From the NCBI GenBank assembly GCA_016839705.1, contig JAEOTR010000081.1, positions 1 through 41,153 on the forward strand: 41,153 nucleotides of DNA, written 5' to 3'. A program made the position numbers and the translations under genes. Shown here piece after piece: positions 1 through 41,153 of the stretch. This DNA comes from Promethearchaeota archaeon. GTDB taxonomy: Archaea; Asgardarchaeota; Lokiarchaeia; Sigyniarchaeales; SOKP01. A model generated the notes under the pieces. The model saw nothing but the letters and a program-made list of their open reading frames with translations, had not been told where the DNA came from and ran no database searches. The number at the start of each line of letters is the position of its first letter. Positions within the stretch are counted from its first letter, which is position 1.

Positions 1-120
1 CTATTCGAGGATCTCGGGGTCAACGTCTACTTGCAACTAACCCGAGCTTATCGCAGCTTGTCACGCTCTTCATCGGTTCCCAAGCCAAGATATCCACCAA
101 ATAGCGGAGGCGTATTGGCG
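1..120 (-). rRNA. rrl: 23S rRNA, 5' end (runs off the window)
   Basis: Reverse complement reads ...GGTGGATATCTTGGCTTGGGAACCGATGAAGAGCGTGACAAGCTGCGATAAGCTCGG..., the conserved start of LSU domain I. The exact 5' boundary is approximate. Confidence 0.93.
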
Positions 121-499
121 TCTAGTTGAGGAAAGATTCAGATTGCTTGCCTAAGGGTTTGCATATTCGAAATTAGTAAGTTTGGTTTTTTTTTAAATAA
201 ATTTTATCAATACTGACGATTGATATAAGAAGCCTTTATTAATAATATGGGGAGTATGTTCTTATGAGCATGATTTTTCATGCTTGGCTTCGGTTTACTT
301 AGACCAACCAATGTGAAGGTCAGTTTAAGCACCCACGTCCTGTGGCACCACATTTTAGACCGAAGTCTTATCTGGTGTACTTTCGTGAGGCCTACGCCGG
401 TTATTGGCCATATTTCATCGGGCAAGGATGAGATATTTTTCTAACCAATAATGTATCGATGGTGTGGTTACTAAATTTTTAGTAGCACTATTAATGCCA

Positions 500-540
500 T
501 CGACGAAATATAAGAGTAAATACTTAGTTAAAAATTTTAT
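500..540 (-). promoter_or_regulatory. Putative BRE/TATA promoter for the stand-alone 23S rRNA gene
   Basis: Minus strand has ATAAAA-TTTTTAAC at 540-527, about 24-29 nt upstream of a G at ~504 that opens a TCGATGG...CCATCGA hairpin. Confidence 0.5.
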
Positions 541-627
541 GGTCTGGGAACATAAACTTTATAAGCCAGAATAGGTGTTTAGAGGGGTGATTATTAAGTG
601 GATAATACAGTAATTCTGAAATGAAAT

Positions 628-698
628 GAAAAGAGGACCGAAAAGAAGATTGAAAAGCAGATCATAAAGTGGATCGAAAAGTAGAATGAAAAATGATC
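628..698 (+). repeat. Degenerate 12-nt tandem repeat, about 6 copies (consensus GAAAAGnrGATC)
   Basis: Units: gaaaagaggacc, gaaaagaagatt, gaaaagcagatc, ataaagtggatc, gaaaagtagaat, gaaaaatgatc. Confidence 0.6.
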
Positions 699-817
699 GA
701 ATTGAAATTAGAAAATTAAGGGGATTTTAAAGTTTAAATATGAGAAAAATTAATTATTAGCAATAGGGAACGATGAGTTTAAAGATTTCGTAGAAAGATT
801 TAGAAGAGTGAGAGTGA

Positions 818-1690
818 GTGATGGTTGGTAAGGTTTTGATTGGTACATCTGGGTGGGGATATGATGAGTGGGTTGGTCCATTTTATCCGAGGGGTTTAGA
901 GCAAGAGGAATTTCTTCGGTATTATTCTGAGATTTTTATTACGAATGAGATTAATACGACTTTTTACAATACACCAAGGAGGTGGGTTGTGGAAAATTGG
1001 GTAAAGAAGACACCTAAGAATTTTATGTTTTCGGCAAAAATTCCTCAGACAGTCACGCATACTCACAAATTGGACATAGATCTATGCTTAGATGATTTGG
1101 AGTATTATTTAGAAGCGATGAGTCCTTTAATTAAAGCGAGGAAACTTATCGCATTTTTAATTCAGCTTCCACCTTCATTTACTAAGAAGGATCATTTCAG
1201 GAATTTAAAAGAGTTTATAGAAAATTGGCCGGGAGATAGGGAGAAAGGCAAATATCAATTAGTAGTAGAATTTCGGCATAGAACGTGGTTAGATGAGGAG
1301 GTATTTGAGTTTTTAAGGAAGAATCAATTAACATACTGTGCGGTGATTGAGCCCTTATTACCTCCGAGGATGGATGTAACTAATCCGGCTTTTGCATATA
1401 TTAGATTTCATGGGTATGGTAAAGAGATCTGGTTTGATTATTTCTTTAAGGAAGAAGAAATAAGGAAGTGGGCAGATTTAATAAGAGAGGTTGTTCCGAA
1501 AGTAGAGAAGATCGGGATCTATTTTAACAATCATTTTTCTGGATACGCTGTGAAAAATTCTTTAATGATGATGAAGGAATTGCAAGTTCCACCGAGAAAA
1601 GCCCCTGAGGATGTGAGTCTTTTGGATATAAAAAAGAAATCGGGAAAATATTCAAAAGGTCAGATAGGTTTAGATAAATTTATTAAATAG
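818..1690 (+). CDS. DUF72 family protein (YecE-like)
   Basis: Motifs IGTSGW, EINTTFY, F.FSAK, QLPPSF, VEFRH, YIRFHG, YFNN. Confidence 0.92.
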   Translation: MMVGKVLIGTSGWGYDEWVGPFYPRGLEQEEFLRYYSEIFITNEINTTFYNTPRRWVVENWVKKTPKNFMFSAKIPQTVTHTHKLDIDLCLDDLEYYLEAMSPLIKARKLIAFLIQLPPSFTKKDHFRNLKEFIENWPGDREKGKYQLVVEFRHRTWLDEEVFEFLRKNQLTYCAVIEPLLPPRMDVTNPAFAYIRFHGYGKEIWFDYFFKEEEIRKWADLIREVVPKVEKIGIYFNNHFSGYAVKNSLMMMKELQVPPRKAPEDVSLLDIKKKSGKYSKGQIGLDKFIK

Positions 1691-1754
1691 AGTATTAATT
1701 CTCAAATAGAAAGAATATATTTTATTGAAAATTTGAAAAGATTTTTGAAGGAAT

Positions 1755-2762
1755 TTGAGTAAAAGGAAGCTAAGGATAGGATTTATTGGAGCTGGATCTA
1801 TAGGGAGTCTATTTGGGGGGTATATTGCAAGCATTGAGTCTAATCTTTATGATTTAGATGTGATATTTTTCAGTTTAGGTGATCATGCGTCAGCAATCAA
1901 TCAAGACGGGTTAGAAATCGTCAAGAATCAAACAGTTCAAAAAATTAGTACCATTCACGCCTATGAAAACGAGGAAATTTTGGTCGAGCGTATCGAATCT
2001 GATCCTTCTTTTCGATTTGATTTTATTTTCCTTACGACAAAGACATATGATATTGAAACAGTTGTAAACCAATATCAAAAGCTTATTGATGTGAGTAATT
2101 GGGTAGTAATTTTGCAGAATGGGATTGGTAATGAAGATGTGGTTAGTAAATATGTTTTGAAGTCAAAAATAATAAGAGCAGTAACTACCAATGGGGCATT
2201 GTTAAAAGAGCCTGGGAGAGTTATTCAAATTGGTGAGGGATTAACCAAGATAGGTTTGGCTTTTCCGGAGAAGGTCAATGTGAAAGAAGACGATAGAAAA
2301 ATGGGTGAAATCAATCTTAAGTTGCTTTTGGATCTCTTGAGATTAGCGGGGTTTGAGACGGTGATTGCCGAGAATATTATAATGGAAAGTTGGGAGAAAG
2401 TATTTGTAAATGTGGGGATTAATGCTTTTGGGGCATTAACAAGGCTAAAAAACGGTGAGTTGTTGAAATCTGAAGGATTAAAGGGTTTAATGGGGGAGGC
2501 TATTGAAGAGGCAATTAAAGTCGCTAAACTGAAAAATATTAAGCTCATAGAGAAAGATTTTGTGGCATTAACTTATGAAGTGGCAAGAAAAACGGCGGAG
2601 AACAAAAATTCAATGCTCCAAGATGTGTTAAACGGAAGTCCGACCGAAATCGATTTTATCAATGGAAGAATCTTAACGTATGCTAATGAATTAGGAGTTA
2701 AAGTGCCGATTAATGAATTAATAACCTATTTAATCAAAGGTTTAGAAATGTCAGTTGATTAA
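1755..2762 (+). CDS. panE: 2-dehydropantoate 2-reductase (ketopantoate reductase)
   Basis: GAGSIG Rossmann motif, TKTYD, LQNGIG, WEK..VN..IN, SMLQD....TEIDFING. TTG start. Confidence 0.92.
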   Translation: MSKRKLRIGFIGAGSIGSLFGGYIASIESNLYDLDVIFFSLGDHASAINQDGLEIVKNQTVQKISTIHAYENEEILVERIESDPSFRFDFIFLTTKTYDIETVVNQYQKLIDVSNWVVILQNGIGNEDVVSKYVLKSKIIRAVTTNGALLKEPGRVIQIGEGLTKIGLAFPEKVNVKEDDRKMGEINLKLLLDLLRLAGFETVIAENIIMESWEKVFVNVGINAFGALTRLKNGELLKSEGLKGLMGEAIEEAIKVAKLKNIKLIEKDFVALTYEVARKTAENKNSMLQDVLNGSPTEIDFINGRILTYANELGVKVPINELITYLIKGLEMSVD

Positions 2763-3289
2763 CTTTTTTTTGAGTTTAAGGTCATATAATAAGCGTTTTC
2801 TCCATCACGGTAATATTTTTTCTTGATGTTAACGATTTGGAAGTTAAATTGTTCATACAGTTTAATTGCGCTATAATTAGTTACTCTTACCTCAAGCACG
2901 TATTCATGAATCTTATACTTTTTTATTGTCGCCATGCTATTTGATAATAATGCTTTAGCGACTCCTCTTTTTCGATACTCTTGTGAGACGGCTATTGATA
3001 CGAGATGTCCTTTAGTAACATAACGTAAGCTATCTAAGGAAGGGGTCTTTTCCACTCTCCACATAATATAACCGATTATTTTCCCAGCATAATTTTGTGC
3101 TACCAAGAACGATTCGGGGAAATCATCAAGTATACTTTTATAGAAAAAGTAGGGATAATCTTCGGGGAGTTCTCGTTCGTTAACTTCTATGACAGCATCT
3201 AAATCGTCTAATGTACATCGTCTTATAAGAGTTTCCTGATCTTTTAAATTGTCTAACGTATTATCCTTTGTCTTTTTGTAGGTAGTCAT
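2759..3289 (-). CDS. N-alpha-acetyltransferase, Ard1/RimI-like GNAT
   Basis: LPEDY, GHLVSIAV..YRKRGVA, LEVRVTN..A..LY, YYRDGENAY. Confidence 0.9.
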   Translation of the reverse strand: MTTYKKTKDNTLDNLKDQETLIRRCTLDDLDAVIEVNERELPEDYPYFFYKSILDDFPESFLVAQNYAGKIIGYIMWRVEKTPSLDSLRYVTKGHLVSIAVSQEYRKRGVAKALLSNSMATIKKYKIHEYVLEVRVTNYSAIKLYEQFNFQIVNIKKKYYRDGENAYYMTLNSKKS

Positions 3290-3393
3290 TGTTATACTTG
3301 TCTAAAGGGTAATTTTTGAAAGATTAGCCTTATTAATATATAGGATATAAGATTTGAAACTTTTAAGCTTTTATGAATCAAAAAAAAAATTTA

Positions 3394-4188
3394 TCACTTT
3401 AAGATTTTAAAGGCTTCCTCTTTTTGTGTTGTAATGTAATCTATTATTAGATCTAATGTTTTTTGGATATTCACCTTGTTATCAAAATTTTTTATAATTT
3501 CAAGTAATTCATTGGTATTTAATTTCTTAAATTTTTGTGCAGTTTCTATCATTATGGGTATTGCTCTTATAACATTATCAACGATAGTAATATCTGCCCA
3601 TAATGCGGTTCTACTTAAGGGGTTTAAATCAATAGCTATCACTTGTTTATTTAATTTTTTCAATGCTTCGGTGCGATCACCATCTTCTAATGGGACCATG
3701 ATAACATCGGCTTTGGCGATGAAGTCTACTTTTCTTCGATTACTTTCAAGTCCTTTGAGTTCGGTCATCAGAGTTTCATTTGTTCCTCTAATATCAGTAG
3801 CTCCAGCGTTTATCAAAACATCGGTGATTGCTTTGACTCGACCCTCTTTACTATAAAACAGGTTTATTTCGAGAGGAATGTCTAATAAGTTAGATAAAGT
3901 TACAAGTTCATTAGGTACTAGAGCTGCGACATTTCCATTTACACTAATAACTGGTTTCTTTGCGGTTAATAAGGAAGCTACAGCAGCTTTGATTGCATCT
4001 TTTGCGGTTTTAGGTGTTTTCTCACCGATAATATAATCAAAGCATTCTCCTCGACCATGTGCTATTAAGCCGGCTTCAGCAACAACTAAATTTTTCATAC
4101 CTTCGATAATTCTATGTCGATATTGTAGACTTGAGTAGCGAGGGTGTGTAATAGGAACGCTATGATTTTCGTTTTCATTCGGAGACAT
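3394..4188 (-). CDS. 4-phosphopantoate--beta-alanine ligase (archaeal phosphopantothenate synthetase)
   Basis: HPRY.SL, GLIAHGRGE.FDY.IGE, ISVNGN, VPLEDGDR, IDLNPLSRT. Confidence 0.93.
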   Translation of the reverse strand: MSPNENENHSVPITHPRYSSLQYRHRIIEGMKNLVVAEAGLIAHGRGECFDYIIGEKTPKTAKDAIKAAVASLLTAKKPVISVNGNVAALVPNELVTLSNLLDIPLEINLFYSKEGRVKAITDVLINAGATDIRGTNETLMTELKGLESNRRKVDFIAKADVIMVPLEDGDRTEALKKLNKQVIAIDLNPLSRTALWADITIVDNVIRAIPIMIETAQKFKKLNTNELLEIIKNFDNKVNIQKTLDLIIDYITTQKEEAFKILK

Positions 4189-4277
4189 TTTATTTCACAT
4201 GATTTAAATAATGATCTTTATATAGATTGGTATAAAGAAAAAATATTAATCTTTTGGATAATTCTTACTCATTGTAG

Positions 4278-5558
4278 ATGAATATGAGTACGGTAGCAAA
4301 AAAGAAATCTATTGATTTAAAGATCTATAAGACGAAACAAATGTTAGGAGATCTAAAGAAAAAAAAAGGGTTTCATACAGAATTAATCTCATTATATATT
4401 CCTCATGATAGGAAGATTTCTGATGTTACTAATTATTTAAAGAATGAAGTGAGTGAAAGTCAAAATATAAAATCAAAGTTAACAAGAAAGAATGTATTAG
4501 ATAGTATTAGTAGTCTTCTTGGTAAGTTAAAAAATATAAAAGAAGTGCCTGAAGATGGTTTAGTTATGTTTTCAGGGGCAATCCCTCAAAGTAATACCGC
4601 AGGCACTGAACGAAATGAATTATATATTGTAGAGCCTCCGGACAAAGTAAAAACATTTCGATACCACTGTGCAAGTGAATTTTTATTATGGCCTTTAGAG
4701 GATATGCTTTCTCCAAAGGAAACATTTGGTTTATTAGTAATTGGACGAAAGAAATCCGCAGCAGGATTCATTAGAGGAAACAGAGTTGAAGTGTTAAAGG
4801 AATTCACTTCAGGTATTAGTAAAAGGCATGGGGCGGGAGGTCAATCGCAAAGACGATTTGAAAGATTAAATGAAGAAGCGGAGATGGCTTTCTACCGAAG
4901 AATTTCAGAAGTTATAAACGAAAAATTTTTGGCATTTGAAGATTTGAAAGGTATCTTTGTAGGAGGGCCTGGTCCATCAAAAGAAAAGTTTGTTAAAGAT
5001 GAGAGTTTAGATTATAGATTACGGGATAAAATACTTGATGTCGTAGATATTGGGTATGGTGGGGAAGAGGGCATACGAGCTTTACTTGAAAAAGTAAAGG
5101 ATCAAATGGAGAATGTAAAATATATTCGAGAGAAAGAAGTAATGCAAAGTTTTATGAGAGAACTTACAAATGAGACAGGATTGGCTACATATGGATTAGA
5201 AGAAATACAAAGGGGATTAAATTATGGCGCTGTCGATACTCTCTTACTTTCTGAAAAGATAGACATGTATAAAGTTAATTCTGGATGTTCTAATTGTGAA
5301 TATAAAGATATTAGAATTATTAAAAAAAACCTTTTAGAAAATCTTAAAGGAGATATACAAGATGAGAGTTGTCCAAAATGTGGTTCAAATTCGTTTAAAA
5401 TAATAGAAATAATTTCATTAATTGAAGAACTCGGTGAAATTGCAGAATCCACTGGCACGAAAATAGAAATCTTATCTACAGAAACCGAAGAAGGGGAAAT
5501 GTTATACAGTACATTTGGGGGTATTGCAGCAATCCTTCGGTACAAGATTGATTATTAA
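4278..5558 (+). CDS. prf1: Peptide chain release factor aRF1
   Basis: TELISLYIP, NIKS, YxCxxxF, GGQS motifs, CxxC mini-domain, and C-terminal FGGIAAILRY. Confidence 0.97.
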   Translation: MNMSTVAKKKSIDLKIYKTKQMLGDLKKKKGFHTELISLYIPHDRKISDVTNYLKNEVSESQNIKSKLTRKNVLDSISSLLGKLKNIKEVPEDGLVMFSGAIPQSNTAGTERNELYIVEPPDKVKTFRYHCASEFLLWPLEDMLSPKETFGLLVIGRKKSAAGFIRGNRVEVLKEFTSGISKRHGAGGQSQRRFERLNEEAEMAFYRRISEVINEKFLAFEDLKGIFVGGPGPSKEKFVKDESLDYRLRDKILDVVDIGYGGEEGIRALLEKVKDQMENVKYIREKEVMQSFMRELTNETGLATYGLEEIQRGLNYGAVDTLLLSEKIDMYKVNSGCSNCEYKDIRIIKKNLLENLKGDIQDESCPKCGSNSFKIIEIISLIEELGEIAESTGTKIEILSTETEEGEMLYSTFGGIAAILRYKIDY

Positions 5559-5606
5559 TAAGAATATATAGTTCAGGATGGAATAAACAACAACTAAAAA
5601 GCTTTA

Positions 5607-6599
5607 GTGACAAAAATGGGATTAAAAGATCAATTATTAAGTTTAAAAATGATGATGTTTGGGGGAAAGGGAGGGGTTGGGAAGACTAGTTGTGCTGCAA
5701 GTTCCGCAATTTGGGCAGCAGAGCATGGAAGAAATACTTTAATTATTAGTACTGATCCTGCTCATTCATTAGGGGATAGCTTAGGTGTGGAATTATCACC
5801 AGGTATACCGACACAAATTGAAGGGATTGAGAATCTTACTGCATTAGAAATTAATCCTAAAGCAAATATGTCAGAATATAAGGAATTGACCAATATTAAT
5901 CCTATGGAAGAGATGGGTATGTCGGGATTGATGGACAATCTACCATTATTTGATGACATGGAAGAAATAGCTTCAATGACGCCCCCAGGAATTGATGAAG
6001 CGTTAGCTTTTGGTAAAATTTTGGAATTTGTTGAAACTGAGCATGATTACGATTTAGTAGTATTTGATACCGCCCCCACTGGACATACTCTACGATTCTT
6101 AGGTTTACCCGAGACATTATCTGGGTGGATTGGAAAGTTATTAAAAATGAGATTAAAAATAGGGAATATGTTTGGGGCCGTTAAAAGACTATTTACTAAA
6201 GAAGAAAAGAAGGAAGATAAATCTTTAGAAGTTCTAGAAAAATTGAACAACGCTATTATGAATGCAAGAGAAGATCTCACGAATCCTATAAAGAACTCAT
6301 TTATAATTGTAATGATATCTGAAGAAATGGCCATTGCCGAAACAGGACGACTATTAAATGAGTTGATCAAATATAACATTCCCACTTCTACCATAATTAT
6401 TAACCAATTATACCGGGACACTACGGAACTTTGTGATTTTTGCAAAGCGCGTAGAAAAATGCAAAATACAAATTTATTGAAGATAAAAGAAGTATTTGGG
6501 GAGAAATTAAATAAGAATTTAATAGAAGTGCCCTTATTTAGAGAAGAAATTAGAGAATATGAAAAATTAAAGGAAATGGGAGAACATTTGATAAATTAG
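5607..6599 (+). CDS. Get3/TRC40/ArsA-family ATPase (single nucleotide-binding domain)
   Basis: GKGGVGKT, STDPAHSL, PGIDE, DTAPTGHT, a Met-rich helical segment, and C-terminal CDFC. Confidence 0.92.
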   Translation: MTKMGLKDQLLSLKMMMFGGKGGVGKTSCAASSAIWAAEHGRNTLIISTDPAHSLGDSLGVELSPGIPTQIEGIENLTALEINPKANMSEYKELTNINPMEEMGMSGLMDNLPLFDDMEEIASMTPPGIDEALAFGKILEFVETEHDYDLVVFDTAPTGHTLRFLGLPETLSGWIGKLLKMRLKIGNMFGAVKRLFTKEEKKEDKSLEVLEKLNNAIMNAREDLTNPIKNSFIIVMISEEMAIAETGRLLNELIKYNIPTSTIIINQLYRDTTELCDFCKARRKMQNTNLLKIKEVFGEKLNKNLIEVPLFREEIREYEKLKEMGEHLIN

Positions 6600-6601
6600 G
6601 A

Positions 6602-7588
6602 TCATTGGTTGAATTCCTTTAAAAACTGACAGTAAAGACATAATTGTGCATCTCCGCATGGATACCCACAGGATTGACAAGAGTGGTATCCTCCTTTTTC
6701 TAATTGGTTATAAAGAACAGTAGATAATTCTAAAAATCCACTCAATAAATTAAATTCAATTTCAGGGCTAAATTGTTTGCATTCTTGAATAAAGTCTAAA
6801 ACCCTCTTTCTGATGATTGGATCTTTTTCTCGATATAAACAGTGAGATGGGTAGTATTGTATTTCTTTTATATTGGCATAGAGGAAGATCTCTTCTTCAG
6901 GAATTCTCATTAATGGTGTAATTTTCTTAATAAAGAATTCTTTTATCTTTGGGCTTTCCTTCTTAAAAGGATATTGGTTGGCAATGAGGTGTAATCGTTT
7001 GTATAAAATATTCATAAGATATGTTTCTGCCATATCTGTAAGATTATGTCCCATTGCTAAAACTGTTCCACCTAATTCTTTTGCTACATCGTTTAATAAT
7101 CTTCTTCTTATTGTAGCACAGTAGTTGCAGGTATATTTGTAATCGGGAAGATCTCTTTTTTTATTTATAATTTCATCTAGCGTGTATCCTATTTTTTCTT
7201 TAAAAGAGACGATTTTGTGTTCAATTTTGAGTTCATTACAAAATTCTTTTGCTTTTTCAATAGCTTTCTCCCTATAATCTACAATACCCTCATCAATAGT
7301 TAATGCGATAACTGGTTCAGATTGAAATCGTTTCTTTTGAATCTCGTTAAGATTATAGAGTAGAGAAAGAGAATCTTTACCACCTGATACTGCCACTATA
7401 ATTTTGTCATTACCTTTTAACATCTTGTATTTTGAAATGGTCTTAAAAATAATTTTTTCAATATTATCTTCGAAACATTTTGGACATAATTCTTCACCAG
7501 AGTATTTTCTCTGGATGACTATTGAATTACGACACCTGGAACACTTGCCTTTCTTTAAGAAAATGTTGTATTTAACCATTAAAACCAT
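6602..7588 (-). CDS. tRNA 2-thiolation protein, NcsA/Ncs6/TtuA family (TIGR00269-like)
   Basis: N-terminal CxxC pairs, SGGKDS PP-loop, CNYC...RR, GHN..D..ET, and a C-terminal Zn finger. Confidence 0.9.
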   Translation of the reverse strand: MVLMVKYNIFLKKGKCSRCRNSIVIQRKYSGEELCPKCFEDNIEKIIFKTISKYKMLKGNDKIIVAVSGGKDSLSLLYNLNEIQKKRFQSEPVIALTIDEGIVDYREKAIEKAKEFCNELKIEHKIVSFKEKIGYTLDEIINKKRDLPDYKYTCNYCATIRRRLLNDVAKELGGTVLAMGHNLTDMAETYLMNILYKRLHLIANQYPFKKESPKIKEFFIKKITPLMRIPEEEIFLYANIKEIQYYPSHCLYREKDPIIRKRVLDFIQECKQFSPEIEFNLLSGFLELSTVLYNQLEKGGYHSCQSCGYPCGDAQLCLYCQFLKEFNQ

Positions 7589-7609
7589 TTCAGTGAAAAA
7601 ATTAATAGA

Positions 7610-9427
7610 TTAAATCCAAAAGAGTAATCCTCGAAAATTAACAAAGGATAAGATAAAATTCCCTGCTATAATAAACAATGTGATGAACCGTAATGAATTT
7701 AATATAATTTTCTTAGTCTTTTTCTTTTCATCATATCGGTAATCATAGGAAATTTCAATTTTACTTCCCTCTGGTAATGTTTTCTGTTCAGGAAGATTTA
7801 AAGAAACTGTATCTTTAAAACCATCCCCAATTTTATCAATTAATTCATATTTTTCTTCTGCAAGAATAATTCTGCTCGAATTGTCAAATCTTGATTGATC
7901 ATCCATGATAATTTCTATAGAATTTATTTTCTCAACACGATATTCTGATAATTCGTAATCTTTTTCCTCTTTTGTAAAATAGAATTTTTCCCTCTTCTTT
8001 TTTATTGATTTGTAATCCTCTCCAATACCCCAATTTAAAAGCTCTTTAACAATCCTATCCCCATCAAATATGGGTAAAGGTAACATGTTAAACAATGTGA
8101 TGCTAAATGCAATAACAAAAAGCCATAGTAGTTCTCTTAACCAAAATTCTGGCCAAAAGCTAGTAAAGAATTTTGCTACATCATTTTTATGCATGTAATA
8201 AGAGTAAGTAGAAATTCCAACGACTACTCCCGTAACATTAACATTGAGTGTGTAGTTTTCTGTATCCATACTTAGAGTTAAATTCTGTAAATCATACACA
8301 GTCAGTGCCTTATCTAAGGTATCCCCCTTTGTTTGATTGATGGGAACACCATTGATTTTATTAATTTTTAATCCTTCTGTTAAAGTTGTATTGAAATTAT
8401 TTCCGCCCTCACTTTCGCTATAAATTTTAGTTATATGTAAAGTTGTATCATTAATGTATTCATATAGAATGCCCGTATAATATCGGGGTCCTAGAGTAAC
8501 GTTTTTTGCATAAAGCACATCAGAAGAAGGACTATATATTTTAAAGGTCAGATTATCCCCGATTGCGCATTTTAAACTAGTTTTATTGGTTAATATATTT
8601 TGAAGAGTTCTTTGCTCATAGTTATCAAGTGTTATATAATCATCATCTAAAGCACCTTTTTTTTTAATAGCTAATATAACATCCCCATTAGCAAGATTTC
8701 CTTCATTGAATCCTCCTTGAGCTTCTGTAAGTACTAAATTTACTTGAGAAACTTGACGATACCATGGGGCAATAATTAAAGGAAATGCTAATAACAAGAT
8801 AAAAGCAATCCCTGCAGTAATTCCGTTAACAAATGTTCCTGCCGCTGCTATTCTTAATCGTGAATTTCGATTAAATTTAATGGAATTTAATTCTCTCTCA
8901 TCAACTTCAACAAATGCTCCAAATCCGATAATGAAAAAGAGTCCTGCACCAAGTACTCCTGTTGATTTAACATCAATTCCATCGGCACTCGCAGCAATAC
9001 CGTGAGCAAATTCATGAGTAGTTACTATGAATAGAAGTGGAAGAATTAAGTAAAAAAGCAATGGGAGATCAATAGTTACTCCAGGAATAAGTAGAACTAT
9101 TGCTTGTTCAGGTCTTGGAGCAACTATAAGGTTAATAAAATTTGCAAAAAAGAAATAAAAGGCATAAATTGTAAAAGAGAATGATACAAAGATTCCTACG
9201 GTCCAAAAAATCTTCCAAAATCTTGGTGTCTTTTTGGAGATCTTTTTAATAAAATTATTTAACTTTTTTGTTTTAAACATTGCGATTAAAGGAAAGAAGA
9301 GATAGGTAGCACCTTTCTTCTTTCTTAATAATAACACCAATACTAAAACAATTAGCCAAAATGATAAAGAAAAAATGAACCAGGGATTAAGAAGAAAATC
9401 TAAGAGTGGATTATTAAATAAGGGCAT
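7610..9427 (-). CDS. Site-2 intramembrane metalloprotease (M50)
   Basis: HEFAHG, GAFVE, AAGTFVN, NMLPLPIFDG, several TM helices, and a PDZ-like middle region. Confidence 0.92.
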   Translation of the reverse strand: MPLFNNPLLDFLLNPWFIFSLSFWLIVLVLVLLLRKKKGATYLFFPLIAMFKTKKLNNFIKKISKKTPRFWKIFWTVGIFVSFSFTIYAFYFFFANFINLIVAPRPEQAIVLLIPGVTIDLPLLFYLILPLLFIVTTHEFAHGIAASADGIDVKSTGVLGAGLFFIIGFGAFVEVDERELNSIKFNRNSRLRIAAAGTFVNGITAGIAFILLLAFPLIIAPWYRQVSQVNLVLTEAQGGFNEGNLANGDVILAIKKKGALDDDYITLDNYEQRTLQNILTNKTSLKCAIGDNLTFKIYSPSSDVLYAKNVTLGPRYYTGILYEYINDTTLHITKIYSESEGGNNFNTTLTEGLKINKINGVPINQTKGDTLDKALTVYDLQNLTLSMDTENYTLNVNVTGVVVGISTYSYYMHKNDVAKFFTSFWPEFWLRELLWLFVIAFSITLFNMLPLPIFDGDRIVKELLNWGIGEDYKSIKKKREKFYFTKEEKDYELSEYRVEKINSIEIIMDDQSRFDNSSRIILAEEKYELIDKIGDGFKDTVSLNLPEQKTLPEGSKIEISYDYRYDEKKKTKKIILNSLRFITLFIIAGNFILSFVNFRGLLFWI

Positions 9428-9714
9428 AAAATTCTATTGTATTTGCTAATCTTTTATTATGTAATTAAAATATGAAGTTAAACTTTTTCTATATATAAAC
9501 TATATGTTAACAAAAAATTTAACGAGAGGAAAGCAAAGAAATCTTTAGGGGTACCCTTCTAAAAATTGTAAGTTTTGATAATCTTCGTTATTTATTTTAA
9601 CTAAGATTTAAACTCAATGATACGCAAAAAGTAAAACATTTTATTATGGGATTTATATTGTAATATATAGAATAAATATAGATCAGAACAAAATAGTCTC
9701 ATAGAATTATTCAA

Positions 9715-9842
9715 AGCGGGGTGGGCTAGCCTGGTTTATGCCGCAGGGCTCATACCTCGATGAAGTGCGGAAATACAAAAAAATCCGTTCTTTAGAATGA
9801 GAAACCCTGAGATCGTTCGTTCAAATCGAACCCCCGCTACCA
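9715..9842 (+). tRNA. Initiator tRNA-Met(CAT) with a 49-nt canonical 37/38 intron (9755-9803); CCA encoded
   Basis: AGCGGGG/CCCCGCT acceptor stem (A1-U72), GGG/CCC anticodon-stem pairs, and bulge-helix-bulge (BHB) helix CTCA/TGAG. Confidence 0.95.
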
Positions 9843-9983
9843 TTAATTCCTATTATTGGCCTTAGCTTTGTTTATAATAATTACAGTCATGATATTTTGA
9901 AAAAAAGAGGATTTTAATATTACTCCTTTAATAATTACTTCTAAATTAGACGTTAGTTAATTAAAAATTATCAACATTAATAG

Positions 9984-10532
9984 ATGAATCAAATGAGTGA
10001 AAGAACTAGTTTTAAAAGATTTCCGGCAATACACTGTTGGATAAAACATATTACTGAGAGTGAATATGATGAAAAAAAGAATATTTTTCATACAATCTTT
10101 GGAAAGGTTAAAAGGGTTCGGGTTATTGGCACAATAATAGAGAAAAGTGAGGAAATAACCGAAGTTGATGATTATAATTTTGGTTTGGAAGATGATACAA
10201 AAGAAAATGTACAACTGATCTTTAAATTGGACGATGGTACGAGTTTAATTAGAGCAATAATTGATACCGTTGATCCTGAAAATTATAGGAAGTTCAGTTT
10301 AGGTAATATTGTTGATGTTGTTGGTCGTCCTAGGAAAATAGATGATAATTTATCATTATGGATAGAAATTATCAGAAAAGTAGAAGAACCTAATTACATT
10401 TTATTGAGAGAAGCAGAAATAATTAAAAAAATCCAATCAGGAGATATACAGGATATCGAAGTGGTTGCTAATGAAGAACCTGATAATTTGTCGAAGAAAA
10501 TCGATGTAAATAATTTATTTGAAGAGAATTAA
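9984..10532 (+). CDS. OB-fold protein, RPA2/RPA32-like ssDNA-binding subunit
   Basis: VKRVRVIGTI, LDDGTSLIRA, GNIVDVVGR and EIIRKV match an RPA32-type OB fold. Confidence 0.75.
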   Translation: MNQMSERTSFKRFPAIHCWIKHITESEYDEKKNIFHTIFGKVKRVRVIGTIIEKSEEITEVDDYNFGLEDDTKENVQLIFKLDDGTSLIRAIIDTVDPENYRKFSLGNIVDVVGRPRKIDDNLSLWIEIIRKVEEPNYILLREAEIIKKIQSGDIQDIEVVANEEPDNLSKKIDVNNLFEEN

Positions 10533-10714
10533 TCATAATCGAGACTCACGAATTAGGAAAAACACAAGGGGAGCAGTCTAAACCTGGAAGGTTAAAACGA
10601 AAGACAATAATTTATGACTTTTTATACATTTTAATTTTATATTGAATAAAGGAAAAATTTTTTTCTAATGGTTTATTACCTAAATTTAAAGTAAAAAGGA
10701 CTGATGAAAAAATT

Positions 10715-11128
10715 ATGGATCTAAATAGTTACGAGGAGCTTTTAGAAAAAGCATATGAAAAGATTCCGGAAAATGTAAAGCGATCATCAAGATTCGAAAT
10801 CCCAAAAGTAAACCTTAGAATTGAAAGTCGAAATACGTTTATTACTAATTTTAATAAAATTATTAGCACGCTTAATAGAGATGGAAGGCATTTTTTGGGA
10901 ATTTTTTTAAAAACAGCAGGAACAATGGGAGAAATTAGAGGTCAGCAGCTATTTATGAAAGGTCAATATAAGGATCAGGTATTAAATCGATTGATTGAGA
11001 ACTATACAAAAACTTACGTATTATGTAGTATTTGTAAAAAACCCGATACCCAAATTCAGAGAGAAGGGAAGAAAAGTTATTTGAAATGCACCGCTTGTGG
11101 CGCTAGAGAAGAAATTAGGGAAAAATAA
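10715..11128 (+). CDS. eif2b: Translation initiation factor aIF2 beta
   Basis: YEELLEKAY, RFEIP, TFITNF, YVLCSICKKPDT...CTACGA. Confidence 0.95.
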   Translation: MDLNSYEELLEKAYEKIPENVKRSSRFEIPKVNLRIESRNTFITNFNKIISTLNRDGRHFLGIFLKTAGTMGEIRGQQLFMKGQYKDQVLNRLIENYTKTYVLCSICKKPDTQIQREGKKSYLKCTACGAREEIREK

Positions 11129-11150
11129 TATAATTGGAAAAGATTTATCA

Positions 11151-11447
11151 ATGAAAGTCTATCTTAAAGTTCACTACAATGAAGATAATGCAACTATAGC
11201 TTGTTGTGATGAAGAACTTCTAAATCAAGTCTTTAGAGAGGGGAATTTAAGGATTGAGATATCTAATCAGTTTTTTGGGGGGAAGTTAATAAATCTGGAA
11301 GCCGCTATTAAGGTGTTAAAGGAGGTTTCTTTTTTCAATATAGTGGGGGAGAATATAATAGAAAAAGCGATTGATTGCAATCTATTACCTAGAGATGGTG
11401 TTAGGTTAATAGGTGGAGTTCCAATGGCAATAAAGATGATGTTTTAA
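11151..11447 (+). CDS. DUF424 family protein
   Basis: IACCDEELL..FREG, FFGG, NIVGE, IGGVP.A. ATG at 11151 is preferred over the GTG that overlaps the previous gene. Confidence 0.85.
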   Translation: MKVYLKVHYNEDNATIACCDEELLNQVFREGNLRIEISNQFFGGKLINLEAAIKVLKEVSFFNIVGENIIEKAIDCNLLPRDGVRLIGGVPMAIKMMF

Positions 11448-12358
11448 TGCCGAATCGATTCTGTGCGATATGTGGAAAAAAAGTAGATAAGGGTTCACCT
11501 CACATTGGAATGTGTCTTAATTGTTATGCAAAAGAACACCCCTTATTCGATTTACCTAATAAATTCACAATAAATGTTTGTAATGATTGTGGAAGTTATT
11601 CCAAAAAAGACGTTTGGTTTGAGCCTTCTGAGGATGACTTATTTTCAATTCTGAGTGAAACAGTCCAAAAATTCTTATTAAACCAACTCCTAAAAAAGGG
11701 TCAAATAGAGCTCTCACATTCATTTAATGAGAGTTCTCTAGAGTACTCCTCAAAAGATTTATTGAAATCTGTAGAAGTAATTATTAATGGGACTTTGAAG
11801 GAAAACCCAAATGTAAAACATCAAATTGCAGTTCAACTAATCTTAAATCACACCTTATGTAGGAATTGTTCTAATATACGGGGAGGTACTTATTTTATAT
11901 CAATTCTACAATTACGATTTAAAGATGACAATCAATATGAATTCATCGATAAAATCTTAGAGGAAATAAATAATTATACTGAAAATCTTTTTAATAAAGA
12001 CCCAAGGCATTACATTTCAAAGGTAGAGGATCAGAAATACGGGGTAGATTTATATCTTAGTACAAATGAATTAATGAATCATATTATCAAATTTCTAAGA
12101 TCTCGTTATCACTTTTTATTAAAAAGAACAAAAAAATTAGTGGGAAGAGACAATCAGAAAGGTAAAAATCTGTACAGGTTAAAGGCTTCAATACAATTCT
12201 TACAAGTAGCCTTAAATGATACCGTGTCGATAAATGATGAGGATTATATTGTTGAAAGAATAACTAAAAGCAAAATAATACTAAGAAGTAAGAGCAATAC
12301 TAAATTGATAAAAGATTATTCTTATTTTTTCAATGAAAAATTTTATCAAAATAAATAG
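11447..12358 (+). CDS. nmd3: NMD3 family ribosome biogenesis protein
   Basis: FCAICG...MCLNC, VCNDCG, LCRNC.....Y..ILQLR, GVDLY, LVGRD. Confidence 0.92.
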   Translation: MPNRFCAICGKKVDKGSPHIGMCLNCYAKEHPLFDLPNKFTINVCNDCGSYSKKDVWFEPSEDDLFSILSETVQKFLLNQLLKKGQIELSHSFNESSLEYSSKDLLKSVEVIINGTLKENPNVKHQIAVQLILNHTLCRNCSNIRGGTYFISILQLRFKDDNQYEFIDKILEEINNYTENLFNKDPRHYISKVEDQKYGVDLYLSTNELMNHIIKFLRSRYHFLLKRTKKLVGRDNQKGKNLYRLKASIQFLQVALNDTVSINDEDYIVERITKSKIILRSKSNTKLIKDYSYFFNEKFYQNK

Positions 12359-12371
12359 AGAGGATTATTAA

Positions 12372-13217
12372 TTGGACGATTTTGATAAGGAATCTGAAGA
12401 GATTGATGATTTCATAGAAGAAAAATCAGAAAAAAAGTTTGATAATAGCATTGATCAATTAGAAAAAAAAGGTATTGATTATAATAGAATTAGAAACATT
12501 GATCAATCAAAGAAAAGGGCAGTCATTGAATCTGTATTTGATGAACGAACGGTATTTAATCTCAATAAACTATTAATAAATGGACCATTAGATCGAGTAG
12601 AAGGTGTTATTTCTGCAGGTAAAGAAGCTAATGTGTATTTAGCATATGATACTGAAGGAAATGAGGTTGCTATCAAAATTTATAAGATTGATAGTAATAC
12701 TTCAAGATGGATGAGAAATTATATTATTGGAGATCCAAGATTTAAAAAAATCCCTCACAATGTTTCAAAAACGATCTTCTTATGGGCAAGTAAAGAATTT
12801 AAAAACCTGAAAAGAGCTTATAAAGTTGGATTGAGTGTTCCCAAGCCAATTTATATAAGAAATAATATTTTAATTATGGAATATATCGGTTTTGAATCTA
12901 TACCTGCTCCATTGTTAAAAGACATAAAAACACCCAAAGAACCGCTTAATCTCTTTTCTGAAATTTTGAATTTTATAAAACAATTATATAATAAAGCAAA
13001 ATTAGTCCATGGGGATCTAAGTGAATTCAACATTTTATATCATAATCAACAACCTGTTATTATTGACATATCTCAGGCGGTCTCTACTCAACACCCTAAA
13101 GCTGAGGTTTATTTAGCCAGAGATATCAAAAATATTTTTAACTTTTTTGATAAGTTAGGAATACAAACATCAAACCCAGAAGATTTCTATTATGATGTGA
13201 TCAATATAGATGTTTAA
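12372..13217 (+). CDS. rio1: RIO1 atypical Ser/Thr kinase
   Basis: VFDERT, ISAGKEANVY, AIKIY, YIIGDPRF, KEFKNL, LVHGDLSEFN, IDISQ. Confidence 0.95.
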   Translation: MDDFDKESEEIDDFIEEKSEKKFDNSIDQLEKKGIDYNRIRNIDQSKKRAVIESVFDERTVFNLNKLLINGPLDRVEGVISAGKEANVYLAYDTEGNEVAIKIYKIDSNTSRWMRNYIIGDPRFKKIPHNVSKTIFLWASKEFKNLKRAYKVGLSVPKPIYIRNNILIMEYIGFESIPAPLLKDIKTPKEPLNLFSEILNFIKQLYNKAKLVHGDLSEFNILYHNQQPVIIDISQAVSTQHPKAEVYLARDIKNIFNFFDKLGIQTSNPEDFYYDVINIDV

Positions 13218-13262
13218 AAATTTTAAATACTTCTAAAAGATATTAAAAAGGAGAACCTTTTT

Positions 13263-13820
13263 ATGAGAATTGGAAAAAATAGAATAGCAGTTCTGATCGG
13301 AAAAGATGGAATAAAAAAGACAGAGATTGAAAAAACCCTAGGCGTAACAATCAAAATAGACAGCAAAACCGGTGACTGCGAAGTTAAACCTAGAATAGAC
13401 GACCCTAACTATATCCCTCTTAATGTTTACACTGCGGAAAAAATTGTTAATGCAATTAATAGGGGTTTTAACCCTGATAAAGCTATGAAATTAATGGAGG
13501 AAAATTATGATATGGAAGTATTTAACTTACTTTCAATTTTGGGAAAATCAGAGAAGCACATCAAACGAGTTAAAGGAAGAATAATTGGTAGAAGTGGAGA
13601 AATGAGAAGTGCAATTGAAAGGTTTGCTGAAAGTTTTGTTTCAGTTTACGGTAAAACTGTGTCTGTTATAGCAATCTATGAGGATTTACAAATTGCACGA
13701 AAAGCAATAAATATGTTAATAAAAGGTATGCCACATCATACGGTATTAAAATATTTAGAAAGGAAGTATAATGACAAGAAGAAAGAGCAGTTTAAACAAA
13801 TTTATAAACCAGAATTCTAA
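13263..13820 (+). CDS. KH-domain pre-rRNA processing protein (Dim2/Pno1-like)
   Basis: RIAVLIGKDG, AINRGF, RVKGRIIGRSG, VYGKTV, G.PH..V. Lies downstream of RIO1. Confidence 0.92.
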   Translation: MRIGKNRIAVLIGKDGIKKTEIEKTLGVTIKIDSKTGDCEVKPRIDDPNYIPLNVYTAEKIVNAINRGFNPDKAMKLMEENYDMEVFNLLSILGKSEKHIKRVKGRIIGRSGEMRSAIERFAESFVSVYGKTVSVIAIYEDLQIARKAINMLIKGMPHHTVLKYLERKYNDKKKEQFKQIYKPEF

Positions 13821-13823
13821 AAT

Positions 13824-14192
13824 TTATGATGAAAATGTATCATTACTCATTTTCAAAACTTGATTTCCTAAATCTTTCCCATATATTATTTCTTTTAATT
13901 CAGCTAAAAGATCATCCTGATTTATAATTTTTTCTACGGAATATAGCTCTTTAAATTTCTCCGTTTTGTAGTTTTGAAGGTGAACTTCAAAGCTTTTAAT
14001 GGAATATGAATCATCTTCATGAGATTTAAAGATAACTATACAACGAGGGTAAAGATTTTTCTCTCTCAGGAAAATAGCCCATCCATCATAGTAAATTTCA
14101 GTGTTAAAATAAAAGATATCTCCCCAAAACCGTAATCGATTTAGAATTTCTTCGATTTCATCTTGTATTTCGTGAGAAAATTTGTTATTCAT
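13824..14192 (-). CDS. Hypothetical protein downstream of ftsZ
   Basis: 122-aa ORF with ATG start that fills the gap between genes. No family recognised. Confidence 0.7.
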   Translation of the reverse strand: MNNKFSHEIQDEIEEILNRLRFWGDIFYFNTEIYYDGWAIFLREKNLYPRCIVIFKSHEDDSYSIKSFEVHLQNYKTEKFKELYSVEKIINQDDLLAELKEIIYGKDLGNQVLKMSNDTFSS

Positions 14193-14233
14193 ACCAATTA
14201 ATTTAACTAGAGGTATAAAAAGGGATATGAAAT

Positions 14234-15340
14234 TTAATCGAATGTAACTTCACTAATATTAAAAATATCATCTGATAAACTTATCTTTGACGGTTTAATA
14301 GTTGTTTGATAAGTTGGTTTATTCATTGAATACCCACTCCCAAAAATTTGAGGAGATTTAATCCCTGTTATCAAAAGCATAACTCTGATAAATCCATCAA
14401 ATTCATCCGAAACCCTAGCACCCCAAATCACCATAGAATCATTCACATCCATTTTTTCAGAAATTTTCTTAGCAACTGAATTTGCTTCTGCGAGTGTCAT
14501 ATCATTTCCTCCACAAATATGAATTAAGGCTCCTTTTGCTCCCTCAATACTTACGTCTAATAAGGGAGTATTCAATGCATCATTAATTGCATCCTCAACT
14601 CGATTATCATTTTTGTTTGATTCACCAACACCCACAATAGCAACACCACCTGTACTTAATATTGTTCTGACATCTGCGAAATCTAAATTGATCAAAGATG
14701 GTAAAGAGATTGTTTCTGTAATCCCTTTTACCATTGTTGCTAAAACTTCATCAGCTACGCTAAATGCTTCAATTATTGGTAAATTAGGGGCAATTTCTAA
14801 TAACCTATTATTATCAATTACTACTAAAGTATCAACGTAACGCTTTAGAAGATTTAAACCTATTTTGGCCTTATCAATACGTCCTATTTCTGTATCAAAT
14901 GGTAATGTCACAACACCTACGACTATTGCTCCTTCTAGTTTTGCTATTTCTGCCACAATTGGGGCGCTTCCTGTACCAGTACCTCCTCCTTCACCACAGG
15001 TAATAAACACTAAATTAGATTCCCTTAAAACTTTGGTTAAATCTTCCCGAGATTCTTCAGCTGCGGCTCTTCCAACTTCTGGATTTCCCCCCGCACCTAA
15101 TCCTTTTGTGAGATTCTTACCAATTAATATTTTAACATGTGACTCAACACTATCTAGATGTTGGCAATCAGTGTTAACTGCTACACATGTTGCTCCTCTA
15201 ATTCCTATCTTCATTAATCTATCAATTGTATTATTTCCCGCGCCACCGCAACCTATAATCTTTATATTAGCATACCCAAAATTTTCTACCGCTGGTCGGA
15301 TTATTTCTCTTTTACGTGCCTTTTTAATAAAAGATTCCAT
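14234..15340 (-). CDS. ftsZ: Cell division protein FtsZ (FtsZ2-like)
   Basis: GCGGAGNN, NTD, GLGAGG.P, GGGTGTG, and T7 loop INLDFAD. The FG motif before the first beta strand and PSLINLD resemble the archaeal FtsZ2 clade. Confidence 0.95.
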   Translation of the reverse strand: MESFIKKARKREIIRPAVENFGYANIKIIGCGGAGNNTIDRLMKIGIRGATCVAVNTDCQHLDSVESHVKILIGKNLTKGLGAGGNPEVGRAAAEESREDLTKVLRESNLVFITCGEGGGTGTGSAPIVAEIAKLEGAIVVGVVTLPFDTEIGRIDKAKIGLNLLKRYVDTLVVIDNNRLLEIAPNLPIIEAFSVADEVLATMVKGITETISLPSLINLDFADVRTILSTGGVAIVGVGESNKNDNRVEDAINDALNTPLLDVSIEGAKGALIHICGGNDMTLAEANSVAKKISEKMDVNDSMVIWGARVSDEFDGFIRVMLLITGIKSPQIFGSGYSMNKPTYQTTIKPSKISLSDDIFNISEVTFD

Positions 15341-15440
15341 AATTTCTCCTTTCAGTCATTTATACTACAAAAAAATAAGAATAAAAAAATTAGAATTAAT
15401 GTATTATTAGGATATTATGTGCTAATAATCATAATTTACC

Positions 15441-16676
15441 TTACATTAAGGAAAAATCCTTATCAAGAATTGGATCAAAGATTGGGATAAAGTTTTCATC
15501 CTTTATAAGAACCATTTTTGGTAAAGGGTAAGGAAAGCGATTTGAAAAAGTTAAACAATAAGCACCAGTGTTAGCTACAAGCACAAATTCTTGCTCTGTT
15601 AAATTTTTGGTAAAAAAGTAGTTCTTTGCTAATACATCTTGGTCCGTAGGAACAATCCCTGCAATTGAAGTCTTGTATTTATGAGGTTCATTAATTTGAG
15701 AAGCATTATAAAACCTCAAAGAACATCGTGCAAATTTTGGACAGATATGATTACCTATATTTAAAAATATCCACCGATTTTCATTCACCTTGACAATTTT
15801 AGTTATAAACATTCCAGAATCTCCAACAAAATATCTTCCCGGTTCAAACGAGATACTGTCAAAGCTAATTCCAGATTTATCTAGTATACTTTTTATATCC
15901 TGAGCAACTTCCTTTAATTTTTTTTGAGGCATTACAGTCGCTTCTGGGAATCCTCCACCTAGATTTATATTCCTTATATTTATATCATGCTTTAATAATA
16001 GATTCAGACTAGTGACCAAAGAACTTATGTTTTTTTCAAATTGATCGATATTGTTCATTTGAGTACCGAAATGGGATAAAATTGAGGTTAGATTAACATT
16101 ATGATAGCTTTCTATTGTTTTTTTGAGAATGTCTATATTATTAGCACTTAAAATCACTCCTAAGTTACTATCATATTTCTGGGAATTTACTCTAATACAA
16201 ATATTTTGAACCCAGTTATATTCTTGGGCTATAGAATTTATTTTCTTGAGATCATTTAAATTGTATACAATTATTTCTTTTACTCTATTTTTAATACTTA
16301 AATCTATTAGGTCTTCTGGTAAATACGGACCACCTATAATTATTTTTTGAGGTGAAAAGCCAACACTCAATGCTAATTTAAATTCTGGTAGACCTACAAT
16401 TTGTGCACCCACACCTTCAGAATTAATAATCTTACAAATATCGGGAAGATAATTAGCTTTCATTGAATAAAAACTTTGGAAATTATCAAAGATTTCATTG
16501 AATACCATATTGAAAGATTTTATATTGTCTCTAATTCTATTTTCAAGGAATACCATCAATGGTGTCTCAAATTTCCTTATCAACTCATCCAGGGGTAATG
16601 AATCGATGATTATTTTTCCATTTTTTCTAATTATATATGGATTTCCTGAGATCTTCTTCATATTTTCATCATTCAT
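15441..16676 (-). CDS. PLP-dependent Orn/DAP/Arg decarboxylase-family protein (LysA-like, divergent)
   Basis: YSMKAN (PLP lysine), HFGTQ, NLGGGF, EPGRY, GAY. Confidence 0.82.
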   Translation of the reverse strand: MNDENMKKISGNPYIIRKNGKIIIDSLPLDELIRKFETPLMVFLENRIRDNIKSFNMVFNEIFDNFQSFYSMKANYLPDICKIINSEGVGAQIVGLPEFKLALSVGFSPQKIIIGGPYLPEDLIDLSIKNRVKEIIVYNLNDLKKINSIAQEYNWVQNICIRVNSQKYDSNLGVILSANNIDILKKTIESYHNVNLTSILSHFGTQMNNIDQFEKNISSLVTSLNLLLKHDINIRNINLGGGFPEATVMPQKKLKEVAQDIKSILDKSGISFDSISFEPGRYFVGDSGMFITKIVKVNENRWIFLNIGNHICPKFARCSLRFYNASQINEPHKYKTSIAGIVPTDQDVLAKNYFFTKNLTEQEFVLVANTGAYCLTFSNRFPYPLPKMVLIKDENFIPIFDPILDKDFSLM

Positions 16677-17970
16677 TTATTTTAATTAAATTTTGATATG
16701 TTTGATGTGTTTTTTCAGCAACGATTTCCCAAGTATAATTTTGAGATACTTTTAATTGACCTGCAATACCAAGTTTTTTCCGCAATTTCTTATTTTTTAG
16801 TAATTTAATTACTTTTTGAGCCGTATCTATAGGATCATCAAATGTAACTAAGAGTCCATCAATATTTTCTCGAATCACTTCAGGAGTAGCTCCAATTTGT
16901 GCCCCGATAACGGGTATTCCCGCAGCCCAAGCTTCCAAAAATGCTATTCCAAAGGCATCGCTCCTACTTGGCATTACAAATAAATCAGCCTCTTTGAAAG
17001 CCGTTAATTTTTTTTTGTCGTAATAACCAGTTAAATTATCCGGAGTAAAATTAATTATTCTAGAATCTCTAAGTTTCTGAATTTTAGATAATTCATGGTT
17101 AAAAGCTTTTGTAGGGGGACCAATAAAAACAAAATATACTTTTTTAATTTTCTCTAGAATGTAAGGAATTGACTTTAAAACCGTCAAAGCTCCTTTTTCA
17201 TAATTTTTATTGCCACAATATAAAACGAGTTTATATTTTTTCTCTTTTTTTTTGAAAAAGTTTTGTTTAAAATAATATTGATTTAATTTCGTGCTATGCA
17301 CACTTTCAAAAATTTCATAATCTACTCCCATTGAAATAACTTTTATTTTATCTTCTTGGATTTTGAAATTTTTTATGAGAACTTCTTTTTCAAGGTTAGT
17401 ACAGGCAATTATCATATCAAATTTTTTTAAAATCTCAATTAGAGTTGAATCCGAATACCGAGGATTAGAAAAGTGGAAAAAAGGAGTACAAATAACGGGT
17501 TTATTAATACTCTTTCCTACTATCAAGCTTACGATTAAGTTGAAGTAAGGATAAAAAGTTGTATGGATTAAATCATATGTCAATAATTCTTGTTTTAGAA
17601 AATAATCTATTAAATTTCCTAAGTATGGTCCATTTTTAATGAATCTCCTTATTAAATTATCTGAAAGGTCTAGCGAATTAAAGAAAGGAGTTTTTTTTAG
17701 TTTTTGAAGCGCTTCTTCTTCGGAAATATTATGATGTATGGAAAATCTATTTACTTTCAAGGAATTTACTTCATTGTGAAACCTATTGTTCCCCATTATT
17801 ACTTTTCCCTTGGGATCTCTTAAAGCTTTAAAATCAATAGCATTAGAAGTATATATATCTATTTTATAGTTAAAATTTGCTGTTAAAATCTCTGCCATTC
17901 TTTGAAAGTAAAATTCTGCACCAGAAATGGATGGAAAATACCTAGTGGGAAGATATAAGATATTATTCAA
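16669..17970 (-). CDS. Glycosyltransferase family 4 (GT-B fold)
   Basis: YFPSISGAE, GVD, KG, DLFVMPSRSDAFGIAFLEAWAAG.PVI. Confidence 0.9.
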   Translation of the reverse strand: MNNILYLPTRYFPSISGAEFYFQRMAEILTANFNYKIDIYTSNAIDFKALRDPKGKVIMGNNRFHNEVNSLKVNRFSIHHNISEEEALQKLKKTPFFNSLDLSDNLIRRFIKNGPYLGNLIDYFLKQELLTYDLIHTTFYPYFNLIVSLIVGKSINKPVICTPFFHFSNPRYSDSTLIEILKKFDMIIACTNLEKEVLIKNFKIQEDKIKVISMGVDYEIFESVHSTKLNQYYFKQNFFKKKEKKYKLVLYCGNKNYEKGALTVLKSIPYILEKIKKVYFVFIGPPTKAFNHELSKIQKLRDSRIINFTPDNLTGYYDKKKLTAFKEADLFVMPSRSDAFGIAFLEAWAAGIPVIGAQIGATPEVIRENIDGLLVTFDDPIDTAQKVIKLLKNKKLRKKLGIAGQLKVSQNYTWEIVAEKTHQTYQNLIKINE

Positions 17971-18056
17971 TATTTTAAAGATCTTTTTTTATCTAGTGAT
18001 TATAATATTTTTTATGTATTATAGTATATTTAACGACGATTAATTTCTAAGATAAT

Positions 18057-18449
18057 ATGTCAAAAGAATTACTGTTAAAGATTTTTGAGAAGGTTAAACA
18101 AAAACAGCTAATTGATGAAGAATTCATTAGCTTCTTAGAACTTATATTTCCTGATAAAACTTCTGATGTCATGGAGACTTTGAAAAGAGGAATTACTAAA
18201 TATATTTATAAACCTTCAAATAGGGTAGTTTGGACGGCAATGGGAAGAAATCAGGAGCATCTAATTTATCCCAAATTATTTTGCTCTTGTCAAGATTATT
18301 ATAAAAGTGTGGTAATAAATAGAACCCGGGAATTTTGTAAACATATTATTGCTCAAGTCATAAGTGAAGCATTACAAAATTTTAAAGAAACAACTTTGGA
18401 AGATAAAAAATTTAAGGAATTAGTAAGTGAACTAAAATTACAAATATAA
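18057..18449 (+). CDS. SWIM zinc-finger protein (Sws1/SWIM7-like)
   Basis: FCSCQD...CKH SWIM motif. Confidence 0.8.
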   Translation: MSKELLLKIFEKVKQKQLIDEEFISFLELIFPDKTSDVMETLKRGITKYIYKPSNRVVWTAMGRNQEHLIYPKLFCSCQDYYKSVVINRTREFCKHIIAQVISEALQNFKETTLEDKKFKELVSELKLQI

Positions 18450-18496
18450 ATATAGTTTTTTGTTGAATTTTCATTTTAATACGTAAGATTTCCTAT

Positions 18497-19096
18497 CTAT
18501 TTAACCCGAATCTCTTCCCGATCCCATATCTTCAAATAATCATTAAAATGGTCTAAACTAATCTCACGCGGTATGGAAATTTTATTGGTAACTTCTAATT
18601 CCCTGATCTTAAACATTATTCTTTTATTTTTGCGATAAAATATTACTGCTTTTGGATATTCCTCCTGAAAAATTGTTTTTAATTTTTCTAAATCTACTGT
18701 TTCCAGTTCTTCATAATTATTTATAACAAAATTGCATAAGGGATCAATAGAAATTTCAAAGTTGAATGCATCGATTTGTTTTAAAGCAAGTGGATATGCT
18801 TGACAGGCCAATGGTTTAATGTTATGAACGGTACACCCCCTTTTTTTATCATAAAAAGGGCATCCTTGAGATTCGTTATCTAATCTTATCCGATATGTCA
18901 GAACCAGAATTTTTTCATTTTTAATATCAGGAAAAATGAGATCTTCGATAATTTTAAATTCTATTTCACGTTTTTTGGCTATTTCAATTAATTTATCTGC
19001 CTCATCCGGATAAATTGGAATTCTTTTAACATAATCTCCGGGTATTTCATGACAACAAGTGCCACCCATCATGCATTTATATTTTAAATTCGTCAA
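18497..19096 (-). CDS. YkgJ/UPF0153 family cysteine-cluster protein
   Basis: C..GGTCC, CPF....CTVH..KP.AC..YP. Confidence 0.85.
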   Translation of the reverse strand: MTNLKYKCMMGGTCCHEIPGDYVKRIPIYPDEADKLIEIAKKREIEFKIIEDLIFPDIKNEKILVLTYRIRLDNESQGCPFYDKKRGCTVHNIKPLACQAYPLALKQIDAFNFEISIDPLCNFVINNYEELETVDLEKLKTIFQEEYPKAVIFYRKNKRIMFKIRELEVTNKISIPREISLDHFNDYLKIWDREEIRVK

Positions 19097-19294
19097 TTCT
19101 AATCCCTTGAAATTTCTGTGAATAGGTTAAATTTACTTTATGTCTTCTAAGCATTCTCCTCAAAATAAATTTTTGATAATATGAAAATATTACTTTTACA
19201 CTAATTCTTGTGTCTACTAGGATAATACATCGTTTTTAAATTGATAAAAATACCCTATTATTAGTTATATTTTTGTAAAAAGAAGGTTTAAGAT

Positions 19295-20104
19295 ATGGAA
19301 GGAATTAGAATTGTAAATCGTAGTAACCTTTCTAAAGAAGATTTTATAAACCCAATATGCATTTTAGGTATGCCAGGTATTGCAGATATTGGTAAATTTG
19401 CCCTAGACTCTTTAATAGGGCAGCTTAATGCAAAAAGTTTAATGGATATCATTTTTGATGATTACCCCGCGGGAGCAATTGTTGATAATAGCCTATTGTC
19501 TGCCCCTAAAGCGGAGATTTTATATTGGAAAGATCCAAAAAGAATAAAAGATCTTATGTTAATAACTGCTGATGCCCAGAGTTTAACACCAAAGGGAATA
19601 TATCGGATTTCTAATTTCCTAACTGAAATAATCAATCAATATGGAATCCAACTCATAATTGCGCTAGGGGCCTATCCTGTAAGTAACAGAAAACTTGTTT
19701 CAAAAATTCCACAAATTTTTACAAGTTCTACTAATCGAGAAATACTAGATAAGTATTTGAAGGATAATGGTTGTCAAAAAATTCAGAAGGGTGTAATAAT
19801 TGGTGCGAATGGTTTAATTCCTACGTTAGCTAAAGCAAGGTTTAATATTGATGGATTAGTTTTTCTCGCAGAAACAGATAATATTGCAATGGTTAACGAA
19901 GATATTACTGATTTAAAAGCATCAATTAGTCTTTTAGAAATGCTTAAAAAATCGTTCACTTTACCAATAAAAAAGAAATATAGCTTAGAGAATATTGAAG
20001 ATATAACAAAAAATCTGCAAAATAAAAGAGATCAATTAGAAAATGATCTTGATTCACTTCAGCTATTAGATCCCGAGGATAGAAGAAAATCGTTATATAT
20101 TTAG
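19295..20104 (+). CDS. PAC2-family proteasome assembly chaperone (PbaA/B-like)
   Basis: GMPGIADIG, ADAQ, IIALGAY, IIGANGL, AET, and C-terminal LYI (HbYX motif). Confidence 0.88.
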   Translation: MEGIRIVNRSNLSKEDFINPICILGMPGIADIGKFALDSLIGQLNAKSLMDIIFDDYPAGAIVDNSLLSAPKAEILYWKDPKRIKDLMLITADAQSLTPKGIYRISNFLTEIINQYGIQLIIALGAYPVSNRKLVSKIPQIFTSSTNREILDKYLKDNGCQKIQKGVIIGANGLIPTLAKARFNIDGLVFLAETDNIAMVNEDITDLKASISLLEMLKKSFTLPIKKKYSLENIEDITKNLQNKRDQLENDLDSLQLLDPEDRRKSLYI

Positions 20105-20198
20105 AGAGTAACTTTTTTAACTTCTTTTTTACAAAACTTCTTATTATTTGCGGTTATTAAGCAAAAAGTATTTTAATTAAGAAATCTTTAGGAGTATT

Positions 20199-20348
20199 AT
20201 GAAATACGTGTGTGCAAAGAAGAGTTGCGGGAAAGATGTAAGTCAAAAAGAATTAAGTGCTCTTCCAGGTATTAAATGTTCTAATTGTGGATTCCGCATA
20301 TTATATAAAAAAAGACCAGACGTCATAAAGCGAATAAAAGTTCGTTAA
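20199..20348 (+). CDS. rpoP: RNA polymerase subunit Rpo12 (P); absent from the ORF track
   Basis: MKYVCAKKSCGKDVSQKELSALPGIKCSNCGFRILYKKRPDVIKRIKVR (49 aa), with AGGAG upstream. Confidence 0.93.
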   Translation: MKYVCAKKSCGKDVSQKELSALPGIKCSNCGFRILYKKRPDVIKRIKVR

Positions 20349-20417
20349 ACCTTTTTTTTTGGATGTTTTTTATACTTTAACCATCCCTTGACCTATTTGG
20401 TTGATAAAAATGCTAAA

Positions 20418-21335
20418 TTAGGGATTTGGATTAACCTTTAAATGATTAATCAATTCTTTATAACGATTTCTAATGGTTGCTTCAGTAACACCAGCAGCTA
20501 TCGAAATTTCTTTTTGAGTTCTGCGTTCCCCTTCCTGCATAGCAGCGACATATAAAGCAGCACCAGCTAAGCCTGTTGGAGCCTTCCCTGCAGTAATACG
20601 ATACTTCTTGGCGAGTTTTAGGATCGATGCTGCTCTGTTTTGTGTTCTTCCTGATAATTTTAATTCAGCACAAAATCGAGGAATAAAATTTATTGGTGAA
20701 GAGACTCGGATATTTAACTTAAGCTCACTTAATATTAATCTATAACAACGAGCAATCTTTTTCTTATCAACTGAAGCAAATTCTATAAAGTCATCTAACG
20801 TTTTTGGAATAATATTTAATCTACAAGATAGATAAATAGATGCAATCAACATAGCTTCGATAGATCTACCTCTGATTAAATTTTTCTGAGCCATTTTTCT
20901 GTAAATATGAGCAGCTGATTCTTTTATATCTTTAGAAAGATTCAGTTGTGATGCAAATCGATCTAATTCATTCATTGCATAAGCTAAATTTCTATCGATA
21001 GATTTGTTGGTGCGTGTCCTTACATGCCATTTCCTTAACCGATAAACTTCAGCTTTCATTTTAGGACTTATTGCCTTTCCAAATGCGTCTTTATTTTTCC
21101 ATCCAATCATTGTACTTAATCCCTTATCGTGTAAGGTAAGTGTTGTTGGTGCTCCAACCCTTACCTTTCTGTTTGCCTCTTCAGAAGTGAAAGCTCGCCA
21201 TTCAGGACCAGAATCAATGGCTCTTTGTGTTAAAACTAGACCACAATCATTACAAACGATCTCACCACGAGTATCATCAGAGATTAAGTTTTTGTTACCA
21301 CATTCTGGGCATAAATTAATATTTTTTTGAGGCAT
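20418..21335 (-). CDS. tfb: Transcription initiation factor IIB (TFB)
   Basis: CPECG...GEIVCNDCG Zn ribbon, GPEWRAF, HDKGLST, RGRSIE, and GVTEATIRNRYKEL. Alternative TTG start at 21356. Confidence 0.97.
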   Translation of the reverse strand: MPQKNINLCPECGNKNLISDDTRGEIVCNDCGLVLTQRAIDSGPEWRAFTSEEANRKVRVGAPTTLTLHDKGLSTMIGWKNKDAFGKAISPKMKAEVYRLRKWHVRTRTNKSIDRNLAYAMNELDRFASQLNLSKDIKESAAHIYRKMAQKNLIRGRSIEAMLIASIYLSCRLNIIPKTLDDFIEFASVDKKKIARCYRLILSELKLNIRVSSPINFIPRFCAELKLSGRTQNRAASILKLAKKYRITAGKAPTGLAGAALYVAAMQEGERRTQKEISIAAGVTEATIRNRYKELINHLKVNPNP

Positions 21336-21515
21336 TGAAAGATCCACTAAAACCAACCCTTTAAAAATTCAGTACTTTAATTCTCATAATTAATTTAGCA
21401 CATATAAATATTTGCGTTTGGTGGATTTATCCATTAATAAAATACTCATTTTTTAAAATTTGAATCGGAGTTTAGATCGTAAAATTTTAATAAGTTTCTT
21501 CTTTCTCTTAATATA

Positions 21516-21980
21516 ATGCGACATTATTATAAGACACACGGTAAACATTGTTATCTTCGATCTTTTCAGACAAAATGCCCAAGATGTGGTATAGATGTTT
21601 TATATTGGGAATGCCGGCATGGAAGTAAAATTTTTTTTAATTATCCCCCATATGGAAAATTGATAAGACATTTTTGTCGCTATACTAAGGGTAAACTTAA
21701 AGTAAAGACAAAATTTCCTGTTATTATTAAAGTGCCTATAGGACTTTTAGAAAAGGAGTCCCCAAGTTGTCCTGTATGCGGAAAATTGTTTAAAAACATT
21801 AGAAATCTTAATGATCACATTGCTAATTTGAAAAAACGAGAAGGTCTACACCGAGATTTTGATCAAGACAAATTAAATTTTGAATTAGGATATTGGGAAA
21901 AAAACCAAGAAAACTATGACAAATATAAATTGTATTATAAACCAAAATTTGGAAAAATAAATATTAAAAAAAAGAAGTAA
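21516..21980 (+). CDS. Hypothetical basic Zn-binding protein
   Basis: CPRCG...EC.HG...H.C, plus a C2H2-like CPVCGKLF....L.DH...H. Confidence 0.7.
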   Translation: MRHYYKTHGKHCYLRSFQTKCPRCGIDVLYWECRHGSKIFFNYPPYGKLIRHFCRYTKGKLKVKTKFPVIIKVPIGLLEKESPSCPVCGKLFKNIRNLNDHIANLKKREGLHRDFDQDKLNFELGYWEKNQENYDKYKLYYKPKFGKINIKKKK

Positions 21981-22101
21981 ATTGCTATGTTAATGTTATA
22001 GATAGATTTTTAAAAAATCAGTTTATAATTATTTTATAATTAAATGTAATTTCACTAATTTTTAAAAGTCTATTATAAAACAATAAAAAAAGGAAAAAAA
22101 G

Positions 22102-22746
22102 ATGCCAGTAGATCCTGCGACCGCAGTATATAATTTGATGCAAACAGATCCTAACATTATAGCCGCAGCGGTACTTAAGGGCAAAGAAATTGTATATACC
22201 ACAGATAATTGGGATATTAGTGGAGATGTTGACAGAATAGTATCAAGTTGGACGGGTCAAAATGCTAAATTTATAATGGTTTCTGGAGTAAAATATTCGA
22301 TGTTGCAGATGGAGGCTGAACGTTTAGTTGCCATTTCTTTAAAAGGCGAAGGAAGTATTTGTGCTGCTAAAGATGAGGAACATAAGCTTGTATGCTATCT
22401 TCAACCAGATGGGGATGCTCGTGGTGCTATAATGGATGTTCAAAGAGCCGTTGGGTCAATGAGCTCAAAGACAGGATACTTGGACCCAAATGCTCAATTG
22501 GGTCAAAGTACCCAAACGGATAGGACTGCATCAACAGGAGGAAGTTCTGTTGGTCCAACAGCTTCGGTGGCGGGTGTGGGAGTGGATCCCCAATTACAAG
22601 GAGAAATTAAAGCCTTTCTGGATTGGGTAAGAGAAGAAGAAGGTTTAGCAGGATATATAAGTTATTACCTTCAACAAAATAATACTCAAATCATTTCAGA
22701 ACTATCAAAAATTTATAATGAATTAAGACAAATCTTTGGTGTCTGA
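22102..22746 (+). CDS. Asgard profilin-like protein with C-terminal extension
   Basis: The first ~120 aa (IIAAAVL..EIVYTTDNWDI...GVKY...ERLVAISLKGEGSI..A...LVCY) follow the Loki-profilin pattern. A Ser/Thr/Gly linker and a ~50-aa helical domain follow. Confidence 0.75.
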   Translation: MPVDPATAVYNLMQTDPNIIAAAVLKGKEIVYTTDNWDISGDVDRIVSSWTGQNAKFIMVSGVKYSMLQMEAERLVAISLKGEGSICAAKDEEHKLVCYLQPDGDARGAIMDVQRAVGSMSSKTGYLDPNAQLGQSTQTDRTASTGGSSVGPTASVAGVGVDPQLQGEIKAFLDWVREEEGLAGYISYYLQQNNTQIISELSKIYNELRQIFGV

Positions 22747-22934
22747 TTTTCATAAAAATATCATTTCTAATTTGCTACTTTTCTAGTTATTTGTCAAAAA
22801 AATTCTCAGTATAGTTTTAGACTAAATTTTAATAATTCCGGATATCATATTATTAGTAAAATCTAAAATTTATTTTAGTGGTATTAGTTTTTGTAAGTAA
22901 GAATAAATTCAAGAAGTAGAGGAAGGGAAATTTT

Positions 22935-23396
22935 ATGAGTAAGAAGAGGATCCATATTAAACCTAAAATCAATAACATAGAAAAAAAAAAGAGTGATAAA
23001 GGAGGAATTAAATTATCAAAATCAAATAAAGTAGCTGATTATTCAAAAAAAGAAGATATGGAGCTTGAAATACCTTCTATTCCTGAACCCCCTAAAAAAG
23101 AAGGTAACCTATCAATTAATTCCCCAGATCTAACACCTGATGTTTTGGCAAGGATAAAAAAAGTGGAGTCTCCAGACACAAGGGTTGTTTTAGTCAATTG
23201 TGAAAGATGTAAAGCTGTTATTCCTATTCCAATACCAAAAAGTGTAGTTCTAGAATCAGAATTACCTATTGTACCCATTAGTTTTGTTCATAAAAACCTT
23301 AAAAGTAAGGATCAACATTGTATTACTATTCATTTAGATCATGATTTTGATATAAGAAGGCAGAGGTTGTCAGACGTAGTGATATCATTGGATTGA
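22935..23396 (+). CDS. Hypothetical protein with a disordered N-terminus and a Cys/His C-terminal domain
   Basis: CERC...FVH...HCITIHLDHDFDIRR. Confidence 0.7.
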   Translation: MSKKRIHIKPKINNIEKKKSDKGGIKLSKSNKVADYSKKEDMELEIPSIPEPPKKEGNLSINSPDLTPDVLARIKKVESPDTRVVLVNCERCKAVIPIPIPKSVVLESELPIVPISFVHKNLKSKDQHCITIHLDHDFDIRRQRLSDVVISLD

Positions 23397-23447
23397 GTTC
23401 TTCTAAAATGTATTTGAAATCTAAATTGAGAAAAATTAAGAAAAACA

Positions 23448-23810
23448 ATGAAATTATTATCAGAACGGAATATAGAGGTTGAAAATATAAAAATTTATTT
23501 AACTCTCTTCAAGATGTATAAAAGTTATCTACTACTTATTTCTGATCAAGGTGATATGGGAATAGGAAACGTTACTTTAGGAAGTCCTTCAATTATTAAT
23601 GGAGTTAAAGCTCCTACTACTTCTTACAATTTATTTGGTATAAAAAGTAAATTATTAAGCACAATTATTGCTGAACGAGCATCAAGTTTGTTAAACGCTC
23701 CTGTTTTGCTCTTATTATTTTTAAAAACTAATATGAAAGATGAAAAAATTGTAAAACCTATCATTAATTTTCTAAACCATACTTTAGATGAGATTTTAGA
23801 AAAAAAATAA
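23448..23810 (+). CDS. PAC3/PAC4-like proteasome assembly chaperone (putative)
   Basis: Strand/helix pattern and S..LFG...LSTIIAER......PVLL resemble PSMG4/PSMG3, aligned by eye. Confidence 0.55.
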   Translation: MKLLSERNIEVENIKIYLTLFKMYKSYLLLISDQGDMGIGNVTLGSPSIINGVKAPTTSYNLFGIKSKLLSTIIAERASSLLNAPVLLLLFLKTNMKDEKIVKPIINFLNHTLDEILEKK

Positions 23811-23867
23811 AAGCATATAAAATGATTTTTATTCCTTGAATTATTATTTTTATTAATAATTCCTAAA

Positions 23868-24032
23868 GCAGGGATAACCAAGTTGGCCAACGGTGCCGGA
23901 CTCTTTTGAGAGAAGGTAATTCTTATTAGCCGGATTCAAGATCATATTAATCAATTTACCGTTGATAATTCCAATTTTTGATGAGATATCCGGTGAGATA
24001 GCTCTTCGTGGGTTCGAATCCCACTCCCTGCA
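23868..24032 (+). tRNA. tRNA-Leu(CAA) with two introns: 32/33 (23902-23935) and 37/38 (23941-23987)
   Basis: GCAGGGA/TCCCTGC acceptor stem, long variable arm, and BHB helices CCGG/CCGG and CTCA/TGAG. Confidence 0.92.
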
Positions 24033-24131
24033 TTTCCAAGAATTCTAGAATATCTATACTAGTAATAGAATTTAATTCGGATAATTATTCAATGTAGAAA
24101 ATGAAAAATGAATATTAATTTCTAATTCTTA

Positions 24132-24365
24132 TTAAAACAAACCTGGAAGAAACAGGAGTAGTATCATCCCCACCATCATGACAATTAAGAAGATACATTG
24201 AAATCTTCCCTTCTTTTTTTGTTTTCGTTCACCTTCTGCGAGATTATCCTTGCAGCTTTGACTACAAATTTTTTTATCTGTTGCCATAGCTTTTCCACAA
24301 ACGGGACAATGACTATGGGGGCCCCATTTTTTCTTAATTTGGTCTTTCCATGAAGCTTGAGACAT
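24132..24365 (-). CDS. DUF2116 family Zn-ribbon protein with a C-terminal TM helix
   Basis: PHSHCPVCG.......CSQSC followed by a hydrophobic tail. Confidence 0.82.
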   Translation of the reverse strand: MSQASWKDQIKKKWGPHSHCPVCGKAMATDKKICSQSCKDNLAEGERKQKKKGRFQCIFLIVMMVGMILLLFLPGLF

Positions 24366-24441
24366 ATTTTTACCTAGTAGTTTTTCTACCTTGTAAGTTA
24401 TCTTTATAAAATTATAGTAGTTAATATAATTTATGAATTCT

Positions 24442-25167
24442 TTACTCTTTTGAGATTAACGTTCCGCTTATATCTTTTTCTCCATTCCATAATTTTATGA
24501 ATTCACTTAGATCTTTTCCAGAGGTGACGATGACCTGAATATTACTACGTTTTAAAATTTGAAGGGAGACGAAATCGAAAATTCGATATTCCCCTGCAGT
24601 TGCTTGTTTATCCTCTTGCAGATCTAAAATTAATTTTTCAAGTTGTTCATAGGTAAGGTGTTTAATTAGTTGTGCATCTTTAAACTTTTTAGGATCTTTA
24701 TTAAAAATCCCCTTAACATCTGTTAGAATAACTAATTCTTCGGCTCCAATAAATTCAGCTACTTCTAATGCTACCGATGTGGTAGATTGCCCTGGTTGTA
24801 GTCCTCCCATAACAATAATTTTATTAAAAAGTAGAGCTAAAGAGAGTTCTTCCATTGATTTTGGGACCTGAGGATATGCGTAATCTTGAAAGGAGGCGAT
24901 AAGTAATTTAGAATTAATTCGGGACAGTTCAATTCCAAAAATATCAGATAAAGACTCAGATCCTTTAAGTGATCTAACAGCATTAATATATTCCCGTGCA
25001 ATTGATCCACCTCCGCAAACAACAATAATCTTTCCAAAATCTTTATTGTTTTTTAAAATTCTGCAAAATTCAGTAATTTTATCGGATAATATTTTGTTGT
25101 TATCCGTGAATAATAAAGAACCACCTATTTTAATAACAATATTTCTTTTCATAACATTTTCATTCAA
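24442..25167 (-). CDS. pyrH: Uridylate kinase
   Basis: VIKIGGS, GGG..AREYI, GGLQPGQSTTSVA, TDV.GIF.KDP. Confidence 0.95.
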   Translation of the reverse strand: MNENVMKRNIVIKIGGSLLFTDNNKILSDKITEFCRILKNNKDFGKIIVVCGGGSIAREYINAVRSLKGSESLSDIFGIELSRINSKLLIASFQDYAYPQVPKSMEELSLALLFNKIIVMGGLQPGQSTTSVALEVAEFIGAEELVILTDVKGIFNKDPKKFKDAQLIKHLTYEQLEKLILDLQEDKQATAGEYRIFDFVSLQILKRSNIQVIVTSGKDLSEFIKLWNGEKDISGTLISKE

Positions 25168-25221
25168 TTTATCTATTTAATAATATATAGATGATTAATT
25201 AAATTAAGTTACTTACCCTAT

Positions 25222-26184
25222 ATGACCCCTTATAAAAGAGAAGTCATTGTTGAAGTACCCCATAGAATATCAGGCTTTTTTGAAATTGTAGATGAAATTG
25301 ATGGTATTAAAATAACTAATCCTGAAAGAATTGGATCAAGAGGCGCTGGTTTTAATTTGAGCGCTGTTGGAAGAACTAAGGTAAAAGTTGAAAATTGGGA
25401 AAAATCTAATGATCATGAAATAAATATAATGATAGACGATGAAAAGAAGGATGAAAAAGCCGAAACAACTTATTACATTTATAATTATATCAGAAAACTT
25501 ATTGAAAATTCAGTAAAGATTACAATTATTCATAATTTTGATTTACCTGTTGGATGTGGCTTTGGAGCAAGTGGATCTGGAGCATTAGGTTCAATTTATG
25601 GGTTAGATCATGTTCTGAATTTAGGTTTATCTACTCTAGAAAAAGGGAGAATAGCTCATATTGCTGAGGTTGTGAATCGAACTGGATTAGGTACTGTTTG
25701 TGGACAGTTACGTGGTGGATTATGCATACTTAAAGAACCCGGTTACCCTTGTGTTTCTGAGAGCATTCAAGTGCCAGAAAATTTGAAAATAATATGTGGT
25801 TCTTTTGGGATAATACATACTAAATCAATATTGACAGATCCCGTTTTAAATCTTAGAATAAAACACGCTGGTAGAAGAGCACAAATGAAATTATTAGAAA
25901 AGCGAACAATAAAATCTTTTATGAAAGCTTCAATTGATTTCGTTGAGGAAACCAAGATACTTGAAATCCTTGGGTTGAATGAGATTGAAGATTTACTTCA
26001 ACGTTTAAATAAATTAAAGATTCTAGGAGCTAGTATGAATCAGTTAGGACGATCAATCTTTGCTATTTGTGAGGAAAAAGATGGAAAAAATGTTAGAGAG
26101 ATTTTAGATACATATAAACCTGAAATCAAGGATTATACTTTATCAATTAATACGAGAAGGCCATATATATTAAATAATAAATAA
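25222..26184 (+). CDS. Pantoate kinase (GHMP family)
   Basis: PHRISGFF, GSRGAG, PVGCGFGASG, AHIAEV..RTGLG, SMNQLG. Confidence 0.9.
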   Translation: MTPYKREVIVEVPHRISGFFEIVDEIDGIKITNPERIGSRGAGFNLSAVGRTKVKVENWEKSNDHEINIMIDDEKKDEKAETTYYIYNYIRKLIENSVKITIIHNFDLPVGCGFGASGSGALGSIYGLDHVLNLGLSTLEKGRIAHIAEVVNRTGLGTVCGQLRGGLCILKEPGYPCVSESIQVPENLKIICGSFGIIHTKSILTDPVLNLRIKHAGRRAQMKLLEKRTIKSFMKASIDFVEETKILEILGLNEIEDLLQRLNKLKILGASMNQLGRSIFAICEEKDGKNVREILDTYKPEIKDYTLSINTRRPYILNNK

Positions 26185-26185
26185 T

Positions 26186-27004
26186 TTAAGCATTTTTATT
26201 CATTGATTTCGATTTTAAGGTCGCGGCTTCAACCGCCCTAATGAGTGTAGCTCTTAATTTTGCAGATTCAATTTCATGAATTGCCGTGATTGTTGTACCA
26301 CCTGGAGTTGCCACCATATCCTTTAATTCACCAGGATGTTTGCCGGTTTCTAGTACCAATTTTGCCGCGCCAAATACTGTTTGAGCTGCTAATTTTACGG
26401 CAGTGTCTCGCGGAAGTCCCATTTTTACACCCCCATCCGCCAAAGATTCTATGATAATGAATAAATATGCTGGACCGCTTCCCGACAGACCCGTAACTGC
26501 ATCAAGATGTTTTTCTTCTAACTCTACAACAAGACCTAGAGCACTGAATAAATTTTTAACATATTCTAACTCTGGTTGTTTAATGAATTCATTAGTTGAC
26601 ATAGCTGAGGCAGCTGCTCTTACTAATGCAGGTGTGTTAGTCATGATTCTGATAATACTCACCTTTCTATCAAAATGTTTGTTAATATGATCAATTGAAA
26701 TTCCTGCTGCGATTGAAATTATAACATGATCCTCAGAGATTATGGGGCTAATTTCATCTAGCACATCATCTATGACTTGAGGTAAAACTGCAAGTATTAT
26801 ATATTTGGATTTTTGAGCAACAGATTTATTATTATCCGCAAAATCTACTTTTATTTCATTAAATCTATCTACTAAAATATCTTTTTGTATGTCATGAATA
26901 ATAATTTTTTCTGGTTCTATTGTTTTTGAATTAACTAAAACTCTCAATATAGTAGAACCAATTTTCCCTAAACCAATGATCCCTAATTCTTTTTGAAACG
27001 ACAT
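26186..27004 (-). CDS. proC: Pyrroline-5-carboxylate reductase
   Basis: GLGKIG, SIAAG, R.M.NTP, TGLSGSGPAY, V.TPGGTT. Confidence 0.95.
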   Translation of the reverse strand: MSFQKELGIIGLGKIGSTILRVLVNSKTIEPEKIIIHDIQKDILVDRFNEIKVDFADNNKSVAQKSKYIILAVLPQVIDDVLDEISPIISEDHVIISIAAGISIDHINKHFDRKVSIIRIMTNTPALVRAAASAMSTNEFIKQPELEYVKNLFSALGLVVELEEKHLDAVTGLSGSGPAYLFIIIESLADGGVKMGLPRDTAVKLAAQTVFGAAKLVLETGKHPGELKDMVATPGGTTITAIHEIESAKLRATLIRAVEAATLKSKSMNKNA

Positions 27005-27150
27005 ATGTGTTATTTTCCAACAACATGTTAAAATTCAAAGGTTTTATCTACAAAGTGATAAAACACACTTTAGAAAATCTTAATGAAACATAATATTAAA
27101 GGAATCGTAACAAATGAGTCAAATTATTAAGATATTTTAACAAATTCCTT

Positions 27151-27891
27151 TTAGTAAGCTAATTGAGATTTTAAGTTTTCAATAAGATCCAGTTTTATAG
27201 TACCATTGTTTCTGTCATATCCTTCACATACCATACTGCGAACACCTATTATCTCTGGGTTAATTTTCTTGATTTTAGATAAAACATTATTCCTTAAATT
27301 ACCTGCTAAAGCAATCTTTAAATTGAAATCGTTGGCCCTCTTCTTAAATTCAATTAATTGATTAACATTCAAAAAATCAAATAAACCTTTTTCGTCTTTA
27401 ATATATGTGTCAAGCATAGCAACATCAGCACCAGATTCAGCGGCTATTGTGGGAATGGCAAGAAAATCAAGTGAATTTTTCATTCTTATGTAATCTGCAT
27501 ATCCCGCAGCAACAACCTTTATCTCATTATTGTAATTCTTTACTGCTTTTACTACATTTTTCATTAATTTTATTCCTTCTTCTACATTTTTTGGACCTTT
27601 CAATCCCACCTTTATTATATCTGCACCCGATACAGCTGCTCCTAATGCTGCTAAAGACGCTGATCCTGGTAAATTAGGAAAATCCCCTATAGTAGCACTT
27701 AGCATTTGTGAATAATTTCCGAGAAGCATATTTTTCATTGCTTTTATAACCCAAGGAAAGTTCGCTCCGAGTGAACCTTCCTCGGGATTTTTACAGTCAA
27801 TAATCTCAACTTGAGATGATATTACTATTTTAGCTTCTTCAAGTGTTTTTGGGCTTACCAGAAGTTGAATTTTGTGGGGCATAACTGTCAT
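27151..27891 (-). CDS. mfnB: (5-formylfuran-3-yl)methyl phosphate synthase (methanofuran biosynthesis)
   Basis: LLVSP...EEA, IIDCKNP.EGSLGANFPWVI, SATIGD, MLDT..KD, ALAG, GVRS.VC. Confidence 0.92.
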   Translation of the reverse strand: MTVMPHKIQLLVSPKTLEEAKIVISSQVEIIDCKNPEEGSLGANFPWVIKAMKNMLLGNYSQMLSATIGDFPNLPGSASLAALGAAVSGADIIKVGLKGPKNVEEGIKLMKNVVKAVKNYNNEIKVVAAGYADYIRMKNSLDFLAIPTIAAESGADVAMLDTYIKDEKGLFDFLNVNQLIEFKKRANDFNLKIALAGNLRNNVLSKIKKINPEIIGVRSMVCEGYDRNNGTIKLDLIENLKSQLAY

Positions 27892-28090
27892 ATATAATTA
27901 AAAAATATTAAAAAATTTATTTAAGACGTTAATTAATTATTATTAATTTGAACTCTATAAATTATTGATTATTCGAATCGAGATTTTCAATAATAAATAA
28001 GGAGCGAGAAATTGAATAATCGAACGATTATATATAAAAATTTAAATTAAATCATTTTTATTAAATATAAAAAAAGAAAATTAAGATATT

Positions 28091-28618
28091 ATGTCTCCTA
28101 AAGAAATTACAAAATTAGAAATAACTAATGAAGTATTTAAAGAACCAAAAGAAGTAATTGACCAATTAGCTTCAAATATTGATCTAAAATATACTAAAGT
28201 AATCCAAACTTATGTTATGGAAGATCGAAGGCTTAATTTATCTTTAGAACATGATGGTTCTAGTTATTTTAAGGGAAAGGTTGTATGGATTGGGAATAAA
28301 AAGGATGACACGGAAGGATCAATATTTTGCGTTGACACCAAAGATGAATTAAAACAGATTAACCCTACAGCAGAAAATACTGAAAAAGTAATATTAGATG
28401 TGAAAAAGGATTTGATTAAAATATCTACTGCCTCGAAAACAAAATGTTCTGTATGCGGGAAAAATATTGAGATTTTTGATGAAGTTACTGGGTGTCCCAT
28501 ATGTGAAGCAAAAGCACATAAAGATCATTTAACTGACTGGGTTAAAATGAAGCAAACTTGTCCGGTTTGTAAAAAATCGTTGAATGTTTCTAGCACGGGA
28601 TTAATCTTTATAGAATAA
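28091..28618 (+). CDS. RING-H2-like Zn-finger protein (putative E3 ligase)
   Basis: CSVC-x12-CPIC-x4-H-x2-H-x3-W-x6-CPVC at the C-terminus. Confidence 0.75.
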   Translation: MSPKEITKLEITNEVFKEPKEVIDQLASNIDLKYTKVIQTYVMEDRRLNLSLEHDGSSYFKGKVVWIGNKKDDTEGSIFCVDTKDELKQINPTAENTEKVILDVKKDLIKISTASKTKCSVCGKNIEIFDEVTGCPICEAKAHKDHLTDWVKMKQTCPVCKKSLNVSSTGLIFIE

Positions 28619-28621
28619 AAC

Positions 28622-29383
28622 TCATAATAGAGAAAGATTTATTACTTTTTCAATATCTATTGTACCATCATATAAGGCGGTTGCAATTAACACGCCAGCG
28701 AAGTTAAGCTCTTTATATTTTATTAAATCTGTATAATCTCTTATTCCACCACCCACAAATATATTTCCTCCGAACGAATCCCGAATTTTTAAGTATTGCT
28801 GTGGAATTCCTCCAATTTTTTGGCCTACTCGGAATAAATCTAAAAGCAATAATTCGTTTACACCGATTCCCTCCATGATTTTAGCAATTTCTTTTGGGGT
28901 TTTATCTTTTACTCCTTTAGCATTTGAAATTACTTTCTCTTTATACATATCGATGCTTAGAACTAATTTATTTTGTCCTACAATATTTATAGCTTTTCTA
29001 ATTACATCTAAATTTCTTACTGTTTCTAATCCAATTATAAGTTTATTAATATTGAAATTAGAAAAATGTAGAATATCACTGATATCAACTATTCCTGGAT
29101 CTATCATTATATTTATTTCTGTTATCTTCAAAATTTTAGTTAAAAGACGAAAATCGGGTTTGCGATTTATAATTGCATTTAGATCTGCGATATAGAAATC
29201 TTTGAATTTAAAATTCGAGGTAAGAACATTTAAAATGTCAAGTGGGTTAGAGGTTTTAAATAGTTTAGATTTTAAGGGTTTGTATTTTTTTCTTTCACCT
29301 CTAATTGCGTGGACTGCTTCTGAATTTAAAACATCTATAACAGGAATTACTTTAAACTCTCTCATTAATCTCTGAATTAACAC
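28622..29383 (-). CDS. HisA/HisF-related TIM-barrel protein
   Basis: IPVID....VHA.RG.R..Y.P, YIADL.AI, LD..RVG, GGGIR, ATALY.G. Confidence 0.85.
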   Translation of the reverse strand: MLIQRLMREFKVIPVIDVLNSEAVHAIRGERKKYKPLKSKLFKTSNPLDILNVLTSNFKFKDFYIADLNAIINRKPDFRLLTKILKITEINIMIDPGIVDISDILHFSNFNINKLIIGLETVRNLDVIRKAINIVGQNKLVLSIDMYKEKVISNAKGVKDKTPKEIAKIMEGIGVNELLLLDLFRVGQKIGGIPQQYLKIRDSFGGNIFVGGGIRDYTDLIKYKELNFAGVLIATALYDGTIDIEKVINLSLL

Positions 29384-29564
29384 TTGAAAAAAGGTTTTTA
29401 GATGGATATATAATTATTTAATTCTATAATGTATAAATGATAAATTACCTTTATTTGATACTCTCTAAATTTAAAAGAATTATATTTTAATTAACAACTA
29501 AATAATTTTTTTTTTAAATAATACTTACTAAAATAATTTTAAAACTTAAGAAAATTATAGCATT

Positions 29565-31289
29565 ATGAGTGAAATGAAAACCGAGGTATATATAAACAAG
29601 ATTATTGAAAACACGGGCTTAACGAGAAAGGAAATTCAAGATATGGTTGGAGACAAGAAGAATGAATTAAAAGGTTTAATATCTGAAGAGGGAGCATTAT
29701 TTATTATTGCCAGAGAGTTAGGTGTTGATGTAAAGGAGGAAAATAAAGATCTAATAAAGGATATCGAAATAAATATATCTGATATTACTCCTAATATGAA
29801 AAATATCGTTTTAGTAGGAAGGATTAAGGAAATTCATCGCGTAAACAAGTTTAATAAGAATGATGGTGGAGTTGGTTATGTGGGGTCTTTCTTATTACAT
29901 GATAAGACAGGAGATATTCGAATTGTATTATGGGATGACCAAGTAAGTATTTTTAATAACAACAATTTTGAAATAAATGAATTAGTTAAATTATTCAATG
30001 GCATTGCAAGGAAAGGGAGATACGATGAATTAGAAATACATGTAGGAAGATATGGAAAGATATTATTATCTCCGGATGATGTAGATTTTAAAAATTATCC
30101 CAAAATAAAATTTAAATTAACTAATATAAATGATATTAATTTAAGTCTAAACTCTATATCAATTGAAGGGAAGATAATTCAATTTACACCAATAAAAGAA
30201 TTTACAAAAAAAGATGGTGAACCAGGAAAAGTAGGATCTCTAACTCTATTAGATTCTACAGGATCTATAAGACTAACGTTTTGGAACGATGACGTTGAAA
30301 AAATTGAAAATTTAGAAATTGATGATGCTATAACAGTATCCAATCTCACTCCACGATTAAACACTTATGATTCTAAATCTATTGATTTGTACGCTAATAG
30401 AAGCTCGGTTGTTAAAAAGATATCAAAAAACATCCAAATAAAGGGAGAACTAGTACAGAAGATTGGAAATCTTCAAAATCATAAAGGTATTGTATCATTT
30501 AAAGGAAAAGTAACATCAGTTGATAATTTAAAAATAATTGAATCAAAATTAGGTGAAAAAATCTCCCTATTGGGATTTATCGTCAGTGATGATACAGATG
30601 GAATTAGAATTACATTATGGAGAGAAAAAGCAGAGGAATTTTCAGAAAAATTGTCAGTTGGCCAAGGACTACTGCTGAAAAACGTTATGGTAAAGTATAG
30701 CAACTTTTCGCAAAGAAATGAAATATCCTTAATAAACGAATCAAGTATTGAATTAAAAGAATTTGAAATTAAGAACCTAAAGACGATAGACTTGACGAAC
30801 GCCAACTCTCGCGCAAATTTTTCTGGAAATTATAATAAAATCGATTCTATAAATGCATCAACGAATATAGAAATTAAGGGTTTTATTGCAAGAGATCTTA
30901 ACAATATATCAATTTATGAGGCATGTACAAAGTGCTTCAAAAAAGTGGATAACTGTGTGTGTAATACAGCAAATGAAACAGAGTTTCGAATGATTGTCAA
31001 TCTTATAATTGATGATGGAACAGGTTCAATTAGAACAACATTTATAGGTGATATAGCAGAAAAGCTTATGATGGTAAAGACAGAAAAACTCGTCCAAATT
31101 AAGGAAACACCCGATTTTGATAAATTTATGGAGAAAAAGTCTTCTGAACTTTTAGGTAAAGATATAATCATTAAAGGAAAATCAAAATTCAGTGATTATT
31201 CAAACTCATATGAAATAATGTCTTATGATTTTAAATATCTAAATGTTGATGAAGAATTGGAAAGGGAAATAAGAAAGATTGAAACTTAA
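29565..31289 (+). CDS. Replication protein A large subunit (RPA1-like)
   Basis: N-terminal GLISEEGAL.IIA.ELGV domain, repeated D.TG.IR..(L/F)W OB folds, and a Zn finger (CTKC...C.C) in the C-terminal OB fold. Confidence 0.9.
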   Translation: MSEMKTEVYINKIIENTGLTRKEIQDMVGDKKNELKGLISEEGALFIIARELGVDVKEENKDLIKDIEINISDITPNMKNIVLVGRIKEIHRVNKFNKNDGGVGYVGSFLLHDKTGDIRIVLWDDQVSIFNNNNFEINELVKLFNGIARKGRYDELEIHVGRYGKILLSPDDVDFKNYPKIKFKLTNINDINLSLNSISIEGKIIQFTPIKEFTKKDGEPGKVGSLTLLDSTGSIRLTFWNDDVEKIENLEIDDAITVSNLTPRLNTYDSKSIDLYANRSSVVKKISKNIQIKGELVQKIGNLQNHKGIVSFKGKVTSVDNLKIIESKLGEKISLLGFIVSDDTDGIRITLWREKAEEFSEKLSVGQGLLLKNVMVKYSNFSQRNEISLINESSIELKEFEIKNLKTIDLTNANSRANFSGNYNKIDSINASTNIEIKGFIARDLNNISIYEACTKCFKKVDNCVCNTANETEFRMIVNLIIDDGTGSIRTTFIGDIAEKLMMVKTEKLVQIKETPDFDKFMEKKSSELLGKDIIIKGKSKFSDYSNSYEIMSYDFKYLNVDEELEREIRKIET

Positions 31290-31403
31290 ACCTTCTTCCT
31301 TTATTATTTTCATCTATACGTAGTTATAATGTGATCATTAAACTTTCGTTAAATTATGATTAACCAGATTTCTAATCTTTAACAATAAAATTTAAAACTC
31401 TTA

Positions 31404-31835
31404 TTAAGAAATTAGACAAATTTTACTAAATTTTTCAGGATTCTTAATGATATTAGTGTATTTTTCATGGATTATCTCAGGAGTCATGTTTGAGAGTTGT
31501 TGATTAAATGGCCAAACACCAATTAATACATCACCTAACTTTTTAACGTTGCCTATTAAATGTCCTTGTTTTTCTCCGTTTGATGTAAAAAGGATTACTA
31601 AATAATAATTATAACTAAATTTTGTCTCAACATTTCCCACAACTATAACTTCCTCAATATTTTGAAAACTGATAACCTTATCATTTTGTATGCTTAAATT
31701 TTTTAATTCTAGAATCAATTTTGCAGGAATAGTTAAGGGATTTTTTAAGTTTAAATCTTTAAAACTTAATGAAAGGTTCGTATTCTCAATTTGCTCAATT
31801 GCTTTAAATATTACTTTATAAATTATAGAATCCAT
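31404..31835 (-). CDS. Hypothetical protein
   Basis: 143-aa ORF with ATG start, downstream of aIF1. No family recognised. Confidence 0.65.
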   Translation of the reverse strand: MDSIIYKVIFKAIEQIENTNLSLSFKDLNLKNPLTIPAKLILELKNLSIQNDKVISFQNIEEVIVVGNVETKFSYNYYLVILFTSNGEKQGHLIGNVKKLGDVLIGVWPFNQQLSNMTPEIIHEKYTNIIKNPEKFSKICLIS

Positions 31836-31933
31836 ACAAGTTGCTAAAACAGATATGCTTTAAGATCGAATTAATTATTAGTAGAATAATTTGCATAACA
31901 TCTATGCTTGTAGTAATCTTAAGATAATGTGAT

Positions 31934-32251
31934 CTATTGTTGGATAAGAATATTTTCTTCAGGAAATCCCAAATCAATTAATAGCTTTTTCATCTTAAAT
32001 CGATGATCTCCTTGAAGTTCAACTTCATTATCTCTCACAGTTCCACCAGAAGCACATTTTTTTTTTGCTTTTGTCAAAATATTTTTCAAATTTACATCAA
32101 AATTACCAATAAAAGAAATAACAGTAACAATCCGCCCCCATTTACGCCTATCGTTTGAGATTATTATTTGTTGTTCATCAGCACTTAAGCTATCACATAT
32201 ACAGAGCTCTTTTGGAAAACTACATAATGGACATATGTCGTCGTCTTTAAT
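31934..32251 (-). CDS. sui1: Translation initiation factor aIF1 (SUI1), apparent AUU start; absent from the ORF track
   Basis: IKDDDICPLCSFPKELCICDSLSADEQQIIISNDRRKWGRIVTVISFIGNFDVNLKNILTKAKKKCASGGTVRDNEVELQGDHRFKMKKLLIDLGFPEENILIQQ* (105 aa). It has a CxxC..P..LCxC Zn knuckle, an RRKWGR.VT loop, CASGGTV and ELQGDHR. Confidence 0.95.
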   Translation of the reverse strand: MKDDDICPLCSFPKELCICDSLSADEQQIIISNDRRKWGRIVTVISFIGNFDVNLKNILTKAKKKCASGGTVRDNEVELQGDHRFKMKKLLIDLGFPEENILIQQ

Positions 32252-32259
32252 GCTTTCTT

Positions 32260-32264
32260 ATCAC
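32260..32264 (-). promoter_or_regulatory. Shine-Dalgarno element (GTGAT) 8 nt upstream of the aIF1 ATT codon
   Basis: Complementary to the 16S 3' tail GAUCACCUCCU, which is visible at 41033-41043. Confidence 0.6.
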
Positions 32265-32560
32265 AACCTTCGTTATTCAAATTATTAATTAATAGAGTAC
32301 TAAACAATAATAGAATAAAATCTTATAAAAATCTTTTTCATTTTAGAAAATGACTCTATTCTTATTCAAAAAGATTTCTATATACCTATTTGTTTTTATA
32401 AAAATTAAAAAAATCTAATTGATTATTTGATTTATTTTTTTTATTATCTAATTCCTTCCATTTAAAAGAAAAGGCAATCAAAAAAGTATATAAAGTAAAA
32501 TTTTTATTATTTATAAATGAGCGTGTTCTTTATGTTAAAATAATTATGTAATTTACTATA

Positions 32561-33088
32561 ATGCAAAGTTCATGGATATTTAAAGTTATTGTCGCTGGTG
32601 CAGGTGGTGTGGGAAAAACAGCAATGATAACGCGTTATTGTACTGGAAAATTCCAAGAAGGTTATAAAATGACAATTGGAGCAGGATTTCACACCAAATC
32701 TGAGACGCTCGATACCGGAGAAGCCGTTAAAATGCAATTATGGGATTTTGCAGGTGAAAAACGATTCCGTGAACTCTTACCTGACTATTGTAAAGGTGCG
32801 AGTGGAGCGTTTATATGTTTTGATATTACAGATTATGATACGTTCAGAGAAATTCCAGAATGGCTTAAAATTATTCGTCAAAAAGCGGGTTTTATCCCAA
32901 TCATTCTGATGGGTATGAAATGGGACCTTCAAAATCATGAAGTCGATTTTGAAATTGCGAATAATTACGCCTTACAAGCAAAGTGTAATCAGTGTGTATT
33001 CAGTTCTTCAAAAAATAACATTAACATTAATGAATCATTTCGAGCTATGGGGAAATGGTTGATTTATTTTGCCTCTCAAACTGAATGA
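32561..33088 (+). CDS. Ras-superfamily small GTPase (Rab-like, Asgard type)
   Basis: G1 GAGGVGKT, G2 TIG, G3 WDFAGE, G4 variant MKWD, G5 SSK. No CaaX tail. Confidence 0.92.
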   Translation: MQSSWIFKVIVAGAGGVGKTAMITRYCTGKFQEGYKMTIGAGFHTKSETLDTGEAVKMQLWDFAGEKRFRELLPDYCKGASGAFICFDITDYDTFREIPEWLKIIRQKAGFIPIILMGMKWDLQNHEVDFEIANNYALQAKCNQCVFSSSKNNININESFRAMGKWLIYFASQTE

Positions 33089-33182
33089 TCTTTATCCTAT
33101 TAATTTAAAAAATATTAGTAATAAATGAGTAAAAACTAAATAGGATATTTAATAAAATTATATATAAAAAAATATAAAATAC

Positions 33183-33287
33183 GCCTCCGTAGCTCAGCTA
33201 GGTAGAGCACCCGGCTGTTAACTGGGCGGTCGCATGTTCGATTTCGTTGTTCAATCTCTGAACAAGAAGAAAACCATGCCGGGGGCG
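33183..33287 (+). tRNA. tRNA-Asn(GTT) with a 31-nt T-loop intron at 59/60 (33243-33273)
   Basis: GCCTCCG/CGGGGGC acceptor stem, CTGTTAA anticodon loop, and a GCATG/CATGC T-stem interrupted by a hairpin insert. Confidence 0.92.
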
Positions 33288-33585
33288 CATTTCTTCCATC
33301 TAATTTTAAATATTTTTTTCCCTTTCTCAGTTATAACTATGCACGTATTATTATTTCTCCTTTTTTAGAGATTAATCCTTTTTTCAATTGTATTTGAATA
33401 TTTTTACATGCATTTCTAGGATGCAATTTCAGAATTAAGTGCAATCATAAAAATTTTTATGGAAAACTAATTTTCTTCCCTTTTTTAATTTTTATAATTC
33501 TTATCAAAAATCGCTAAATATTATTTTTCTTACGAGTTATATCTCGAAATTTCTAAATCCTAATATTAATTAGAGAGGAAAATTG

Positions 33586-33720
33586 TGCTCCTGCCGGGAT
33601 TCGAACCCGGTTAATGATACAAAACGAAAGGATCTGTATTGTCACCAGGGTGAAAGCCTAGCATGCCAAGCCCTTTCTAATCTATAGAGTGAAAGATTGG
33701 CCGGACTACACTACAGGAGC
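33586..33720 (-). tRNA. tRNA-Glu(TTC) with two introns: 21/22 (33667-33696) and 48/49 (33611-33640)
   Basis: GCTCCTG/CAGGAGC acceptor stem, CTTTCAC loop, and BHB-like helices GGCC/GGCT and GGTG/CATT. Confidence 0.92.
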
Positions 33721-33864
33721 ATGGAATTCCTATTTTATCACGTTTTTTAAAAAAATGTCTATAGAAATTTTTAACTGTGATTATTAGTAGAGTCTGTAAA
33801 CATTAAAATTTTACTTTTCTTAAATTAGAAAAAAATATTGGTAATAAAACGAACTAATAAAAAA

Positions 33865-33982
33865 TGCGGGAAGGGAGATTTGAACTCCCGAACTCCTACG
33901 AGAATGGATTCTAAGTCCACCACCTCTAGTCGACCTTTGATTAAACCATTTCTAGTCTTTGACCAGACTTGGCGATTCCCGC
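33865..33982 (-). tRNA. tRNA-Leu(TAG) with a 33-nt D-arm intron at 21/22 (33926-33958)
   Basis: GCGGGAA/TTCCCGC acceptor stem, CTTAGAA loop, long variable arm, and BHB helix GGTC/GACT. Confidence 0.92.
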
Positions 33983-34149
33983 AATTTAAGAACAAATATT
34001 AGATTTAATATTTAAATAAGAAGATTTAAAATTAAAAAATTTATTATGACAAAATTCAATTTTATATGCGATTGAAATAAATGATAAAAATTTATAATAT
34101 AATATAAGAGAAAAATATTATAGTATAACACAAAAAAAATTGGGTCTTT

Positions 34150-35151
34150 TTGATGAGTGTAAGGGATTCTTTAATAAAACATTTAACATCTATTTTACGA
34201 GCATCAGAGGGCACTATTTTGGTGCTTCTCTGTGATCAAAATGGTCTTTCCATAGCAAAGATTGGTAGAAAAAGCGATATAGACTTAAATCCAAATCAAA
34301 TTACAAGTCTAGCATCAGCTGCTTTTACGGCAAGTGAAGAAAATTGGGAAGATCTGAATATTAACGATCAAGTTATTTCCTTTTCATTTTTCGATAAGGT
34401 GTGTTTAATAACAATTAGAATTAATGAAACACTCTTAACAATTGTTCATGATTACCATAAAGAATGGCCATTAGATGCAGATAATTTAGCTGCTTCAATG
34501 TATTATTTGAAACAAAAATTGGGAGAATTTTTTGGAAATGGGAATGAAACGGAAGCAGAGATCGAGAGATTTTGTGATAAAGTGAGAAGTGCAATGTATC
34601 TTTTTGGAATGGGATCAGATGTTCCATTTGTGTCTTATACACAAGATGGTTTTGATACATCGAATTTACTTCCTGCAATTAGTACAATCTTAGATTCTCT
34701 TCAGAACCCTATCTTTATAAGATATGGATTAGTAGGGGGATCAGGGCTCACATTAGATGCGAGGGAGATTAGTGGTCAGAATTTACCTATATCCATTGAG
34801 GCTTTTTCAGCAAATGCTCATGTTGCTTTTCAAAAAATGAAAGAAGAATCTGAAGGAAGCTCAATAGGAAACCTATTATGTTATGTTGCGATATCTGGTA
34901 GAGATTCTGAAAATTTTTATGGACTAGTCGCTTGCCCTGCTGGAACATTGAAATATTCAAATATAGAGGATTCGTCCAACAATGAAGATATTTCTTTTAT
35001 TGGATTATTTGCATTAACATATGGGGGCATACCTGTTATTTGTGAATCAAGGAATATAATATATTCAATAATGCAAGTAGTGGGTAGTGAACAGACAACG
35101 GAAAACTTTATAAAATCTGTTAATGTCCTCACTAGTTTTAAATATGAATAA
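34150..35151 (+). CDS. Roadblock/LC7-domain protein (probably two roadblock-like domains)
   Basis: The N-terminal LLCDQNGLSIA...I.SLASAAF is a roadblock pattern. A second similar unit reads LVGGSGLTLD...EAFSANAHVAF. Confidence 0.7.
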   Translation: MMSVRDSLIKHLTSILRASEGTILVLLCDQNGLSIAKIGRKSDIDLNPNQITSLASAAFTASEENWEDLNINDQVISFSFFDKVCLITIRINETLLTIVHDYHKEWPLDADNLAASMYYLKQKLGEFFGNGNETEAEIERFCDKVRSAMYLFGMGSDVPFVSYTQDGFDTSNLLPAISTILDSLQNPIFIRYGLVGGSGLTLDAREISGQNLPISIEAFSANAHVAFQKMKEESEGSSIGNLLCYVAISGRDSENFYGLVACPAGTLKYSNIEDSSNNEDISFIGLFALTYGGIPVICESRNIIYSIMQVVGSEQTTENFIKSVNVLTSFKYE

Positions 35152-35217
35152 TTAACTGCTAAAATGCTTTTTTAGCTTTATTTAATATTAAAAAATTTGA
35201 GTTTCTTGATGTGAATT

Positions 35218-35670
35218 ATGACAAATTTGGCATTAATACCGAAATTATACTGTCTTCATTTTAATGAGTGTGAACCAAAAAAATGTACCGCAACCAAGTT
35301 GAATCGATTTAATCTTTTAAAAATAATTAAAAAAGTTAAGGGAAATTTAAAAAATTCGATAATTCTGAACCCTTTTGCTCAGAAGATTATTTCTATTAAT
35401 GATAGAGAATTAATATTGAGATATGGTTTGATAGTAATTGATTGTTCATGGAAAAAACTACTAAAATTAACCGAATTAGAATACAACAATTATCGAAAAT
35501 TACCTTCATTAATGGCTACCAATCCAGTAAATTATGGAAAATGGGAAAAATTAAGTTCTGCAGAAGCCTTAGCAGCCGCTCTCTTTATCACAAATTTTTA
35601 CGATTATGGCAATTTAATCCTTTCAAAATTTCCCTGGGGAATTCAATTTAAGAAGTTAAATAATTTTTAA
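35218..35670 (+). CDS. tsr3: SSU rRNA aminocarboxypropyltransferase Tsr3 (DUF367)
   Basis: ECEPKKCT, LNPFA, IDCSW, RKLP.L.A.NPVNYG...LSSAEALAAAL, F.WG..F. Confidence 0.93.
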   Translation: MTNLALIPKLYCLHFNECEPKKCTATKLNRFNLLKIIKKVKGNLKNSIILNPFAQKIISINDRELILRYGLIVIDCSWKKLLKLTELEYNNYRKLPSLMATNPVNYGKWEKLSSAEALAAALFITNFYDYGNLILSKFPWGIQFKKLNNF

Positions 35671-35703
35671 AAAAATTAGAAAAAATAAAAACAAAAAAAT
35701 AAT

Positions 35704-37308
35704 TTATTCCATCCCACCCTTAGATAAAGTTGATGCTGCGATAACATCATCGATTTTAAGGATCATAGAGGAGACTTCAGTGGCGGATTGAATTGCTTGT
35801 GTTAAAATTGATAATGGTTCAAGAACTCCAAGCTTCATCATATCGTCTGGTTTTCCTGTATCTATATTTATTCCATAAGATTTCCCATCTTCAATTTCAT
35901 GTTTTGATCTCAGCTCAACAATTAAATCTACAGGGTTGTAACCCGCATTTTCAACTAGAGTTTTAGGAATTATTTCTAGAGCATTAGCAAAAATTTCAAT
36001 AGCTAATTGTTCTCTACCCCCGATTGATCTGGCATAAGCTCTCAACCTTTTGGCTAATTCTATTTCAGATGCGCCACCACCAGGTAAAATATAAGGATGC
36101 TCTATTGCAGCTTTAACGACAGATAAAGCATCATGGAGCATTCTTTCTGCTTCATCAACCACATGTTCTATTCCGGCTCTAATCAATATGCTCACCGCTT
36201 TTGGATCTGCACATTCTGATACAAAAATCATATTGTCATCTCCAATTTTTTTTTCTTCGACTTTTCCTGCATATCCTAGGTCATTCGGAGTTACTTCGAA
36301 TATATTGTTAATAATTTTCGCATTAGTTGCTCTTGCCAGCTTTTCCATATCAGATCGTTTTACTCTACGAACAGTTATTATATTTTCTTTTGCTAGAAAG
36401 TTTTGTGCTTTATCATCAACACCTTTTTGGCAAAAGACTACATTTGCACCAAGTTCTTTTAATTTTAATACGCGATTTTTTAGCATATTTGCCTCTTCTT
36501 CAAGGAATTTATTAATTTGATCAGGGGTTTGCACTCTTATTTCAGCATCAAACTCAGTTTTTTCTACTTCTAATGAAGAATTAATCAAGGCGATTTTGGC
36601 ATTTTTTATTGATTTCGGCATCATAGGATGGACAATTTCCTTATCTACAATTATTCCATCAATGCTGCTAGTATCTAGGAGACTTTTTCCCTCTTTTTTA
36701 ATAACTTGAATTTGATCTAAATCGATTATTATATTTTCTCCACGTTTCTCTTTAATTTGACTTACTGTTTTGACTGCGATACCTGCTATATGACTCTTTA
36801 CACCAGATATTAATTTACTATTCATAGATGTTTCTGCAACTTTCAATAGTGTCTCTTTATCGTTAGGGTCTATCTTAATTGCTAAGTCCTGTAGTAGTTC
36901 TTTACTTTTTAATAGAGATTTTCTATATCCTCGAAAAATTATAGTTGGATGGACGGATTGTTCCATTAATTCTTGTGCTAGATTTAATAGCTCTCCTGAA
37001 ATAATAACACTAGTTGTTGTCCCATCTCCAACTTTCTTGTCTTGTGTTTTAGCAACCTCAACTATCATTTTAGCTGCGGGGTGTTCAACATCAATAGTGT
37101 CTAATATTGTTGCACCATCATTAGTAATTGTGACATCTCCTAAAGAATCAACTAACATTTTATCCATACCTTTTGGTCCAAGTGTGGTTCTAACGGCTTC
37201 AGCAACTGCTTTTGCAGCGGCAATATTGTTTTTTTGAGCATCTTTTCCTCGTTTCCTTTCTGTCCCTTCTTTTAATATGAGGATTGGGACACCAGATAAT
37301 TGTGCCAT
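35704..37308 (-). CDS. ths: Thermosome (group II chaperonin) subunit
   Basis: [39 protein letters not shown]. Confidence 0.97.
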
Positions 37309-37602
37309 TTCTTATTCACTTTTTGATAGTAATGTTTATACTTTTCTTTATATAGATCTCTAAGTCATAAAATTAAAAAACTTTACGAAATATCCATAAG
37401 TTTGATTTATAATATCTCTATTTATAAATCTGAAGTAGATTAAATTTAAAGGATGATGGGTACTAGAATTAAATTATCGAAGATATGTTAATTTTACTGT
37501 TTTATTACCTTAGGGTAAGATTTTAGTATATTCTTAAGAAGTTAGGAATTTATTGTGGTTTTTAATACTACAAGATAATAAAGAAATAAAACTCTTATTT
37601 TT

Positions 37603-39375
37603 ATGATAACGTTCTTAATATTTCTAAGCATTAGTATTATTGGTTTAATCTTTAATATTATTGTATATTTAAATCAAGAATCCTGTTATAGTAGTACTTC
37701 TTATAAACTATTGCTAATCATTTTTTTGATAAGCTCAACAATATTTCTTTGTTTGAATTTACCATACTTTATCATTAATGATTCAAAGTTATTTTTAGAA
37801 ATTAGTCATGAAGTTATTCTTCCCACAATCTTATTTAATTTATCAATTATCTTTTATTTCTCATCTATCATATTAAATATATTAGTATTTTTCGAGGTTG
37901 ATAAAAACATTGTCAATTTAGAAAAACCTTCACGTTTAATTTCAAAAAAGGGTGAAATCCCAATAGGGAGAATTTTAAAAGGAAAAATTAGAAAACAAAA
38001 GTTTCTCTTATCGTTAAAGGATCTCGAGAAGCATATGTTCATATGCGGAGCTACAGGAACAGGAAAAAGTAATTTTCTTATGAATTTCTTAATTAATTTT
38101 TCAAAAATTTTTAAAATACCTTTTTTTCTAGTAGAATTTAAAGGAGAATATCATTTTTTACAAAAAAGGATTGAAGATGTACTTATTTTTTGGCCAGGAG
38201 AGAATTTCTCTATCAATATTTTTAATCCAGGAGGGGCTAACCCTACGATCCATGCTGAACGAATTTTTGACATTTTAAAAAGTGGGCAGTTTTTAGATGA
38301 AAAAACTGAATTCTCTCCACAGATGGAAAAAGTAATGGTTGAGATATTAATCAAAGTCTGTCAAGATGATGAATATCAGAATTGGGAAGGATTTGAAAAT
38401 CTATGCACTATATATCAGAAAGAAAACAGGAATAATATTCCTATGTTAAATCAAACGCTTATTAGTATTAAAAATAGAATCAGAAGATTCTCCAGTGGAC
38501 CTTTAAAGGCACTCTTTGAAGGAAATAATGATATAAACATTGATGAGTTATTCGAGAGAAATATTTTGCTAGACTTAAGCTCAATTATCCGTTTAGGTGG
38601 TGAAAAAGAAGATGCACTCTTCTTTTTAAATATGGTGCTTAAATATTTATGGGATAAAAATTTGATGAAGGGTGCCACTGGTTTTAAGGGAATTAAACAT
38701 CTTACTATAATCGAGGATGCTCAATATTTCGCTCCTCAAGATTTAGTAAAAAAAAGTAAAATAACTACATATCTTGAAGATATTGCTTTACTACAAAGAG
38801 GGACTGGGGAATGCTTAATAAGCTTAGCTACTCGCCCAGATATAAGCAAAGATATCCTAGCAAATAACGGGATTGTATTAACTTTTAAAAGTCATATAGA
38901 AAAAGAAATAATGTGTGAATTATTAAATCTTGACTCAGAAAACAAAGGAATTTTATCTGGTTTAGAAGAAGGTCAGTGTATTATAAGAGTAAATTCGATT
39001 AAAGAACCATTCCTATTAGATATACCTTACGTTGAGCATAATACTTTAGGTTTTTCAGAAATATATAAGAATAATAAGAGTATTTTGGAAGAGAATAAGC
39101 AAGAAGTAGACCCTATAAAAAATTTTAAAAAATCCATGTTTGGTGCCCATTTTAAAAAGGTTTCTAATTTATTTAAGAGCGTTTTCTATTCGAGGTTAAA
39201 AATAATTGGTAAGAAAAAAAAAAAAGGAGAAAAATCTTTTAATCATCAAATCTATGTAAAAGATTTATTAGAATCAGAGAAAAATATTTCCCTGAATGAT
39301 CTAGAGGAAAGAGCCTTCGAAGATCTAGAAAAATATATTACATCTTTAGATAAGATGCAAAAGGAAAAGGAATAA
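37603..39375 (+). CDS. Membrane-anchored HerA/VirB4-like (DUF87) ATPase
   Basis: Three N-terminal TM segments, KHMFICGATGTGKS, EFKGEY, and a variant Walker B IIEDAQ. Confidence 0.82.
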   Translation: MITFLIFLSISIIGLIFNIIVYLNQESCYSSTSYKLLLIIFLISSTIFLCLNLPYFIINDSKLFLEISHEVILPTILFNLSIIFYFSSIILNILVFFEVDKNIVNLEKPSRLISKKGEIPIGRILKGKIRKQKFLLSLKDLEKHMFICGATGTGKSNFLMNFLINFSKIFKIPFFLVEFKGEYHFLQKRIEDVLIFWPGENFSINIFNPGGANPTIHAERIFDILKSGQFLDEKTEFSPQMEKVMVEILIKVCQDDEYQNWEGFENLCTIYQKENRNNIPMLNQTLISIKNRIRRFSSGPLKALFEGNNDINIDELFERNILLDLSSIIRLGGEKEDALFFLNMVLKYLWDKNLMKGATGFKGIKHLTIIEDAQYFAPQDLVKKSKITTYLEDIALLQRGTGECLISLATRPDISKDILANNGIVLTFKSHIEKEIMCELLNLDSENKGILSGLEEGQCIIRVNSIKEPFLLDIPYVEHNTLGFSEIYKNNKSILEENKQEVDPIKNFKKSMFGAHFKKVSNLFKSVFYSRLKIIGKKKKKGEKSFNHQIYVKDLLESEKNISLNDLEERAFEDLEKYITSLDKMQKEKE

Positions 39376-39398
39376 ATTATAAACGATAATAATTCAAT

Positions 39399-40619
39399 AT
39401 GCATATGACATTCACTATAGGAATAATAGGAAAACCTAGTAGTGGAAAAACTACATTCTTGAATGCTGCCTGTTTGACAAACGCCAAAGTTAGTGAGTTA
39501 CCATTTACTACAATTGATCCTAATCGAGGGGTTGCTTATGTAAAAACAAAATGTGTTTGTAATGATTTAAACGTAGAAGATAATCCTAAAAACTCGCTTT
39601 GTATAGATGGGTTTCGCTTCATTCCCATTAATATGTTAGATGTTGCAGGACTAGTCCCTGATGCTCATAAAGGTAAAGGTTTAGGGAATAAGTTTTTGAA
39701 TGATTTAATCAAAGCGGATGTTCTTTTACACATTGTAGATATTTCTGGATCGCTTGATAAATCGGGTAATATCGTTTCCTTGGGTAAAACTGACCCTTTT
39801 GATGATATATTATTCTTAGAGAACGAAATAAATTTGTGGTTTAAAAGTATTATTGAGAGAGAGGATTGGAATAAATTCACTAAGGTTATGGTAACCGAAA
39901 AAAGAAAAATTGTTGAAAGCTTGTATGAAAGACTCTCAGGATTGAAAATTAATAAAACCCAGATAATTTTAACATTGAAAAATTCTAAACTTGATAATAA
40001 AAATCCTTCCTCTTGGACAGAATTGGATCTACTCCTTTTTTCAGAAACTTTAAGAAAAATATCTAAACCCACTTTGATTGTGGCTAATAAAATTGATAAA
40101 CAAACTAGTGAGAAGAATTTAATAGATTTAAAAAAAAACTATAATGGACCTATTATTCCCTGTAGTGCTTTAGCAGAACATTTATTACGAGAATATCATG
40201 AAAAAAAGATTATCAAATATATTCCTGGTTCTGATGATTTTGAATTAATCAATGAACAGCATTTAAAAGTAAATGAATTAGAAGCATTAAATAAAATAAA
40301 AAAGAAAATTTTAATACCATTTAACGGTACTGGCATTCAAAATGTTTTGAATTATGCTTCAAGTAATATAGCTGATCAAATTTGTGTATATCCTGTATCA
40401 GATATTAACACATTTTCGGATAACAAGGAAAATATTTTACCAGATGCATTTCTTGTTAAAAAAGGTACACGATTAAGAGATTTTGTAAGAGATAAAATTC
40501 ATAGTGATTTAGCAGAGAATTTTATGTTTGGGATTGATGCAAAAACTAAAAAACGATTAGGGGAAAATTATGAGTTACAAGATAAAGATGTAATAAAGAT
40601 TGTTACCTCAAACAGGTAA
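39399..40619 (+). CDS. ychF: YchF/Obg-family translation-associated NTPase (archaeal type)
   Basis: GKPSSGKT, PFTTIDPN, DVAGLV, GLGNKFL, NKID, and C-terminal TGS domain IHSDL. Confidence 0.92.
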   Translation: MHMTFTIGIIGKPSSGKTTFLNAACLTNAKVSELPFTTIDPNRGVAYVKTKCVCNDLNVEDNPKNSLCIDGFRFIPINMLDVAGLVPDAHKGKGLGNKFLNDLIKADVLLHIVDISGSLDKSGNIVSLGKTDPFDDILFLENEINLWFKSIIEREDWNKFTKVMVTEKRKIVESLYERLSGLKINKTQIILTLKNSKLDNKNPSSWTELDLLLFSETLRKISKPTLIVANKIDKQTSEKNLIDLKKNYNGPIIPCSALAEHLLREYHEKKIIKYIPGSDDFELINEQHLKVNELEALNKIKKKILIPFNGTGIQNVLNYASSNIADQICVYPVSDINTFSDNKENILPDAFLVKKGTRLRDFVRDKIHSDLAENFMFGIDAKTKKRLGENYELQDKDVIKIVTSNR

Positions 40620-40858
40620 TATCTCAAATTTTCACTTTTCTTGTTTTGAACTAAGGAGAATATAAACTAATATTATAATTAGTAGGATAATCCCTAAAGT
40701 GACTATGATAAAATTAAATACTTCTAAATCATCTGTAGTTTGAAAAAGAAACAAGACCAATAATAGAATTAAAATATTTAATTTCATAATAATGCATATT
40801 TAATGGAAAATTATAAAATTTCTTATTTTCAAGGAAAACTAAAGTTATCATAATTAAG

Positions 40859-40960
40859 TGGACCTGACGGGAATTGAACCCGTGACCTCTTGAGTGCAAC
40901 ACTTGCACCAAGCGGATTGCTTGTAATGTGTCAAGCGATCTTCCACTGATCTACAGGCCC
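40859..40960 (-). tRNA. tRNA-Ala(TGC) with a 30-nt intron at 32/33 (40900-40929)
   Basis: GGGCCTG/CAGGTCC acceptor stem with G3-U70, spliced loop CTTGCAC, and BHB helix CTTG/CAAG. Confidence 0.93.
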
Positions 40961-41031
40961 AAAGTTAAAAAATAAGAGAAGAATGTTTATTAAAACCCTT
41001 CAATTCAGAAATTCCTTTTTTATTTAAAAAA

Positions 41032-41153
<122 letters not shown>

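Follow-up and report, generated by a model that had tools for sequence, protein, structure and literature searches.

The bacterial gene for initiation factor IF3, infC, has an AUU start codon and is translationally autorepressed, as summarised in PMC4705826. Eukaryotic eIF1 is likewise autoregulated, in this case via a poor context of its AUG (Ivanov et al., 2010, as cited in PMC6237735 and PMC3326321). For the characterised archaeal homologues, aIF1, a role in fidelity has been shown in vitro (PMC6237735, PMC4705826): reviews report that S. solfataricus 30S complexes accept mRNAs with AUG as well as AUU when aIF1 is missing, but only those with AUG when it is present (PMC4705826; PMC6237735), and P. 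abyssi aIF1 hinders the full accommodation of tRNAi until a proper codon is paired (PMC6237735). The factor also stimulates mRNA binding and the formation of initiation complexes in general (PMC6237735). Neither a non-AUG start nor self-regulation of archaeal aIF1 came up in the literature that we searched and read.

Here we consider the aIF1 gene of a Lokiarchaeon, which lies in a DNA stretch of 41,153 nucleotides (hereafter the window) and appears to begin at AUU. The likeness to infC is twofold: in both systems the gene of a start-proofreading factor has a Shine-Dalgarno site followed by an AUU start, and in both, stringency drops when the factor is scarce, which should increase the factor's own synthesis. 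IF3 and aIF1 have unrelated folds, however, and repression, demonstrated for infC, is a proposal for the Lokiarchaeal gene. A further difference is that the aIF1 start codon varies by lineage, being AUU, AUC or AUA here and CUG, GUG or UUG elsewhere. With eIF1, aIF1 shares homology, its position on the small subunit and its role, and both systems possess a conserved suboptimal initiation site on the factor's own mRNA. Eukaryotes nevertheless keep the AUG and weaken its Kozak context within a scanning mechanism, whereas the aIF1 codon is itself near-cognate and is placed by Shine-Dalgarno pairing. The protein resembles aIF1 of P. abyssi, S. solfataricus and M. jannaschii in family, zinc knuckle, basic loop and length. 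What sets it apart from other archaea is the start, for which 50 homologous non-Asgard loci (mostly Thermoplasmata, with Thermoprotei, Nitrososphaerota, Methanomethylicia and DPANN groups) have ATG in 48 cases and TTG in two.

The features of the locus are collected in Table 1. Within a stop-to-stop frame at 31934-32257 on the minus strand, the initial annotation had described an intact reading frame of 105 codons with all SUI1 motifs, and profile matches and motif inspection agree with this. The frame scores 64.7 bits against Pfam SUI1 (PF01253; cut-off 25.5, E = 1.1e-17) and 115 bits against the archaeal-type NCBIfam profile NF002096 (cut-off 98, E = 1.6e-33); the latter match covers profile positions 2 to 101 of 102, and aligns from the residue that precedes residue 4 of the ATT-started protein. 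The motifs CPLC...CIC, RRKWGR (basic loop 1), SGGT and ELQGDHR are all present, and their Cys and Gly columns do not vary among 24 aligned Asgard sequences. A Pfam search of the whole 3.36-Mb genome, which is 93% complete, returned this SUI1 gene and no second one. Given its family, the product is presumably the cell's 30S-binding initiation factor that discriminates against wrong starts. Its neighbours are a 143-aa open reading frame 98 nt downstream that has no Pfam match (31404-31835, minus strand), a divergently transcribed gene for a Ras-family small GTPase (32561-33088, plus strand) and a gene for an RPA-like protein with several OB folds (29565-31289, plus strand).

Table 1. Features of the aIF1 locus in the window, and aIF1 start codons by Asgard family
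Feature	Position in the window, or families	Strand	Basis or remark
BRE/TATA promoter (predicted): purine-rich BRE GAAAAAGA, then TATA box TTTTTATAA	32322..32339	-	block nearly invariant in alignment
Predicted transcription start: purine in conserved TTTTTAG	32300..32301	-	motif and ~26 nt from TATA centre
Predicted 5' leader, ~49 nt, AT-rich, unstructured	32252..32301	-	BRE/TATA and initiator reading
Shine-Dalgarno-like element AAGGTTGTGAT	32260..32270	-	GG and GTGAT pair with 16S 3' end around a two-base mismatch
In-frame stops TGA (32263-32261) and TAA (32260-32258), four and three codons before ATT	32258..32263	-	sequence
Probable AUU (ATT) initiation codon	32249..32251	-	invariant in congeners; codon periodicity begins here
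Second Ile codon ATA, rival start chosen by PGAP in some relatives	32234..32236	-	23 nt from GTGAT
N-terminal zinc knuckle C-x2-C-x6-C-x-C, codons 7-19	32195..32233	-	all four Cys invariant in 24 aligned Asgard aIF1
First in-frame ATG/GTG/TTG: TTG, codon 55 from ATT, inside SUI1 domain	32087..32089	-	
aIF1/SUI1 coding sequence, 105 codons from ATT	31937..32251	-	Pfam PF01253 and NCBIfam NF002096 matches
aIF1 stop codon TAG	31934..31936	-	
ATG aIF1 start	Asgard families f4, f8, most of f10, f13, f17, f18, f23, f25, f26, f30		
GTG or TTG aIF1 start	Asgard families f6, f15, f22, f29		
ATA aIF1 start	a Baldr-named family, an Odin-named family, f19		
CTG aIF1 start	Asgard family f9		

Where does translation of this frame begin? 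The minus strand reads A AGG TTG TGA TAA GAA AGC ATT AAA GAC GAC GAC ATA TGT CCA TTA TGT, and initiation at the first canonical codon downstream, the TTG, would cost the protein its zinc knuckle and its basic loop. On re-reading the sequence we could confirm what the initial annotation had stated about this region, namely the minus-strand reading, the two stops ahead of ATT, the first TTG at codon 55 and the lack of any in-frame ATG, GTG or TTG before the zinc knuckle; its proposal that AUU serves as the start is supported by conservation in relatives. Within Shine-Dalgarno range, ATT is the sole codon one base away from AUG, bar a poor AAG. All 39 species of the window's genus have ATT at the start position, and in none of the 63 main-copy loci from nine genera of the family does a canonical start occur in the interval from the closest in-frame stop upstream to the first Cys; together, these counts rule out a sequencing or assembly error as well as chance. 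Throughout the family the codon six positions before the first Cys is ATT, or ATC in three species of one genus. The upstream in-frame stops in relatives number from one to three and include all three kinds, with TAG just two codons before ATT in several species. By entropy across 70 distinct sequences, coding-type third-position variation with a period of three begins directly after ATT, at the codons for K-D-D-D/E, whereas the nine bases ahead of ATT show none of it.

On this comparative evidence a canonical start is shown to be unusable for the aIF1 gene, and AUU is the conserved, Shine-Dalgarno-served codon at which coding constraint begins. We therefore consider it very likely that the AUU at 32251-32249 is the aIF1 start. 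To judge from the aligned loci, the weak start is also not peculiar to this genome but family-wide. The thought that the gene is dead, or that an ATG was misread as ATT, draws on the missing canonical start and on nothing more; it is already refuted by the identical codon in dozens of independent assemblies, and a sole SUI1 gene with all motifs intact and under purifying selection speaks against it as well, so that its probability is negligible.

Alternatively, translation might begin at the second Ile codon to give M-CPLC..., a choice that PGAP makes in some relatives, whose annotated proteins of 99-101 aa open with MCPLC or MCAIC; ATA, too, is one base off AUG. Its distance from GTGAT, however, lies beyond the Shine-Dalgarno window of the genome, and the codon varies among congeners (ATT in 33, ATA in 4, ATC in 2) while the upstream ATT is fixed. 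Moreover, the four codons before it vary at their third positions as coding sequence does, and the NCBIfam profile already aligns three residues ahead of that Ile. Initiation there is thus improbable.

The upstream stops invite yet another reading, in which the frame is reached by recoding: by read-through of a stop, by a frameshift from an upstream start, or by a TTG-TGA start-stop element that feeds re-initiation. An in-frame TTG TGA does lie immediately upstream in most relatives, and certain ENA gene calls take its TGA as Trp (MWKK...). Against this, the stops ahead of ATT are of all three kinds and variable in number, TGA, TAG and TAA each terminate long open reading frames in the window's genome, and no Shine-Dalgarno sequence is found at a usable distance ahead of the TTG. 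Furthermore, the upstream element is conserved across genera without respect to frame or to the TTG: in two genera (g18 and g21) it falls out of the frame that it has elsewhere, and other genera have TCG, TAG or CCG in place of TTG. The element is thus conserved as an RNA signal rather than as a TTG-TGA mini-ORF. The start-stop mini-ORF was rejected on these grounds, and recoding in any of its forms is very improbable.

Which signal, then, would direct the ribosome to the AUU? The initial annotation had named GTGAT, 8 nt upstream of ATT, as a Shine-Dalgarno element, and this holds: GTGAT occupies 32264-32260, 8 nt separate it from ATT, and the element (GG..GTGAT) is complementary to the 16S 3' end of a same-genus genome, ...GGATCACCTCC. 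The tail was read from a 3' fragment in that genome (G022), since the assembly of the window's genome contains no 16S rRNA gene; none was found in another genome, G006, either. GTGAT spacers in the window's genome peak at 4-7 nt, which places the aIF1 spacer in range, on the long side. Only a minority of genes in this genome have Shine-Dalgarno motifs ahead of them, in agreement with a review's remark on a cultured Lokiarchaeon (PMC7531240).

Further upstream, about 70-90 nt from ATT, an GAAAAAGA-TTTTTATAAG block followed by a conserved TTTTTAG is nearly invariant in 27 aligned upstream regions from the window's family, while its flanks diverge. By archaeal promoter geometry we predict that this BRE/TATA block is the promoter. 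The 16 nt between the TATA box and the predicted transcription start (GATTTTATTCTATTAT) are also nearly invariant across several genera, and this unusually conserved promoter block (32307-32339, minus strand) could be a candidate binding site for a regulator. In a folding test the leader did not surpass its shuffled versions (z = +0.65), and RNAalifold predicted no pairs (0) for it across 15 relatives; a regulatory RNA fold in the aIF1 leader was rejected accordingly.

Is the weak start special to aIF1 in this genome? Both aIF1A genes and the genes for aIF2 alpha, beta and gamma have plausible ATG starts, and as far as the start codons of these genes go, the weak start is shown to be specific to aIF1 among the start-selection factor genes checked. 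The 201 Shine-Dalgarno-led starts of the genome are 69% ATG, 22% TTG and 8% GTG; the TTG and GTG genes, about 30% of these starts, are those that an aIF1 loop might also tune in the proposal of the initial annotation. Genome-wide, Shine-Dalgarno motifs show no enrichment ahead of in-frame ATT, ATA or ATC relative to control codons. We also compared 355 kb from two sister-genus genomes with the window's genome. Among 299 non-overlapping orthologue pairs scored in this way, by a test that is insensitive to short N-terminal extensions, four have, in both genomes, conserved coding sequence that clearly extends upstream of every canonical start: two aIF1 pairs, one pair of Topo VI-B-like genes and one of RNase P Pop5. 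A non-canonical start would thus be needed in about 1% of pairs, or in 2 of 299 once the two aIF1 pairs are set aside. With no Shine-Dalgarno enrichment before ATT and so small a share of orthologue pairs, AUU use as a common habit of the genome was rejected; near-cognate starts elsewhere appear to be present but rare, at about 1%.

The two other genes deserve a brief description. The Pop5 gene (G000:C49:49409-49750, L231, minus strand) appears to start at ATC behind AAGGGGGGA; its Pfam Rpp14/Pop5 domain extends from residue 14 of the open reading frame, its first canonical start comes only at codon 26, and the orthologue of the sister genus has GTC at the homologous position. The Topo VI-B-like gene (G000:C49:80422-83631, L230) carries some 18 conserved codons with synonymous changes ahead of its first ATG and probably starts at ATT. 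Its product of 1070 aa, in which a transducer domain and a weak HATPase match were recognised, is much longer than the usual Topo VI B.

Beyond the family, 282 of the phylum's 301 genomes yielded an aIF1 gene, and more than 150 loci from these and from relatives were inspected at the 5' end. Related genomes are not independent, and start types are given as counts, with no statistical test. The initial annotation had looked to 5' regions aligned across Asgard and other archaea for conserved weak starts, and such an alignment reveals ATT kept in the window's family and weak starts recurring in other Asgard families, namely f2, f9, f12, f14, f19 and f20 (Table 1 lists start types by family). In the sister family, ATG, TTG or GTG stands at the homologous position, cultured members appear to use UUG, and one genus has ATA with a TGA two codons upstream. 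Thirty Thor-named genomes from 16 genera (L254-L283) start aIF1 at GTG (15), CTG (14) or ATT (1) and never at ATG (0); where the start is CTG, an in-frame stop is often found two codons ahead of it. Some genomes of the window's family also possess an aIF1 paralogue in which 8 nt separate a perfect GGAGGTGA from an ATA or ATT; the window's genome has the main copy only. Such second paralogues (L070, L080-L084) are about 60-65% identical, and one further copy (L085) is broken by stops.

How might the weak start act on aIF1 synthesis? We envision a scenario whereby the single aIF1 gene is transcribed from the conserved BRE/TATA promoter into an mRNA whose leader measures about 49 nt, on which base pairs between AAGGUUGUGAU and the 16S 3' end would position the 30S subunit. 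Initiator Met-tRNA would then start on the AUU, 8 nt downstream of the Shine-Dalgarno sequence, to yield M-KDDDICPLC..., a protein of 105 aa. Because aIF1 blocks full accommodation of tRNAi on mismatched codons, a high level of the factor should lead to rejection of its own AUU start and a low level should permit it, which would amount to negative feedback. The behaviour of S. solfataricus and P. abyssi aIF1 suggests the same, in that an AUU anchored by a Shine-Dalgarno sequence should be used less as aIF1 rises. The net response to the aIF1 level is nevertheless uncertain, because aIF1 also aids mRNA binding generally. By analogy with these systems we regard it as plausible, at even odds or slightly below, that autoregulatory feedback through the AUU start of aIF1 exists. 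Taken as a whole, the Shine-Dalgarno-led AUU start combined with aIF1 feedback is in our view the best explanation of the locus, with a probability of roughly 0.5.

Conceivably, the AUU is the real start but merely sets a low and fixed output of aIF1, with no sensing of its level and no feedback. The Pop5 and Topo VI-B-like genes fit such a notion: they are unlinked to start-codon fidelity, yet AUC or AUU seems to be their start as well, so that near-cognate starts seem to occur without obvious fidelity logic. Related families, moreover, have GUG or UUG, codons that do no more than reduce output, and neither the shuffle test nor the RNAalifold comparison of 15 relatives found a regulatory RNA structure in the leader. 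On the other hand, a factor that discriminates against AUU should, through its level, affect every AUU start, and at least seven Asgard families have kept or re-invented a weak start specifically for aIF1 while the genes for aIF1A and the aIF2 subunits use ATG. We consider a fixed output rather unlikely, though worth keeping in mind.

If feedback through the weak start is real, it might extend well beyond the window's genus. We put forward, tentatively and with somewhat less confidence than for the single locus, that self-limitation of e/aIF1 by a weak start constitutes a real Asgard feedback loop that has arisen or been kept in several lineages and was not seen in the other archaea sampled. 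The lineages would comprise Lokiarchaeia with AUU, AUC or AUA, Baldr-like and Odin-like archaea and family f19 with AUA, and Thor-like archaea with CUG or GUG. Such a loop is not essential, because aIF1 starts at AUG in many Asgard families and in 48 of the 50 non-Asgard loci sampled. If it is real, control of stringency by the level of e/aIF1 predates or parallels the eukaryotic eIF1 loop. Should it work as envisioned, all three domains of life would have a start-codon proofreader that is self-limited by a weak start, and the present case would concern a direct homologue of eIF1 in the closest archaeal relatives of eukaryotes. Whether stringency homeostasis is older than eukaryotes thereby becomes a testable question.

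The unusual start has left its traces in the databases. The initial annotation had expected gene callers to miss or truncate the gene; this is the case for JGI, ENA and Logan calls, in which aIF1 is truncated to 65-90 aa, but not for NCBI PGAP, which starts a relative's coding sequence exactly on the homologous ATT and lists MKDDDICP... proteins of 105-107 aa in relatives. The AUU start is therefore already implicit in GenBank, albeit labelled 'stress response translation initiation inhibitor YciH'; the protein so named is the archaeal initiation factor. Some ENA calls (P0010, P0013) begin with MWKK..., that is TTG TGA AAA AAG with TGA taken as Trp, and are an artefact of an alternative genetic code chosen on short contigs. 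Surveys of Asgard translation factors that use JGI, ENA or Logan calls will mis-score aIF1, because these calls are truncated and one set reads TGA as Trp.

A few minor observations concern the locus and the initiation machinery. Inside the zinc-knuckle codons lies an out-of-frame mini-ORF, ATG TCC ATT ATG TAG (32220-32234, minus strand), which is too distant from the Shine-Dalgarno sequence to be served by it and whose 3' ATG-TAG pair is seen again in relatives, where it simply results from the codons xxA TGT AGT. ARAGORN detected 18 tRNAs only in the window's intron-rich genome, of which the single Met(CAU) looks like an elongator, and pattern searches of the genome for the anticodon arm of an initiator tRNA found nothing. 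The gene for aIF2 gamma (G000:C97:40386-42002) has an open frame of 539 codons, with the C-terminal domain from codon 451 and, at the N-terminus, an extra segment that contains a helix-hairpin-helix-like GIGKTTAEK motif.
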